Part shown: piece after piece, positions 1 to 64,000 of the stretch
Layout: each line of letters starts with the position of its first letter
Position numbering within the stretch: the stretch's first letter is position 1
NCBI GenBank assembly: GCA_963702895.1
Contig: OY969767.1
Location: forward strand, 224,001-288,000
Reading direction: 5' to 3'
Length of the DNA: 64,000 nucleotides
From: an uncultured Elusimicrobia bacterium
Lineage (GTDB): Bacteria; Elusimicrobiota; Elusimicrobia; 2-01-FULL-59-12
Program-made: the position numbers and the translations under genes
Notes under the pieces: model-generated
Told to the model about the DNA's origin: nothing
The model's database searches: none
What the model saw: only the letters and a program-made list of their open reading frames with translations

Positions 1-3000
1 AATCCCGTTCGTGCTCGCACATTTTCAAGACAGCATCATCTCAACTTTGTGTCCAGGATTAGCCGAAACCTCCTAGTTCTTGAAAGTTGGGGCGTGGTCG
101 AGCCAACCTCCGATCAACCCGGGACGTATAGGCTCACCCCGAAGGCGCGCCAGAAATACCGAGTGATCATGGCCTTGTTTATGCCTTTTCTAAAAGTCGG
201 TCGAGGCAACCCCAGCATAGCGATTCGCGAGGCCCGGGATCATGCGATCGCTGAGTTGAAGAGGATGGGATTCCAGGTGACCTTAACGCCGCCTGCCGTG
301 GTTCGGACTGCTCGAGCATCACGAATATCAGCCGCGGCACCCGAAGTGACGCCGGCGACGATCGAACGGCGCCGGGAGAGGGCGCCTCGAGATATCCGTC
401 CCTTTCGCAACCTGGGTTTGCGTATTCATAGATATCGGCTATTGCGGAACCTTACCCAGCGCCAACTGGCAGAGCTTGTCGGTCTCAATAAACAAGATAT
501 TGGCAACATGGAATACGGGCTATACGCTCCTCGCGATACCGTCTTAGCGGCACTCGCGTTGATTTTGATTGACGACCTACAGGAACGCGATCAATTTAAG
601 AATTGGGCAAAGAAACGGCGAGGCACGCCGTCACATGAGGATCGCAGATTCGCCCTTTGGGTGCGAATTCGCAAGGCCGGTCAATCCGGACATACGTTGC
701 AGAGAATGTCGGAGGGAGTCCTGAAGAATGAATTGGCAGAGCTTCCTTCCTCAACTCTTGACGCACCAGAATGCTTGATGGACATGATTGAAAAAAACCC
801 AGATATCCTCGCGGGCCTCCATCAGTCTCAGAGGGTCCGTGCATTTGTCGACTGGTATCACGCTGTGGATACCGCTTATCGCAATCGACAGAAGGGCGGC
901 CACAAGCCCCTGCATTCTCTGTTCATTTTTGACAAGGACCTCTCGCCAAGAATTCTGGATCGAAGGAAGAGTGAAGCGAAGCAAATGATGAACACTTTGT
1001 TCCAGGAGGTGCTTCTTGAGCGTCATCAGAGACTCTCACCTCCCGGGGTCAGTCATCCGGGACGTTGGGCGAGGCACTCTCTAACCGGCGCCGCCTTCCC
1101 GGGTACCGGGGCGCAATCCATTCAACAGAAAGCGGCCCAGGACTTTCAACAACGGCTCGACGCCGCCCTGGCACAGAGCCGGACGGTTTTGACTGAAGCG
1201 GAAACCCGGTGGGCATCCGCGCTGGCAGCCCTTGGGAATCGAGATTTCGTGCAAGCCATAACCGAAGCGGATCGGGCGCTCGCCCTGGCGAAAGCGGCCA
1301 TGCACGGGGGAGCGAATCCAGAAACCGGACAACCGCTTTGCGGACTTGAAACGATTCGCGTGACAGCCGAGCTCCGCCAGATGACCGATCTGGCTCAACA
1401 GATTGAAACCTTGGAAGAAAAAACGAAGACTTGGATCACAAGCCGGGCACAAACCCGCTCCGCTCTCTTTGACCTGTCAGAAATGGCTGCGCACCACGGA
1501 TCCATGACTCGTCTTGACCGCGCCCTATGGGATGCGGTTCGTTTCGCCATTATCGCGTCCGACATCATCGAACCAATGCGTCAAGAGCAGCTGGACGAAT
1601 TGCGCGGGCGGCATCCGGCCAACGGCATTGATGGTTTGATCCATTTGATCAACCTGGTCCTCCCGATGGCCGTCCCTGGGCTCCTTGAGCCCGCGATCAT
1701 GATGGTGACGGAGGGTTTGTTGAAATCCTCTCTTCTTGCCGACAAAATCCAAGGACCCACGCCAACGCTGCACATGCTTACCGGACATTCGCCCTCGTTC
1801 ACATCGCGAGCAACCAGAGTGGATCGGGCGCACGACAAACTGGTGGCAGCGGTCGTCTACTTGATCAAAGCAGACGTCGATGTGCGTCGCTTGTTCATTA
1901 ACATTTTCCCGGAACATCAGTCCTATCTCCCGACAAACACCGCCATCGGCTCTCACGACGATTCTCCGGAATCCGATCTTGTAGCCTATCGCCTAGGGAT
2001 TGCAAGTATGGGAGGAGATCCTAATCGACGGGAGCCCTACAGCAGCGTCGAGGTTGCTGCGTTGCAGCCTCCCGGCACCGACCGGCATATCCCCTATAAC
2101 ACAAGTTATCGGTTTGGGGAGGTGCTGCGTCGGATTAAAGCCCTCCACAATGGGGAGGGCCTGCCGCTCCCGCCGCCGGGTGGAGATGCGCAGGCCGTCA
2201 CGACTCAGGATCCCCTTGTTCCGCCTTCAGTCGGTCCGGCGACAGAAACACTTGCGTCTCCACCGCCGTACTCCCAGATCATGAAGGAGCGCGCATCCAC
2301 AATGTCCTCACTTCGCGATGAGGCGGTCACAGCCCTGCGCGAAGAGGCTTTAGCGGAAAATCATCTTGAACACGCGAAACAAGCTGTCGGCAGACGCGAT
2401 ATCCCAAGCGCAAAGGATGCCCTTAGCGCGGCATTAGCGAAAGTTCATGCAGCGCGGACAGCGGTGGAGACTATTCTCTTTCGCCCAGCGGATGAAGACC
2501 TTGCTCAAGAGCTGCGCAAGGATGGAGATCGTCTGGACAAGCTCATTGCTTATTGGCTTCCGGCAGATCAGGCCTTAACCGAAATGGTGGCAATTTATCC
2601 CCATCGCGCTTCTATTGACAATAATCCAGAGGCTGGAGTCCTTATCGAATCGGTGCTGACCAAGATGGCTTCAGGTGGAAAAATTGATCAGGAAGAGGTC
2701 GTCGGCCTGGTGGCGGTGCGGAAGGCAATTCGAATGTCTGCTGAGATTCCTGCTGCCTCCCCGGCAAAAACGCTGGCCGCTCCTACGCCAAAGGTTGATC
2801 GGAACGACAAGAAGAGGGCCTCTCAGAAAGGCGGTGCTCAACGGAGGGCCAAGAAGAAACTCATGCCCAGCCCCGTGCTCGATGCGGACGGAAGGCTGCA
2901 GGAAACGGATTTGGCAGTCGATGTGCCGTATATCCTTTTGCGGCGGCCCGCTGAAGGCTCGCAGTCCTATGGCTGGGAGATTTATCAGTCGCAAGGTCTT

Positions 3001-4947
3001 GATCCAGAGCGGTCCAAGCTCATCGCCACACTTCTTTCTCACGGGGAAGAAACCCACCTGCGGAGCGAACAGCAGCCTGGGCGGGAGACCAAGAAGGTCC
3101 CGAAATCCTATTCCTTTATACGGCTGGAAATACGCAGGCATTCAACTGAGGAAGAAACATTCTTCATCGGGCGCAGCCGTCGCCGTTCCGCGGCCATCAT
3201 TTTAGATCCCAGCCTCTTTAAGCCGGGCAAGGAAGTCAATCTCCAGGGAGCACTTTATCAAGCTGGCGGGTGGCTTGTGCACGGGCAGGATAGGACTGAG
3301 GAAGAACTGACCGCGCAAACCTGGATGGCGCTTTTGAGTCGAGTGCCCTTGGAGGCATTCCTCACAGCCTATGGACATCTGCCGCTGGCTCCGCGCGGCG
3401 AAGGAACTACTCCGCAGGCGACAACCCTGAGAGAAGTGTTCAACGCGCTCTTCAGAGACCAAATGGGCCTGTCGGAGCGCGCTCTTCGGGACCGAGCGGA
3501 TGCGCACCATCCTGAACACGCTGATCTGACTTTCTTGATGGAGGGGATCGTGAGTGCGGTGTTAGATGAACTCTACCGTCAGTTTCCAGAGCTCTTCAAA
3601 ACAAAGCGCCGCTATTGGATGCCAGTCGGTGTCCCTCCTGGTGCGCCAGAAGCGCTCACTCCTGAGCGCCAGATTCTCCATCAGATTCTCCAGCAGATGC
3701 TCGACAGCATGAGAGAAGAGGCTAACGAGGCGGTCGCTGACGATCCTACGCTCGACGCGCTGGATTACCAAGACTTGGTGCGTCGGATGCAAGTTGCACT
3801 CGATAAGCCCGATGCCCTTCAGCGCTTAAGAAATCATATACAAAGGGTGCTCACAATGGATCAATCCCGAGCATCTCGACGGCTCGCTCAACACAAACAG
3901 TTTCAGTTCATCCGATGGTGGGTTGTGCCGTCCGCGCCATCAAAAACCGGTTTCTTGGACTTTGACACCCCTCAGCCCGACCCCGGGGAGAGCCCCTGGT
4001 GGATTGCGCCGCTCGCGCCATCAGAAACCGGTTCCTTGGACTTTGACGCCCCTCAGCCCGACCCCAGGGAGAGCCTCATCAGAGAGCTGGAAAGCCTTCA
4101 TCTCCCACAACTCGGTTTGCCCAGCCAGTTGCTGCATGCGTATGTTGCCATGTCCATCCAGCAACTCGAGAATGGAAGCACCATAAAAGTGCTGGCCTCT
4201 TTGCGCTCGATTAGAGCTCAAACCCCCGTCGAGAGCAAAATTAGCAACGTGCTGATCCAAGAACCGATAAATAGTACAGCTGCCAACAACTTAACACCTC
4301 TCGAAGATAGCATCGTTTATTTTCTGTTTCTGTTGACCCTTGGCGGGGAAACCTTCCGGAAAGCTGTCGCCATGTTTTTCGCATCCGCTCAACTGCCGCC
4401 TGAGATCCTGCAGCTTCTCATCCCTAAAGATTGTCCCGAATTAAACGAATGGAATGAGAAGAGACGCTCTGGTAGAACAAAAACGCTCACTGATGTAGAA
4501 CTTGTGATCGCACGTAAAGCCGTCGGGAGTGACTTTGCATTCAGTACCCCAGCTCTCACTGACTCGGAAAAGGAAGCGCTTCAATATCTGCGTCTTCGCG
4601 AGATCGAAATCCTCCCAACACACCGAATACCTGGCGTGGTTCAATTCCCGGCAGTAAGGAAAGCGCCCCGTATCGTCCGGACGGTCCCTCCTCGTTCTAC
4701 TACGCTCAGTATGAATGGAATCTCGGAACTGGTTTCAATTGGCCAGCAATATCCCCTCGTGAGCTTGGCCGGGCTTGGTTTGTGGTGGGCTGCGATGTTT
4801 CACGCCACCGTCCCCATGATTCTCTTCTGTGGAGCGGCGGTCTCCATCGCCATCTACCGGGCCGACAGCCTCGGTCTATCTCATCCTTCCACACCCGCAA
4901 CTGCCAGCCACTCGCGTTCCAGGCGCCATTTCATGGCCGCCGCCTGA
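1..4947 (+). CDS. C-terminal part (>1648 aa) of a giant orphan protein, 5'-truncated by the window edge; winged-HTH-like and XRE-type HTH segments, repeated helical blocks, C-terminal hydrophobic pair, ends ...RRHFMAAA
   Basis: Frame is open from base 1 (no stop in 1-48). XRE-like HTH (LGLRIHRYRLLRNLTQRQLAELVGLNKQDIGNMEYG), wHTH-like ISRNLLVLESWGVVE...YRLT, two hydrophobic stretches before the stop. Confidence 0.8.
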   Translation, partial: NPVRARTFSRQHHLNFVSRISRNLLVLESWGVVEPTSDQPGTYRLTPKARQKYRVIMALFMPFLKVGRGNPSIAIREARDHAIAELKRMGFQVTLTPPAVVRTARASRISAAAPEVTPATIERRRERAPRDIRPFRNLGLRIHRYRLLRNLTQRQLAELVGLNKQDIGNMEYGLYAPRDTVLAALALILIDDLQERDQFKNWAKKRRGTPSHEDRRFALWVRIRKAGQSGHTLQRMSEGVLKNELAELPSSTLDAPECLMDMIEKNPDILAGLHQSQRVRAFVDWYHAVDTAYRNRQKGGHKPLHSLFIFDKDLSPRILDRRKSEAKQMMNTLFQEVLLERHQRLSPPGVSHPGRWARHSLTGAAFPGTGAQSIQQKAAQDFQQRLDAALAQSRTVLTEAETRWASALAALGNRDFVQAITEADRALALAKAAMHGGANPETGQPLCGLETIRVTAELRQMTDLAQQIETLEEKTKTWITSRAQTRSALFDLSEMAAHHGSMTRLDRALWDAVRFAIIASDIIEPMRQEQLDELRGRHPANGIDGLIHLINLVLPMAVPGLLEPAIMMVTEGLLKSSLLADKIQGPTPTLHMLTGHSPSFTSRATRVDRAHDKLVAAVVYLIKADVDVRRLFINIFPEHQSYLPTNTAIGSHDDSPESDLVAYRLGIASMGGDPNRREPYSSVEVAALQPPGTDRHIPYNTSYRFGEVLRRIKALHNGEGLPLPPPGGDAQAVTTQDPLVPPSVGPATETLASPPPYSQIMKERASTMSSLRDEAVTALREEALAENHLEHAKQAVGRRDIPSAKDALSAALAKVHAARTAVETILFRPADEDLAQELRKDGDRLDKLIAYWLPADQALTEMVAIYPHRASIDNNPEAGVLIESVLTKMASGGKIDQEEVVGLVAVRKAIRMSAEIPAASPAKTLAAPTPKVDRNDKKRASQKGGAQRRAKKKLMPSPVLDADGRLQETDLAVDVPYILLRRPAEGSQSYGWEIYQSQGLDPERSKLIATLLSHGEETHLRSEQQPGRETKKVPKSYSFIRLEIRRHSTEEETFFIGRSRRRSAAIILDPSLFKPGKEVNLQGALYQAGGWLVHGQDRTEEELTAQTWMALLSRVPLEAFLTAYGHLPLAPRGEGTTPQATTLREVFNALFRDQMGLSERALRDRADAHHPEHADLTFLMEGIVSAVLDELYRQFPELFKTKRRYWMPVGVPPGAPEALTPERQILHQILQQMLDSMREEANEAVADDPTLDALDYQDLVRRMQVALDKPDALQRLRNHIQRVLTMDQSRASRRLAQHKQFQFIRWWVVPSAPSKTGFLDFDTPQPDPGESPWWIAPLAPSETGSLDFDAPQPDPRESLIRELESLHLPQLGLPSQLLHAYVAMSIQQLENGSTIKVLASLRSIRAQTPVESKISNVLIQEPINSTAANNLTPLEDSIVYFLFLLTLGGETFRKAVAMFFASAQLPPEILQLLIPKDCPELNEWNEKRRSGRTKTLTDVELVIARKAVGSDFAFSTPALTDSEKEALQYLRLREIEILPTHRIPGVVQFPAVRKAPRIVRTVPPRSTTLSMNGISELVSIGQQYPLVSLAGLGLWWAAMFHATVPMILFCGAAVSIAIYRADSLGLSHPSTPATASHSRSRRHFMAAA
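3916..4077 (+). repeat. Two-copy 81-bp (27-aa) in-frame tandem duplication inside the giant ORF
   Basis: 3916-3996 vs 3997-4077 are 72/81 identical: WWVVPSAPSKTGFLDFDTPQPDPGESP / WWIAPLAPSETGSLDFDAPQPDPRESL. Confidence 0.97.
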
Positions 4948-5151
4948 GTCACCCCAAAAGCGTCTGCTCCCATTAACAACGACTATTTTGAGTTGCGTGA
5001 TATGTCCTGGGGGTATTTTGCAGCAACCGTCACACAGGGCAGAGGGAAAAGCCGCCAAGGCGGGGGGAATAGAGGGAAGGCTTCAAGCCGACAGCGCCTG
5101 CCAGGGGGCCCCGTAGGGCAGGTCTCCTTCTTGCAGGCGCTTCTTATTGTG

Positions 5152-5355
5152 TCAGGCCGCCTGGCAATGGTGCGAATGCCGCCAGTACGCGAACAGGACG
5201 TCGCGGCTCACGCGCTGGCCGTTTTGCTTGAAGTACTGCAGCATCTCGTTGGCGCTGTCGAGGTCTTCGGCTTGAATGAAGTGCATGAGCTGCGCGATCG
5301 CGGCAGCTCGGGTGCTGGCTGCCAGGTCTCTCCTCTTGTCCATTCTGTTGAACAT
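5152..5355 (-). CDS. Small hypothetical protein (67 aa) ending in -CQAA
   Basis: Strong SD (GGAGGTG) 4 nt before ATG; amphipathic helical sequence; fills the gap between the giant ORF and the intron. Confidence 0.6.
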   Translation of the reverse strand: MFNRMDKRRDLAASTRAAAIAQLMHFIQAEDLDSANEMLQYFKQNGQRVSRDVLFAYWRHSHHCQAA

Positions 5356-5532
5356 GGCTCACCTCCAGGTAGTCCTTGTGCTGATGATCCGTATGACATG
5401 TACCGTCAAGGACCTCTGCGCCTAAACCATACGAAAGGCACGTTACAGCGACGTTTCGCGCTTGTTACAGGTCTGTAAATCTTTTTAAGCCGGTGGATAG
5501 GACAGAAAGAGTCGTCTTAGCCGGGAATCTGC

Positions 5533-7414
5533 GTGCGCCAGGACAAACTGTACTGAGCCCAGTGGATGAAAGAGCCACAGCCTAAGGCCTAGCCAGCCAA
5601 GGCATAGCTCGTCTTGCATCGACGGCCGTGAGGCCGGAGGTGAAGCGTAGACAAGTGACAACGCAGGCCGCAAGGTGATAAACCGATCGAGCCCCGAAAA
5701 GAACGGTCATGTTGTGGAAGCCGAGGCGGTGCAGTTAGCCGAAGGCAACAAGGTTCTCGCCAAGACGGCAGGGATAGAGCCTTTCCACCGGGGTCTTACG
5801 AGGGCGGCATGTGTTGAAGGGACAGTGACGGGACCTGGGAGGCCTGCTGGGAGTCCGCTGAGGCGGACGCCGCCAACCCGAGGGACAACCAAAGGGAAAC
5901 GGACCGGCAGGAGTCAGAGAACCCCATAGTACCTAAGAAGCGGGTAACGACCGTGGAGGGAAGGGGGCGACAGGAGGAGGAAGCGATGGAGGGACAGGGA
6001 GCTGATTCACAGAAGTCAGAGACTTCCTTAACGAAACTCCGGCGCGTAGCGGAGCAAGCGAAGCAGAATCAGAAGATGCGCTGGATATCGGTCAATCACC
6101 TGATGGACGTCGACCTTCTGCGGGACAGTTGGAAGCGTCTTGACAAGGGTGGAGCCAGCGGGGTGGATGGCCAGACGGCGCAGGCGTACGGTCAAGACTT
6201 AGAAAAGCGGCTGGAAGAGCTTCACGAGCAACTGAAGGCAGGGACGTACCGGGCACCGCCGGTAAGGCGGGTGTGGATACCCAAATCGGACGGCAGGCAA
6301 CGGCCGATCGGGATACCGACGTTGGAAGACAAGATAGTCCAGCGGGCGGTCGCCACGATCATGGAAGCCGTCATGGAGCCGTTGTTTCTGGAGAGTTCGT
6401 ACGGGTACCGGCCTGGGCGGAACGCCCATCAGGCGTTGTGGTCCATACAACGGACGCTGATGTATCAGCCGATCCACTGGGTGCTGGAGATCGACCTGGA
6501 GTCGTTCTTTGACACCTTGGATCACGGATGGCTGAGACGGATGGTGGACGTACGGATGGGCGATGGGGTGATCCAGCGGCTGATTGGGAAATGGCTGAAC
6601 GCGGGAGTGATGGAGGAAGGAAGGCTGACGCGAACGGACCAAGGGAGCCCGCAAGGCGGGGTGATTTCGCCGATGTTGGCGAACATCTACCTGCATTACG
6701 CGATAGACCTGTGGTTTGTGAAGGTCATCCAACCGAAGCTCAAGGGAGAATCGTGCGCATGGCGATATGCGGACGATATCCTGATGGCGTTCGAGCATGA
6801 AGCGGAGGCGCGCGAGGTCCAAAGGCAGCTTGGGGAGCGTTTGGCGAAGTTTGGCCTAAAGCTCAACCCAAGCAAGACACGTCTGATCCGGTTTGAGAGA
6901 CCCCGGGACACAAACGGGGACGACCCGCCGGATCGGAGCGCGTTCGACTTTCTGGGGTTCACGCACTACTGGGCGAGGAGTCGACGAGGGATGTGGGTGG
7001 TGAAGCGGAAGACCGCTGGGAAGCGATTACGGCGGGCGATGAGCGCGGTGACGCAGTGGTGCAAAGCGCACCGGCACTGGAAGCTCCGCGAACAGCACCA
7101 GCACCTGAATGCGATTCTTCGAGGGCATTATCAGTATTACGGGATGACCTGGAATTGGGTTGGATTGAGCGTCTTCCACTTACATGTGGTCAGAACGTGG
7201 CAGAGATGGTTGAGCCGCCGGAGTCAGACGGCTTACATTCGCTGGGATCGGATGGAACAGATCCTGGAGAACTATCCCTTGCTACCTCCACGAATTATTC
7301 ATCCTGATCCATGGCGCATGGCACGTGAGTCCTTTTCTTGAAGAGCGTCGTGCGGGAAATCCGCATGCGGCGTTCCGTGAGGGGGTGGGAGGGCGACCTC
7401 CCGCTCTACTCGAT
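5533..7414 (+). mobile_element. Group II intron (ribozyme plus intron-encoded RT/maturase)
   Basis: 5' end GTGCG at 5533; domain V GAGCGTCGTGCGGGAAATCCGCATGCGGCGTTC at 7343-7375 (AGC triad, GAAA loop); domain VI ending ...CTACTCGAT at 7414; EBS1 loop GCAGTT (5731-5736) complementary to the 5'-exon end CTGC; boundaries confirmed by the empty site at 13779/13780. Confidence 0.95.
5986..7341 (+). CDS. ltrA: Group II intron reverse transcriptase/maturase, no C-terminal HNH endonuclease
   Basis: ASGVDG, RRVWIPK..G..RPIGIPTLEDKIVQ, SYGYRPGR, GSPQGGVISPMLANIYLH, YADD, FDFLGF and thumb/X domain; SD AGGAGG upstream of ATG 5986. Confidence 0.96.
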   Translation: MEGQGADSQKSETSLTKLRRVAEQAKQNQKMRWISVNHLMDVDLLRDSWKRLDKGGASGVDGQTAQAYGQDLEKRLEELHEQLKAGTYRAPPVRRVWIPKSDGRQRPIGIPTLEDKIVQRAVATIMEAVMEPLFLESSYGYRPGRNAHQALWSIQRTLMYQPIHWVLEIDLESFFDTLDHGWLRRMVDVRMGDGVIQRLIGKWLNAGVMEEGRLTRTDQGSPQGGVISPMLANIYLHYAIDLWFVKVIQPKLKGESCAWRYADDILMAFEHEAEAREVQRQLGERLAKFGLKLNPSKTRLIRFERPRDTNGDDPPDRSAFDFLGFTHYWARSRRGMWVVKRKTAGKRLRRAMSAVTQWCKAHRHWKLREQHQHLNAILRGHYQYYGMTWNWVGLSVFHLHVVRTWQRWLSRRSQTAYIRWDRMEQILENYPLLPPRIIHPDPWRMARESFS

Positions 7415-7680
7415 AGTTGTCGTCATCCCGGTGAAAACCGGGATCCAGTCCATCGTCGTTGAACTGGACCCCGGCTTCCGCCGGGGTGACGGCACAAAAA
7501 AGCGCATCGAGTTCAGACGATGAGGCAAAATGAACCGAAGTTTTCCGGTTAGTGGTTAACGGGGCAAGGCCCGGCGGAGGACGGTTTTTAGCGGATCGGG
7601 TCCAGGGAGGACATCGAACGGAGGTGCGCCGGCTTCTGTTCGAGCATACAACACAATCTCTTCCCATTCACTTTTCTGAG

Positions 7681-8280
7681 TTACGGGATAGGGCATCCTT
7701 CGTTCATCTCCGGCTCCGGATCCCGTACCGTGCTTGTGTGCGCAATCATCGTTTCGATTGCGACGCGGGCGCGCTTGTCGGTAGGGCCTCGGTAGTGGAG
7801 ATAACCGCCTTCATCGATCATCACAAAAGCCGGAACATGCGTGACCCCAAAGGCGTGGGCGATCGAGGGTCCACTTTCCGTGAGAAGAGGAGCCTGGATG
7901 CGTGCTTTCTTTAAGCGATGGGCCAGGTCCTGCGAGGTTTCGCCTGGGCCAACGTTCACAGCGACAAACGAGACTCGCCAGTCCTTGTAATCTTCATAAA
8001 ACCTGCTGATCTGTCCCCAGCGCACCTGGTCCTCCGGGCAACTCATGGAAAAAACTCCAAGGACCATGATTTCGAGCGCGGATTTATAGGAGAGAAGAGG
8101 TCTGACTTTCCCGGATTCCGCGACCACGGAAAAGGTCTTTGGGATTTTCTCTCCGATCCTGAGTGTGGGGGTAGAGCTCCCAACCGCCGTGGTGGAGCTC
8201 GTTTTGGGAGGGAAGAACCCCTGTGCTGATGCCGCCGAGCTCATCGCCAAGAACATGCTGCAGAGGAGGAATGTTTTCAT
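7681..8280 (-). CDS. Secreted redoxin/thioredoxin-like (AhpC/TSA-like) domain protein
   Basis: Signal peptide, LRIGEKIPKTF, single Cys (SCP), FVAVN, AFGVTHVPAFVMIDEGG.L.YRG, C-terminal GCPI; ATGA overlap with upstream gene. Confidence 0.75.
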   Translation of the reverse strand: MKTFLLCSMFLAMSSAASAQGFFPPKTSSTTAVGSSTPTLRIGEKIPKTFSVVAESGKVRPLLSYKSALEIMVLGVFSMSCPEDQVRWGQISRFYEDYKDWRVSFVAVNVGPGETSQDLAHRLKKARIQAPLLTESGPSIAHAFGVTHVPAFVMIDEGGYLHYRGPTDKRARVAIETMIAHTSTVRDPEPEMNEGCPIP

Positions 8281-9104
8281 GGTTTCTCCAGGCACGCGCC
8301 GCTTTCGAAATCGCCACAGGATGCGGAGGCTGATACGATGCCCATGTTTTTGAGCATCACCAGAGCTGTTTCCTGATCAGCGCGGGTTTCAGGAACGGCG
8401 TCTGCGGGCGGCACAAGCGACACGATGATCTGAAGCTCTTGGATGGCTTCCTTTTTTTGTCCGTGCTCGAGGAGCGCTTCTGCCAAGGCCAGATGGTTGA
8501 TCGCATAGCCCGGACCATATTGTACCGCGAGGCGGGCATGCTCGAGGGCCTTTGATTTGCTGCCTACGGAAAAGAGAGATGGGGATTGACGATAAAACTG
8601 CGCGAGGAGCATATGCGCGTAGGCGAAATTTGGTTTGAGCGTGAGCGCTCTCTGGAGTGCCGCGACGGCTTTCTTCACGGCGCTCAGGCTCCGCATGCTT
8701 TTGCGGGCGTTGGCCCACTGTCCCAGGGCCTCGCCATAGACCGCGTAAGCCTCAGCGCTCTCAGGGCCGGTGCGGACCGCTTCTTCGGCTGCCGAGCGGG
8801 CTTGGTCCGCCCAGGAGCGCCTCACTTGGTTTGACCCCGCGTGGCGCACCGCCCGTCCCATGGCGCTGGCCAAGCGAATCCAGTGCGTCACGTTTTGGGG
8901 TTCTGCTTGAGCTGCCTCTTTCCAAAGGCGTATGGCTTCTTCGGTCTTGCCCGGCTCTGCACGGGCTTGCCAGGCCAGAGCGGCCTGCTGCGCGAGCAGA
9001 GCATCTGCTTGCAGGGACGAGGGATGAGTGACGAGAGAGGAGGCAAGAAAGATGTACAGGAATAACGGGACTGGCGCTGGAGGTGTGAACAAAATCCTTT
9101 TCAA
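8277..9104 (-). CDS. Secreted TPR-repeat protein (start uncertain, probably TTG 9104)
   Basis: TPR-like helices (AEAYAVYGEALGQ, ALTLKPNFAYAHMLLAQFY, NHLALAEALLEHGQKKEA); the upstream ORF extension runs through the MITE. Confidence 0.75.
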   Translation of the reverse strand: MKRILFTPPAPVPLFLYIFLASSLVTHPSSLQADALLAQQAALAWQARAEPGKTEEAIRLWKEAAQAEPQNVTHWIRLASAMGRAVRHAGSNQVRRSWADQARSAAEEAVRTGPESAEAYAVYGEALGQWANARKSMRSLSAVKKAVAALQRALTLKPNFAYAHMLLAQFYRQSPSLFSVGSKSKALEHARLAVQYGPGYAINHLALAEALLEHGQKKEAIQELQIIVSLVPPADAVPETRADQETALVMLKNMGIVSASASCGDFESGACLEKP

Positions 9105-9141
9105 TGCGATGTCCTCGTCTCTCAACTCTCGTCCCTCTTCC
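9015..9141. repeat. Inverted arrays of degenerate 7-mers (GGACGAG-like x4 at 9015-9042; CTCGTCC-like x4 at 9114-9141)
   Basis: Direct reading; the arms enclose the probable start codon and N-terminal part of the signal peptide of the TPR gene. Confidence 0.75.
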
Positions 9142-9145
9142 CAAA

Positions 9146-9294
9146 CCGGGAAGCTTTTGTTGACGTCACCCCGGCGAAAGCCGGGGTCTATCATGTTTCG
9201 ACGTAAATGATGGATCCCGGCGTCCGCCGGGATGACGGCACATAAAAGTCCACTGACCTCAGATGACAAAACCGGTCCGACAGAAGATTCCCGG
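9146..9294 (+). mobile_element. Divergent copy of the MITE-like family (149 bp) containing a double-hairpin REP-like core (9165-9236)
   Basis: Starts CCGGGAAGCT, ends GAAGATTCCCGG followed by CTAG; same core and tail order as the 5521-7548 element. Confidence 0.75.
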
Positions 9295-9900
9295 CTAGTC
9301 CAGAATCCCGCCCAGGTCCTTCCTTAATTGTCGGGCGCTCGTGAAGTGGTGCGCACGTATCCCGATCGACCTTGCCGCGGTGATATGTTCCTTCACATCA
9401 TCGATGAAGACGGCCTTGGCCGGATCGACCTTGGCTTTGCGAAGGGTCAGGAGATAGATCTCAAGCTCCGGCTTCCGGTGTCCGACGGCGTAGGAAGCGA
9501 TCGGGTGGTCAAACCAGTCCATAAAGGCATGGCTCTTACACACATGTTTCCAGTGCATGGGGTTGACGTTCGAGATCATGGCCAGCCGGTAGGACTTTCG
9601 CAAGCGCTTCAGGATCTGGACGGATTCGGGTATCTCTTCAAAAATGTCATTCCACAGCTTCATGAAGGGGCCAAAGTGGAGGCCCTTCAGTTTGAGTTCT
9701 TTCGAGAGGCCCTGAAAGAAATCTTGTTCACTGATCGTGCCGCGCTCAAAGCGGTCCCAGAGCGGGGTGGTTTTAAAGAAGTTGCGGATCTCGTCGATGG
9801 TGTGCGGCGAATGTTTCTTGAGGCCACGGACGACTTTCATGAAGTCAAAGTCGAGCAGGACGCGGCCCAAGTCAAAGATGATCAGTTCAGGACGATTCAT
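9295..9900 (-). CDS. HAD-superfamily phosphatase (YihX-like)
   Basis: Motif I IIFDLGRVL, motif II ISN, RKPELEIY, motif IV FIDD. Confidence 0.9.
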   Translation of the reverse strand: MNRPELIIFDLGRVLLDFDFMKVVRGLKKHSPHTIDEIRNFFKTTPLWDRFERGTISEQDFFQGLSKELKLKGLHFGPFMKLWNDIFEEIPESVQILKRLRKSYRLAMISNVNPMHWKHVCKSHAFMDWFDHPIASYAVGHRKPELEIYLLTLRKAKVDPAKAVFIDDVKEHITAARSIGIRAHHFTSARQLRKDLGGILD

Positions 9901-9915
9901 ATCAGGATGGCGCGA

Positions 9916-10044
9916 GCCCTCACCCCCACCCTCTCCCGCGTGCACGCGGGAGACCCGCGCTTCCACATTTTCCCTATAGCGCGCAGGTCCCACGGTCGTA
10001 TGTGGGAGGGAGAGGCCAAGCAAAGCGAGTGCCGGGGTGAGGGC
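9916..10044. repeat. CCCTCACCCC...GGGAGAGG-type palindromic intergenic element with a 60-bp nested insertion
   Basis: Outer IR GCCCTCACCCC / GGGGTGAGGGC; inner hairpin TCTCCCGCGTGCACGCGGGAGA; GGGAGA duplicated at 9948-9953 and 10008-10013. Confidence 0.75.
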
Positions 10045-10050
10045 AAAGTT

Positions 10051-11268
10051 TCACTTTTTCACTAGGGCGATGGACTTTTTGACGCCTTGCTTGACCAGTC
10101 CCAGCACAGATTTCACCAGGGCCTCCGGCCATTTCCCTTTCTTGATGGCGAATTTTAACATGCCGCTGTTGACCGTCGAAACGTCTTCCAGTTTTCCAGC
10201 GTTTTTGAGCGTCGTGCGCAGGAGCTCCCACGCGAAAGGGTCCTCGGCCTTGGTCGGCGCCCGAAACTCCTCTTCACTTTTCATGACCAGGCGATGCTCA
10301 GGCCCGTCAATGGAAAGAAGTCCTTCGCGTGCCGCGAACTGCAGCGCCGCCTCCTCAATTTTGGCTTGCTCTTGTGCGAGAACTTTGATTTGCGCTTGCA
10401 AATCGGCTTTTTGGGACTCGAGGACGGCGTATTTTTGAACGAGCTGGACACCGGCATCTTTCAAGTACTCATTGGGCGGCAGACCTTCCATCGCGACAGG
10501 ATGCTTCCAGGCCGGGCACAGGGGCTTGTATTCGCACCATTCACAGAGGCGGCTCGTGCGGACCTCCCACCGGCCGAGCTTTCTTTCTTCCTCGATCTGC
10601 CGGATGAGACCGATCACCTCCCGCTCAAGCGAGGCAAGGTCGGTTTCGGAGCGAGACGAGACGATATCTTTGTCGAAGGCGAGGTAATGCCAAATGAGCT
10701 TGACTCGTTTGGCATCGGGCCAGCGCTGTTGAATGCCGAGGTGATAGAGCGCGAGCTGCCGGTCTTCATCGGCCTCTTCCTGCGTGGGCAGGGTGTTGCC
10801 CGTCTTGTAGTCGTGAATCTCATACGTTTCCGTCGCGGGGTCCCAGGAGAGCCGGTCCATATAGCCCAGGACGGCATAGCTTTGGTCTCCATCCTTGAGT
10901 TTCATTTCAATGCGTTCTTCAAGTCCGACGGTCCGCGACTGGTCAAACGGTCTGAAACGGTTGTAGTAGTCTTTGAGGCAGCGCTTTCCAAGCTCAAAAT
11001 AATGTCCGGGCGTGATGCCTTCGCGCACCACTTGGATCTTGCCGTGCCAATTCTTTTCCCATTCCCTTTCGTAGAACTGCAGGAGATCTTCCAAAGGGAG
11101 GAGCTTCGCAATTTTTAAATCACGGTAGAGCTTTTCCAAGGCTTCGTGGACCCGCTTGCCGAGGAAGGCTTCAACCCCTTCCGTTTCGGTGCGGATATTA
11201 TCGACATAGCGGAATTTGTATTTCTGGGGACATTGCTCAAAGGTCTCGATGCGGGAATTGGAATACAT
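10051..11268 (-). CDS. PD-(D/E)XK RecB/AddB-family nuclease with 4-Cys Fe-S staple and C-terminal coiled coil
   Basis: YSNSRIETFEQCP, GKRVHEALE, GYMDRL, IHDYKTG, QLALY, CEWCEYKPLCP. Confidence 0.9.
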   Translation of the reverse strand: MYSNSRIETFEQCPQKYKFRYVDNIRTETEGVEAFLGKRVHEALEKLYRDLKIAKLLPLEDLLQFYEREWEKNWHGKIQVVREGITPGHYFELGKRCLKDYYNRFRPFDQSRTVGLEERIEMKLKDGDQSYAVLGYMDRLSWDPATETYEIHDYKTGNTLPTQEEADEDRQLALYHLGIQQRWPDAKRVKLIWHYLAFDKDIVSSRSETDLASLEREVIGLIRQIEEERKLGRWEVRTSRLCEWCEYKPLCPAWKHPVAMEGLPPNEYLKDAGVQLVQKYAVLESQKADLQAQIKVLAQEQAKIEEAALQFAAREGLLSIDGPEHRLVMKSEEEFRAPTKAEDPFAWELLRTTLKNAGKLEDVSTVNSGMLKFAIKKGKWPEALVKSVLGLVKQGVKKSIALVKK

Positions 11269-11296
11269 AGGCCTATTTCATTATAAAATCTCATCC

Positions 11297-12151
11297 ATGA
11301 GGAACCTAATCCGACTACGTTTTATTTCGTCATCCCGGCGAAAGCCGGGATCCATCATGTTCTTTGCATCGATGATAGACCCCGGCTTCCGCCGGGGTGA
11401 CGTCTGCGTTGTGATGCTATGCCTGGTCGCGGCGCTCCTGACGGGATGCGCGACGGTGCCCTACACGCAGCGTCGTCAGTTTAATCTCCTCTCACAAGCG
11501 GAAGAAGACCAGATGGGCGCCCAGGCCTACGCGGAGGTGAAAGCCAAGAGTCCTTTGTCCAAAGATGCCGGCCTCAAGGCGCTTGTCAGGCGCGTGGGAG
11601 AGCGCATCGCGGCCGTCGCGGACAGGCCTAAGTTTCAATGGGAGTTCGTCGTCATTGACGAGCCCAAGACCTTAAACGCCTTTTGCCTGCCGGGAGGGCG
11701 CGTGGCTGTCTATACGGGAATACTCCCGGTGACCCAAGACGAAACGGGTCTTGCGGTCGTGATGTCGCATGAGGTGGCCCACGCCTTGGCGCGGCACGGA
11801 GCAGAACGCATGAGCCAGCAGATGGCCGTGGGACTGAGCGAACAACTGGCGGTCAACGCGGGACTGATTAAGAGTCCAACAGGGATGCAAATCTTTGAGA
11901 TGGCCTATGGCATCGGGGTCGGCCTTCCCCATAACCGCAGCCAGGAAAAAGAAGCTGACAGGATCGGACTTATTCTCATGGCGAAGGCGGGATACGACCC
12001 TCGTGAAGCCATCCCCTTTTGGCAGCGCATGAAAGCGGCGGCTGGAGGACAAAAGCCTCCCGAATTTCTCTCCACACACCCCTCGGACGACACACGCATC
12101 CAAAAAATACGCGAAGCTCTTCCTGAAGCCCTCACCTACTACAAACCGTAA
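11297..12151 (+). CDS. M48-family Zn metallopeptidase lipoprotein (LoiP/Oma1-like)
   Basis: Lipobox LLTGC, NAFCLPGG, HEVAH, EKEAD, FLSTHP; start could be 11297 or a downstream ATG. Confidence 0.92.
   Translation: MRNLIRLRFISSSRRKPGSIMFFASMIDPGFRRGDVCVVMLCLVAALLTGCATVPYTQRRQFNLLSQAEEDQMGAQAYAEVKAKSPLSKDAGLKALVRRVGERIAAVADRPKFQWEFVVIDEPKTLNAFCLPGGRVAVYTGILPVTQDETGLAVVMSHEVAHALARHGAERMSQQMAVGLSEQLAVNAGLIKSPTGMQIFEMAYGIGVGLPHNRSQEKEADRIGLILMAKAGYDPREAIPFWQRMKAAAGGQKPPEFLSTHPSDDTRIQKIREALPEALTYYKP
11329..11401. repeat. Double-hairpin REP-like element (GTCATCCCGG...CCGGGGTGAC) in the 5' end of the M48 gene
   Basis: Two GC-rich hairpins arranged as an inverted pair; same family as 7422-7490. Confidence 0.9.
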
Positions 12152-12293
12152 CGGAGTATCGGAGTAACGGGGTATCGGAGTAACGGAGTAACGGGGTATC
12201 GGAGTAACGGAGCAACGGCGCGCTGGTGTTTTGGCATAACAACTCATCATGGAGCTTTGACTCCGACACTCCGATACGCCGATACTCCGATAC
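12148..12293. repeat. Inverted arrays of 8-mers: GTA(A/T)CGG(A/G) x9 (12148-12219) and (T/G)CCGA(T/C)AC x4 (12262-12293)
   Basis: Direct reading; lies between convergent genes. Confidence 0.92.
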
Positions 12294-12306
12294 GTTCTTT
12301 GTTGGA

Positions 12307-12783
12307 TTAGAAGCGGGCGGTGAAGGACAGCATTGTGGCAGCGCTTTTGGCTGGCAGACGCGACATGTACACGACATAGTCTCCCATGGAGCTCGCTTCC
12401 CAGTCTGAAAGAGCGAGCGTCGGAGAGTGCAACAGAGGAAGATCGATACGGGTAGAAAAGGAAGCTACGGGGGTTGTGTAGCTTACCCCCAACCTACAGG
12501 CCCGGTTTTTGCCTTTCGAACGGGAACGCTGGCCGATATGATCGATTCGCAGCTGATCAGCGGAAAGCCTCATCGTGTAGCCATCTCCGAAGAGAAAGGT
12601 CCGCGGAATTTCGCTGAGAAATGGAATTTTGTCGATCAGATCTTCGGGCCTCTGGTAGCGAGATTCCTGGGTTTTGACCTGAGCGGTGTAATCGACCACT
12701 TCTCCATGAGAGCGGGAGACCGCGAGAAACCAGCCCGCGGCGATCACATAGATCCAGGCAATATACTTACGCTTAACTTTCAT
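12307..12783 (-). CDS. Hypothetical secreted protein, possible beta-strand-rich C-terminus ending in F
   Basis: Signal-peptide-like N-terminus; extended -10 (TGtTATCCT) 9 nt upstream. Confidence 0.65.
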   Translation of the reverse strand: MKVKRKYIAWIYVIAAGWFLAVSRSHGEVVDYTAQVKTQESRYQRPEDLIDKIPFLSEIPRTFLFGDGYTMRLSADQLRIDHIGQRSRSKGKNRACRLGVSYTTPVASFSTRIDLPLLHSPTLALSDWEASSMGDYVVYMSRLPAKSAATMLSFTARF

Positions 12784-12858
12784 TGTGAGCTAAGGATAAC
12801 AAATTCTTGTTACGAAGACATTGCTCTCATGTGAACTTTAGGTTAAATCTCGTAAAGC

Positions 12859-12883
12859 AAAAAACCCTCTATTTCTAGAGGGT
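12859..12883 (-). terminator. Rho-independent terminator downstream of the RRM gene
   Basis: 8-bp stem ACCCTCTA/TAGAGGGT, 4-nt loop, U-tract on the minus strand. Confidence 0.75.
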
Positions 12884-12894
12884 CTTTGCACGGC

Positions 12895-12981
12895 GTCATC
12901 CGCCAGACGTTCAGACGTCTGGCGGATCCACCATGATAGTAAGAGCAATGATGGCCCCCGCTTACAGCATGCGGGGGTGAC
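12895..12981. repeat. Variant double-hairpin REP-like element
   Basis: GTCATCCGCCAGACG-TTCAGA-CGTCTGGCGGATCC ... CCCCCGC-TTACAGCAT-GCGGGGGTGAC. Confidence 0.8.
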
Positions 12982-12989
12982 AAAATGCC

Positions 12990-13361
12990 TTAGTAGCGGT
13001 CCCGGCCGTATCCTCCGCCGTAGCCACCGCGGCTTGAACCGCCGCCGTAGCCACCGCGGCTTGAACCGCCGCCGAATCCGCCGCGGCCACCGCCGCCGGA
13101 ACCCGTGCGCTCAGGGCGTGGGCGGGCTTCGTTGACAACGAGTTCCCGGTCTCCTACCTTGGATTTATTCATTTTCTCGATGGCGGCTTTCGCCTCATCG
13201 TCAGAGTTCATCTCGACAAAACCGAAACCGCGGGAGCGGCCGGTGTTGAAGTCGGTGATGAGTTTGGCCGAAGAAACCTGGCCATGAACTGAAAAAAGCT
13301 CATGAAGCTGGTCTTCGGATACGTCGAAGGGAAGGTTCCCTACATACAGTCTTTTTGACAT
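12990..13361 (-). CDS. RRM RNA-binding protein with Gly-rich tail
   Basis: RNP2 LYVGNL, RNP1 RGFGFVEM, VNEARPR; GGYGGGSSR repeats. Confidence 0.95.
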   Translation of the reverse strand: MSKRLYVGNLPFDVSEDQLHELFSVHGQVSSAKLITDFNTGRSRGFGFVEMNSDDEAKAAIEKMNKSKVGDRELVVNEARPRPERTGSGGGGRGGFGGGSSRGGYGGGSSRGGYGGGYGRDRY

Positions 13362-13493
13362 GGTTGTTGTGTGTCTCCTAGTTTGTTGAATTGCCGATCA
13401 AAGTGCGATATCCAAGGTAGGCCAAAAAACTGCAGCGAACAGGGAATCAAGCCTTCGAAGCGGGTACGACAAAGTCATTCTACTATATATTGA

Positions 13494-13817
13494 GCGTGAT
13501 TAAGTGATTAGGTGATTAAGTGATTTGGGTAAGGCGTGCTGATAGCAGTAAGGGTTCTGTTGGGACTGGAGAGCATAACACAAGGATGTTCCCCTAACCA
13601 GAAATCTTCGGTTCATTATGCCTCATCGTCTGAACTCGATGCACTTTATTGTGCCGTCACCCCGGCGAAAGCCGGCCCTCCAGACGCCGGGCGGGCCGGG
13701 TCGCCGGACTTGTGGAGACCCGGGGTCCAGTTCAACGACGATGGACTGGATCCCGGTTTTCACCGGGATGACGACTACTGCAGATTCCCGGCTAATCACC
13801 TAATCACTTAATCACGC
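13494..13817. repeat. Inverted 8-mer arrays (GTGATTA(A/G)); perfect 25-bp IR at 13494-13518 / 13793-13817 bracketing the MITE copy
   Basis: GCGTGATTAAGTGATTAGGTGATTA is the exact reverse complement of TAATCACCTAATCACTTAATCACGC. Confidence 0.92.
13598..13791 (-). mobile_element. Intron-free copy of the MITE-like element (146 bp plus 48-bp nested insertion), flanked by CTAA (TTAG on the minus strand) direct repeats
   Basis: CTAA at 13594-13597 and 13792-13795; ~95% identical to the intron-bearing copy; contains the empty intron site CCGGGAATCTGC|AGTAG. Confidence 0.9.
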
Positions 13818-13833
13818 CCAGAAATCACGCCCA

Positions 13834-15279
13834 TCACGCCAATTTCTTTGCCAGGATTTGGTTGGCAAGCTGGGGATTGGCTTTGCCCTGGCTTTTCTTC
13901 ATCACAAGACCCACCAAGGATCCGAGGGCGCGTTCTTTGCCGCCTTTGTACTCTTCGACCGCTTTGGGCATCTCCTGGATCGCCTCATCGCACCATTTGC
14001 TGATGGCGCCTTCGTCCGCGACTGCCGTGAGACCTTTGGTTTTCACAATCTTCTCGGGCGAGCCGCCCGTATCAAACATTTCACTAAAGACATCCTTGGC
14101 TGTTTTGCCCGTGATGGTCCCCTTTTGAATAAGCCCCACGAGCTCGGCCAGGGCCTCGGGAGAGACGGGAGATTCCGAAATGGTCTTTTTGGCGGCGTTG
14201 AGCTTGCCGGCCAGCTCGGTCGTGATCCAGTTGGAGACGGGTTTGGCGGCGCCTGGTCCTGATTTTGCTACGGCGGCTTCAAAATAGGCTGCCAAGGCCT
14301 TGTCGCCCACCAGGACCATCGCGTCGTACTCCGTCAATTGATACGCACTGACGAATCGGGCTTTCTTCTTTTCGGGAAGTTCTGGGAGTGTCGCCCGGAT
14401 CCCGTCCAGGAAGGCAGAGGTCAGGTTGATCGGAATAAGGTCGGGCTCCGGGAAATAGCGGTAGTCATGGGCCTCTTCTTTGGACCGCATGCTCTCCGTG
14501 ACGCCGCGGGCCTCATCCCAGAGCCTCGTCTCCTGGATGATGCGTCCTCCGGAGCCCAGCACTTCCTGCTGGCGCTTGATCTCATAGTGAAGGGCCTCTT
14601 TCACGGCTTTAAAGGAGTTTAAATTTTTGATCTCGGCTTTGGTCCCCAGGATTTTCTGGCCCACCGGGCGAAGTGAGATGTTGGCGTCACACCGCAAGGA
14701 CCCTTTTTCCATATCGCAGTCGGAGATATCGAGGTACTGGAAGACCGCTTTGAGCGCGGTGAGATACACATAGGCTTCTTCGGGACTGGCCATGTCCGGC
14801 TCGGAGACACATTCGGCCAGCGGCACGCAGGCCCGGTTTAAGTCCACGAGCGAGTAGTCGAGCTCACGCGCGCCGATGGCATGGAGAAGTTTCCCGGCGT
14901 CTTCTTCCATGTGGATCCGGTGGATGCGGATGGTCTTGGGCTTTCCACCGTCACCGAGGATATCGATCTTGCCGCTGCGCGCCAGCGGCAAATCGTATTG
15001 AGAGATCTGATAGGCCTTGGGCAGGTCCGGATAGAAATACTGTTTGCGGGAAAAGACCGAGTGGGAGGCAATTTCGCAGCCCAGGCCAAGCCCCGCCCGC
15101 ACCAGGAGCTCCACCGCCTTCTTGTTCAGGTAGGGGAGCACGCCGGGGTGCCCCGTACAGACAGGGCAAATCTGGGAATTGGGCTCTGCTCCGAAGCGGG
15201 TCGAGCAGCGGCAGAAGAGTTTCGACTCCGTCTTCAGCTGGACATGGACTTCTAATCCAATCACGGGCTCTAAGGTCAT
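13834..15279 (-). CDS. gatB: Asp/Glu-tRNA amidotransferase subunit B
   Basis: VIGLEVHVQL, YFYPDLPKAYQISQ, HMEEDAGK, GSLRCDANIS, DYRYFPEPDL. Confidence 0.98.
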   Translation of the reverse strand: MTLEPVIGLEVHVQLKTESKLFCRCSTRFGAEPNSQICPVCTGHPGVLPYLNKKAVELLVRAGLGLGCEIASHSVFSRKQYFYPDLPKAYQISQYDLPLARSGKIDILGDGGKPKTIRIHRIHMEEDAGKLLHAIGARELDYSLVDLNRACVPLAECVSEPDMASPEEAYVYLTALKAVFQYLDISDCDMEKGSLRCDANISLRPVGQKILGTKAEIKNLNSFKAVKEALHYEIKRQQEVLGSGGRIIQETRLWDEARGVTESMRSKEEAHDYRYFPEPDLIPINLTSAFLDGIRATLPELPEKKKARFVSAYQLTEYDAMVLVGDKALAAYFEAAVAKSGPGAAKPVSNWITTELAGKLNAAKKTISESPVSPEALAELVGLIQKGTITGKTAKDVFSEMFDTGGSPEKIVKTKGLTAVADEGAISKWCDEAIQEMPKAVEEYKGGKERALGSLVGLVMKKSQGKANPQLANQILAKKLA

Positions 15280-15298
15280 AATTGATTAACTCTATGAC

Positions 15299-15360
15299 GT
15301 CACCCCGGCGAAAGCCGGGGTCCATCATGATGGATTCCGGCTTACGACCGCCGGAATGAC
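15299..15360. repeat. Double-hairpin REP-like element between NUDIX and gatB
   Basis: GTCACCCCGGCGAAAGCCGGGGTCCATCATGATGGATTCCGG...CCGGAATGAC. Confidence 0.9.
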
Positions 15361-15364
15361 GGTC

Positions 15365-15817
15365 TTATGTTTTTGCAGCCGCCAACTTCAATAGCAGCTT
15401 CTTGTCCGACTTATAGGTCACTCTCTGTCTCGCCTCGGCCAGCGAGACCCACTCGGTTTCCAGAATTTCTTCGGTGTCATGCGACCCGGTTTTGCTTAAG
15501 GGCTTCATCAAGAACCAGGTGACGGTCTTCTTTGTGGTTTGGCCATCTCGCTGAAAATAATATTGAACCCGCTCCAAAGGCTTCATCACTTCGCAGGCAT
15601 AGCCCGTTTCCTCCTCGACTTCGCGCAGCGCCGCCTGCTGGGCGCTTTCCCTTTTTTCAATGTGGCCTTTCGGGAAAGTCCACACGACTTTCCCTTCCAG
15701 GTTCTGGACCCGCACCATGAGAAGCGCCGCCCCGTCCTGGACCACGCCGCCCGCGGAATACTCAAACCGCGACGGGGGGGGGCCTCCAGACGGCCGGCGG
15801 ACGCCCGTCTTACTCAT
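15365..15817 (-). CDS. NUDIX hydrolase (Ap4A-hydrolase-like)
   Basis: SAGGVV, WTFPKGHIE...AALREVEEETG Nudix box. Confidence 0.9.
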   Translation of the reverse strand: MSKTGVRRPSGGPPPSRFEYSAGGVVQDGAALLMVRVQNLEGKVVWTFPKGHIEKRESAQQAALREVEEETGYACEVMKPLERVQYYFQRDGQTTKKTVTWFLMKPLSKTGSHDTEEILETEWVSLAEARQRVTYKSDKKLLLKLAAAKT

Positions 15818-17285
15818 TAGAAGAGAGGAAAACGGGCGCCTTTTGGTTCCAGTGCTGAGTTTCTTCATAGTGATGCGCGGCGGACAGGATCGTCCCTTCT
15901 TCGAAAGGGCGTCCCAAAAGCTGTAATCCAATCGGGAGGCCCGTTTGGGTGAAGCCGCAAGGCAAAGATAAGCCCGGCAACCCGGCGAGGTTGCAGGAGA
16001 TCGTAAAGATATCGGACAGATACATCCGCAAGGGGTCCGCTGACTTTTCTCCGACCTTAAAAGCGGGTGAGGGACTGGTCGGCGTGGCGATGAGGTCCAC
16101 TTCTTTGAAGGCTCGATCAAAATCTTCCTTCACCAGGGTGCGGACTTTTTGCGCCTTGGCGTAATAGGCGTCATAGTAGCCGGAGGAAAGCGCGTAGGTG
16201 CCGATCATGATGCGACGCTTCACTTCCGGTCCGAACCCTTCGCCGCGACTTTTCTCATAGAGCTCGAGCAGGTTCTTCACGTCTTTGGCCCGGCGGCCAT
16301 ACCGGACGCCGTCAAAGCGGGAAAGGTTGGAGCTCGCCTCCGAAGGCGCCAGGATGTAGTAGACCGCCAGGCCATAATCCGTGTTGGGCAGAGAAATCTC
16401 CCGCGTTGTGGCGCCGAAGCTTTCGAAGGTCCTGATCGCTTCACGGACGGCTCGATCAATTTCCGGGTCCGTCCCGCTGATGAAATATTCTTTCGGCAAG
16501 CCGATGCGCAGGCCTTTCAGTGACTTTTCAAGTCCCGCGACGTAATCCGGGACCCTGTGGTTGACGCTTGTGGAATCCCGGTCATCAGGACCGGAGATGA
16601 CTTGCAGAAGGAGTGCCGAGTCTTTGGCGGTCGTGGCGAAGGGGCCAATCTGGTCTAAAGAGGAAGCAAAAGCGATGAGGCCAAAGCGTGAGACCCGTCC
16701 GTAGGTTGGTTTAAGGCCCAACACGCCGCAGAGCGCGGCCGGCTGTCGGATGGAGCCGCCTGTATCAGAGCCCAGGGCGAGCGGGGCCATCCGCGCGGCG
16801 ACGGCCGCCGCGCTTCCGCCCGAAGAACCTCCCGGGATGCGGCTTGCGTCCCAGGGGTTTCGGGTCGTATGGAAAGCGGAGTTTTCTGTCGAGGAACCCA
16901 TGGCGAACTCGTCCATATTGGTGCGGCCCAAGAAGACCGCCCCCGCCGAGCGCAATTTGCGGATGACGGTGGCATCGTAGGTGGCGGTAAAGCCTTCGAG
17001 GATCTTGGATGAGCAGGTGCAGCGCTCTCCGCGGATGAGCATGTTGTCTTTGATGGCGATGGGGACTCCGGCCAAAGGACCCACAGGCTCGCCCTTGGCG
17101 ATCTTGGCGTCAACGGTTTTGGCTTGCCCAATGGCCCGGTCCGCGAAGACCTCATTGAAGGCTTTCATTTTGGGGTCGAGCGATTTGATCCTCTCGAGAT
17201 AAGCGACCGTCACCGCCTCCGCCTTCACCTCTTGGGAGCGGACCTTTGCGGCTATCCCAGTGGCAGTAAGAGAGGTAAAGCTCAC
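15810..17285 (-). CDS. gatA: Asp/Glu-tRNA amidotransferase subunit A
   Basis: IKDN, PGGSSGGSAAAV, GSDTGGSIRQPA, SEASSNLSRFDG, EVKRRIMIGTYALS. Confidence 0.98.
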   Translation of the reverse strand: MSFTSLTATGIAAKVRSQEVKAEAVTVAYLERIKSLDPKMKAFNEVFADRAIGQAKTVDAKIAKGEPVGPLAGVPIAIKDNMLIRGERCTCSSKILEGFTATYDATVIRKLRSAGAVFLGRTNMDEFAMGSSTENSAFHTTRNPWDASRIPGGSSGGSAAAVAARMAPLALGSDTGGSIRQPAALCGVLGLKPTYGRVSRFGLIAFASSLDQIGPFATTAKDSALLLQVISGPDDRDSTSVNHRVPDYVAGLEKSLKGLRIGLPKEYFISGTDPEIDRAVREAIRTFESFGATTREISLPNTDYGLAVYYILAPSEASSNLSRFDGVRYGRRAKDVKNLLELYEKSRGEGFGPEVKRRIMIGTYALSSGYYDAYYAKAQKVRTLVKEDFDRAFKEVDLIATPTSPSPAFKVGEKSADPLRMYLSDIFTISCNLAGLPGLSLPCGFTQTGLPIGLQLLGRPFEEGTILSAAHHYEETQHWNQKAPVFLSSNE

Positions 17286-17320
17286 GACAAGTTCACCATT
17301 CCGTATAAATCTGAATTGCC

Positions 17321-17404
17321 GTCACCCCGGCGGATTGTTAGCCGGGGTCTATCATGAGCATTAAAAGAGATGATGGATCCCGGCTTGCGGCATGCCGGGA
17401 TGAC
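17321..17404. repeat. Double-hairpin REP-like element between gatC and gatA
   Basis: GTCACCCCGG...CCGGGGTCTATCA ... TGATGGATCCCGG...CCGGGATGAC. Confidence 0.9.
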
Positions 17405-17441
17405 GGCAAGAGACCCAGGATACGTGAACGGAATATTCAAG

Positions 17442-17744
17442 TTATTCAATTACTTTCTTCACTTTGAAGAGCGGCCCTTCTCGTTCGGGAGCGTTGGCGA
17501 GAATCTCCTCTGGCGATCCGAGGGTTTGGGCGACGCTGGGCTCGCATTGGTCTTCACGCCAGACGTTTGAAAGCGGCAGGACGTGGCTCGTGGGGGCCAC
17601 ATTCTCTGTGCTGAGTGTGCTCATCTTTTCAATGTAGGTTAAGATTTGACCCAGCTGTTGGGTGTAGCGCTCTTTCTCGTCTTCCGAGAGCGCGAGTCTC
17701 GCCAAGCGCGCGACGTGCTCCACTTCCTTGCGGGTGATGTTCAT
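17442..17744 (-). CDS. gatC: Asp/Glu-tRNA amidotransferase subunit C
   Basis: ITRKEVEHVARLARL, PTSHV, NVWRED, LANAP, FKVKKVIE; upstream of gatA. Confidence 0.97.
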   Translation of the reverse strand: MNITRKEVEHVARLARLALSEDEKERYTQQLGQILTYIEKMSTLSTENVAPTSHVLPLSNVWREDQCEPSVAQTLGSPEEILANAPEREGPLFKVKKVIE

Positions 17745-17777
17745 GGCGTGTATTTTATTAGAAAAGACGCGATGGCG

Positions 17778-19616
17778 TCAGTCGCGAGAGCGCCGTCCGA
17801 GGGCGATGACCGCGATTTGAGAAGCGGAAAAAGCCACAATCCAAAAGAAGGCTTTGTCCATGAAGCCGTAAGAGTGCAAGCCAATGCCCAGCATGTTGAC
17901 GCCAAACCAGGAAAAAGCGGTCACGACGTTTCCAAAAACGGCCATCGCCAGGATGCCCGCTCTGCCGCAGAAATTGCCGATGCGCGCATGCAGGATCAGC
18001 GCGTTCCAGAGCACAATCAACAGGGCCCCGTTTTCCTTGGGGTCCCAGCCCCAGAAGCGTCCCCAGGACTGATCGGCCCAGATGCCTCCCAGAATTGTGC
18101 CGAGGAAGCTGAAAAAGAGGCTAAAGCAAACGACACCATAAACCATTCGCTCAATTGAGGCGGCCGCTTGTTCTGTCCAGGAGCGGTCATAGCGTTGGCG
18201 GATGATAGAGACCACGGCCAAAAACCCGGAGAGGAAGGTCGATCCGTAGCCAATGGTGATCGTGACGACGTGAGTCGCCAGCCAAAAGTTGGAATCCAGG
18301 ACCGCCCGCATCATTTCCATCGTGTCGCCCGTGGTGGCAAGATGATGGGCAATGATCAGCGTGATGAAGCCGATCGCGGACCCGACGGCGCTTCCGACGC
18401 CATTTCTGTGGAGGCGCTCAAGGATGAGACCCAAAAGGACCGCGACCCATCCCACAAAGATGGCGGAAGAGTAAAGATTGGTGACCGGCGGCCGCCCCTG
18501 CAGAATAACGCGACAGGCCAGCCCCAGCGTGTGGGCCCCAAAGGCAAGGACGAGAAGCGCAAAGGCCGTACGGTTGAGCTCACGGGGCCAGAAGATCCAG
18601 GACAAAGACGCGAGAATGAGAGCCAGAACATAAATCACCAGGCTTCGATAAAAGGCCTGGAAGTGATTGAAGATGAACTCACGACGACCATGGGCGGCGT
18701 CCGTGCGCGCCATTTTCGTGAGCCATAGGCGGTAGTCGGCGATGGCTTGATTAAACGCCTCAGACTCATCTGCTCGCCAAGCATCCCCCATTTGGGCGTA
18801 AGCCAGGACGGCGGGATGAAAGGCGTCTTGACGGATCCGGCTGAGCACTCCATTGCCATAGGTCATCCAAGATTCCTGTTTCCACCACCCCGCGGGGGGG
18901 AGGGGGTAGAATTCCGCGGCCTCGTCCAGGAACCGGTAGCGCTCCAGATCTTTTATGAAAGGAGCCATGAGACCTTTCGCGTGGGCGGAGCTGGACATAT
19001 GGGCCTTGAGCGCCGGCCCCAGGCGCGTTTCAAAGTCACGGAGGCTCTTCATCGCGTCGCCTGTCCCGGCAATCTGCAGAGTGTTTTGCAGTTTTTGATA
19101 CAGGTTGATATGGCTGTGAAGATTGAGAATAGCCCGTTGATAAGGTGTCCGCTGGCCGGGCTTAAAAGAGTCTGCTTGCATGGCTTGGCGTTCGATTTCC
19201 TGGGCATGGGCCTGGAGATCGTTCCAAGAAAAACGGCGCTGGCTCGTTTGCACAATGCCCATGGCACCCAGGACATCGGGGTTGTCAATCGTGAAAACTT
19301 TATAGGCAGCGGCCTTGTCTTGTTTGAAGAGTACATCCACGAGCCAAGTAAGGGCTTTCAAAGACCCTTCAGGGGTGCGGACCGTTTGCTTGCCGGAAAG
19401 GATGAGCAGAGAGTTGCGCGCGATGGTATCGAGAGGCTTGGTGCGCCCGCCGTTAAGAACGGGGAGTTCTCCAAAGTCCCTCAGGTCGAAGGGCGACTTG
19501 GCTTTGCCTGGGAAGAGACCTGCGACAAGCCATAAGCTGATGAGAGTCGTGAAGATCGCAGGCAGTCGTCTCGTGAAGGATGTTGCTCGGGGGGGTGCGG
19601 GCCGCATGTGCGCCAT
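17778..19616 (-). CDS. ccsA: Cytochrome c biogenesis protein CcsA/ResC (system II) with large periplasmic N-terminal domain
   Basis: GRTKPLDTIAR, RPPVTNLYSS, WLATHV, WWD motif GGIWADQSWGRFWGWDPKEN, GLHSYG. Confidence 0.92.
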   Translation of the reverse strand: MAHMRPAPPRATSFTRRLPAIFTTLISLWLVAGLFPGKAKSPFDLRDFGELPVLNGGRTKPLDTIARNSLLILSGKQTVRTPEGSLKALTWLVDVLFKQDKAAAYKVFTIDNPDVLGAMGIVQTSQRRFSWNDLQAHAQEIERQAMQADSFKPGQRTPYQRAILNLHSHINLYQKLQNTLQIAGTGDAMKSLRDFETRLGPALKAHMSSSAHAKGLMAPFIKDLERYRFLDEAAEFYPLPPAGWWKQESWMTYGNGVLSRIRQDAFHPAVLAYAQMGDAWRADESEAFNQAIADYRLWLTKMARTDAAHGRREFIFNHFQAFYRSLVIYVLALILASLSWIFWPRELNRTAFALLVLAFGAHTLGLACRVILQGRPPVTNLYSSAIFVGWVAVLLGLILERLHRNGVGSAVGSAIGFITLIIAHHLATTGDTMEMMRAVLDSNFWLATHVVTITIGYGSTFLSGFLAVVSIIRQRYDRSWTEQAAASIERMVYGVVCFSLFFSFLGTILGGIWADQSWGRFWGWDPKENGALLIVLWNALILHARIGNFCGRAGILAMAVFGNVVTAFSWFGVNMLGIGLHSYGFMDKAFFWIVAFSASQIAVIALGRRSRD

Positions 19617-19645
19617 TCTAATAGATTCTCGGCTTGCGAAGTGAC

Positions 19646-21841
19646 TCAGAGACGTTCAAGGCTCGCGTACTTGACTAGGAGTTTTTTCCACTGGCCGTTG
19701 TCAAAGAGGACCACCACTTTGAGAGATTCGCCGGCACCGCTTTTCTCCATGATTTTTCCGTTGCCGAATTCGGCATGCCGCACGCGAGCGCCCACTTGAA
19801 ACGGCGTCCCGAGTCTCGCGTCCAGGGTCCCGAACCCTGCATCGTGGGCGGATCTCTTGTCCAAAGAGACTTCTTGCATGGTCTGAGCCGACGCGGGACT
19901 CGAGACGCGAGACACAGGACGTATGGAAACGCCAGCTTCCTCTATAAAGCGCGAAGGGGCGTTCCAGCGCGCGTGGCCAAAGAGTCGGCGGCTTGCCGCC
20001 CAGGTGAAATGAAGTTCACGTTTCGCGCGCGTCATGCCCACATAGCAAAGGCGGCGCTCTTCCTCCAGGTCTTCCTGCGAAAAATCTGATTCCCCGATGG
20101 GAAAGAGCCCTTCCTCCATGCCGGTCAGAAAAACGCTCGTAAACTCGAGCCCCTTGGCGAGGTGGACGGTCATGAGCGTCACGTAATTGGGGCCGGATTC
20201 GATTTCATCGGTGTCCGCCACCAGCGACACCTGCTCGAGAAACCCCGCTGTCGATTTATCCTCGGAGGATTCCAGGTATTCTTCCACCGCGTTCAACAAT
20301 TCCCGGATATTGGCAGCCCTGGCTTGGGACTCGGCATCGTCGTCACATTCCAGCTCTTTGAGGTAGCCCGTGGCCTCCAGGACCCCGGCCGCCATTTCAT
20401 AAGCGTTGAAGAGGTCGCGTTTGGCCATCAGCTCCGAGAGCAACTTGTGGAACTCGAAGGCAGCGGTCTTCGCGCGAGACGTAAGGCCGGGGATCTCTCT
20501 GGCCTTCTCGAGAGCATTGAAAAGGGAGAGCTTATGTTCCTGGGCGTACTTTTCAAGGGCCTCCAGCGTCGTTTTGCCCAGCGCCCGGGCCGGAACGTTG
20601 ATGATGCGCTTGAGGCTCAAGGTGTCCGCGGGGTTCATGATGACGCGCAGATAGGCGATCACATTCCTCACTTCCGCCCGCTCATAGAAGCGTACAGAAC
20701 CAATGATCTTATAAGGGATTTCCAGGCGCCTGAGCGCGTCTTCCAGGACGCGCGATTGCGCGTTGATCCGGTAAAACACGGCGAAGTCCGCGTACCGATA
20801 GTCCGCACTCCGTGTTTTCTGGTAGATGGCGCTCGCCACGGCGAGCGCCTCTTCCCTCTCGTCCGCGAATTCGGTCGCGGAGACCGGGTCTCCCGTCATT
20901 TTTTCCGTCCAGAGCTTCTTGTCCTTGCGAAATTGGTTATGGCGGACCACGCTCCAGGCCGCGTCCAAGATCGGCTTGGTGGAACGGTAGTTCTGCTCGA
21001 GCTTGACGACTTTCGCTTCGGGGTATTCCTTTTCAAACTCGAGGATATTGCGGATGTCCGCTCCCCTCCATACATAGACACATTGGTCATCGTCCCCGAC
21101 GACGCAAAGGTTGCGGTGCTGGGCGGAGAGGGTCTTGATGAGGACATACTGCGCGCGGTTGGTGTCCTGATACTCATCGACCATGATGTGCTGGAAGCGC
21201 TGCTGGAGTTTTTCGCGCACCTGAGCCGTGTCACGCAGGAGTTCCACGCTTTTCATGATGAGATCGCCAAAATCGAGCGCGTTCGAAGCGATGAGCTTTT
21301 TCTGGTAGAGGTGATAGACCGAGGCCACCATCTGGCGAAAGGGGTCTGGGGACGTGAGCGCATGGATTTGATAGGAAGCAGCATCAATGAGCTCATCTTT
21401 GGAGCGCGAAATCATGGCGACGAGCACCCCGGGCTTAAATTTCTTCTCGTCGAGACTGAGCTCGGCGAGGCAATCTTTCACGAGCTCTTTTTGATCATGA
21501 TCGTCATAGATCACAAAATGAGGGGAAAGCTGGATCGCCTTGCCTTCGCGCCGCAAGAGTTGCGCGCAAAACCGGTGGAAGGTGGAGATGAGGACCCCTT
21601 GTCCCCGGCCTCCGGTCAATTGGTCGACGCGGTGGCGCATTTCTTCCGCCGCCTTGTTCGTAAAGGTGACCGCAAGGATATTCCAGGGGGCCGCGCCGCC
21701 TTCCAGGAGGTGGACGATCCGGGAGGTGATCACGCGGGTTTTGCCGGATCCCGCGCCAGCAAGGATCAGAAGCGGTCCCTTGATGTGCAGGACCGCTTCC
21801 CGTTGGGGATCGTTTAAGGATGAAAGCCAGGAATTGCTCAT
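19646..21841 (-). CDS. pcrA: ATP-dependent DNA helicase PcrA/UvrD
   Basis: LAGAGSGKT, TFTNKAA, VDEYQD, VGDDDQ, LEQNYRS, AKGLEF, EERRLCYVGMTRA, C-terminal Tudor-like domain. Confidence 0.97.
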   Translation of the reverse strand: MSNSWLSSLNDPQREAVLHIKGPLLILAGAGSGKTRVITSRIVHLLEGGAAPWNILAVTFTNKAAEEMRHRVDQLTGGRGQGVLISTFHRFCAQLLRREGKAIQLSPHFVIYDDHDQKELVKDCLAELSLDEKKFKPGVLVAMISRSKDELIDAASYQIHALTSPDPFRQMVASVYHLYQKKLIASNALDFGDLIMKSVELLRDTAQVREKLQQRFQHIMVDEYQDTNRAQYVLIKTLSAQHRNLCVVGDDDQCVYVWRGADIRNILEFEKEYPEAKVVKLEQNYRSTKPILDAAWSVVRHNQFRKDKKLWTEKMTGDPVSATEFADEREEALAVASAIYQKTRSADYRYADFAVFYRINAQSRVLEDALRRLEIPYKIIGSVRFYERAEVRNVIAYLRVIMNPADTLSLKRIINVPARALGKTTLEALEKYAQEHKLSLFNALEKAREIPGLTSRAKTAAFEFHKLLSELMAKRDLFNAYEMAAGVLEATGYLKELECDDDAESQARAANIRELLNAVEEYLESSEDKSTAGFLEQVSLVADTDEIESGPNYVTLMTVHLAKGLEFTSVFLTGMEEGLFPIGESDFSQEDLEEERRLCYVGMTRAKRELHFTWAASRRLFGHARWNAPSRFIEEAGVSIRPVSRVSSPASAQTMQEVSLDKRSAHDAGFGTLDARLGTPFQVGARVRHAEFGNGKIMEKSGAGESLKVVVLFDNGQWKKLLVKYASLERL
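19805..19921. repeat. Inverted 7-mer arrays inside the pcrA coding linker
   Basis: CGTCCCG/AGTCTCG/CGTCCAG/GGTCCCG (19805-19832) vs CGGGACT/CGAGACG/CGAGACA/CAGGACG (19894-19921). Confidence 0.75.
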
Positions 21842-21852
21842 GGTTTGGAACG

Positions 21853-23065
21853 CTATTCGTAGAAATGGATCGCTTGCAGGATGGCCTGCCAATCCTGCGC
21901 CATTTGTCGCATCAGTCGTGAATCTCCCTCTAAATTGAACAACCACCGCGCTCGGGGACTCCACACCCAGAGGTCCTGGCCGCGAACAAAGCGACCTTTC
22001 ACCGTATTCTCATAAACCAGCTGATAGGCCGGAAGACCGTGGAAAGGTTCTTCCGATTCCAGGACGATCGTAGAAACCCTTCACTTTAAGGGACTTGCGC
22101 GCTTCTTCCTTTTCTTGCGGTGTCATTTCCCGAGAGGAAGCTGCCAAGGTATCAACCACCGCTGAAAACGCCAACTGCATTTTATCACGGGCAATGGTAG
22201 CACCAAGTTGTCGGTCGTCTGCGACACCGATCAGCCAATCTTCAGGGATCTCGATTTTGGCGCCCCCGGTCTGATGCACCCAGAGGCCGCCGTGAGAGGG
22301 GGCCTTCAATTTGCCGGAGCCTTCCCGTGAGAGCAAGTGGATGGTGCTGAGCCAATTTTGGTAATCCTGCACGATCCAGGGGAAGCTGTCGCGAGCGGCT
22401 TTGAGCGTCAGAACATAAAAGCGGTTATCTTTGAAGAAGTAGACCGACTGGTGCTGCGTCGTGCCTTCCGTCCCCTCCAGGAGCCATGTGACTTCGTAGG
22501 CGTTTTGCCCGGCCAGCGTCCGGGTCGTGCCGGCCAGGAGGCGTGAGCCTGCGGAGCGAACTGCAAGGTCACGGGTCGCAAAGTTTTTGAGGATGTCGAC
22601 GGATGTGTCCGAAGACAGGCGCGAGGGATCCACAGGTTCCGAGATCTGGCAGACGATCGAGGCCTCTGTTCCTTCCTGGGTTTTGCGGGTGAGAAGCGGC
22701 CCAAAAGGAAAGGAGGAGCCCATCTCCCAGTTTGCTGGGATTCCGAAGCTGAGCTTGGCGTCGCTGAAGAACAGGCGCGGCGGTGTGTCGACGGCAGCGC
22801 AGAGCGAGCAGAGCAAAGTGAGCAGCGAGCAAGCCAAGAACAAGGAATGTCCTAGCCGGAAATAATGTCTTGTATTATGCTTATCAGTGTAGGTGTTGGA
22901 AAAATATTTCTCCGTCATCCCGGCATGTCGTAAGCCGGGATCCATCATGGAATTTACATCAATGATAGACCCCGGCTGACGTCCGCCGGGGTGACGGCTT
23001 AGCTGAGCTATTTCATTCAGTTGTTTGCTCGGCTCTGTTCGCTGCTCTCTGTTCGCTCTCGTCAT
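21853..23065 (-). pseudogene. Secreted protein with two tandem PsbP/DcrB-like domains; frameshift near 22072 (pseudogene or assembly error)
   Basis: ORF 22010-23065 continues in the +1 frame as TIVLESEEPFHGLPAYQLVY...QDWQAILQAIHFYE* (stop 21853), mirroring domain 1 (LAGQNAYEVTW...QDYQNWLSTIHLL). Confidence 0.75.
22856..22998 (-). mobile_element. 143-bp MITE-like unit with REP-like core (22914-22995), inserted in frame in the N-terminus of the upstream gene
   Basis: Flanked by CTAG (22852-22855) and TTAG (22999-23002); tail ends TTCCGG like other copies; 143+4 = 147 bp = 49 codons; bracketed by inverted 7-mer arrays (22796-22830 / 23027-23060). Confidence 0.7.
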
Positions 23066-24213
23066 TAGCGGTGCTCCATCAAAACCACGGTTTCCACATG
23101 CGCCGTATGGGGGAACAGGTCCACCGGTTGCGCACTCGCTATCCTATAAAAGGGAACGAGGCCTTGGAGGTCTCTCGCGAGCGATTCAGGGTTGCAAGAG
23201 ACATAAGCGAGGCGTGGGGGGTTGATTTCAAGCAAGGCCGAAAGCGCCTTCGGGTGAAGTCCAACGCGCGGTGGATCAACGACCATGGCGGAGATTTGGA
23301 TGGACACTTTTGAGCCGGGAAGCTTCTTCAGGAATTCAAGCGCGTCTTCACAGACAAACTCCACATTCTGGAGCTCATTGAGCTTTGCGTTCTTGAGAGC
23401 GTCTTCAATCGCGCTCTGGTTGGAGTCAATGCCGATGACCCGCTCAAAAGCGTCAGCCAGGGCGAGTGTGATGCCGCCGGAACCGCAATAGAGGTCAAGT
23501 AAGGTTCCGCCGATGGAGGACCCCCAATCCCTCAGCAGCGCATAGAGCCTTTCCGTTCCATGGGTATTGGTCTGGAAAAATGAAAACGGAGAAATCTGAT
23601 AGGTGCGGTTGATCAAACGCTCCGTGATGCTGCCTGGGCCCCAGAGAAGGCGCATCTCCTTGGCCTGGGCGACGTCGCTTTTGTCGTCTGTCACGCCAAG
23701 CCATAAGGTGGAAAGGCTGTCACGGAAGTCCTCAAGCGTCTTCGTCGCGAACTTCGATGCGCCGAGGGAGGTCGCAAGCAGAACGCCCATGCGATCACCG
23801 GTGTTCTTGCCCTCACGCAGGACAAGATAGCGCAAATCTCCTTCATGCCGTTTTCGGTGGTAGCCCGTGAGACTCTGGCTTTTGGCCCAGGCGCGGACGC
23901 GCTGAAGGAGGCTCACGGCATGTTCCGACATCAGCCCGCAGGTCTGCAGGTCCACGACGCGGTCGAATCGCCCTTCTTGCCGGAGCCCCAGGACGAGCGC
24001 GTCGTCCCAGACGGCGAAGGCAAACTCCATTTTATTCCGATAGTGCCAGGGTTCAGGTGAAGGGAGAATCGGCTTCCAAGCGCGCACTTCATAGGGCTTG
24101 AGAAGATCCTTCACGAGGGTTTCTTTTTTGATGAGCTCTTCCGGGTAAGGCAGAGGACGCCCCCCAGGCTGGCAGCGACAGCCCCCGCAAACCCCAAAAT
24201 GCATGCAATTCAT
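23065..24213 (-). CDS. rlmD: 23S rRNA (uracil-C5)-methyltransferase, RlmD/TrmA family
   Basis: C.HFGVCGGC, YRNKMEF, SFFQTN, DLYCGSG, DPPR.GL, YVSCNPESLARDL, DLFPHTAHVE. Confidence 0.93.
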   Translation of the reverse strand: MNCMHFGVCGGCRCQPGGRPLPYPEELIKKETLVKDLLKPYEVRAWKPILPSPEPWHYRNKMEFAFAVWDDALVLGLRQEGRFDRVVDLQTCGLMSEHAVSLLQRVRAWAKSQSLTGYHRKRHEGDLRYLVLREGKNTGDRMGVLLATSLGASKFATKTLEDFRDSLSTLWLGVTDDKSDVAQAKEMRLLWGPGSITERLINRTYQISPFSFFQTNTHGTERLYALLRDWGSSIGGTLLDLYCGSGGITLALADAFERVIGIDSNQSAIEDALKNAKLNELQNVEFVCEDALEFLKKLPGSKVSIQISAMVVDPPRVGLHPKALSALLEINPPRLAYVSCNPESLARDLQGLVPFYRIASAQPVDLFPHTAHVETVVLMEHR

Positions 24214-24274
24214 GGGGTCAAAATCATCGCATTTTTTCGTTGCAAATTTTTCCTGAAGGTGGTAGGAATACGTC

Positions 24275-25375
24275 ATGTCTATTCCTCCTTCCTCTCCGCT
24301 GCCTACGTCGGCGGATGACTACGGACCCATCACGCCTTATCTGGCATCCCACGATGTGTCGGAAATTATGGTGAATGGCCCCAACAAAATCTTTATCGAG
24401 CAGTTCGGTAAAATTACGCAGGTCGAGCGAAGGTTTCCGACGGAAGGGGAGGTGCTGCGGGTCGTGCGTCAGCTCTTAGCCCTGGCAGGCAAAACCATGT
24501 CTCCACAAAACCCCATGATCGATTGCCGCTTGAGCGACGGCTCACGCATGACGGTGACCACGCCGCCGGTCACGGCCCAAACCTGTTTTACCATTCGCCG
24601 GCCGACCCACCAAACGCATGATTTGAGCGAGCTCGTGACCCGAGGGGCCTTGTCCACGGCCATGGCGGATGTCTTGCGCATTGCGGTCCAGATGCGCTTG
24701 AACATCCTCATTTCGGGGGGGACAAGCAGCGGCAAAACAACCCTCTTAAATGCTTTGGCATCCTGTATTCCGAAAACGAGCCGCATTGTGACCATCGAAG
24801 ACACGTACGAGATCTCCCTCTCCCATCCCAACTGGCTGGCGCTCGAGACGGTGACACAGGGCCGAGGCGAAGGCAGGGCCGTCATTGGCATACGAGCGCT
24901 CGTCTCCCATGCGCTCCATTTGCGACCAGACCGAATCCTCCTGGGGGAAATTCGTGGTGGTGAAGCTTTGGATGTGCTGCAGGCCATGAACTCGGGCCAT
25001 GACGGCTCCATGGCCACCATTCACGCCAGCTCCCCTATGGACGTGATTTCCAGGCTTGAGACGTTGGTTCTTATGGCGGGCTATGAAATCCCTCTCACCG
25101 CAGTCCGTCAGCAGATCGCGCGCGCCATTCATCTCATTGTGCAGACGCGTCGCGCGGCCGATGGCAACCGCCAAATCCTTGCGATCAGTGAAGTCAAGGG
25201 CATGGAGGAGGGACGTGTCATGATGCAGGATATATTCATGTTTGGACGCAATAAAGCGGGGCAAGTGGGCTATTTCGCGACCGGTTACGCGCCCCTCTTT
25301 CTGCAACAAGCCGCAGCTTACGGGATCCAAATCCCCGGTCATCTCTTCTCTCTTTCACCTTCCTCAAACGGATAA
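24275..25375 (+). CDS. CpaF/TadA-family secretion ATPase
   Basis: VSEIMVNG, SGGTSSGKTTLLNAL, TIEDTYE, LRPDRILLGEIRGGEA, AMNSGHDGSMATIHA. Confidence 0.93.
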   Translation: MSIPPSSPLPTSADDYGPITPYLASHDVSEIMVNGPNKIFIEQFGKITQVERRFPTEGEVLRVVRQLLALAGKTMSPQNPMIDCRLSDGSRMTVTTPPVTAQTCFTIRRPTHQTHDLSELVTRGALSTAMADVLRIAVQMRLNILISGGTSSGKTTLLNALASCIPKTSRIVTIEDTYEISLSHPNWLALETVTQGRGEGRAVIGIRALVSHALHLRPDRILLGEIRGGEALDVLQAMNSGHDGSMATIHASSPMDVISRLETLVLMAGYEIPLTAVRQQIARAIHLIVQTRRAADGNRQILAISEVKGMEEGRVMMQDIFMFGRNKAGQVGYFATGYAPLFLQQAAAYGIQIPGHLFSLSPSSNG

Positions 25376-25393
25376 AATTGCTATTGTTGTCCT

Positions 25394-25798
25394 ATGAATT
25401 GGCCTCGTATCGGCAGGGGTGGAGCTTTGGCCGCGCTTGCGCTCTTGGTGTATGACATGGGGGTGATGGTGCTCAGCCAGAGAATCTTCGTTTCAGAGCC
25501 TAATTTGGCGTGGGCCGAGCTCGGCCCGATCGCGCTTTCTTTGATTCTGCCCAACCTGGTCACCGGCTTTCTGCTTTGCTGGATGTATGTGCTCGCGAGG
25601 CCTCGTCTTGGCCCTGGCCCGAAAACCGCGATTTTGACGGGAACGATAGGTTTTGCCTTCGCGAACCCGCATTACTTTGGCGTGACGGTCTTCCTGGTTT
25701 CTGGACTGGGGGCGTTCCTGCAAATCGGAGCGGTCTGGCTGAAATTCGCTTTAGCGACCTACCTGGCGGGATGGCAGTACCTTGAGAAGGCTCCATAG
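25394..25798 (+). CDS. Hypothetical membrane protein (about 4 TM)
   Basis: Hydrophobic segments, RPRLGPGPKTA loop; extended -10 TGcTATTGT 6 nt upstream. Confidence 0.75.
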   Translation: MNWPRIGRGGALAALALLVYDMGVMVLSQRIFVSEPNLAWAELGPIALSLILPNLVTGFLLCWMYVLARPRLGPGPKTAILTGTIGFAFANPHYFGVTVFLVSGLGAFLQIGAVWLKFALATYLAGWQYLEKAP

Positions 25799-26603
25799 TA
25801 CCTTCCCAAAGCAGATCGTTGATAGCAGAAGCCGAAAGAGTCAGCTTCAAGCGTTTTTGCTTTTTGCTTTCGTTTTTCTGCTCTCTCCTTTTGCGACGGC
25901 TGCCGATTCTGCTTTGGGCATGGTGTCCGGGTTCGTGAAGTTTCCGGGGGAAACCCCCCCACGCCACATGTTCGCCAATCCCGCCGATCACGACTGTCCG
26001 CATGGCATCCCTCAGAACCATCTGGTCGTCAAACAAGAGACGCGAGGGCTCGCCAACGCTTTGGTCGTCCTTGATCGCAAGGAGAAAAGAATCATGCCGT
26101 CCCTTCTGAAGTCGGAGCTTGCGACGGTCGGCTGTCAACTTCGGCCGCGGATGCAATGGGCGGCGCTGGGAACAAGCCTGGCGTTATTCAACAAGGATGG
26201 GGCCTCTCATCGCTTGCGCGCCTACCGAAAAGACGATGTGCTCTTCGATGTCAAGCTCGGTCCGGGAGGGCCTCCCGTGCGCCGGCCCCTGGTGGTGGCC
26301 GGTCTCTACAAAATTAATTGCGGCCGGCATCCTTGGGAGAGGGCCTGGATCTATGTCTCTCCCCATGATTCCGTCGCCGTCTCGGACCAGGAGGGACGCT
26401 TCCTGATCAAGAATGTCCCGCCGGGGCACTATCGACTTCGTGTCCGACATGAAGGATGGGATCTCGACACTTTCAATAAGGGCACGCGACTGGAGTACAT
26501 CCCCATGCAAGAAGATAAGCCGGTCCTGGTCCAGAAGGATCAGAATGCCGAAGTGATTTTCGACAACCTCACCGGCGGACTTGAATTCGATCCTGCAAAT
26601 TGA
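25782..26603 (+). CDS. Secreted protein with cupredoxin-like and carboxypeptidase-regulatory-like beta-sandwich domains (start uncertain)
   Basis: Signal peptide, GMVSGFVKF, NCGRHPWERAWIYV, AVSDQEGRFLIKNVPPGHYRLRVRHE. Confidence 0.7.
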   Translation: MRRLHSTFPKQIVDSRSRKSQLQAFLLFAFVFLLSPFATAADSALGMVSGFVKFPGETPPRHMFANPADHDCPHGIPQNHLVVKQETRGLANALVVLDRKEKRIMPSLLKSELATVGCQLRPRMQWAALGTSLALFNKDGASHRLRAYRKDDVLFDVKLGPGGPPVRRPLVVAGLYKINCGRHPWERAWIYVSPHDSVAVSDQEGRFLIKNVPPGHYRLRVRHEGWDLDTFNKGTRLEYIPMQEDKPVLVQKDQNAEVIFDNLTGGLEFDPAN

Positions 26604-26732
26604 GGCCAGGGGCCCAATTTGATATAAGGGCGTGTTCAAAAAAATCCCCAACAACATGAAAAAGAACACGACGCCAGGTCCCCGGCCGTTCGGCAGACTC
26701 TATTTAACAGACAGGTCCCGTCGGGAGCTGAG

Positions 26733-27461
26733 ATGACGCTTCGTCAATATTCCGCATTATTCGCGATGGCCGCCTTTTTTCTGGTTTTTGCGGGCGGCAG
26801 GGTGGCGAGCACAGACTCGGCCCTTGCGGTCATGGTGATCACGATGGTGGTGCTTTTGACGGTGATCCTGGCCGTCTGGCTCTGGCACAAAGGGGGCGAG
26901 CCCTTGCTCAAGAAAGCGGGGCTTGTGGCGGTCGCGCTTGTGGGCGCGCAAGGGGCCTTGGGCGTTGCGGCGGCACTTCGCGAGCTCCCAGCGGTCTCTT
27001 CGGTGGGCCAAGCCTGCCTTGGACAACTCTTCTTTGGATGGACCTGTTGCATAGCGGCCATGGTGTGGTCGAGACGTTCAGCCTTTCCCTACCCCGAGGC
27101 CCGTCCACTCCGCAGGCTGGCTCTCATGACGACAGGCTTCGCATTTTTCCAGCTCCTCTCGGGCGCGATCTATCGGCAGACGGGCTTCTTGCTGCATGTT
27201 CATTTCTTGGGCGCCGCGCTGGTCTTTGCTCATGTCCTCTTGCTTGCCAAACGATTGCGAAGCACCCTGAGACAGGATTTTTGGTTCGCCAGACTCGCGA
27301 TGATTCTGGTCGGGCTTGCGTTTCTGCAGATCAGCTTGGGCTTCTACGCCTGGCAGCGTCCGACCCTTCCCAACACCGCCGCGCATGTGGCGGTCGGGGC
27401 GCTGATCCTGGCGGGATGTGCTGTCGTTTCTCTGCAGAGTTTTCGGAGAGTCGGCGCTTGA
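26733..27461 (+). CDS. COX15/CtaA (heme A synthase)-like membrane protein, degenerate N-terminal half
   Basis: GGRVASTDSALAV, QGALG, SVGQACLGQLFF, QLLSGAIYRQ, HFLGA, QISLG, AHVAVGAL. Confidence 0.7.
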   Translation: MTLRQYSALFAMAAFFLVFAGGRVASTDSALAVMVITMVVLLTVILAVWLWHKGGEPLLKKAGLVAVALVGAQGALGVAAALRELPAVSSVGQACLGQLFFGWTCCIAAMVWSRRSAFPYPEARPLRRLALMTTGFAFFQLLSGAIYRQTGFLLHVHFLGAALVFAHVLLLAKRLRSTLRQDFWFARLAMILVGLAFLQISLGFYAWQRPTLPNTAAHVAVGALILAGCAVVSLQSFRRVGA

Positions 27462-28547
27462 TGGCCTCAAGGGACGCCATTGCTGTTGAACACCTTCACC
27501 ATACCTATCCCGCCAAGCGGCCGTCTAAAGTCGAGCATCAGGCGCTCCAGGACGTCACCTTCACGGTTCAAGTGGGGGAAATGTTCGCTTTGCTGGGGCC
27601 CAACGGCGGCGGCAAAAGCACCACGTTTTACATCCTGTCGACCTTTTTCCTCCCAGCGCGGGAACGGCGGTCCTTTTTGGCCATGATGTGGTCAAAAACC
27701 CAGAATCCGTCCGCCGTGATCTGGGCGTGGTTTTTCAGTCGCCGGGTCTGGACGGGAAACTCACCGTCCAAGAAAATCTCCTCCACCAGGGGCACCTCTA
27801 TGGCCTCTCAGGCCAGGCCCTCCAGGAGCGTATCGCACTTCTGTTGTCCCGGATGGGACTCGCCTCCCGGAGTGCGGCTTTTGTGGAGACGCTCTCCGGA
27901 GGGCTTAAGCGCCGCGTGGAAATCGCCAAAGGCCTCCTGCACAAACCGAAGCTTTTGCTTCTGGATGAGCCCTCCACGGGCCTTGACCCCGCTTCACGGC
28001 GTGATCTCTGGGACCTTCTTCTCGAACTCAAAAACAAAGAACAGGTGACGATCGTGGTCACGACCCACTTGATGGAAGAGGCGGAGAAGTGTGACCGTGT
28101 CGCGATCTTAAATGAAGGGCGACTCGTGGCTCTCGGTACGCCCGCGGAGCTCAAGCATGAGATCGGCGGCGATATCATTTCCCTTGAGAGCGCGCAGCCC
28201 GCTCGTCTCCAAGAGGCCATCGAAAAGCAATACGGTGAGCGTGTTCAGGTGATCGGGCCAACACTCCGAATGGAACGTTCCAAGGGCCATGAATTTATCC
28301 CGAAGCTGGTTGCGGATTTTCCCGGCCTGATTCAATCCGTGACCTTAAGCAAGCCGACGTTGGAGGACGTCTTTATCAAACGGACCGGCCACCGGTTGTG
28401 GAGCGGGAATAAGTCCTCCCCCCTGGTGGGGGAGGAGGCAGGTGGGGGGGAGAACCCCCATCCCGGCCTTCCCCCACTCCGCCACTACGGCTCGGCGGAC
28501 GCGCCGACGACTCAGTGGCGCGAAGGGGGGAAGGGGATTTGCGATGA
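27461..28547 (+). pseudogene. ABC transporter ATP-binding protein (DrrA-like); frameshift near 27653 and lost stop codon (likely assembly indels)
   Basis: Walker A GPNGGGKST lies in the frame starting at 27461; LSGG and LLLDEP lie in the 27688 frame; one extra base gives ...FLPSAGTAVLFGHDVVK. Confidence 0.85.
28414..28536. repeat. Palindromic element (TCCTCCCCC...GGGGGAGGA; CCTTCCCCC...GGGGGAAGG) with nested hairpins at 28478-28522
   Basis: Direct reading; same broad family as 9916-10044. Confidence 0.75.
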
Positions 28548-29341
28548 AACTCTTTCTCCTGGCGACCTATACGCTGTGGCAGCGCGAGATCGTGCGCTTC
28601 CTGCGCCAACGGAGCCGCGTCATCGGCGCGCTCGTGCCTCCGGTGCTCTTTTGGTTTTTGATCGGGTCCGGGCTCGGGAGTTCCTTTCACGCGGCACCGG
28701 CTCTGGCAGGTGGCGACAGCGCAATCTCCGGGGTGAACTATCTTCAGTACTTCTTTCCAGGCACCGTCCTCCTGATCGTACTTTTTACCGCCATTTTCTC
28801 CACGATTTCCGTCATTGAAGACCGGCATGAGGGATTCTTGCAGTCGGTCCTGGTCGCGCCGCTGTCTCGGCTGACCCTTGTTCTGGGGAAAATCCTGGGA
28901 GGTTCGACTCTTGCTTTCGGCCAGGCCGTCCTCTTTTTGTTCCTCGTGCCTACCGCGGGCATTCAAATTCCCTTAAGCTCCTGGCCTTTTGTTCTGGTGA
29001 GCCTGCTTCTTCTGTCGTTCGGCTTGACCGGGCTCGGTTTTGTCCTGGCTTGGCTGCTCGATTCCGCGCAAGGCTACCATGCCATCATGAACCTCGTTTT
29101 AATCCCGATGTGGCTCCTTTCGGGCGCTCTCTTTCCCTCTGATGGCGCCACGCGCTGGATGCGCTGGGTGATGCAGATCAACCCTTTGAGCTATGGCCTC
29201 TCGTGCCTGCAGCGGCACATGCTGGTTCAGGGACAGCCTCTGTCGGCCGGTATGGCTTCGGATGCAGCAGGTTTTGCGGTGACGGCACTTTTTGCGCTCC
29301 TCATGCTCGGTGCCGCGGTTTGGGCAGTTCAGAAACGATGA
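28544..29341 (+). CDS. ABC-2 type transporter permease
   Basis: LWQREIVRFLRQ, YFFPG, EDRHEGFLQSVLVAP, LSGALFP, NPLSYG. Confidence 0.92.
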   Translation: MKLFLLATYTLWQREIVRFLRQRSRVIGALVPPVLFWFLIGSGLGSSFHAAPALAGGDSAISGVNYLQYFFPGTVLLIVLFTAIFSTISVIEDRHEGFLQSVLVAPLSRLTLVLGKILGGSTLAFGQAVLFLFLVPTAGIQIPLSSWPFVLVSLLLLSFGLTGLGFVLAWLLDSAQGYHAIMNLVLIPMWLLSGALFPSDGATRWMRWVMQINPLSYGLSCLQRHMLVQGQPLSAGMASDAAGFAVTALFALLMLGAAVWAVQKR

Positions 29342-29459
29342 GGCTGGCGTATCGGCCAACGCCAAATGCTCGGCTCAACTTGCCAGAAGACAAGGGCAAA
29401 CGAAGTCTATGAAAGGTGCTTTTGGAGGCTATCGGTTCTGAAGGTGGTAATCGGGTTTC

Positions 29460-29771
29460 TTACGGTGTTGTCGTGGCGAGCATTTCGGCGTGCTCTTGCA
29501 GGCCTTCCTCATGAACAATCTTCATGAGCTCACGCTCGGCCTGTCGAATTTCGGGATAGGAAGGCACGCGCATGCTGTTCATCTCATCCTGCACAAATTC
29601 GACGGTGATAGGGCTGGTGCACTCGCCAAGGATTTCCAGGAATGTCCGGCCAATGGCTCGGGGATAAGCGACGACCAGTTTTGCTAAGGTGCGTGCGGAG
29701 GCTTTCGGTAGGATTTTCCGCAAGTCGGCTTGGGGTAGTGCCAGGATGCTGAACATGCACGCCTCGGACAT
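29460..29771 (-). CDS. Small FliG C-terminal-domain-like protein
   Basis: SD AGGAGG; pattern L..LPQADLRKIL...LAK...S...E.VQDEMNSM......EIRQAE.E...I resembles FliG_C. Confidence 0.55.
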   Translation of the reverse strand: MSEACMFSILALPQADLRKILPKASARTLAKLVVAYPRAIGRTFLEILGECTSPITVEFVQDEMNSMRVPSYPEIRQAERELMKIVHEEGLQEHAEMLATTTP

Positions 29772-29888
29772 GCTTCCCTCCTATCGAAAGTGTGGCCCCG
29801 AAAGGGAGGAATGTCAATAGAAAAATGTTAAAACAATTCGTAAAATATACCTGTTTTGATATTTCTGTGATTGGGAGTTGACGAAACC

Positions 29889-30593
29889 GTGACCACCAAA
29901 TTGAAGATACGAAAACTCCTTCTTTTTGACCTCGACTGGACCCTCATCTATACAGGGGGGGCCGGTGTGAGAGCTCTCAACAAGGCGTTTGAGCAACTGT
30001 TTGCTATTAAGGATGCCATGAAGATCGTCTCTCCGGATGGGAAAACGGACCCCGCGATCTGCCGTGAGATGATCAAGGTCCATTTGAAGCGTGAGCCCCA
30101 GAAAGGCGAATTGGAGCTTTTGTGCCAGGGCTACCTTAAGCATCTGGCCCACGAAGTTCCCCAGAGTCCGGGCTACAGAGTGCTGCCCGGTGTGCCGACG
30201 TTGCTCGAGGAGCTATCCAGCCTTCCCTCCGTGCTCATGGGGCTTGGGACAGGCAATTTAGAAGAAGGGGCAAGGATCAAGCTCGTGCGCGCGGACCTCA
30301 TGAAGTATTTTCGCTTCGGCGGGTATGGCTCCGACTCCGAAGAGCGTCCGGAGGTTCTCCGAACGGCTGTGCGGCGCGGAGAAACAATAGCCGGCCGGTC
30401 CTTTGGGCCGAGGGAGGTCGTGGTGATCGGAGATAACATTCGGGACGTCCAGGCCGGCCAGGCGATCGGCGCCTTGACCCTCGCGGTAGCCTCCGGACCC
30501 ATGTCCATCGAAGATCTGGCCGCCTCCAAGCCGGACCACCTTTTCAAGGATTTGTCGGACATACGCAGGGCGCTCGACGTTCTTACGATTTGA
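29889..30593 (+). CDS. HAD-superfamily hydrolase
   Basis: LLLFDLDWTL, DGKTD, GTGNL, GGYGSD, VIGDNIRDV. Confidence 0.9.
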   Translation: MTTKLKIRKLLLFDLDWTLIYTGGAGVRALNKAFEQLFAIKDAMKIVSPDGKTDPAICREMIKVHLKREPQKGELELLCQGYLKHLAHEVPQSPGYRVLPGVPTLLEELSSLPSVLMGLGTGNLEEGARIKLVRADLMKYFRFGGYGSDSEERPEVLRTAVRRGETIAGRSFGPREVVVIGDNIRDVQAGQAIGALTLAVASGPMSIEDLAASKPDHLFKDLSDIRRALDVLTI

Positions 30594-30608
30594 GGACGTT
30601 GTTTAATC

Positions 30609-30642
30609 TGATGGACCCCCGATCGGGGCACTCGGGGATGAC
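30609..30642. repeat. Half copy of the double-hairpin REP-like element
   Basis: TGATGGACCCCCGA...TCGGGGATGAC. Confidence 0.6.
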
Positions 30643-30703
30643 ACCAACAGCTTGATGCTTGACAAGAAATGTTGCTTTTCGCTATTACATTAAGGCTTTC
30701 ACC

Positions 30704-31630
30704 ATGATTGATGTCACCCAACTCACGAAGAGCTACGGATCGACGCTCGCGCTGGACCATGTGACGTTCTCCATTCAACCCGGGGAAGTCGTGGGGCTCT
30801 TGGGGCCCAACGGCGCTGGCAAAACCACGATGCTCAAGATCCTCACCGGCTTCATGCCGCCCTCCGAGGGCACGGCGCGCGTCGCCCATTTCGATATCAC
30901 GGACGAGTCGCTCGAGCTTCGCCGGCGCATCGGATACTTGCCGGAGACCAACCCGCTCTATGAGGAGCTTGCGGTGTACGAATCCCTTCTCTGGACGGCG
31001 AAATTTCGCGCCATCCCAGTCGAAAGGCGCGAGGATGCTCTTCGCAAAGTGATTCAGACCTGCGGTTTGGCCTCTGTTGTTGGAAAAGACATCGCCCATC
31101 TGTCCAAAGGGTTTCGCCAGCGCGTGGGACTTGCTCAGGCGATACTCCATGACCCGGAAATCCTGATTCTGGATGAGCCCACTTCAGGGCTTGATCCCAA
31201 TCAGCAGCTCGAAGTCCGGCAGCTCATCCAGACCCTCAAACAGAAGAAGACCGTCTTGATCTCCACGCACATTCTTTCCGAGGCCCAGAGCGCCTGTGAC
31301 CGGGTGCTCATCATTCATAAAGGAAAGATTGTCGCGGACGGCACCCCGGACCTTCTGCGGCAGAGCCTTTCGAAGGGCCAGCGCCTGTTGCTTGAGCTCA
31401 AAGGGCCCCAGGCGGGCGCGTCCGAGGTGCTCCGCGGTCTTCCGGGTGTTGATCAAGTCATCGTCCAAAAGGAAGAAGGCGACCGTCTGAGCCTCATCCT
31501 CGAGACTCGAGAAGCTGATCTGCGAGAAATGATTTTTGATGTCGCTGTCGAAAAGCATTGGAAAATTCTGCAAATGACGCCGGAAACATTCTCCTTGGAG
31601 GATGTGTTCCGGCAATTGACCACATCATGA
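30704..31630 (+). CDS. GldA-like ABC ATP-binding protein
   Basis: GPNGAGKTT, GYLPE, LSKGFRQRVGLAQA, ILDEPTSGLDPNQ, STHIL. Confidence 0.92.
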   Translation: MIDVTQLTKSYGSTLALDHVTFSIQPGEVVGLLGPNGAGKTTMLKILTGFMPPSEGTARVAHFDITDESLELRRRIGYLPETNPLYEELAVYESLLWTAKFRAIPVERREDALRKVIQTCGLASVVGKDIAHLSKGFRQRVGLAQAILHDPEILILDEPTSGLDPNQQLEVRQLIQTLKQKKTVLISTHILSEAQSACDRVLIIHKGKIVADGTPDLLRQSLSKGQRLLLELKGPQAGASEVLRGLPGVDQVIVQKEEGDRLSLILETREADLREMIFDVAVEKHWKILQMTPETFSLEDVFRQLTTS

Positions 31631-32343
31631 CCCATAACCCAATTTTGATCCTTGCCCGTAAAGAGTTGATGACGCTACTCAACATGCCTACGACGTATGT
31701 GATCACAGTCGCCTTTTTGCTCGTGACGGGCTGGCTCTTTGTCTCGCCGCTTTTCCTCATGAACCAGAGCGCCTTGGACGGCTTTCTCCGGCCGCTGCCG
31801 CTCATCTTTACGTTCCTCGTCCCCGCGCTCACGATGCGGTCCTTCGCGGAGGAATGGAAAGCGGGGACCATCGAATACCTCTGCACCCTTCCGATTGAGG
31901 ACCACGAGATCGTCATCGCCAAGTATCTCGCCTCTATGGGAATGATCGGGGTGCTCCTTCTCTTTACGCTGTGCTATCCCGCGGTGCTCCTCGTGGTGGG
32001 CCGTCCGGACCCGGGGCAGATGATCGGCGCTTACGTGGCCATCCTGGGCCTCGCCTCGTTTTTCGCCGCGATCGGGCTCTGGGCCTCCTCCTTTACACGC
32101 AACCAGGTGGTCGCCTTCATCGTTGGATTCTTTGTTTGTTTTCTGTTCTTTCTCTTGGGTCGTATCGCGGACTTTCTTCCGGGAATGCTGTCGAGCTTCG
32201 TGAGGACGTTGAGCGTGGAGACACACTTCGACGCTTTGGCGCGCGGTGTGCTCGATAGCCGTGACCTGCTCTATTGGGTGAGCGGCACGGCTTTCTTTTT
32301 AATCTGGACCCATTCCGTGCTTCAATCGAAAAAATGGCACTGA
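31627..32343 (+). CDS. GldF-like ABC permease
   Basis: LTMRSFAEEWKAGTIEYL, NQVVAFI, HFDALARGVLDSRDLLY. Confidence 0.9.
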   Translation: MTHNPILILARKELMTLLNMPTTYVITVAFLLVTGWLFVSPLFLMNQSALDGFLRPLPLIFTFLVPALTMRSFAEEWKAGTIEYLCTLPIEDHEIVIAKYLASMGMIGVLLLFTLCYPAVLLVVGRPDPGQMIGAYVAILGLASFFAAIGLWASSFTRNQVVAFIVGFFVCFLFFLLGRIADFLPGMLSSFVRTLSVETHFDALARGVLDSRDLLYWVSGTAFFLIWTHSVLQSKKWH

Positions 32344-33950
32344 CGCTTCGCGAACGAAAAAAGAAGTTTCTCTTGACCGGCACGACGGGCCTTGGGCTCT
32401 GCGCGCTCATCGTGGTCCTGGTCAATGTCCTGGGCAACTGGTTTTTTGTCCGTTTGGATCTGACCACGCAGAAGGCTTATTCACTTTCGGCGTCCAGCCG
32501 GAAGCTCGTGCGCGATCTTTCCGACCCCCTGGTCATCAAGGCCTATTTCACGCCGGACCTGCCGCCGCCTTACAATATCTACGAACGCTACACGCGAGAT
32601 CTCTTGGCTGAGTACAAGTCGGCTTCCCGCGGCAGGGTCCGCTATGAGTTTGCCCTTCAAAGCCCTCCGGGAGAGTTTGAGAAGGGAGCCGGTGAGGCAG
32701 GGCTTTTGCCCATTCAGTTTAATCAATTAGGGTCGGATCAAGTCCAGATACGCCGGGGCTATATGGGCCTGGTGCTTTACCACCGGGACAAAATCGAGAC
32801 CCTGGCCATCGTGAAAAACATTCAGCAGCTGGAGTATGACCTCACGAGCCGCATCGCCAAGATGGCGGCCCGGACGAAAAAAACAATCGCGGTCATTTCC
32901 GGACACGGAGAAACCCAGTGGCAGGGACACTCCTCCAAGCTCGCGATGGATCTCGCCGACTTTTATGACCTCAAGGACACACCGCTTTCGCCTTCAACCA
33001 CGATGGCTGTTCAGGCGGATGCCTTGCTTGTCGTGGGACCGAAAGAAAAGTTTGACGAGAAATCGATCTGGGCCATCGATCAGGCCATCATGCGCGGTAT
33101 GCCTGCCGCTTTCCTGATCGATATCAAGAACTTTATGCCGGGGAGGTTCTTGGTGACGGCGCAGGACGCGGGCCTGGGGGACCTCTTGAAGCACTACGGG
33201 GTCCTCTTGGGCGATCGGCTCCTCTACGACTTCCAGTGCGAGTCGATCGGCGTCACACAAAACTTGGGGGGGCTTTCCTTCACCACGAGCCTTCCGTACC
33301 CTTACATTCCCCTGGTGAATCGGATTATGAACACCCACCCTATCGGGCGGGGGCTCGAAGCCGTTAGTCTTCCGTTTACGACCAGCATTGATCCTGTGCA
33401 AGGACTACCACCGGGTGTTCGCTTCACGCCTCTTCTTTACACCTCGGCGAAGAGCTTTTTCGCTAAAGCCCAGCCTTCGGCGAGTGTTGCTCCGAATGAC
33501 ATTCCGCGCCCGCAAGCAGACGAGCCCCATGGCCCCTATTCTGTTGGCGCGGTGGTCGAAGGGACGTTCACGAGCTTCTTCCAGGGCAAGCCCTTGCCTG
33601 TCCCCTCCCACGCTCTCATTGGCACAAGCCCCAAAACGCAGATTGTCGTTTTAGGCACAGCCCGCGTGCTCGATCCGATCTTTCCGTCCCTCACGGGCGC
33701 GGAGGGTCTCGTCAGCAACGTGCTCTCGTTTCTTTCCAAGGACGATACGCTCGCGGGCATTCGCACGAAGGGGGAAATTATCCGGCCGCTCAAGCCCCTC
33801 ACGAGCGCCCGTCGTCAGGTGGTGAAGTACGGAACGGTCCTTGTGGCCGCGTTGCTTTCCGTCGTGCTTGGCCTCTGGCGCTGGCGCCGGCGCCAGATTT
33901 GGCGCGTGACGATCGCCTCCGTCTATTCTCCAAAGGCTGTTTCTTCCTGA
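32334..33950 (+). CDS. GldG-like ABC auxiliary protein
   Basis: RLDLT..KAYSLS..S, LEYDLT, GHGE, C-terminal TM followed by a basic tail. Confidence 0.9.
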   Translation: MALTLRERKKKFLLTGTTGLGLCALIVVLVNVLGNWFFVRLDLTTQKAYSLSASSRKLVRDLSDPLVIKAYFTPDLPPPYNIYERYTRDLLAEYKSASRGRVRYEFALQSPPGEFEKGAGEAGLLPIQFNQLGSDQVQIRRGYMGLVLYHRDKIETLAIVKNIQQLEYDLTSRIAKMAARTKKTIAVISGHGETQWQGHSSKLAMDLADFYDLKDTPLSPSTTMAVQADALLVVGPKEKFDEKSIWAIDQAIMRGMPAAFLIDIKNFMPGRFLVTAQDAGLGDLLKHYGVLLGDRLLYDFQCESIGVTQNLGGLSFTTSLPYPYIPLVNRIMNTHPIGRGLEAVSLPFTTSIDPVQGLPPGVRFTPLLYTSAKSFFAKAQPSASVAPNDIPRPQADEPHGPYSVGAVVEGTFTSFFQGKPLPVPSHALIGTSPKTQIVVLGTARVLDPIFPSLTGAEGLVSNVLSFLSKDDTLAGIRTKGEIIRPLKPLTSARRQVVKYGTVLVAALLSVVLGLWRWRRRQIWRVTIASVYSPKAVSS

Positions 33951-33951
33951 G

Positions 33952-34854
33952 ATGGGCGCGTCTTTCCTGAAAAAAGTCGGAACCCTGGCGGCCATGCTCC
34001 TGGCCGCCTGGGTGATTTCGATCTACCGCCAGGTGCCGCACCGCAAAGCCCCTTTCGCCAAAGCCGTCCAGAAGGCGGAGCGCCTGCGCATGGAAAAGGC
34101 CTCCGGCCGGGTGAGCTTCGTCAAACAAAAGGGGGCTTGGTCCGTTGAACTTTCTTCGGGGGTCTACGCGCCGGTTGATGAGATGCCCTGGAAATCCCTC
34201 CTTTCAAGCCTTTCGGCGCTCACACTGGAAGATGAGATCTCTGACCGGGCGGACCGGGCCTCCGAGTTTGAGGTCGATGCGGCCAGCGGCATGCGGCTCG
34301 TCCTCGAAGACGCCCAAGGGAACGTTCTAGCCGACGGTATTTTCGGGAAGCAGGCGTCCGACTACGTGCACCTTTATTACCGGCCTTCGCAAGCGGTGAA
34401 CGTTTACATGGCGCGCGGCCTCTACCGTGGCGAGCTCGGCCAGGTCGATCCTCAGGCGTGGCGCAGCCGCGAGCTTGTGAGTATCCCGGAGCCCCAAATC
34501 AAGCGAGTGCGGATCGAATCCAAAGGTCGTCCAACGGATCTTGTGCGCGTGAGCACAAGTTCCTGGACCTCGAACGGCAAGCCCGTGCAAGCGGAGCTTG
34601 TCTATGGACTTCTCGCGAAGCTCGCTCGCCTGCGCGCGGACAGCTTTGTGGATGTTTCCTTATATCCTGCCATCACCTACGCGTCGCTCACCTATGCGCG
34701 CGTGATGATCGAGGGAGAACAATCCTCCGCGGAAGTACGCATCGGCCCCCTCGACAAAAAGACACCACGCTATCCCTTGTCTTCCGGTCAGGAAAACGGA
34801 ATAGCGTGGCTCTCTCAGGCCACCACGGATTCTATTCTAAAGTTTAATCCCTAA
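33952..34854 (+). CDS. DUF4340-like periplasmic protein
   Basis: N-terminal anchor, WRSREL motif, two internally similar halves; typical position after gldG. Confidence 0.75.
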   Translation: MGASFLKKVGTLAAMLLAAWVISIYRQVPHRKAPFAKAVQKAERLRMEKASGRVSFVKQKGAWSVELSSGVYAPVDEMPWKSLLSSLSALTLEDEISDRADRASEFEVDAASGMRLVLEDAQGNVLADGIFGKQASDYVHLYYRPSQAVNVYMARGLYRGELGQVDPQAWRSRELVSIPEPQIKRVRIESKGRPTDLVRVSTSSWTSNGKPVQAELVYGLLAKLARLRADSFVDVSLYPAITYASLTYARVMIEGEQSSAEVRIGPLDKKTPRYPLSSGQENGIAWLSQATTDSILKFNP

Positions 34855-34860
34855 TCCCTC

Positions 34861-35916
<1,056 letters not shown>

Positions 35917-36011
35917 GATGGTCGTTCTCCTTTAAAAGTTTTGAAATGGAGTCACTATTATATACGAGAACACGCCCGTCCGGTATAATGCCTAAAGGGG
36001 CTCAATTCGTC

Positions 36012-36078
36012 GTCACCCCGGCGGAAGCCGGGGTCTATCATTTTCTGCATGATAGATTCCGGCTTTCGCCGGAATGAC
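36012..36078. repeat. Double-hairpin REP-like element
   Basis: GTCACCCCGGCGGAAGCCGGGGTCTATCA...TGATAGATTCCGGCTTTCGCCGGAATGAC. Confidence 0.9.
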
Positions 36079-36097
36079 GTTTGGGTTTGTTCCTGAA

Positions 36098-37051
36098 ATG
36101 GACATGGAAAAAATCGTTTTACTTGATAAAGGGACCTTTCCCGTCGCTCTGCGTAAGCCGGCGTTCCCGCACGAATGGGTGGAGTACGATGGCACGGCAC
36201 CGGAAGAAGTCGTGGATCGACTCGAGCGCGCGACCATCGCCATCACCAACAAGGTGAAACTGCGTGAGGCAGAGCTCGCGAAGCTTCCCTCCCTTAAATT
36301 TATTGTCGTGGCCGCGACGGGATATGATGGTGTAGAACTGGCCGCCTGTCGCGCACGCCAGATCGCGGTCGCCAACGTCCCAGGCTACACAGGCGACTCT
36401 GTGCCGGAGCACGTGTTCATGATGATGCTGGCCCTCCGGCGCCATCTCCTCGACTATGCCAGCCTCATCCAGCAGGGAGCCTGGCAGCGCGCGCCGCACT
36501 TTGTCATGCAGGACTATCCCACTGAGAACCTTTCGGGAACGACCCTTGGGTTGATAGGATATGGCAGGCTGGCCCAAGCGGTGGAAAAGCGCGCTCTCGC
36601 TTTTGGGATGAACGTGATCTTGAGTGAACGTAAAGGCGCCGCGACCGTCCGTCCGGGACGTATGCCCTTTGACCAGGTCCTCCGAGAATCCGATGTGATC
36701 AGCCTGCATTGCCCGATGACACCTGGAACGAAGGGACTTCTCGGTCCCCGAGAACTTGCTCTTATGAAAAAGAAAGCTCTCCTTATTAATACGGCACGCG
36801 GCGGCCTTGTGGAGGAGGAGGCACTGGCTGAGGCGCTCAGGGCGGGCCGTCTCGCTGGCGCGGGGATCGACGTTCTCTCGGAGGAGCCCCCGCGCCATGG
36901 CAATCCTTTGCTTGATGCTCGCCTGCCTAATCTCATCGTGACGCCGCACATTGCCTGGAGCAGCCGGCAAGCCCTTGGAGTCTTGGCGGACGAAATCACT
37001 CAAAACATAGAGAGCTTTGTCCTGGGAAAGCCCAGAAACCTTGTGACATGA
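36098..37051 (+). CDS. D-2-hydroxyacid dehydrogenase (glycerate dehydrogenase-like)
   Basis: ITNKV, ATGYD, GLIGYG, SLHCP, INTARGGLV, TPHIAW. Confidence 0.93.
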   Translation: MDMEKIVLLDKGTFPVALRKPAFPHEWVEYDGTAPEEVVDRLERATIAITNKVKLREAELAKLPSLKFIVVAATGYDGVELAACRARQIAVANVPGYTGDSVPEHVFMMMLALRRHLLDYASLIQQGAWQRAPHFVMQDYPTENLSGTTLGLIGYGRLAQAVEKRALAFGMNVILSERKGAATVRPGRMPFDQVLRESDVISLHCPMTPGTKGLLGPRELALMKKKALLINTARGGLVEEEALAEALRAGRLAGAGIDVLSEEPPRHGNPLLDARLPNLIVTPHIAWSSRQALGVLADEITQNIESFVLGKPRNLVT

Positions 37052-37644
37052 TGGAACCGTCGCTCCATACAGGTGTCCAAGTCATTGATGAGATGTCTGG
37101 CACGCCGAAAGCTCACTTCGCGAGTCTCATGTGGGCGCATGGCCCCATGATCTATACCTTGGCGGTGAGGCTCACCGGCAACACGGCGGACGGCCAGGAT
37201 TTAGCCCAAGAGACCTTCGTGAAGGCGTACAAGCATCAGGCTGATTTTCGAGGAGAAAGTTCGCCTGGGACTTGGTTCTACCGCATCTGCGTGAACCTCT
37301 GGAAAAACAGGGTGCGCTACGAGAAGAGCCGGTCCTTCTCGTCTCATGTTCCCATCGACGCGGGGCCGGATGATGAACATCCTGGCACCGAAGTCGCCTC
37401 GCCGGAGGCCCCGATGGGATCGGAATTGGAGGGTTTGGACGAGCAGCAGGCTGTCCAGAAGGCACTCTCCTTGCTTTCGAATGAAGAGCGGGCGCTGGTC
37501 GTGATGCGCGATATGGACGACAAGTCTTATGAAGAAATCAGCGACCTTCTCGGGGTGCCGCTGGGTACGGTAAAATCAAGACTCGCACGCACCCGGGAAA
37601 AACTGCGCGGCATTCTTGGGCCACTGATCAAGAGGAATACATGA
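37048..37644 (+). CDS. ECF sigma-70 factor
   Basis: DLAQETFVKAY, TWFYRICVN, SYEEISDLLGVPLGTVKSRLAR. Confidence 0.93.
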   Translation: MMEPSLHTGVQVIDEMSGTPKAHFASLMWAHGPMIYTLAVRLTGNTADGQDLAQETFVKAYKHQADFRGESSPGTWFYRICVNLWKNRVRYEKSRSFSSHVPIDAGPDDEHPGTEVASPEAPMGSELEGLDEQQAVQKALSLLSNEERALVVMRDMDDKSYEEISDLLGVPLGTVKSRLARTREKLRGILGPLIKRNT

Positions 37645-38834
37645 GCACGGACTCCGAACATATCGAAGACCGATTGTCCGATTATCTGGATGGAGCGCTT
37701 CCGCCTCAAGAGCACCTGGCGGCCGCTCAGCACATCAAGATTTGCCAAGCTTGCGAGGCGCACTTTCAGGAACTCATGCGCATGCGCAAGATGCTGCACG
37801 AAAGTCCGCGTCTAGAACCGCCTGAAAGTTTTTACGCGGGTGTCTTGAGCAGGATGAAACCGAGAAACCCGATCTTGTCTTGGTTTTCCACCGGTTTTCC
37901 TTTGAAGACACTGGCCTCCGCGTGTCTGGTGATGCTCGTGGTGTGGGTCACTTACGAACAGAGGGATCGCACCAAGCAGATTCATCTGAAATCGGAGCCC
38001 GCTCTTGGAACGCCAACGCCTTCCCCTGCGCCGGCGACCGTTCCAACTCCAGCGCTCAAGTCGATGGAAGTTCAAAGTGACGTTGCGCTGGGGGAACAAT
38101 CATCGGCAAGCAAACAAGATATCCCACCGCCGCCCGTTCCTATCGAAGCCGATGGATCGGGCTTGGCTTTACAAGCCCCCGCAAGAGAGGATGAACAAAA
38201 AGCTCTCACCCAGTTCGAAGCGCCTCTTCCAACGGAGCGAGCGGCTGCGGGGTTGTCCCGTCCCGCCGATCGCGCGAGTGTGCCGAAAGCAACCAGCGCA
38301 AAGTCCGTGAGCGGAGCCAAGGCCAAAAAGAGCACCCTAACGAAAGCGCCAACATCCTCAGCTTTCACTTCGCGAGCCAGCCGGACTTCTGCCCCTACGG
38401 ATATGCTGGGCAAGCCCAAGAGGGAGGGCGCTAAAACGACGCTTGTGCAGTTTCCCACTTCTCAAGAGAAGATCCGGCCGAAGGCTCTGGTGGAATGGAG
38501 GGGAGCGAGTTCCAATATCCGGAAATTCCGGACCTATGTCGTTGAGACGCCTGGCAAGATGAAGGAGCTTTGGAATAAGCATGCGCCAGGGCTTCCAGTC
38601 CCCAAAGTGGATTTCGAGCTCTATCAGGTGGTGGGAATCACTTCCGGCAAAACCCATGCCGTGGGTTTTGGATTTGAGATTATGGGGACGCGCGATACGC
38701 CGGAAACCACGATTGTCTACTACCGTGCGGCCAAGGATTTCTTCAAGTCGAAGACAGACTCTGCCAACTATAGGCCATACCACTTCAAAGTCATTCCGAA
38801 AACCAACCTTCCCGTTAAATTCCAGAAGATATAA
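37641..38834 (+). CDS. zf-HC2 anti-sigma factor with low-complexity linker and PrcB-C-like C-terminal domain
   Basis: LSDYLDG.L....HIKICQAC, one TM, PKVDF...VVG and RPYHFKVIPK. Confidence 0.8.
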   Translation: MSTDSEHIEDRLSDYLDGALPPQEHLAAAQHIKICQACEAHFQELMRMRKMLHESPRLEPPESFYAGVLSRMKPRNPILSWFSTGFPLKTLASACLVMLVVWVTYEQRDRTKQIHLKSEPALGTPTPSPAPATVPTPALKSMEVQSDVALGEQSSASKQDIPPPPVPIEADGSGLALQAPAREDEQKALTQFEAPLPTERAAAGLSRPADRASVPKATSAKSVSGAKAKKSTLTKAPTSSAFTSRASRTSAPTDMLGKPKREGAKTTLVQFPTSQEKIRPKALVEWRGASSNIRKFRTYVVETPGKMKELWNKHAPGLPVPKVDFELYQVVGITSGKTHAVGFGFEIMGTRDTPETTIVYYRAAKDFFKSKTDSANYRPYHFKVIPKTNLPVKFQKI

Positions 38835-38919
38835 CGCGTCGTTTCGCATTTTTGGAACCTTTTCATAGAACCGGTGTCCAACGAGCAGAAGCTTAAATTC
38901 TCTTTGCCCGGAGGTCACT

Positions 38920-40077
38920 ATGGATCACTTAAAAAGCATTTGGAGTCTGGTTCTCGCCATGGCCCTTGCCGTTCCGCTTGAAGCCAGAAGCTGTTTGGCC
39001 CCCTGCTGCCCCCCTTCGACACCGCTCGTTCAGGTGGCCCTCCTTTTGGACACGTCCAATAGCATGGACGGGCTCATCGAACAGGCCAAAAGCCAGCTCT
39101 GGCGTATCGCCAACGACTTGGCCTACTCGACCCGCTGCGGCGAGCGTCCGAGGCTTGAAATTGCCCTCTATGAATACGGGAACAATGGCCTGAGCGCGGG
39201 GGAAAACTTTATCCGTCAAGTCTTACCCTTTACAACGGATATGGATCTTATCTCGGAAAAGCTCTTTGGACTCCGGACCCATGGTGGATATGAATATTGT
39301 GGCGCGGTCATCAAAGATGCGGTGCAAAACCTGCGCTGGAGCAGGCGCGATGACGTCTACAAAACGCTTTTCATTGCCGGCAATGAGCCGTTTACTCAGG
39401 GAGCTGTCTACTTCCGTGACGCGGTGGCCCAGGCCGTGCGCAAAGACATTCGTGTGAATGCCATTTTCTGTGGCGCTTACGCCGAGGGTGTTCAAACCCA
39501 GTGGCAGGAGGGCGCGATGGCAGGTCGCGGGGCCTATCTCACGATCGATCATCACCGCGCTGTGGTCATCGATCCTACGCCCTATGATGACGAGATTTCC
39601 CGTCTTGGGTATCAGTTGAATCAAACCTATGTGGCATACGGGTCCAGGGGTCGCGCGGCTCTGGCTGATGGGGCTGTCGCTGATCGGCGTGCGGCACGCC
39701 TTCCCGCCGCTTCCGGCGCGGTCATGGAACGGGCGGCTCTTAAAGCATCGCCGATGTATTCAGGCGCCGAGTGGGACGTTGTGAGTGCGGTTGCCAGAGG
39801 GCAACAGAAGGTGTCGGAATTAAAGAAGGAGGACCTCCCTGCCGAGCTTAAGGAGAAAACAAACGCGGATCTGGAAGCTTACCTCCAAAATCAACACCAA
39901 ACCCGCGCGTCCTTACAAGCGCGCTTGGGAGAACTCAGGAAACAGCGCGACGAGTTCTTGGTGAAAAAGCAATCGGCCAAGGGCCCGAGTTCTTCAATGT
40001 CCCTGGACCAAGCCATGCGCAAGGCGATCCGCGAGCAAGCGGGCCGCTTGGAGTTCAAATTCGAGGGCGGAAAGTAG
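38920..40077 (+). CDS. Secreted VWA-domain protein
   Basis: MIDAS DTSNSM, ALYEYGN, GGYEYCG, FIAGNEPF. Confidence 0.88.
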   Translation: MDHLKSIWSLVLAMALAVPLEARSCLAPCCPPSTPLVQVALLLDTSNSMDGLIEQAKSQLWRIANDLAYSTRCGERPRLEIALYEYGNNGLSAGENFIRQVLPFTTDMDLISEKLFGLRTHGGYEYCGAVIKDAVQNLRWSRRDDVYKTLFIAGNEPFTQGAVYFRDAVAQAVRKDIRVNAIFCGAYAEGVQTQWQEGAMAGRGAYLTIDHHRAVVIDPTPYDDEISRLGYQLNQTYVAYGSRGRAALADGAVADRRAARLPAASGAVMERAALKASPMYSGAEWDVVSAVARGQQKVSELKKEDLPAELKEKTNADLEAYLQNQHQTRASLQARLGELRKQRDEFLVKKQSAKGPSSSMSLDQAMRKAIREQAGRLEFKFEGGK

Positions 40078-40100
40078 CGCAGCACAAGCCACGAAGAATT

Positions 40101-40139
40101 CCCGGACCGGCCGCCAAGAGGTCTGGCGGCCGGTCCGGG
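40101..40139. repeat. Perfect 16-bp inverted repeat with 7-nt loop
   Basis: CCCGGACCGGCCGCCA / TGGCGGCCGGTCCGGG; no U-tract. Confidence 0.85.
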
Positions 40140-40160
40140 TATGCTATCCTTATTTTCCCT

Positions 40161-40682
40161 ATGATCTTACGCATCACGCAGCTGGGCGAGCCCGTTCTGC
40201 GTAAAAGAGCTCGGGTCCTTCGCAAGTTCTCCAAGCCAGCATGCGCTGCGTTGGTCAAAAGCATGGTCCAAACGATGCGCAAGGCCAAAGGGGTGGGGAT
40301 CGCCGCCCCTCAGGTGGGCAAGTCCCTTCGCCTCTTCATCGTTGCGCCTGAGCCTAACGCTCGCTATCCTAAGGCGCCACGCGTTCCACCGGTGGCCATG
40401 ATCAATCCCGTCCTGGTGAGACATTCGAAAAAGCGTTTGACCGATTGGGAGGGCTGTTTATCGATTCCGGGCCTGCGCGCGCGGGTGCCGCGGTATAAGA
40501 CGGTCGAAATTGAATTCACGGCGCTTGATGGGCGGCGGCTTCGGGGGAAGCTGTCGGGATTTGTCGCGCGGATATTTCAGCATGAATTTGACCATATCCA
40601 TGGGAGGGTCTATCTGGATCGTGTCGAAGACACGCGGACTTGCATGACAGAAACGGAATACCGGAAACGCCTGCGTAGATAA
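40161..40682 (+). CDS. def: Peptide deformylase
   Basis: GVGIAAPQ, EGCLS, HEFDH. Confidence 0.97.
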   Translation: MILRITQLGEPVLRKRARVLRKFSKPACAALVKSMVQTMRKAKGVGIAAPQVGKSLRLFIVAPEPNARYPKAPRVPPVAMINPVLVRHSKKRLTDWEGCLSIPGLRARVPRYKTVEIEFTALDGRRLRGKLSGFVARIFQHEFDHIHGRVYLDRVEDTRTCMTETEYRKRLRR

Positions 40683-40877
40683 AATTCTTACGGCTTCTCA
40701 GAAAGTCGTGCCATCTTTAAAGTATTCCCGGCTCCTTTTGGCCTCTCCTGGGTCGCCTCGCAGAGACCCTGGCGACACCATCCTCCGCCTTGTGTGCCCT
40801 TAAGACCCTCCACAAGGCAACCTAAAATAGGTAGAATTCACCCGATTCCCGAACCTGGCTTTCGGGATTTTTTGCTT

Positions 40878-41861
40878 ATGAATAAACCCATTTCCCTTGC
40901 AATTGTGGCTTTGTCGCTCATGGCAGGGCTTCTCAGGGCGGAAAGTCCCTCCGCGGCCAAGCCCAAGGCCAAGACCGCTCCTCAAACAGTGCCAGCCACG
41001 GCGCCTGCCCAGAAATCAAGCTACAACGTTCGTCCTTCGAGCCAGACGGTCAAACGCCGAGAGGCCGTCCTGGCGATGGCCCAGGAAGCCGACCCAGCCA
41101 AAGCAGGGCCACAGCTCATGCAGGCGCTCTCAGACAAAGACCCTATGGCACGAACGCTTGCGGTTCAAGGTCTTGGGAACCTGAAATACGCCCCAGCCAG
41201 GGGAAAGCTCTCCGTGGTCCTTGCCGCCGATTCGAGTCCTGAAGTCCGGGAAGCTGCGGCGGTTGCTTTGCGGCAGATCGGTGACCCACGCGCGCTCGAC
41301 GCCCTCGCCAAAGCCATTTCCGACCCTTCTGCGAATGTCCGGATCACGGCACTCACCGGGGTGGGGTTTTACCGGGACCCCCGTGCGCGGCCCCAGGTCG
41401 AAGCCGCTTGTCAGGACCCTCTGCCCGAAGTGCGTCGGACCGCCGTCCATGTCCTCGGACGCCTGGAGGATCCACAGTCTGTTCCTGTTGTGGAAGCTCT
41501 GGTCAAGGACAACGATCCGAGCGTGCGGGCCGTGGCCGCGCAGACTTTGGGGGAATTGCACGCGACCGGTTCCAAGGCGGCGCTTCGGGACCTCTTAAAG
41601 GATGCCGACAAGGCGGTCCAAGTCTCAGCGGCCCGCTCCTTGCTTAAGCTGGGAGATAGCGAAGGTTTTGAGACAGCAAAATCCTATGCGCTTGATCCGG
41701 ATATCACGGTTCGGCTGCTGGCCATTGATGCCTTAGGGTGGAGCAAGGACCGGGAAGCAGGGCGTCTCTTAGAATCACTTTTAGCGGAGGTGCCGGCGAA
41801 TAGCCGCATGGCGGTCCAGGAGGCCCTGGCGCGGCACGAGCAATTGCGGAAGCAGAAATGA
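40878..41861 (+). CDS. Secreted HEAT-repeat protein
   Basis: Signal peptide; repeated L.D....VR..A...LG units. Confidence 0.88.
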   Translation: MNKPISLAIVALSLMAGLLRAESPSAAKPKAKTAPQTVPATAPAQKSSYNVRPSSQTVKRREAVLAMAQEADPAKAGPQLMQALSDKDPMARTLAVQGLGNLKYAPARGKLSVVLAADSSPEVREAAAVALRQIGDPRALDALAKAISDPSANVRITALTGVGFYRDPRARPQVEAACQDPLPEVRRTAVHVLGRLEDPQSVPVVEALVKDNDPSVRAVAAQTLGELHATGSKAALRDLLKDADKAVQVSAARSLLKLGDSEGFETAKSYALDPDITVRLLAIDALGWSKDREAGRLLESLLAEVPANSRMAVQEALARHEQLRKQK

Positions 41862-42637
41862 AAACCAAACACGTCCAACATCTCTTTCTCCTGGTTCTCT
41901 TCTTCTTGGTGGCCCGCGTTCCTCTTTTGGGAGAAGATGCCTCCGTCAAAGAAGATGGCAACGCGTCCTCCAGCTCCAAAGCGTTCGAGGATGCCAGTCC
42001 TATGCTTGAAGTCGTGGACATCCCAACGGCGGACATCCTGGACCCGAAAACATTTTCCACGTCCTTCCGGTTTTATTCCGAAGGTGGCGTCGTCTCTCGC
42101 CTGCTCCTGGGCCCTTTTCGGCGGCTCAATCTTGGCTTTTCCCTCGATGCGCAAAACCTCATCGGCGGCGAGGATCCTAATGTCATCCGGCCCTCCGTCT
42201 TCATTAAGTTGCGCTTCTTTGATGGAACGGACATCCTCCCGGCTTTGGCTTTGGGGTATGACAATCAGGGCTATATGTATCAGGAATCGACCAAAGAATT
42301 TTTGCAAGACGCCAAGGGGCTTTATCTGGCCGGAACTCATGAAATCTTTCTCCCTGATTTTGTGCTGCATGCCGGCATCAACTTTCCTGACCTGGGTGAT
42401 AGCGGGGCGCCCTTTGGTTTTTTTGGCGTTTCCTGGAAGATTGTCCCGACCTTCGCGCTCTTGGCGGAATACGACAATATTCAGGATGCCCCCGACAACC
42501 GGGTCAATCTTGGAGGTCGTTTCTGGGTGACGCCCTTTTTTAACGTGGATTTTGCGGCGCGCAATGTGGGTCGGGACTATGACCGCGGCGCCGAACGCAT
42601 CGTTCTCATCAATTACGTGGCCCGCTTCCCTTTTTGA
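41858..42637 (+). CDS. Putative outer-membrane beta-barrel (YjbH-like)
   Basis: Signal peptide, VDIPTADIL, PALALG, LLAEYD, C-terminal F. Confidence 0.7.
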   Translation: MKTKHVQHLFLLVLFFLVARVPLLGEDASVKEDGNASSSSKAFEDASPMLEVVDIPTADILDPKTFSTSFRFYSEGGVVSRLLLGPFRRLNLGFSLDAQNLIGGEDPNVIRPSVFIKLRFFDGTDILPALALGYDNQGYMYQESTKEFLQDAKGLYLAGTHEIFLPDFVLHAGINFPDLGDSGAPFGFFGVSWKIVPTFALLAEYDNIQDAPDNRVNLGGRFWVTPFFNVDFAARNVGRDYDRGAERIVLINYVARFPF

Positions 42638-42660
42638 TCGCCTGAGAGAATCGAGAGTCT

Positions 42661-43680
42661 ATGGCAGAACCCTTCATCGCGCTGGAATTTGAGAAACCGA
42701 TCGCGGAGCTCGAGACCAAAATCGAGGAACTCCGCTCTTGCGCCGCCACCGAGCACATGGACTTTTCCGAAGAGATTCGAACCTTGGAGGAAAAGTGTAA
42801 CGATCTCAAGCGCCAGATTTACGGAAACTTGACCCCCTGGCAGCGGGTTCAAATCGCCCGGCACCCGCAGCGCCCTTATACGCTCGACTATATTGCGGTT
42901 CTTTGCACGGAGTTCATGGAGCTCCACGGCGACCGCACCTTTTCGGATGACGCCTCCATTGTGGGGGGGCTTGCCCTTTTTGAGGGACAGCCGGTCGTGG
43001 TGATTGGGCAGCAGAAAGGACGCACGGTCCAAGAGTCCATGCGCCGCAACTTTGGGATGCCGCACCCGGAAGGTTACCGAAAGGCGCTGAGGCTCATGAA
43101 ACTCGCGGAGAAGTTTAAGCGGCCCCTCCTTTGCTTTATTGATACCCCCGGCGCCTATCCCGGCATCGGCGCAGAGGAGCGCGGCCAGGCGCGCGCGATC
43201 GCGCTCAACCTCATGGAGATGGCGGCCCTGAAGACCCCCGTCCTTTGCACCGTGATTGGAGAGGGGGGGTCCGGCGGGGCTCTTGCGATCGGTATTGGAG
43301 ACCGGCTCCTGATGTGTGAGAATGCCTGGTATTCCGTAATCTCTCCTGAAGGGTGCGCGGCGATTCTGTTTCGTGACGCTGGGCGGGCCGCGGAAGCCGC
43401 CAGTGCCCTTAAGCTGACAGCGCCGGAACTGAAGAACCTGGGTATTGTCGATGTCGTCATCCCTGAAACGCAAGGCGGGGCGCATCGCCTTCCGGGAGCC
43501 ACGATGGAGGCTTTGCGCGCCGCCCTCCTCCAAAATCTCAATCAGTTGCAGAGTCTTTCCCTCGAGCAGCTCTTGGACCAGCGGTATCAGAAGTTTCGGT
43601 CCCTGGGGGCCTGGCGTGAGGCGGAAAGTGAGAAAATTCCGAAGCGCCGCCCTCCCAGAGTCAAATCCGCTCAAATCTAA
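42661..43680 (+). CDS. accA: Acetyl-CoA carboxylase carboxyltransferase alpha
   Basis: [47 protein letters not shown]. Confidence 0.98.
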
Positions 43681-43704
43681 CTACAAACAGAGGAGACCTA
43701 ACCG

Positions 43705-44736
43705 ATGAGCACAAAAGTCGCGATCTTAACCGGCGGTGGTGATTGTCCTGGCCTCAATCCCGCAATCCGAGGTTGTGTCATGGCAGGCTTGGATATGGGA
43801 TTTGAATTTATCGGCATCTCGGAAGGCTGGCGGGGCCTGGTGGAAGGCAAGACCCAGCGTTTGGGTCTCGCTGATGTCAAAGAGATCATCGGCAAGGGGG
43901 GGACAATCCTCGGGACCTCACGCACGAACCCTTTTAAGAAAGAAGGCGCTGTGGAGAAGTGTTTGGCGACCTTCAAAAGGTTGAATCTTGATGCACTGGT
44001 GGCTTTGGGAGGCGAAGATACCCTCGGTGTCGCCGCGCGATTTTACAGGGAACATCAGATGCCGGTCGTCGGGGTGCCCAAGACCATGGACAATGATCTG
44101 GCGGCCACCGACTATACCTTCGGTTTTGATACCGCCACGACCATCGCGGTGGACGCCGTGGAACGGTTGCGCGATACAGGGCGCAGCCACAGGCGCATTA
44201 TGGTGCTTGAGGTCATGGGACGCCACGCCGGGTGGGTCGCGCTCTTTACCGCGGTCGCCTCTGCTGCGGACTGGGTGCTCCTGCCTGAGCGGAAAACGGA
44301 TGTCAAGGCCATGTGTAAGCATCTTCAAGAGGTCCACGCCCGCGACCAGGTCGCGATCGTGGTCACCTCAGAAGCTGTCGAACTTCCGGGTTTGAAGAAA
44401 GAGGGTGAAGAACTGGACCAGTTTGGGCACATGCTCCTCAAAAACCGTGGGCTCGGCGAAAAAGTCGCGGAGATCATCGAGAAAGAAACGGGGATTGAGA
44501 CCCGCTCGGCCGTGGTCGGTCACATTCAGCGCGGGGGGAGCCCCACCCTTTTTGACCGCATCCTGGGCACCAAGGTGGGCGTGAAGGCGGCGGAACTTGT
44601 TGCCAAAAAGAAGTTCGGCCAGATGGTGGCTCTTCATGGCAATGTGGTTGTGGATGTTTCTTTGGAAGAGGCGACGGCTGAACTTAAGACCGTGCCCCCG
44701 GAGTGGCTCAGGATGGCTGATATTTTCTTTAAATAA
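43705..44736 (+). CDS. pfkA: 6-phosphofructokinase (group III type; GGED/PKT signature)
   Basis: TGGGDCPGLN, GGTILGTSR, GGEDT, PKTMDND, EVMGRHAGW, GHIQRGG. Confidence 0.95.
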   Translation: MSTKVAILTGGGDCPGLNPAIRGCVMAGLDMGFEFIGISEGWRGLVEGKTQRLGLADVKEIIGKGGTILGTSRTNPFKKEGAVEKCLATFKRLNLDALVALGGEDTLGVAARFYREHQMPVVGVPKTMDNDLAATDYTFGFDTATTIAVDAVERLRDTGRSHRRIMVLEVMGRHAGWVALFTAVASAADWVLLPERKTDVKAMCKHLQEVHARDQVAIVVTSEAVELPGLKKEGEELDQFGHMLLKNRGLGEKVAEIIEKETGIETRSAVVGHIQRGGSPTLFDRILGTKVGVKAAELVAKKKFGQMVALHGNVVVDVSLEEATAELKTVPPEWLRMADIFFK

Positions 44737-44787
44737 AATCTAAATTTCCCCTTTCAAAACAGAAGTTTTTCTGCTAAGGATACAAGC

Positions 44788-45855
44788 ATGCGTGGCTATG
44801 ATTTGTTAGCGGCGGCCGCCACCCAAAAAGCATCGGATGTGCATCTTGTCCCGGGGGCGCAGCCACTCTTACGAATAGAAGGTCAACTGATCCCTTTTGC
44901 CGGAAGCGCGGTCCTCACTTCCGATGAAGTCCAGCAATTTGTTCTGCCTCTTTTAACCGAACGGCAGCGACAACATCTGGGCAAAGATTTCTGCGTCGAT
45001 TTCTCCCTGGAAGTCAGCGGCATGCGTTACCGCGGCAATGTGCTTTTTCAAAAGAACGGTATCGAGGCTGTTTTCCGGCTGATCAACTCACAAATCCCCA
45101 CCGTCGAGGAACTGCTGCTGCCGGAAGCCGTCGCCGATTTTTCGACGTTGAAGAATGGCCTGGTGCTGGTGACCGGGACGACAGGTGCTGGAAAATCCAC
45201 GACCTTGGCTTGCCTGATCAACCTGATCAACGAAAAACGACGCGGCAATATCATCACGATCGAAGACCCCATTGAGTATGTGCACACGAATAAGAAATGC
45301 ATTATCAGTCAAAGGGAGATTGGCTTGCACGCGCCGGATTTTGCGACGGCGCTTCGTTATGTGATGCGGCAGGACCCCGATGTCGTGATGGTGGGGGAGA
45401 TGCGGGACCTCGAGACCATCTCAGCCGCCATCTCCGTCGCGGAGACAGGCCACCTCGTGTTTGCCACGCTTCACTCCAGCAACACGGTCCAGTCGATTGA
45501 TCGCATGATCGACATCTTCCCGGCCGAACAGCAACCCCAAATCAAGGCACAGTTGTCCAGCGTGCTGCGCGCTGTGGTCTCTCAGTTTCTCATCCCACGC
45601 ATCGGCGGCAAAGGCCTTGTGGCGGTGCGCGAGGTGATGATCGTCAACCCCGCCATACGAAATCTTATTCGAGGCTCCAAAATCCATGAAATCTATTCCG
45701 CGATCGAAATGGGCTATCGTGAGGGGATGGTGACGTTTCCTCGCGCCATTGCTGAACTGGTCAGCGAAGGGATCATCGATGCTCGTTATCTCAGCTCGTT
45801 TGATCAGAACCCTAGCCCCAGGCAGAGAAAGGGTCCTGCGGCATCCATGGCCTAA
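44788..45855 (+). CDS. PilT/PilU-family type IV pilus retraction ATPase (paralog 1)
   Basis: ASDVHL, GTTGAGKST, TIEDPIE, RQDPD, GEMRD, AETGHLVFATLH, AIRNLIR. Confidence 0.93.
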   Translation: MRGYDLLAAAATQKASDVHLVPGAQPLLRIEGQLIPFAGSAVLTSDEVQQFVLPLLTERQRQHLGKDFCVDFSLEVSGMRYRGNVLFQKNGIEAVFRLINSQIPTVEELLLPEAVADFSTLKNGLVLVTGTTGAGKSTTLACLINLINEKRRGNIITIEDPIEYVHTNKKCIISQREIGLHAPDFATALRYVMRQDPDVVMVGEMRDLETISAAISVAETGHLVFATLHSSNTVQSIDRMIDIFPAEQQPQIKAQLSSVLRAVVSQFLIPRIGGKGLVAVREVMIVNPAIRNLIRGSKIHEIYSAIEMGYREGMVTFPRAIAELVSEGIIDARYLSSFDQNPSPRQRKGPAASMA

Positions 45856-45921
45856 GAAGAAAACACACTTCGAGGAGATGGCCCCGCGGGGGGAGAGCGC
45901 GAGAAGAATCGGGGACACAGG

Positions 45922-46992
45922 ATGGAAATGATCGACATCTTAAAAGCCGTGGTGCAAAAAGGAGCCTCGGACCTTCATCTCGTTATTGGCCAGGCGCCGA
46001 TGATCCGCTACGACGGCGAACTGAAGCCCATGAGCGAGTTTCCTGTGCTTACGGCGGAAGAATCAAGGCGACTCATCTTCACGCTGCTTTCCGACGAGCA
46101 GCGCGCACATTTTGAGAAAGAGTGGGAGCTTGACTTCTCTGTGGCCGTGGGCGAGCTCGCGCGGTTTCGAACCAATGTGCTCATGCACAAGAATGGCGTG
46201 GAAGCCGTTTTGCGCGTCATCGCGAGCAAGATCCCGTCGGCAGAGGAACTGGGACTGTCTGCGGCCATCGCGGAGCTGGCGAATCTTCCCCGGGGACTGG
46301 TGCTTGTGACCGGCCCAACGGGTTCCGGGAAGTCGACGACCTTGTCTTGCCTTATTAACGTCATCAATCAAAGGCGGCATTGTCATATCTTGACGATCGA
46401 AGATCCTATCGAATTTGTCTATGAAAACAAAAATTCCATTATTCGTCAGAGAGAAATTGGACAACACTCCCATACGTTTGCCGCTTCCCTCAAGCACGCG
46501 CTACGGCAAGACCCGGACGTGGTGATGATTGGTGAAATGCGCGATTTGGAAACCATCGGAGCGGCCCTCACCATGGCGGAAACCGGGCACCTGGTTTTTG
46601 CCACCCTCCACACGACGGACGCCGCGCAAACAGTCGACCGCATTATTGATGTGTTTCCGGCGCACCAACAGCAGCAGGTGCGCATCCAGCTGAGCAGCGT
46701 CCTGAAAGCCGTCGTCTGTCAAACGCTCGTACCTCGGTTCAACGCCCAAGGAAGAGTCGCGGCCAGGGAAGTGATGATTGTCACGCAGGCGATTGCGAAC
46801 CTCATTCGCGAAGGCAAGACGCACCAGATCTACAGCGCCATTGACACGGGCTCGCGTGTGGGCATGATGAGTCTGGACAAGGCACTTTTGGACCTCGTCA
46901 GAAAGAACATGATCTCCATGGAGGATGCTCTGGGTAAAGCGAATCATCCAGAGTTTATACGGGGCTCGCCGCTCTCCACGGCGGCCTCTTAA
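45922..46992 (+). CDS. pilT: Type IV pilus retraction ATPase PilT (paralog 2)
   Basis: GPTGSGKSTTL, TIEDPIE, AETGHLVFATLHT, AIANLIREGKTHQI. Confidence 0.93.
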   Translation: MEMIDILKAVVQKGASDLHLVIGQAPMIRYDGELKPMSEFPVLTAEESRRLIFTLLSDEQRAHFEKEWELDFSVAVGELARFRTNVLMHKNGVEAVLRVIASKIPSAEELGLSAAIAELANLPRGLVLVTGPTGSGKSTTLSCLINVINQRRHCHILTIEDPIEFVYENKNSIIRQREIGQHSHTFAASLKHALRQDPDVVMIGEMRDLETIGAALTMAETGHLVFATLHTTDAAQTVDRIIDVFPAHQQQQVRIQLSSVLKAVVCQTLVPRFNAQGRVAAREVMIVTQAIANLIREGKTHQIYSAIDTGSRVGMMSLDKALLDLVRKNMISMEDALGKANHPEFIRGSPLSTAAS

Positions 46993-47005
46993 GAACGAGA
47001 AACGG

Positions 47006-47986
47006 ATGGCACGTGACATCATAGAGGGGCTCAAGGCACTGCAAGGGTTTAATATCCTTGCTGATCCTGTACTCGCCACCCTGGCCAGCTATGCCAAGGT
47101 GCGTTCCGTTCGAGCGTGTGAAACGGTGTTTTGTCAGGGAGAGCCGTCCCCCTACTTCTTTGGCGTACTCTCCGGCGAGGTGACGATTCAAAGAAGCTCG
47201 AAAGATAAACGATTTCAAAACAAAATCATCGGTATCGTGGGCCCTGGAGGTCTCTTCGGTGAGTCCGCGATCTTTGAAGACAGCCCGCGCGTGGCCATGG
47301 CTTCCGCCTCCAAAGACAGCGAGCTCTTGGTCGTCAAGGGAGTCCATTTTAGAGACTGGATGTGCAAGAACCCTCAAGAAGCCCAACCTCTCCTTTTGGC
47401 GTTGCTCAAGACCTCTCTGAGCCGTCTTCATCGCACCAATCTTGAGCTTTCTGTCGTCTATGGCATAGGGCGCGTGCTGGGCTCCAGCAAAGCTTTCCCC
47501 GAACAACTCATTTCCGTGTTGGACTTTATGAAGAGCTCTCTGGAAGGGCTTGATGACATCGTCGTGTATCAGCGCAACGCTTTTTGGGAGGAATTTGAGC
47601 CTCTCCAGAGCCTCCCACATCTGAAGAATCTGCCAGCTGTTCCTCTCAGCAATGAATTAATCCAGAAGGCGAGCACGCTCGGTGCGATATGGGCTTTTGA
47701 ACCAAAATCTTTTCCAATGCCTCTGGAGGCCTTTCGATTGGATTGGGGATCGCGGGCTTCTGTGGCCATTGTTCCTCTTTTAAATTGGGAGAAAGCCGCC
47801 GCTTCTCTGCAAGGGCTTTTACTGATGGCAAGCAAACACAATGCCGGTTATTTCCATGCCGAGAAGCAGCTCCTTTACACATCCGTAGCGCGGCAATTTT
47901 CCGAGGCCCTCTCTCGCTATGAGCGCTTCCAGGAGCTCGAGGCGCAGTCCCGCCTCCAGCATTCCAAGCAGTCTTTTCAGCCATAA
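47006..47986 (+). CDS. Cyclic-nucleotide-binding domain protein with GAF-like C-terminus
   Basis: VFCQGEP, GGLFGESAIFEDSPRVAMA (phosphate-binding cassette); VAIVPL...GLLLMAS...F. Confidence 0.8.
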   Translation: MARDIIEGLKALQGFNILADPVLATLASYAKVRSVRACETVFCQGEPSPYFFGVLSGEVTIQRSSKDKRFQNKIIGIVGPGGLFGESAIFEDSPRVAMASASKDSELLVVKGVHFRDWMCKNPQEAQPLLLALLKTSLSRLHRTNLELSVVYGIGRVLGSSKAFPEQLISVLDFMKSSLEGLDDIVVYQRNAFWEEFEPLQSLPHLKNLPAVPLSNELIQKASTLGAIWAFEPKSFPMPLEAFRLDWGSRASVAIVPLLNWEKAAASLQGLLLMASKHNAGYFHAEKQLLYTSVARQFSEALSRYERFQELEAQSRLQHSKQSFQP

Positions 47987-48061
47987 TTTCAAGCTAGACT
48001 ATTCTCAGACCCTCAAAACAATTGGGCCTATCGGCCCTTCTTTTTAGAGCCTTTTGGTTTA

Positions 48062-48090
48062 TTGCTCAAATTCTCGCTATGAAATAAGCT
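48062..48090 (+). promoter_or_regulatory. Putative sigma70 promoter for a leaderless transcript
   Basis: TTGCTC-17 nt-TAAGCT, 6 nt before ATG 48097, no SD. Confidence 0.45.
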
Positions 48091-48096
48091 GTTCGT

Positions 48097-49152
48097 ATGC
48101 GCGTTAAGACCCGAGCACTTCCCGGTATGTTCTTGCTCGCTTCCCTCTTCCTTCCCGTCGTCATGTACGGTCGATCGGGAGTGACGGACCTCTCTTCTGT
48201 TCAGAAAAAGATCGGTGTTCCAAAAACAATGGCCCGAGTCGTTGACGCGTCATGGGACAGTCCGGAGACTCCTCGTATCTCAGGGGGTCTCTACGGCCCT
48301 CAAGGGACCTATGTTCTTCCGAGTACGGGGCGGATGCCCGATCTGATTCTCATTCAGGACGTTCACAGAAACCCAGAAGTCCAATCACGGATTGCCGCCT
48401 TGGTGTTGCATGGCTATAAACACTGGGGGGTGAATAAGGTGTTTGTGGAGGGTGCGGTGACATCTTTGGACTTGTCGCTTTTCCATCGCATTCCCAAGAA
48501 GGTCCTACCAGCGCTGACGCGTCGCTTGGTTTATGATGCCGATCTCTCGGGTCCGGAACTGGCAGCCGTCCAGATCCTGGAAAAGGAATGGAGCAACCCT
48601 CCCTTGTCGCCGTTTCAGGTCCACGGTTTGGAAGACCCAGAACTCTACAGGCAAAATGTCCTGGCCTATCAGGCCGTGGTGCAAAGTCGTGATCGGGCCT
48701 TAGAGGACATCGCGCTTCTTCACGAGCAACGGAAGGCAGTCGGCTATCCCAGTACGGGGGCTGGGGAGCAGGGGCTTCGCCTCCTCGAAAGGCTCTTGCG
48801 CCTCAAACTCACCCCCCAGGAATATGAAATCTTTCTCATGTATAAGGACATCGCTCCTTCAACACCGAATTTGAACAAGGCGGTCCGTGCGGCGCTGCGC
48901 TATTATCATTTGGCAAGGTTGCGCAGCGGCGCTTTTATAGAGAACACCTTCGGCAAGGTCCCCGCCTCGAAGGCGCCCCGTATGGTGGTGGTGGGTGGCT
49001 TCCATACCGAGGATATGGCACGCTACCTGCGCCATGAGGGTCGGTCCTTTATCATTCTGTCTCCTGTGGTGAGCCCGGTGCCGCAGAATTCCCTCTACGA
49101 GCAGCGCATGCAGGAGACCGTCTTGGCTGTGACCGAGACCCTTTCACCCTAA
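48097..49152 (+). CDS. Secreted hypothetical protein with EreA/ChaN-like motif pattern
   Basis: Signal peptide; ILIQDVH, FVEGA, SGPE, GLED..LY..N, VVGGFH. Confidence 0.7.
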   Translation: MRVKTRALPGMFLLASLFLPVVMYGRSGVTDLSSVQKKIGVPKTMARVVDASWDSPETPRISGGLYGPQGTYVLPSTGRMPDLILIQDVHRNPEVQSRIAALVLHGYKHWGVNKVFVEGAVTSLDLSLFHRIPKKVLPALTRRLVYDADLSGPELAAVQILEKEWSNPPLSPFQVHGLEDPELYRQNVLAYQAVVQSRDRALEDIALLHEQRKAVGYPSTGAGEQGLRLLERLLRLKLTPQEYEIFLMYKDIAPSTPNLNKAVRAALRYYHLARLRSGAFIENTFGKVPASKAPRMVVVGGFHTEDMARYLRHEGRSFIILSPVVSPVPQNSLYEQRMQETVLAVTETLSP

Positions 49153-49192
49153 CCACGCTGACTTGTAGTACGATACCTTTGCGGTGTCGCCG

Positions 49193-50089
49193 ATGAAAAT
49201 TCTGATTTCCGGATCAACCGGTCTCGTAGGGACAGCGCTGACACCCTACCTGGCTTCCAAAGGGCACCTCCTTCACACGTTAATCCGCACGACGCCCCTC
49301 CACCCCTCCCAAGCCCGCTGGAACCCTCCTCAGACAGGCCCATCCGCAGAAGCGCTTGAGGGGGTCGAGGCTGTTATTCATTTGGCCGGTGAAAATATCG
49401 CTTCGGGTCGTTGGACGCAATCGCGCAAACACGCTCTTCGTGCAAGCCGGATCCTGGGCACGCGACTCTTGGTCGAAGCGATCTTAAAGGCCCCAAAACT
49501 GCCGCGCGTCTTTCTGGGGGCCTCGGCCATTGGTTATTACGGTGAACGAGGCGACGAGACGCTTCAAGAAGACAGCCCGCCTGGGAAGGGGTTTCTCCCG
49601 GAGCTCTGCCAAGCGTGGGAGTCCGAGGTGGCGCCACTGGTCCATCGAGGGGTGCGGGTGGTGAATTTGCGTTTTGGGATCGTGCTCTCAACCAAGGGCG
49701 GGGCGCTTGCCAGGATGCTGCTCCCTTTCCGAATGGGGCTGGGCGGCGCTATAGGTTCCGGGAAGCAATACATGAGCTGGATCGCTGTGGACGATGTTTT
49801 GGGGATCATCGCGTTTTTGCTGGAAACCCCCTCCGTACGCGGTCCCGTCAATGCTGTGTCGCCTCAGCCGGTGACCAACAGGGAGTACACGCAAGTCTTA
49901 GGGAAAGTCTTGCGTCGTCCCACCCTCTTGCCGGTGCCAGCCATGGTCGCGCGACTGGCTCTTGGTGAAATGGCGGAGGCGCTCCTTTTGGCCAGCACGC
50001 GAGCGGTGCCCGGCGTTCTTCTGCGGTCGGGGTATCATTTCCAGTGGGCAGACCTTGAGACGGCCCTCCACCACCTCTTACACCAATAG
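49193..50089 (+). CDS. TIGR01777-family NAD-dependent epimerase (YfcH-like)
   Basis: ISGSTGLVG, HLAGENI, SAIGYYG, RFGIVLS, MSWI, GPVNAVSP. Confidence 0.93.
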   Translation: MKILISGSTGLVGTALTPYLASKGHLLHTLIRTTPLHPSQARWNPPQTGPSAEALEGVEAVIHLAGENIASGRWTQSRKHALRASRILGTRLLVEAILKAPKLPRVFLGASAIGYYGERGDETLQEDSPPGKGFLPELCQAWESEVAPLVHRGVRVVNLRFGIVLSTKGGALARMLLPFRMGLGGAIGSGKQYMSWIAVDDVLGIIAFLLETPSVRGPVNAVSPQPVTNREYTQVLGKVLRRPTLLPVPAMVARLALGEMAEALLLASTRAVPGVLLRSGYHFQWADLETALHHLLHQ

Positions 50090-50146
50090 GGGAGATCCCC
50101 TGGCCGTACCCTTGCCGTCCTCCAGGATTTATTAGAATAAACGCGT

Positions 50147-50431
50147 ATGCCAACGATCCTGGAGTTCCTTCTGGTCGGGTTGGCGGCGGGTTGGATTATG
50201 GGGAAGGTCCGCCACCGGAAAGGCAAGGGCTATGGGCTGATCAAGAGCCTCGTGATCGGCACGATTGGCTCTCTGATCGGTTTTTTCCTCATGGGTTTCT
50301 TTAAGGTTGAGTCTCCCAATATTCTCACCAAAATCGCGATGGCCGTGATGGGGACAGCTTTCTTTTTCTTCATCGTGGGTCTCCTCCGAGGGACAAAGAA
50401 GAAGAAATCTGAAGATGAGGAAGAAGCATGA
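50147..50431 (+). CDS. GlsB/YeaQ/YmgE-family small membrane protein
   Basis: LVGLAAGWI...GYGL...LVIG.IGSLIG. Confidence 0.8.
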   Translation: MPTILEFLLVGLAAGWIMGKVRHRKGKGYGLIKSLVIGTIGSLIGFFLMGFFKVESPNILTKIAMAVMGTAFFFFIVGLLRGTKKKKSEDEEEA

Positions 50432-50853
50432 TCATGATACTCTCTGTTCTTCTCGGGCTTGTGTTGTTGGTCCCTGCCTGTTCGAAATCGCCGGATCCCG
50501 CCAGCCATTCTGAAAACGGACCGCTTTCCAGCCAGGCTCAGACCACCAAAGCTTCCTATGTCCAAAAAACAAATCAAGAACTTCAAGAATGGTCCTTCAA
50601 AGTCAAGTCCTTGGAGGAGCGTTCCAGAAGCGGCGGGGCTAAGACTCGAAATGAGCTGGACCATTATGTTCGTAAGGCCAAGGAGAATCTGGCTGATCTC
50701 AAGAAGAGCCTTCAGGCGCTCGCTGAGTCCACCGAAGGCGCTTGGGAGCCTTTGCAGCGGGGCCTGGAAGAAACTCTTGAAAAGCTCAAGCGGAACTACG
50801 AGAAGGCCATCTCCTATTTTGATAAGAGCGATCCAGCCAAGCCTGGACTATAG
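50428..50853 (+). CDS. Coiled-coil lipoprotein
   Basis: Lipobox LVPAC; helical ...GAWE.L..G.E..LE.LK. Confidence 0.75.
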   Translation: MIMILSVLLGLVLLVPACSKSPDPASHSENGPLSSQAQTTKASYVQKTNQELQEWSFKVKSLEERSRSGGAKTRNELDHYVRKAKENLADLKKSLQALAESTEGAWEPLQRGLEETLEKLKRNYEKAISYFDKSDPAKPGL

Positions 50854-50983
50854 AAAGACCCGTGAAGCAACCCGCTCTCTCTTTCATTCTCGTTCTAAGC
50901 CTGCTTGTGCCAGGCGCCACTGCGATGGTGGTAGCGGGAGGTCCTTACAACCCACGGTCAGCGCCTCATCCCGTCAACCCATA

Positions 50984-52471
50984 ATGCGCGATTTTCCGGT
51001 CTTGAGCCGGCTCTTTCTTGTCCTCCTCTTTCCTTGCGCACCGCTTCTCTTAGAGGCCGCAACCACGGTGACCGTGAGTGGTCGGCAACTCCTCGTCGAC
51101 GGTCAGGCCTTCACCGTTCAAGGTGTCAACTACTCTCCGACTCCTGTCGGATCAACCGCGGGCAGCCCGAGCGCCTTGTGCTCGGGTCCTTACCAATGGT
51201 GGACGGACCAAGCGATCTATAACTCGGATTTTCCCCTCATCAAGCGCATGGGCGCCAATACGATACGCGCCTACGGCATCCTCAATGACACCTCCGGGAC
51301 CGCGGTGCTGCAGGTTCGGGCGATGCTCGACGTGGCTGCAGCGCAGGGCCTCTATGTGATCATGAATTACTATGCCAGCCATTTCGTGGACCCTTCTGTG
51401 CCCGCCCAGCAGGCGGCTTGGCAGACGGATTTCGTGAATGCCGTGAACGCTTACAAGGACCATCCCGCGGTCCTGATCTGGGAGTTCGCCAACGAAAACA
51501 ACCTCGACAACGGACAATTCGCGGGCTGGTATCCCATGGTGCAGACGATCGCCACCGCCGCCAAAGCCGCAGACGCCAACCACCCGATTATGACGGTCGA
51601 AGGCGAGACCGCCACGATCAACTACACCATCGGATCGGCCGCGCGCTCCGCGGATGACGCCAGCATGACGAGCCTTGACCTGTGGGGAGTCAACGCTTAC
51701 CGGGGCCCGACTTTCCAAGGTCTCTTTGAGTCCTTGGCGCTCGAGACCTCGAAGCCCATTCTGGTCACAGAGTTTGGGAAGGACGCCTATCTGGACGCTA
51801 GCGCGCAGGAAAGCCAATCGATGCAAGCCTCTCACTTGAGCGCCCAATGGCAGGAAATTTCTTCCCGCCTTTCCGCGTCGGATGCCGTCCAGCCCCTGGC
51901 CGGGGGGGTTGTCTTCGAGTGGACGGATGAGTGGTGGAAAGACCCGGGAGCCCCTTCCTGCCGGACTCATGATACAGCGGTTCTCTTTACACGCCCGCAA
52001 GATACCGAAGACCCATCCTATAACGAGGAATGGTTCGGGCTTGCTGCGGTGAGCCCTGTCAGCGTGATCTCGAATCCCGCAGGCAAAGCGAGGACACTCC
52101 GCACCAGTTACAGCACGATGCAGAGCTTCTGGAACCCTTCCGCGGCACAGGCGACGGGGTCCTCCAACCGTTATTTCAGCGATACGGTACGGAATTATCC
52201 CAATCCTTTTCGGCCGGGGGCGGAGTCCACGAGGTTTGTCATCCTGGCCAACGTTGCGGGCACCGTTAGCCTAAGCATCTATGACGCGGGCGGGCAATTT
52301 GTGACCTCCTTTAAGGTGGGCGTGACGCCTCCAGCCCGAACGGAAGTGTTTTGGGATGGGCGCAACAGCCAGGGGGCCGAGGTCAGCTCGGGCCTGTATC
52401 TGGTGCGAATCGAGGGGGAAGGATCCGGCCGCCGTGAGACCCAGTTCCGGAAAGTCGTGGCGGTCAAATGA
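50984..52471 (+). CDS. Secreted GH2/GH5-like TIM-barrel glycoside hydrolase with C-terminal FlgD-Ig / T9SS-CTD-like domain
   Basis: GVNYSP, MGANTIRAY, WEFANE (acid/base), VTEFG (nucleophile), FEWTDEWWK, NEEWFG; tail NYPNPF...IYD..G..V...WDGRN..G..V.SGLYLV. Confidence 0.88.
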   Translation: MRDFPVLSRLFLVLLFPCAPLLLEAATTVTVSGRQLLVDGQAFTVQGVNYSPTPVGSTAGSPSALCSGPYQWWTDQAIYNSDFPLIKRMGANTIRAYGILNDTSGTAVLQVRAMLDVAAAQGLYVIMNYYASHFVDPSVPAQQAAWQTDFVNAVNAYKDHPAVLIWEFANENNLDNGQFAGWYPMVQTIATAAKAADANHPIMTVEGETATINYTIGSAARSADDASMTSLDLWGVNAYRGPTFQGLFESLALETSKPILVTEFGKDAYLDASAQESQSMQASHLSAQWQEISSRLSASDAVQPLAGGVVFEWTDEWWKDPGAPSCRTHDTAVLFTRPQDTEDPSYNEEWFGLAAVSPVSVISNPAGKARTLRTSYSTMQSFWNPSAAQATGSSNRYFSDTVRNYPNPFRPGAESTRFVILANVAGTVSLSIYDAGGQFVTSFKVGVTPPARTEVFWDGRNSQGAEVSSGLYLVRIEGEGSGRRETQFRKVVAVK

Positions 52472-53514
52472 GGTCTGTGTCGGAGTATCGGTGTGACGGA
52501 GTAACGGGGTCACAGCCCAAAGACGTATCGGCGCATCGGAGTATCGGTGTCATGATGTCGTGGCTGTTTCGCCGATACCCCGATACCCCGATACCCCGTT
52601 ACTGCCTCATAGCGCTCTTCGCCCTTCTCCCTTCGAACGCGGCGCACGCTTCGGGCGAAGCGGACGCCTTCGCGCTGCCGGGAGTGGGGGCTCGCCAGGG
52701 AGGCATGGGCGGTGCCTTTGTTGGTCTTTCGGATGACATTGAGGCGATCTATTACAACCCGGCGGGGCTTGGCAATCTCATTCAGTCAGGAGTCACGGGC
52801 ATGTATCAGCCGGCGTCGCTGGGCACGACACGAAGCTTTCTGGGATTCAGCCAGCGGTGGGCCCATCCGCGCTTGCCGGGCAGTGTGGGCTTCGGATGGC
52901 TTCGCATGGGGTCGGCGGATATCGAGCTCACCGACACAGATGAGAATGTCTTAGGGACAGATCAGTTGTCGAATGACCTCTTTTTGTTGAGCGCTGGGGT
53001 GCGGCCCTTCCTGCATTGGTCGTTTGGCCTTTCCTTGAAGTATTTCCGCTTCGCGTTTAACGATTTTAAGGAGTCCGGCTTTGGTGTGGACCTTGGAACG
53101 CACGCACAGTATCGTCCTTTTCGTTTCGGCGTAGTCCTGAGCGATCTGGGAGGGACGAAACTTTCCGGAGACTCGATCAGTCCTTCTGGAGGAACGGTCG
53201 GTGATGTCGTCCCGCCACGTCTAAAGACAGGAGTGGGGGCTGTGTTCCCTCAGCCCTTCAACTGGCCGCTCACGATGGTAATGGATCTGGATACGCACCT
53301 CAAGCTTCGCGGTAGCCAGGACACGAAAACGTCCCTGGGTATGGAAGTATGGACGTACAACGATCACATCGCCGCCCGTACGGGCTACCAGGAATCCGGC
53401 GGCCCCACCCTGGGCTTTGGCGCGCGCTGGGGGCAGTTCCAGATCGATTATTCGTTCCTGTTCAGCCTCAACCTCAAGGATGAACACCGCATGGGCCTCA
53501 CCTACCGCTATTAA
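52468..53514 (+). CDS. PorV/PorQ-family outer-membrane beta-barrel
   Basis: GVGARQGGMGGAFVGLSDD..AIYYNPAGL, GFGVDLG, IDYSF, HRMGLTYRY. Confidence 0.85.
   Translation: MRSVSEYRCDGVTGSQPKDVSAHRSIGVMMSWLFRRYPDTPIPRYCLIALFALLPSNAAHASGEADAFALPGVGARQGGMGGAFVGLSDDIEAIYYNPAGLGNLIQSGVTGMYQPASLGTTRSFLGFSQRWAHPRLPGSVGFGWLRMGSADIELTDTDENVLGTDQLSNDLFLLSAGVRPFLHWSFGLSLKYFRFAFNDFKESGFGVDLGTHAQYRPFRFGVVLSDLGGTKLSGDSISPSGGTVGDVVPPRLKTGVGAVFPQPFNWPLTMVMDLDTHLKLRGSQDTKTSLGMEVWTYNDHIAARTGYQESGGPTLGFGARWGQFQIDYSFLFSLNLKDEHRMGLTYRY
52477..52602. repeat. Inverted 8-mer arrays (GTATCGG(A/T/C) vs CCGATAC) in the 5' end of the PorV-like gene
   Basis: Units at 52477-52508 and 52525-52548, inverted at 52571-52602; same 8-mer family as 12148-12293. 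Confidence 0.88.
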
Positions 53515-53519
53515 AGCAA

Positions 53520-53606
53520 GGGGACGTTCCTTCACAAACGTCACAAACTCTTGGCCTGCAGTATAGGGCTCATCGGAGTTTGTGACGTTTGTGAAGGAAC
53601 GTCCCC
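53520..53606. repeat. Perfect 31-bp inverted repeat with 25-nt spacer
   Basis: GGGGACGTTCCTTCACAAACGTCACAAACTC (53520-53550) and its exact reverse complement (53576-53606). Confidence 0.95.
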
Positions 53607-53636
53607 AAGCCGTCGGATAAGGTAGAATTACCCTCG

Positions 53637-54680
53637 ATGTCGAACACTCTTCCCGACAATTTTGACGCTTGGGACCCCCTCCTCCAGAAGCAGATCGATG
53701 AGCTCATCGACCGCGCCGCCCCCGCCGTGCGCGAAGAGGACAACCGTGATCTGGTGCGTCAGATGATCGTCACGGCCCTTAAAGTGGAACATTCCCAGCT
53801 TGACCGCGGTGACGCCAAGATCCTCTCGCGGGCCATGCGCGAGTTGCGCTACGGTTTCCGGATCTTCAAAGACTATCGAGATAACCGCAAAGTGACTATC
53901 TTTGGCTCCGCGCGGACCTCACGGGATAGCGCCGAATATCGACAAGCCCTTCATTTCTCCAGGCAGATGACGAAGCACGGCTTTATGGTCATCACAGGCG
54001 CGGGACCCGGCATCATGAAGGCCGGCAATGAAGGTGCTGGGAAGAACAAGAGCTTCGGCATCAACATCAAACTTCCTTTTGAACAGACCGCCAACGAATT
54101 CATTGGCAAAGACCCCCGTTTTATCGACTGCCGGTTTTTTTTCACGCGCAAGCTCATGTTCATCAAAGAAACCAGCGCCGCCGCCTTTTTCCCGGGAGGG
54201 TTCGGAACCCACGATGAAGCCATGGAAACCCTGACCTTGGTCCAAACTGGCAAGTGCGATATCATGCCGATTCTGCTGATCGATGTCCCGGGGGGAAGCT
54301 ATTGGAAGGATTGGCTGAAATACATCGAGAAACACTTGCTCAAGGGGGGGAAGATTTCACCGGAAGACGTCCATATCTTCAAAATCACAGACGATATCGA
54401 AACGGCGGTCCAAGAGATCGTTAAGTTTTATAAGAACTACCATTCCATGCGCTATGTGAAGGATGATTTGGTGATCCGTTTAATGAAATCGCCTTCCAAG
54501 GCGCTCCTCGAAAAGCTCAACGTTCAGTTTAAGGATATCTGTGTCAAAGGCGCTATTGTGTCCAGCCCCGTTCATCCGGACGAAACGGATCATGTGGAGC
54601 TTCCCCGGATCTCTCTGCGCTTTAATCGCTTGAGCTTCGGGCGTTTGCGTCAGTTGATCGACTGTTTAAACAACGACTGA
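53637..54680 (+). CDS. LOG-family (TIGR00730) Rossmann-fold protein
   Basis: VTIFGSAR, ITGAGPGIM, GINIKLPFEQ, FFTRKLMF, PGGFGTHDE. Confidence 0.92.
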   Translation: MSNTLPDNFDAWDPLLQKQIDELIDRAAPAVREEDNRDLVRQMIVTALKVEHSQLDRGDAKILSRAMRELRYGFRIFKDYRDNRKVTIFGSARTSRDSAEYRQALHFSRQMTKHGFMVITGAGPGIMKAGNEGAGKNKSFGINIKLPFEQTANEFIGKDPRFIDCRFFFTRKLMFIKETSAAAFFPGGFGTHDEAMETLTLVQTGKCDIMPILLIDVPGGSYWKDWLKYIEKHLLKGGKISPEDVHIFKITDDIETAVQEIVKFYKNYHSMRYVKDDLVIRLMKSPSKALLEKLNVQFKDICVKGAIVSSPVHPDETDHVELPRISLRFNRLSFGRLRQLIDCLNND

Positions 54681-55142
54681 TTCGGTAGGTTTGGAAGGCA
54701 AGGAAAACGAGTCCAAGCGAAGCAGCGGCGCCGACGGCCTCACAAACGCCTTCTTAATCGACTCGATGAGATCCGGCAGGATACTCATGAACGGTTTACG
54801 CATCGCCACAAATTCCACTGCCTGTCCGAACCGCATGCCTTTCGAGCAGAGATAAGCGATCACAATCGAAGGCGATCGGCCTACGCCTCCATCACAGAAG
54901 ACCAAAATCCTCTTCGTATTGATGTGCTGATCGATATATTCCGCGGCCTCCATGAGGCGGAAGGCTGGTATGGGCATCATGTCATGGATTTGGAGCTTCA
55001 GGTAGGGTTTGTCGCCGAAGAGGGTGGGGTCGATGTCGATTTCTGAGGCGACATTTAGAAACGCATCAAAATGCTCGATCGCATTTCGCGCGTCGATCGC
55101 GTTGCCAACGGCCAAGTGCTCGAGGATATATTTCACGGGCAT
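54666..55142 (-). CDS. Dual-specificity protein phosphatase family
   Basis: CX5R loop VFCDGGVGRSPSIVIAYL. Confidence 0.85.
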   Translation of the reverse strand: MPVKYILEHLAVGNAIDARNAIEHFDAFLNVASEIDIDPTLFGDKPYLKLQIHDMMPIPAFRLMEAAEYIDQHINTKRILVFCDGGVGRSPSIVIAYLCSKGMRFGQAVEFVAMRKPFMSILPDLIESIKKAFVRPSAPLLRLDSFSLPSKPTESVVV

Positions 55143-55187
55143 CCGCTCTGGACAGCTGCACTATCCTATATTGGCTTGCGGCACTTG

Positions 55188-55997
55188 TCAAAACGAAGCA
55201 TGGAGGGTCTTGAGAGCCCTCGCACTCCGTTGCTCAAGCGTCTTATGGCCTCGGAGTCTCCAGGCCTTCCAAAACCTTCTGGCCGTCTCGTGCTGGGCCG
55301 CCCTCATCTCTTTCCGAAGTGAGCGGCTCTGCTTCTTGGCCAGATCTTTGAGGAGCTTTCGGCTGGCGCGCGCGTCCTGATGGCGGCCCAGATAGCCCTG
55401 CCAGAGCGCGGCCTCAAGGGCCAGCCGTTTCAACGGAGGACCGCCGAATGGGATGAGGAGGTCCGCGCGATAGCGCAACCGACGGATCGCGCGCCGTAAA
55501 GGGTGCATGAGAGACTTTTTCTTAGCCTTTGGCCGTTGACGCAAGAGACGATCGAGGTCTTGCCAGGCCCGCTCCAGAGCCGCACGAGCGGCCGATCGGT
55601 CCTTGGCGGGGCCTTGAGATCGAGCTTGGCCAATGGATTGCATGGCCCTTGCCAAACGGGCGAAAGTCCGCCGACGAAACCGGAGGCGGATCTTCTGGTG
55701 GAAATTCAAACGGTGGACGTTGAGGATTTCCAGGAGGTGTTTGTGTTGAGACGAGGAGGTGGAGGAGCTCCTCAGGCGCTGCCAAAGCATCTCGACGTCG
55801 CGGGCTTTGCCCAAGTATGGGTTGAGGCTCGCGAGGGACGGCAAGGGAGTCCCCAGCAGCCGCAACGCTTCTTGGCAGCGTCGGGTGCTCACCCGAAGCT
55901 CGTGCACGGCATCCGGCCCTGCACGCCCGTGAGCGAAGGCGGCGACGCAGGTGTTCCAGCGGCGAACTTCCCGGGCTAAGAGCGAGGCCAAGGTCAT
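55188..55997 (-). CDS. CHAD-domain (polyphosphate-binding) protein
   Basis: VHELRVSTRR, LGKARD, HPLRRAIRRLRY, QGYLGRHQD. Confidence 0.88.
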   Translation of the reverse strand: MTLASLLAREVRRWNTCVAAFAHGRAGPDAVHELRVSTRRCQEALRLLGTPLPSLASLNPYLGKARDVEMLWQRLRSSSTSSSQHKHLLEILNVHRLNFHQKIRLRFRRRTFARLARAMQSIGQARSQGPAKDRSAARAALERAWQDLDRLLRQRPKAKKKSLMHPLRRAIRRLRYRADLLIPFGGPPLKRLALEAALWQGYLGRHQDARASRKLLKDLAKKQSRSLRKEMRAAQHETARRFWKAWRLRGHKTLEQRSARALKTLHASF

Positions 55998-56049
55998 AGG
56001 ATGAGTTCTCCTGTGGCGTATAGGCAACGGTGGTGCGCTCCAGCGTCTC

Positions 56050-56547
56050 TTAAATCCGAAGGAGGAGCTTCGGGGTGACGAGCCACCGGAGGCTGGCCAC
56101 GCGGCGACCTTGGATCTGTTCCACATCGATCCGGCATAAGCCGCCTTTTTTTAAGTCGATGCGGAGTCGCTTTCTTGAGCCGATCAACCGTGACGCCAAG
56201 GTGGACAAGTAGGGCTCATGCCCCACGATCCAGAGCGTGGAGCCGGCGGGGTAATGTCGGACCATGCTCTTGAAGAACCGTTCTGGATGTCCTTGCGGCG
56301 ACAATTCGCTCTCTTGCTGGATCCTCTTCTTGTGTCGGAGGCACTCCGCAAGGATTTGGGATGTTTGAGTCGCTCTCGCATAAGGACTGCTCAGGATTCG
56401 GTCACACGTGAGGCGAATAGGCCGGAGGGCCGTGCCGATCTGACGCATCCTCTTCTTCCCTTCGGTGGTCACGGGCCGGTCCGCGTCTCTTCCATGCCAC
56501 GTCGCGCGGTCGGCTGCGATCGCATGGCGCAAAAGATAGAGGATCAC
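56050..56547 (-). CDS. sixA: Phosphohistidine phosphatase SixA
   Basis: LYLLRHAIA, DADRP.T.EG, SSPY.RA.QT, VGHEP, LKKGG. Confidence 0.9.
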   Translation of the reverse strand: MILYLLRHAIAADRATWHGRDADRPVTTEGKKRMRQIGTALRPIRLTCDRILSSPYARATQTSQILAECLRHKKRIQQESELSPQGHPERFFKSMVRHYPAGSTLWIVGHEPYLSTLASRLIGSRKRLRIDLKKGGLCRIDVEQIQGRRVASLRWLVTPKLLLRI

Positions 56548-58658
56548 GTGGAGGACTCCTTGTGCTTGGCGGAGGGGGCGCCGTAGGTGGTGGCCACGGT
56601 CGGTCTTTGCGGCTTAAGCTCCCCAGGAACGGCCTTGAGCGCAGCGGTCTGTTCCTCCAGCGCACGCTGACAGAGAACGTCCTGGGCACGCAGTTTCTTG
56701 CGGCTTCCCGCTTCGCTGCGAACGTACGAGCCATCCGGCAGGAGGATCCAGGACTTCACGGTGTCTCGAAAATAGAGATCGAGCGCCTCGATCAAGCGCT
56801 TTTTGCTCGGCGCGTCCTCCACGGGGAATAAGATCTCGATCCTCTTGTCGAGGTTGCGCGGCATGAGATCGGCGCTGGAGAGGTACACCTCCGGATCGCC
56901 GTCGTTTTCAAAATAATAGATGCGACTATGCTCGAGGAATTGATCGACGATGCTCACGACTTGGATATGGTCACTGAGGCCCTTCAGGCCAGGCCTTAAG
57001 CAGCAAATCCCTCTCACGTTGAGTTGGACTCGGACCCCCGCGCGAGAAGCCTCATAGAGAGCCTCGATGATTTCTGTGTCGACCAACGAATTCATTTTCA
57101 GTCGTATGAGGCCTGGTTTTTCGGCTGAACGCCGCATGGTTTCCCTGCGTATGAGACGGAGCAGTTTGCGCCTCAGGCCGAAGGGCGCCACTTCGATCTT
57201 TTTCCAGGACGCTGGCTGCGAATAGCCCGTAATCATATTGAAGAATGCGGCGAGGTCGCCGGCCATCGCCTCATCCGAAGTCAGGTATCCGATGTCCGAG
57301 TAAAGGCGCGCGGTGCGGGCGTTGTAATTGCCAGTCGACAGATGCACATAGCGCTTGATGCCGTCTTGCTCCCGGCGAATGACCAGGCAGGCCTTGGCGT
57401 GCGTTTTATACCCGGCGATGCCGTAGAGGACGCTCGCCCCTCTGTGCATCAAGCGCTTCGCCCATTCGATGTTGCTTTCTTCGTCAAAGCGAGCTTTGAG
57501 TTCCACAAGGACCGTCACGCGCTTGCCGTTTTCCGCCGCTCGTTCGAGAGCTCCCAGGATGCGCGAGTCGGGGTCTGTCCGGTAAAGCGTCTGTTTGATG
57601 GCCAGCACATCCGGGTCGTCGGCCGCGCTGTCTAAAAAGTCGATCACAGGCTCAAAACTTTCGTAAGGGTGCATGAGAAGAACACTCTTCTGGCGCATCA
57701 GCGTCCACACGTTGTCGCTTCGCTTAAAATCCGGTGAAAGACAAGGTTCCCAGGCGGGGCGTTTCAGAGGCTCAAATCCGGGTTGCAGCGCAAGCTGGGC
57801 GATACTCTTGATGTCAAACCATCCCGGGTTCACCTGGATATCCTGAGGTGAGACCTGGAGTGACTGCTGAAGGAACTTGACCCAGGCCTGGTGTGCGGAC
57901 ACCTCCAGCCGGACAATCTCAGCCTGTCGGCGTTCCTGGAGGGCCTCCGACATGACGTGAAGGAAGTCTTCTTCCTTTTCTTCATCGAGCGTGATCTCGG
58001 CTCCACGGGTGAGGCGCATCAGGCCTGTTTCGACAATCTCATAGCCCGGGAAAAGCTCCGAAACGAAGTGAGAGATCAGGTCTTCCATCAGGATGAAGGG
58101 GAAATCCTTTTCAGTCGGGAGAAACAAGATCCTCGGATGACTCTTCTGCGGGATCTCCACGGCCGCAAAGCGCATCGGACCTCCGGGTTGGTTGTCTTTG
58201 AGGCTGAGCACGAGATGCAGTTTGAGGTTGCGCAGCGGCGGGAAGGGTCGTTCACTGGATAAGGCGATTGGCGTCAGGACAGGAAAGATCTCATTCGCAA
58301 AATGAAGGCGCAGATAGTCCAATTGCGTCGGAGTGCACCGGTCGGGCGTGAGCCGCAGGAACCCTGCCGCCTGGAGCTCCGGGACGATATGGTCCATAAA
58401 GGTTCGGTTCATGTCCGATCCAAGCGTTCGGGCCTTGTCTCGAACGCTGTCCAGCTGGTCTTGAGAGTTCTGGAGGCTCGCCACGCGCACCATGTAGAAC
58501 TCGTCGAGGTTGGAGCTGACGATACCGACAAATTTGAGTCTTTCAAGGAGCGGCAACGAGAGGTCTTTGCTCTCGGCCAGAACGCGGGCATTAAACTCCA
58601 GGGCTGAGAATTCCCGGTCGAGGTACCTCATTTGCGGATCCGCGTGCGGAGGGGTCAT
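56544..58658 (-). CDS. ppk1: Polyphosphate kinase 1
   Basis: FNARVL, SSNLDEFYMVRVA, HPYESF, AIKQTLYR, VELKARFDE, KTHAK, TGNYN, FLEHSRI, SADLMPRNL. Confidence 0.97.
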   Translation of the reverse strand: MTPPHADPQMRYLDREFSALEFNARVLAESKDLSLPLLERLKFVGIVSSNLDEFYMVRVASLQNSQDQLDSVRDKARTLGSDMNRTFMDHIVPELQAAGFLRLTPDRCTPTQLDYLRLHFANEIFPVLTPIALSSERPFPPLRNLKLHLVLSLKDNQPGGPMRFAAVEIPQKSHPRILFLPTEKDFPFILMEDLISHFVSELFPGYEIVETGLMRLTRGAEITLDEEKEEDFLHVMSEALQERRQAEIVRLEVSAHQAWVKFLQQSLQVSPQDIQVNPGWFDIKSIAQLALQPGFEPLKRPAWEPCLSPDFKRSDNVWTLMRQKSVLLMHPYESFEPVIDFLDSAADDPDVLAIKQTLYRTDPDSRILGALERAAENGKRVTVLVELKARFDEESNIEWAKRLMHRGASVLYGIAGYKTHAKACLVIRREQDGIKRYVHLSTGNYNARTARLYSDIGYLTSDEAMAGDLAAFFNMITGYSQPASWKKIEVAPFGLRRKLLRLIRRETMRRSAEKPGLIRLKMNSLVDTEIIEALYEASRAGVRVQLNVRGICCLRPGLKGLSDHIQVVSIVDQFLEHSRIYYFENDGDPEVYLSSADLMPRNLDKRIEILFPVEDAPSKKRLIEALDLYFRDTVKSWILLPDGSYVRSEAGSRKKLRAQDVLCQRALEEQTAALKAVPGELKPQRPTVATTYGAPSAKHKESST

Positions 58659-60245
58659 TTAGGTTCGGGTGTTCGCGGTCGCGCCGCCTGGCGACGGCGT
58701 GCCTTGCCGCAGAGACAACGAGACCCCCAAGATGTCCAAGAGCATGTCCGCTTTCCGGGACAAGGATTGGCGTTCGAGCGACAGGTCCCCCACATCGTCG
58801 GGGACCCAGAGGTTGCATTGGGAACCTTTTCTTTCGATGGTGAGGGTGTTGCATTTCTGCTGATGGCTCGCGTCAAGGCCTTCCGCAACGCGCAGCAGGG
58901 CAGAAAGCTTCGAGACGATCGAACGATCCGCGCGTGGCAGAGCAATATAGTTGGGATGGGTCAGTTTGGGCTGGGAGCGACGATGGTAGCGGGCGACGTT
59001 CGCCACAATATCCTTATCCGCTTTGCGCAGCCCAAAAATCTCAGCGGATTGGATCAGGTACGCGCTGTGCTTATGATGGCTGGAAGCGGCGATGAAACTC
59101 CCGATGTCATGCAGGTGGGCCGCGACCTCAAGCAGTAAGCGCTCCCGCGGTCCGAGGCCATGGTCTTGCTGGAGCGCCTCAAAGAGCTTCAAGGCGATGG
59201 CCGCGACATTCTGGGCATGGGTTTCGTCGTAGTGGTATTTCTTTCCCAGATTTTTGGCAGAGCGGATGACTTGCCGGGAAAGATCGGTGCGCTTATTGCC
59301 GGAGATGAGTTGCGCCATCTCGAGGAGCAGGCCGTCACGAATGCTCACCATCGGCGCAAGGATCTTTTCGGCTTTGGTTTCAGCCAGAAAATTAGCGTAG
59401 AGGAGAAGGGACGCATAAAGCGTTTCCGCATCCGTATAGGGGATGCCGTAGGTCTCGGAGATTTCTTCGGCCGGCATCTTCGAGAGCGATTTAAGAAAGT
59501 CCGTGAAGTCCTTGGCGGAGAAGGTGGCCAGGGGCCCCGCGTCCTTATTCGCTATCTCTTTGGCGATAAAGCGCATGCTCGCGCCCAGTGCGATGAAACA
59601 GTCGACGCTCCCCAAGTCAAATTCCCGGCGGAATTCATCAGCGATGGCGCTCACGCGGCGCTTGAGAATTCTCTGCAGAATCGCGGGATCGAGCTTCTCG
59701 GTTTCCGCTTGCTCAGGCAACCGGAGGGAGCCAATCGGCAAGGTTCTCGTGAGGGAGACCTCGCCTGAGAGCATGGCCATGAACTCGGTGCTCCCTGTGC
59801 CCACTTCAATGATCAGGCTGTTGTGCTGTTCAAGGTCAAAGCGCCCTTGAAGGGCGTGCTCAACGGCGATGAGGCCGAGGCGATTCTCCTCCGCCCCTTC
59901 GATGATTTCCACGTCAATGCCTGTGCGCACGAAGACCTGATCGATGAAGTTGTCGCGGTTGTTCGCTTCACGAACGGCGCTCGTGGCGATGGCGTGCATG
60001 CGCTTGACGCCGTAGCTGTCCAAAATGGATTTGAAGTTGATGAGGATCTCAAGCCCTCGCCGGATCGTGCCGGGCGCAAGTCGGCCCGTCTTGAAAACAT
60101 CTTTCCCGAAAGGGACCGCTTGCTGAAGGTTTTCAAGGTATCGAATGCTCAGATTGGGCCCGAGTTCCGCGACGACCGTGCGGATGGCGCTTGAGCCAAT
60201 GTCGATGACAGCAGCGATTTCAGTGCCGGCGGCGTCCTGGGCCAT
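58659..60245 (-). CDS. ppx: Ppx/GppA exopolyphosphatase with HD domain
   Basis: IDIGSSAIR, ATSAVREA.N, EVGTGSTE, SIRDGLL, LHDIG, HHKHS, ARYHR. Confidence 0.92.
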   Translation of the reverse strand: MAQDAAGTEIAAVIDIGSSAIRTVVAELGPNLSIRYLENLQQAVPFGKDVFKTGRLAPGTIRRGLEILINFKSILDSYGVKRMHAIATSAVREANNRDNFIDQVFVRTGIDVEIIEGAEENRLGLIAVEHALQGRFDLEQHNSLIIEVGTGSTEFMAMLSGEVSLTRTLPIGSLRLPEQAETEKLDPAILQRILKRRVSAIADEFRREFDLGSVDCFIALGASMRFIAKEIANKDAGPLATFSAKDFTDFLKSLSKMPAEEISETYGIPYTDAETLYASLLLYANFLAETKAEKILAPMVSIRDGLLLEMAQLISGNKRTDLSRQVIRSAKNLGKKYHYDETHAQNVAAIALKLFEALQQDHGLGPRERLLLEVAAHLHDIGSFIAASSHHKHSAYLIQSAEIFGLRKADKDIVANVARYHRRSQPKLTHPNYIALPRADRSIVSKLSALLRVAEGLDASHQQKCNTLTIERKGSQCNLWVPDDVGDLSLERQSLSRKADMLLDILGVSLSLRQGTPSPGGATANTRT

Positions 60246-61231
60246 CAGTCCTCCCCTCCGAAACGGTCCCAGGCCCGTTTGGCCGCGCCCATGGCAATCG
60301 CGTAGTCGCCGAGCTTGGCGGCCGTCACTTTCACCTGGCGCGCCAGTGCCGGCATGGCTTGAGCTTTCATGGACCGGGTCGCTTCTTGCACGATGAGACG
60401 GGGCATGGCTTCGATCAAACCACCGCCTAAGACAATCATTTCAGGGTTGAGAATGTTCACCAGATCCGCCATGACGCGTCCGATCACGCGGGACTTTCGC
60501 AAGAGCAGCTCGTAAATGCCCCGGTCTCCCGCACGCAGAGCTTCCGCCAGCTGTCCGCTCTTGATATCGAGGATGTCCGTGCCGGCGGTTTCAAGCAGAA
60601 CAGGCGCCACTTGTCGGGCGGCGAGTGCCGCCGCTTCGGTGGCGATGGAGAGTCTCGAGCAGAGCGATTCAAAACACCCCTGGCGTCCGCAGCCGCAGCG
60701 CGCCCCATCGCGATCGATCTGCACATGGCCAATTTCCCCGGCGCCTCCGGTGGCGCCGCCATAGAGTTGACCATTGAGGATGAGCGCGCCTCCAATGCCG
60801 GTGCCGATGAAAAGCCCCACGACGTGGTTTGATCCCTTTGCCGCGCCAAATTGATGTTCCCCAAAGAGGCCAATATTCACATCGTTGCCGAGGACGACGG
60901 GAAGACCCAGCCGTTTGGTTATTTTGGCGGCCAGAGGGAATCGTTTCAAAAATCCCAGATTGGGCGAGGAGATGACGCGGCCGCGCCTTTCATCGATGAG
61001 CCCCGGACAGCCCATGCCGATCCCGGTCACTTCGGCCTTTCGGATGCCGCGGTGGCTGAGGAGTTCCTCGAAAGTCTCCGTAAGGTTATTCAGAAAAAAT
61101 CGTTCACCCTTCTGGGGTTTGCTGCGGGCCTTCACTTCGAAGAGAGGTCGAAACGCGCGATCGTAGAGAACGGCGAGAATTTTTGTTCCGCCCAGATCGC
61201 AACCGATGACATAGCGTTTCTTATTGCCCAT
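60245..61231 (-). CDS. ROK-family sugar kinase
   Basis: DLGGTK, GCPG, NDVN, GTGIGG, GEIGH, CGCG..GCFE. Confidence 0.92.
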   Translation of the reverse strand: MGNKKRYVIGCDLGGTKILAVLYDRAFRPLFEVKARSKPQKGERFFLNNLTETFEELLSHRGIRKAEVTGIGMGCPGLIDERRGRVISSPNLGFLKRFPLAAKITKRLGLPVVLGNDVNIGLFGEHQFGAAKGSNHVVGLFIGTGIGGALILNGQLYGGATGGAGEIGHVQIDRDGARCGCGRQGCFESLCSRLSIATEAAALAARQVAPVLLETAGTDILDIKSGQLAEALRAGDRGIYELLLRKSRVIGRVMADLVNILNPEMIVLGGGLIEAMPRLIVQEATRSMKAQAMPALARQVKVTAAKLGDYAIAMGAAKRAWDRFGGED

Positions 61232-61322
61232 CAAGGACCTTCCCAATGCCCGTTAAGGAGGGCGCGTTTCTCGAGGGTATTATAGCTTCCCGGGGATGGC
61301 CAATGGGACGGCTTTTGTGCCC

Positions 61323-62012
61323 TTAAGCGGTCTTCTCTGGTTCGGGCTTTTGGTGTCCTTCCGAGTGGTGGCGGATATCCTTCCCGGCGACGACAAACAC
61401 CACATCTTCCGAGATATTGGTGGCGTGATCGGCGATGCGCTCGAGATTTCGGGCGATGAGGATCAAGTCGATCGCCCGCTTGATCGTGGCGGGATCGGAA
61501 ATCATATAGGTGAGGAGCTCGCGAAAGACCTGTTCCTTAAGTTCGTCGACTTGGTCGTCCCGTACCAGGACCGAACGCGCGAGATTCTCGTCACGGTTCA
61601 CGAAGGAGTCCAGGGCGTCTTTGAGCATTTTGCTGGCTATTTGGGCCATGCGCGGCACATCGATCAGGGGTTTGAGCGCCGGCTCCTGAAGCAAATACTC
61701 GGTCGTCTGGCTGATGTTGACCGCCTGGTCGCCGATGCGTTCCAAGTCCGAATTGATTTTCATGGCGGCGGTGATAAAACGGAGGTCGGAAGCGGTGGGC
61801 TGGTGCAGGGCGATCATCTGCAGGCAACGCTCATCAATTTCGATTTGAAGTTTGTTGACCTCGTCTTCTTGTCGGTACACTTCTTGGGTCAGTTCTTTCT
61901 TGCGGTCGGTGAGCGCCTTGATGGCGATATGGATCATGGTCTCGGTGAGACTGCCCATGTAGAGGATGCGTTCCTTGAGCTGCTGTAAATCCTGGTCAAA
62001 ATGTCTTTCCAT
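61323..62012 (-). CDS. phoU: Phosphate signalling protein PhoU
   Basis: QPTASDLR, DLERIGD, DDQVD, RNLERIADHATNISE. Confidence 0.97.
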   Translation of the reverse strand: MERHFDQDLQQLKERILYMGSLTETMIHIAIKALTDRKKELTQEVYRQEDEVNKLQIEIDERCLQMIALHQPTASDLRFITAAMKINSDLERIGDQAVNISQTTEYLLQEPALKPLIDVPRMAQIASKMLKDALDSFVNRDENLARSVLVRDDQVDELKEQVFRELLTYMISDPATIKRAIDLILIARNLERIADHATNISEDVVFVVAGKDIRHHSEGHQKPEPEKTA

Positions 62013-62027
62013 AGTTCCTTTCCTTTC

Positions 62028-62098
62028 GTCATCCCCCGCGGACGTAAGCGGGGGATCCATCGGTGGATGGACCCCGGCTAACGACATGCCTGGGTGAC
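62028..62098. repeat. Double-hairpin REP-like element between pstB and phoU
   Basis: GTCATCCCCCGC...GCGGGGGATCCATC-GGTGGATGGACCCCGG...CCTGGGTGAC. Confidence 0.8.
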
Positions 62099-62108
62099 AC
62101 CCTAGTCG

Positions 62109-62912
62109 TTACCCAAAACGGCCTGTGATGTAGTCTTCCGTGCGTTGGTCGCGGGGTGTCGTAAATAGAGTCCGGGTGTTGCCGAATTCGACCAACTCCC
62201 CCAAGAGCATAAAGCCCGCGCAATCTGAAACACGCGCTGCTTGCTGCATGTTGTGCGTCACGATCACGATAGTGTATTTTTCTTTTAAGGCGATCATCAG
62301 CTCCTCAATTCGCGCTGTCGCGATAGGATCGAGGGCCGAGCAGGGTTCGTCCATCAGCAGCACGTCAGGTTCTGTCGCCAGCAGCCGCGAAATACAAAGC
62401 CGTTGCTGTTGTTCTGGTGAAAGGCTCAGGGCCGATTCGCGAAGGCGACCTTTCACTTCCGTCCAGAGACCGGTGTGCGTTAAGCACCGCTCCACAAGGC
62501 CCTCCAAAGGGCCAAACGTTCGCAGGTTGTGAATGCGCGGCCCATACGCGACATTCTCGAAGATGGACAGAGGAAAGGGATTGGGCCTTTGAAAGACCAT
62601 GCCGACCTTCTTGCGTAGTGCGGCCAAGGCCATGGCTTTCCCATAAACGTCCTGACCGTCCAAGGAGACCCGTCCTTCGATGCGAACACCTTCAATCAGG
62701 TCATTCATCCTGTTGAATGTGCGAAGGAGCGTCGACTTCCCGCAACCTGAAGGGCCGATCATCGCGGTGATGGCTTGGGAAGGTATTCGTATCGAAACAT
62801 TGATGAGGGCCTGGAAGGCGTTATAGAAAAGATTAAGCCCCACGGTCTCTAGCTTGGGTGTCATGGCAAGAGAAGTGTGGTTTTTCATGAACGGCGCTTG
62901 CGTCGTGATCAT
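62109..62912 (-). CDS. pstB: Phosphate ABC ATP-binding protein PstB (degenerate signature LSPEQ)
   Basis: GPSGCGKST, NRMNDL, FQRPNPF, MDEPCSALDP, VTHNMQQA, YITGRFG. Confidence 0.95.
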   Translation of the reverse strand: MITTQAPFMKNHTSLAMTPKLETVGLNLFYNAFQALINVSIRIPSQAITAMIGPSGCGKSTLLRTFNRMNDLIEGVRIEGRVSLDGQDVYGKAMALAALRKKVGMVFQRPNPFPLSIFENVAYGPRIHNLRTFGPLEGLVERCLTHTGLWTEVKGRLRESALSLSPEQQQRLCISRLLATEPDVLLMDEPCSALDPIATARIEELMIALKEKYTIVIVTHNMQQAARVSDCAGFMLLGELVEFGNTRTLFTTPRDQRTEDYITGRFG

Positions 62913-63667
62913 CCAAATCGACCTGTGATATAAGCTTCGGTTCTGGGGTCTTTCGGGTTCGTGAACAGGGTTGCCGTCGAGTCCGCCTCCACCATCTCTC
63001 CCATGAGAAGGAAGACGGTCCGGTCCGAAACACGGGAGGCTTGTTTCACATTGTTGGTCACGAGCACCACTCCGATTTCTGTTTTTAAGTCCGTGAGCGC
63101 TTCTTCAATCTTGGCGGTGGAAATGGGGTCCAGTCCCGAGCAGGGCTCATCCAACAGCAGGACATCCGGTTCGACCATCAGAGAGCGTGCCAGGCAGAGA
63201 CGTTGTTGTTGGCCGCCGGAAAGATTGCCGGCCTTTTCGTGTAACCGGTCTTTCACTTCCTCCCACAAAGAAGCGCGCGTGAGACACTTTTCCATCATCT
63301 CGCGGAGTGCTTGGGGTGTCGTGGACCGATGCAAGTGAGGGCCGAAGGCCAAATTCTCATAAATCGACATCGGCAAAGAGATCGGGACAGAGAAGACAAT
63401 TCCTACGCGGCGCCGAATTTCCACCACGTCAACCCCCGCGCCGTAGACCGCTTGGCCAGCCAAGAAAAGCTCTCCTGAGACGCGAAGCTCTTTGTCCAGA
63501 TCAATCATGCGATTGAGGGCCCTCAGGAGGGTGGTTTTGCCGCTCCCCGCGGGCCCGATGACGGAAAGCAGTTCGCCGATGCGTATTTGGATGGAGATCG
63601 GCTGCAGAAGCGGTTTCCCTTGACAAGAGACGGCGAGCCCCTTCGTTTCCATGAGGGGAGAATTCAT
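62909..63667 (-). CDS. pstB: Phosphate ABC ATP-binding protein PstB paralog (H-loop His replaced by Asn)
   Basis: GPAGSGKTT, LSGGQQQR, LDEPCSGLDP, VTNNVKQA, YITGRFG; ATGA overlaps at both ends. Confidence 0.92.
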   Translation of the reverse strand: MNSPLMETKGLAVSCQGKPLLQPISIQIRIGELLSVIGPAGSGKTTLLRALNRMIDLDKELRVSGELFLAGQAVYGAGVDVVEIRRRVGIVFSVPISLPMSIYENLAFGPHLHRSTTPQALREMMEKCLTRASLWEEVKDRLHEKAGNLSGGQQQRLCLARSLMVEPDVLLLDEPCSGLDPISTAKIEEALTDLKTEIGVVLVTNNVKQASRVSDRTVFLLMGEMVEADSTATLFTNPKDPRTEAYITGRFG

Positions 63668-64000
63668 CGCGACGCTCTCAACTTCCGCCTGATCTTGGAG
63701 CGTATCCATATGGCCGTAAAGTTGAGGGCGAAGGTCACGGCCAAAAGCACAAAGACGGTCGCATAGAGTATCGGCTTGGTCGCCTCGACGTCTGGTGATT
63801 GGGTTGCCATGACGTAGATGTGGTAACCCATTTCCATGAATTGATCATTAAGTTTCTTAGGAAGGTAGGGAAGGTAATAAGCCGCTCCTGTAAAAAGGAT
63901 CGGGGCCACTTCGCCAGCGCCCCGGCTGATCGCGAGGATCCCACCCGTGAGCATGCCGCCCACAGCCTGGGGAAGAACGATTTTGCGTATCATTTGGAGG
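63664..64000 (-). CDS. pstA: Phosphate ABC permease PstA (3' part, truncated by window edge)
   Basis: VLPQA..G.LTG.ILAISRGAGEVAPILFTG, YHIY. Confidence 0.9.
   Translation of the reverse strand, partial: LQMIRKIVLPQAVGGMLTGGILAISRGAGEVAPILFTGAAYYLPYLPKKLNDQFMEMGYHIYVMATQSPDVEATKPILYATVFVLLAVTFALNFTAIWIRSKIRRKLRASR

Follow-up and report, generated by a model that had tools for sequence, protein, structure and literature searches.

The homing site adopted by a presumably active lineage of endonuclease-less group II introns of ORF class E is probably the TIR shared by an IS1380 transposon subgroup and the MITEs that descend from this subgroup. The window, a stretch of 64,000 nucleotides (C1:224001-288000 of genome G000, a single contig of 2.72 Mb), contains one copy of this intron, type A, whose boundary lies 12 bases within the TIR of a 146-bp MITE (Table 1). 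The same TIR position was found at 10/10 5' junctions (three in G000, one in G343 and six in G040, with one of the ten at 11 bases), the genomes being kin and the ten sites not independent origins of the targeting habit. All 11 of the 3' junctions enter the MITE interior. A preliminary description of the window had proposed that a multicopy non-autonomous repeat serves as the regular target; the 5' junctions in the three genomes agree with this, and the copies do not sit mostly in unrelated sites. That a class E intron homes into TIRs of IS1380 type on MITEs is, in our view, real and, judged from sequence, well supported.

The Rfam models for D1-D4-6 and DV/DVI match 5569-5803 (131.7 bits) and 7341-7414 (43.9 bits), respectively, and the RT/maturase ORF, for which an alternative GTG start at 5953 would give 462 aa, scores 355.9 bits against the NCBIfam cut-off of 300. 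In this ORF Pfam identifies RVT_1 alone and no HNH domain. The element has the GUGYG start, AY end, DI-DIV with DV/DVI, and RT ORF with YADD in DIV that define group II introns. Removing the intron by script leaves a 146-bp element between two TTAG copies, with no duplication at the junction. The preliminary description had recognized a group II intron at 5533-7414, a precise junction free of duplication and an RT lacking an endonuclease domain, and these three points are borne out. There was no promoter-like match near the type A intron. The neighbouring 67-aa ORF of unknown kind at 5152-5355 (minus strand) is divergent from the intron, and the 1632-aa ORF at 49-4947 (plus strand) contains an internal 81-bp duplication and has an N-terminal helix-turn-helix as its sole hit.

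Table 1. Coordinates of the intron, its host MITE and related features (positions in the window unless stated otherwise).
Feature	Position	Strand	Remarks
Left TTAG target-site duplication, 4 bp	5517..5520	+	Exon -16 to -13; identical to 7549-7552
Outer 12 bp of MITE left TIR	5521..5532	+	Contains putative IBS2 (about 5520-5523) and IBS1 (5527-5532)
Group II intron, type A copy	5533..7414	+	1882 nt, GTGCG...GAT ends
Candidate EBS2 CGGU	5704..5707	+	Pairs with exon -10 to -13; short, inferred
EBS1 GCAGUU	5731..5736	+	Pairs 5/6 with exon -1 to -6; B copies GAAGAU, 6/6
EBS3 U	5796..5796	+	Pairs with A at +1; in B copies G opposite C
Intron-encoded RT/maturase	5986..7341	+	451 aa from ATG; class E ORF with intact YADD and without an endonuclease domain
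Domains V and VI of type A intron	7341..7414	+	DV with 5-nt GAAAU loop
Remaining MITE	7415..7548	+	Inner 5 bp of left TIR 7415-7419; right TIR 7532-7548
CGTC-type REP hairpin cluster in MITE	about 7418-7495	+
Right TTAG duplication	7549..7552	+
Empty sibling MITE	13594..13795	-	194 bp, not counting the duplication; TIR and junction as in the occupied copy, with an internal insert of 48 bp
IS110 copies in TIR	G000 C1:645892, 672757, 417909, 2232120, 2428742		Outside the window

The RT phylogeny suggested in the preliminary description places the intron in class E. In a tree of 32 rows, without labelled class F or confirmed class C references and without L017, L184 and L037 (left out because the script detected no ORF containing the two motifs), the intron RT and the RT of the R. 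etli Mim1 plasmid fall in a 100/100 clade with 46% identity, and this clade is sister to a 419-aa class D group. The class E label itself comes from the supplement to PMC4244168, which lists a 431-aa RT of that strain and was matched by strain and length, not by accession. The intron lacks an endonuclease domain, has a 5-nt DV loop and carries alpha' at the tip of the DId3 stem-loop, all features of class E/IIE, the latter two being also common to IIF and the alpha' assignment having been made by eye; PMC3753933 gives the 5-nt DV loop and terminal-loop alpha' as IIE/IIF traits. From these features we consider the type A copy to be an intact endonuclease-less group II intron of ORF class E. Membership of class IIC was rejected: a 5'-exon stem-loop is present in 0/10 cases, an EBS2 loop, which class IIC lacks, is present, and EBS1 pairing reaches 6 bp in the B copies as opposed to the 3-4 nt of class IIC. 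Close relatives of the intron RT are labelled Elusimicrobiota in their source records.

The repeat that hosts the intron is short, non-coding and multicopy, and has TIRs and a target-site duplication, as MITEs do. The TIR is approximately 17 bp long, CCNRRAAWYTKC-RGTTG, with a YTAR duplication. An end-pattern search of G000 returned 137 matches, some of them REP-internal, compared to 25-27 in shuffles. When ends found with a TIR profile were paired at 110-320 bp, identical 4-bp flanks occurred in 34/47 short pairs, as opposed to a mean of 10.4 and a maximum of 19 in 2000 random pairings; the profile was trained on 23 pairs picked for matching flanks, which introduces some circularity into this count. 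One complete IS (L294) is independent of the training, as are four pairs whose flanks are identical but not YTAR. Inverted flanks were found in 7/47 short pairs, and an integron attC reading of the repeat, which calls for inverted RYYYAAC/GTTRRRY cores and for no direct duplication, was rejected on this ratio of direct to inverted copies. The host repeat is more than a REP; it is a MITE bounded by TIRs and flanked by a 4-bp duplication, and REP-type hairpins are its interchangeable cargo. The empty site described at 13598-13791 does differ from the rejoined site by 7 substitutions, but the 48-bp insert, which makes it 194 bp long as opposed to 146 bp, had gone unmentioned. Empty copies of the same length lie outside the window, one at C1:222543 with 4 substitutions and three more with 6-8, all without gaps. 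Similar MITE ends were present in 13/20 selected related genomes and abundant in three.

Several other repeats were noted in passing. The window contains inverted pairs of tandem repeats of 7-8 bases at 12136-12242, 13491-13518, 13793-13820 and 52473-52603, and one such pair brackets the empty MITE at 13594-13795. Intergenic CGTC-type REP double hairpins occur at 9146-9298, 11325-11404, 15295-15346, 17321-17406, 22912-22977 and 36008-36080, with a clear TIR only at the one ending at 9298. Minimal elements of 28-38 bp, consisting of two TIRs head to head, were seen at L161 and L164 (G361, G376) and at L116 and L188 (G040).

The origin of the MITE is best seen at L045 in G343, where both ends of an IS1380 element of the same genome, over the first 538 and the last 85 bases, match the host element at 74-91%, and the intron occupies the end matching the IS1380 left end. 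The transposase group of that IS1380 was found at 14 loci in 301 genomes, with the TIR pattern at an end in 13/14, and one of its members, L294, is a complete IS1380 with CTAG on both sides. By sequence, the MITE type derives from this IS1380 subgroup, an autonomous partner with the same ends that is present in other genomes. In G000 the MITE interiors show a weak likeness to the ends of the matching IS1380 elements, so that there the MITE is tied to IS1380 by the TIR and duplication that the two have in common. The matching subgroup transposase was not found in G000, and the genome's own IS1380, at 24% identity, has different ends and duplications of 5-6 bp. The landing pad is thus probably not being renewed in G000 at present, which makes the earlier term "renewable" doubtful there.

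Other partner transposases were considered and rejected. IS701/DDE_5 was not found in G000 or in 10 MITE-bearing genomes, and the IS4-like, IS256-like and own IS1380 elements of G000 have ends that differ from those of the MITE. In viral contigs the TIR patterns gave 36 and 11 matches, with no paired transposase in the eight loci with ORFs that were inspected and no TIR-intron junction. The partner search also returned a weak Y1 transposase match. A second IS1380 in G000 is present as seven identical copies (C1:508304 and six more) with 5-6 bp duplications, and its left end carries a CGTC-type REP hairpin. A second YTAR-duplicating family is represented by L238 (G361:C123), which belongs to the IS1634 family, is flanked by TTAA at either end and has a TIR starting with CCCA.

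G000 encodes three RTs, all of them in copies of this intron: A, B1 and B2. The B copies are 94.5% identical to A and 1 nt apart from each other, and both lie 12 nt inside the TIRs of other MITE subfamilies, the host of B1 having no recognisable far end. With all three copies at the same offset and about 145 TIR-like ends among 5.4 million strand positions, a chance insertion at the type A site is excluded. At L045, where the RT is 80% identical, the intron again lies 12 nt inside the TIR, here of a 650-bp element flanked by CTAG at either end. Of the six 5' ends in G040, five are 12 nt away from a YTAR-like flank and the sixth 11 nt, and each of its six 3' ends enters a MITE interior; the intron interior is unassembled in this genome, and its EBSs are not readable. 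G369 has a single 3' fragment in the same MITE setting.

Could a single old insertion into a TIR have spread to further sites when the intron-bearing MITE or IS transposed? In favour of this, the duplication is preserved in the intron-MITE composite, as are the outer 12 bp of each TIR. However, the host MITE sequence and TIR variant differ at every site, including B1/B2 and the G040 flanks, and no member of the matching transposase group was found in G000. B1 and B2 are nearly identical but have different flanks, and hence moved as introns and not as a composite; such copies are an indirect sign of retromobility. We regard this explanation as very unlikely, and composite transposition is unlikely as a main route; movement of the composite by the MITE's transposase in G000, as raised in the preliminary description, is doubtful.

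Searches of 401 and 371 genomes, with two candidates per genome scored, revealed no further member of this close clade. Relatives of at most 59% RT identity sit elsewhere, and none of the five distant relatives with a located 5' end (L016, L017, L060, L067 and L082; L018, whose 5' end was not located, is left out of this tally) is in this TIR, L060 having TTAA-CC at the same offset but being otherwise unlike it. Saturation of cognate sites was rejected, as G040 has 80 empty end matches versus 4 in the control. Contigs of four DNA runs (placed at 82%) bridged neither junction of the type A locus and contained no empty allele of it, and are uninformative on this locus. Both B copies (L001:4118, C1:463116; L002:4297, C1:1961796) lie directly downstream of a same-strand gene, which is an AAA ATPase in one case and in the other belongs to what we take from its motifs to be an AbiE-like pair. 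Read-through from these genes could transcribe the B copies.

The target itself is the TIR, read by EBS1, EBS3 and probably EBS2. In type A, EBS1 GCAGUU and EBS3 U face ATCTGC followed by A; the loop at 5731-5736 had been located correctly, but it pairs with five of six bases and not with CTGC alone. The same EBS1 pairs 6/6 with the TIR variant AACTGC followed by A, of which there are 8 empty copies. In type B, EBS1 GAAGAU and EBS3 G pair 6/6 with ATCTTC followed by C, again with 8 empty copies. EBS1 and EBS3 thus vary in step with the TIR variants, and the EBS3 position also fits +1 in L045, L016, L017 and L181. The EBS2 loop position agrees with the class E references L181 and L183, which pair over 7 bp each. 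This loop is CGGU opposite -10 to -13 in A and B, with only 3 bases paired in B2, and CAGGU opposite -9 to -13 in L045, where it pairs over 5 bp and a C-to-A change opposite an exon T represents one compensatory change.

RNA-DNA pairing alone does not single out TIRs. When at least 5/6 EBS1 pairs, EBS3 and at least 4/5 EBS2 pairs are required for type A, 21 of 1654 sites are TIRs; requiring Y-16/T-15 as well gives 20 of 212, and 3 of the 1504 sites that pair as well for type B are TIRs. At L045 EBS1 pairs only 3/6. The lack of TIR specificity and the short pairing at L045 suggest that a protein read-out of the duplicated flank may matter. Taken further, specificity could come mainly from the protein, reading the transposon-end junction (YTAR and CC), or from access provided by the transposase or an end structure, with EBS1 only setting the cut position as in class C. 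The exact placement at L045, variation at -2 and -3 among the G040 sites, T-15 in 10/10 5' exons and the more than 1000 non-TIR sites left by pairing would all fit this, as would the requirement of RmInt2 for C-16 and T-15 (PMC4615759). Against it, EBS1 and EBS3 follow the target in A versus B, the conserved flank bases are also simply conserved TIR and duplication bases, purifying selection against insertions in genes could account for the missing enrichment, and in G040 the distance to the flank is 11 nt at one of the sites. We judge it unlikely. We give a small chance to a related proposal, that the lineage recognises the junction of duplicated YTAR and CC tip mainly by protein and tolerates 3 bp of EBS1 pairing. 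If so, junction recognition by protein would be a fourth specificity beside homing sites, terminators and attC, the intron and an RNA-guided IS110 would be competitors for one 16-bp site, and the GTGCGCC-marked MITE variants found in four genomes would be what imprecise intron loss leaves behind. In our preferred reading, with the TIR found mainly by RNA-DNA pairing, the remainder of the specificity likely comes from protein read-out of the flank together with selection against insertions in genes.

The preliminary description had instead combined short IBS1 pairing with a DNA hairpin in the 3' exon. Strong folding 3' of the insertion is confirmed for the type A copy (z -5.6 over 138 nt and -2.5 over 60 nt), and the 3' exons of L045 and L131 reach z of about -2. 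The three folding exons, however, carry different hairpins at different offsets, a REP hairpin lies behind 1/11 3' junctions, and for 8/11 3' exons the folding does not exceed that of shuffles (z -1.3 to +1.6). The 5' exons are also without a hairpin in 10/10 cases (z -1.0 to +1.2). The B and G040 sites already largely rule out a role for the 3' hairpin, which we consider highly improbable.

Class D and E introns move by fork-primed steps, as is generally known and set out in the papers cited here. By analogy, the intron would be transcribed together with its flanks and spliced with its own maturase, and the RNP would reverse-splice into single-stranded DNA at the replication fork. TIR bases 7-12 would be paired by EBS1, base 13 by EBS3, and the tip of the TIR plus the last duplicated base by EBS2, while the protein probably adds a read-out of Y-16/T-15 in the duplicated flank, as in RmInt2. 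The nascent strand would then prime cDNA. Two TIRs per element would make a target available in either orientation, and intergenic sites would be cheap for the host, with selection also removing off-target insertions. If fork direction is taken from GC skew, two of the three copies, A and B1, are oriented with the fork and B2 is opposed to it; the skew is weak on the second replichore, and three copies are a small sample for a lagging-strand bias. As to the use of both inverted repeats, the MITE ends of G000 have no clear left or right.

The closest precedent is the rhizobial intron RmInt2 in the inverted repeats of ISRm17, and the present case is not a new mechanism. RmInt2 (class D, 2014) homes into both ISRm17 inverted repeats with relaxed pairing and needs C-16 and T-15 (PMC4615759; also PMC5894124), so that the novelty attributed earlier to this target class was overstated. 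Both are endonuclease-less bacterial introns whose homing site is a transposon inverted repeat with two targets per element, and both have relaxed EBS2 pairing with a 2-3 nt linker, a U-A EBS3, and a pyrimidine at -16 with T-15. In both, all copies are at one inverted-repeat position. In contrast to RmInt2, the present intron is of class E, its targets are mostly non-autonomous IS1380 derivatives of 50-650 bp whose transposase group was not found in G000 rather than an intact IS, and two EBS variants match two TIR variants in one genome. RmInt1 in ISRm2011-2 (PMC5894124) is likewise an En-minus intron with a multicopy mobile element as target and an expected lagging-strand bias, but it is of class D with strict pairing, and its target lies within an IS630-family element and is not described as a TIR.

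The IIE/ORF class E introns (Nagy et al. 2013, PMC3753933; Toro and Nisa-Martinez 2014, PMC4244168) share the RT clade, the lack of an En domain, the 5-nt DV loop, alpha' in a terminal loop, and EBS1 and EBS2; the accessible parts of these two papers show no TIR or MITE targeting. A 2015 review (PMC4424553) lists three intron specificities: homing sites, terminators and attC. The IIC introns of terminators and attC (PMC4424553; PMC7923331) resemble ours in being En-minus with many non-identical intergenic targets, but belong to another RT clade; here the upstream hairpin is absent and the flanks are direct duplications, not attC inverted cores. In the literature covered, mostly outside subscription journals and in part-texts, we found no description of introns in MITE or IS1380 ends, and the parts of PMC11602168 and PMC6053426 seen contain none.

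The TIR is also used by a second type of element. One kind of IS110 is inserted in this TIR at five places in G000, each time at the CT core that lies two bases ahead of the intron site, and in two of these cases the target is exactly that of type A; the remaining eight IS110 copies belong to two further kinds and are in MITE internal hairpins as judged by eye. IS110 in REPs (Tobes and Pareja 2006, PMC1525189) is similarly a mobile element targeting dispersed repeats, but is a DNA recombinase, not a retroelement, and targets REP palindromes, not a TIR. Table 1 of that paper places 2/9 P. putida group II introns near REPs. One short site used by two unrelated RNA-guided elements would be a compact case of mobile-element competition.

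Inverted-repeat homing is not unique to RmInt2 but has probably arisen separately in class E, and homing into TIRs probably persists on MITE remnants after transposase loss. How much of the specificity a protein contributes by reading the transposon-end junction may be the more novel part. The two EBS variants that occur naturally, together with the many TIR variants, provide a test set for the shares of RNA and protein in recognition, a division that bears on retargeting endonuclease-less introns.

Some empty MITE ends are followed by GTGCG(CC), the first bases of the intron, and are frequently one base shorter than their siblings. Such ends were seen at C1:179882 in G000, at L108, L116 and L188-L191 in G040, at L106 and L115 in G403, and at L109, L117 and L194 in G369. 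They could be scars of imprecise intron loss via GCC microhomology, or an unrelated hairpin module, G376 having GTCCGCC.
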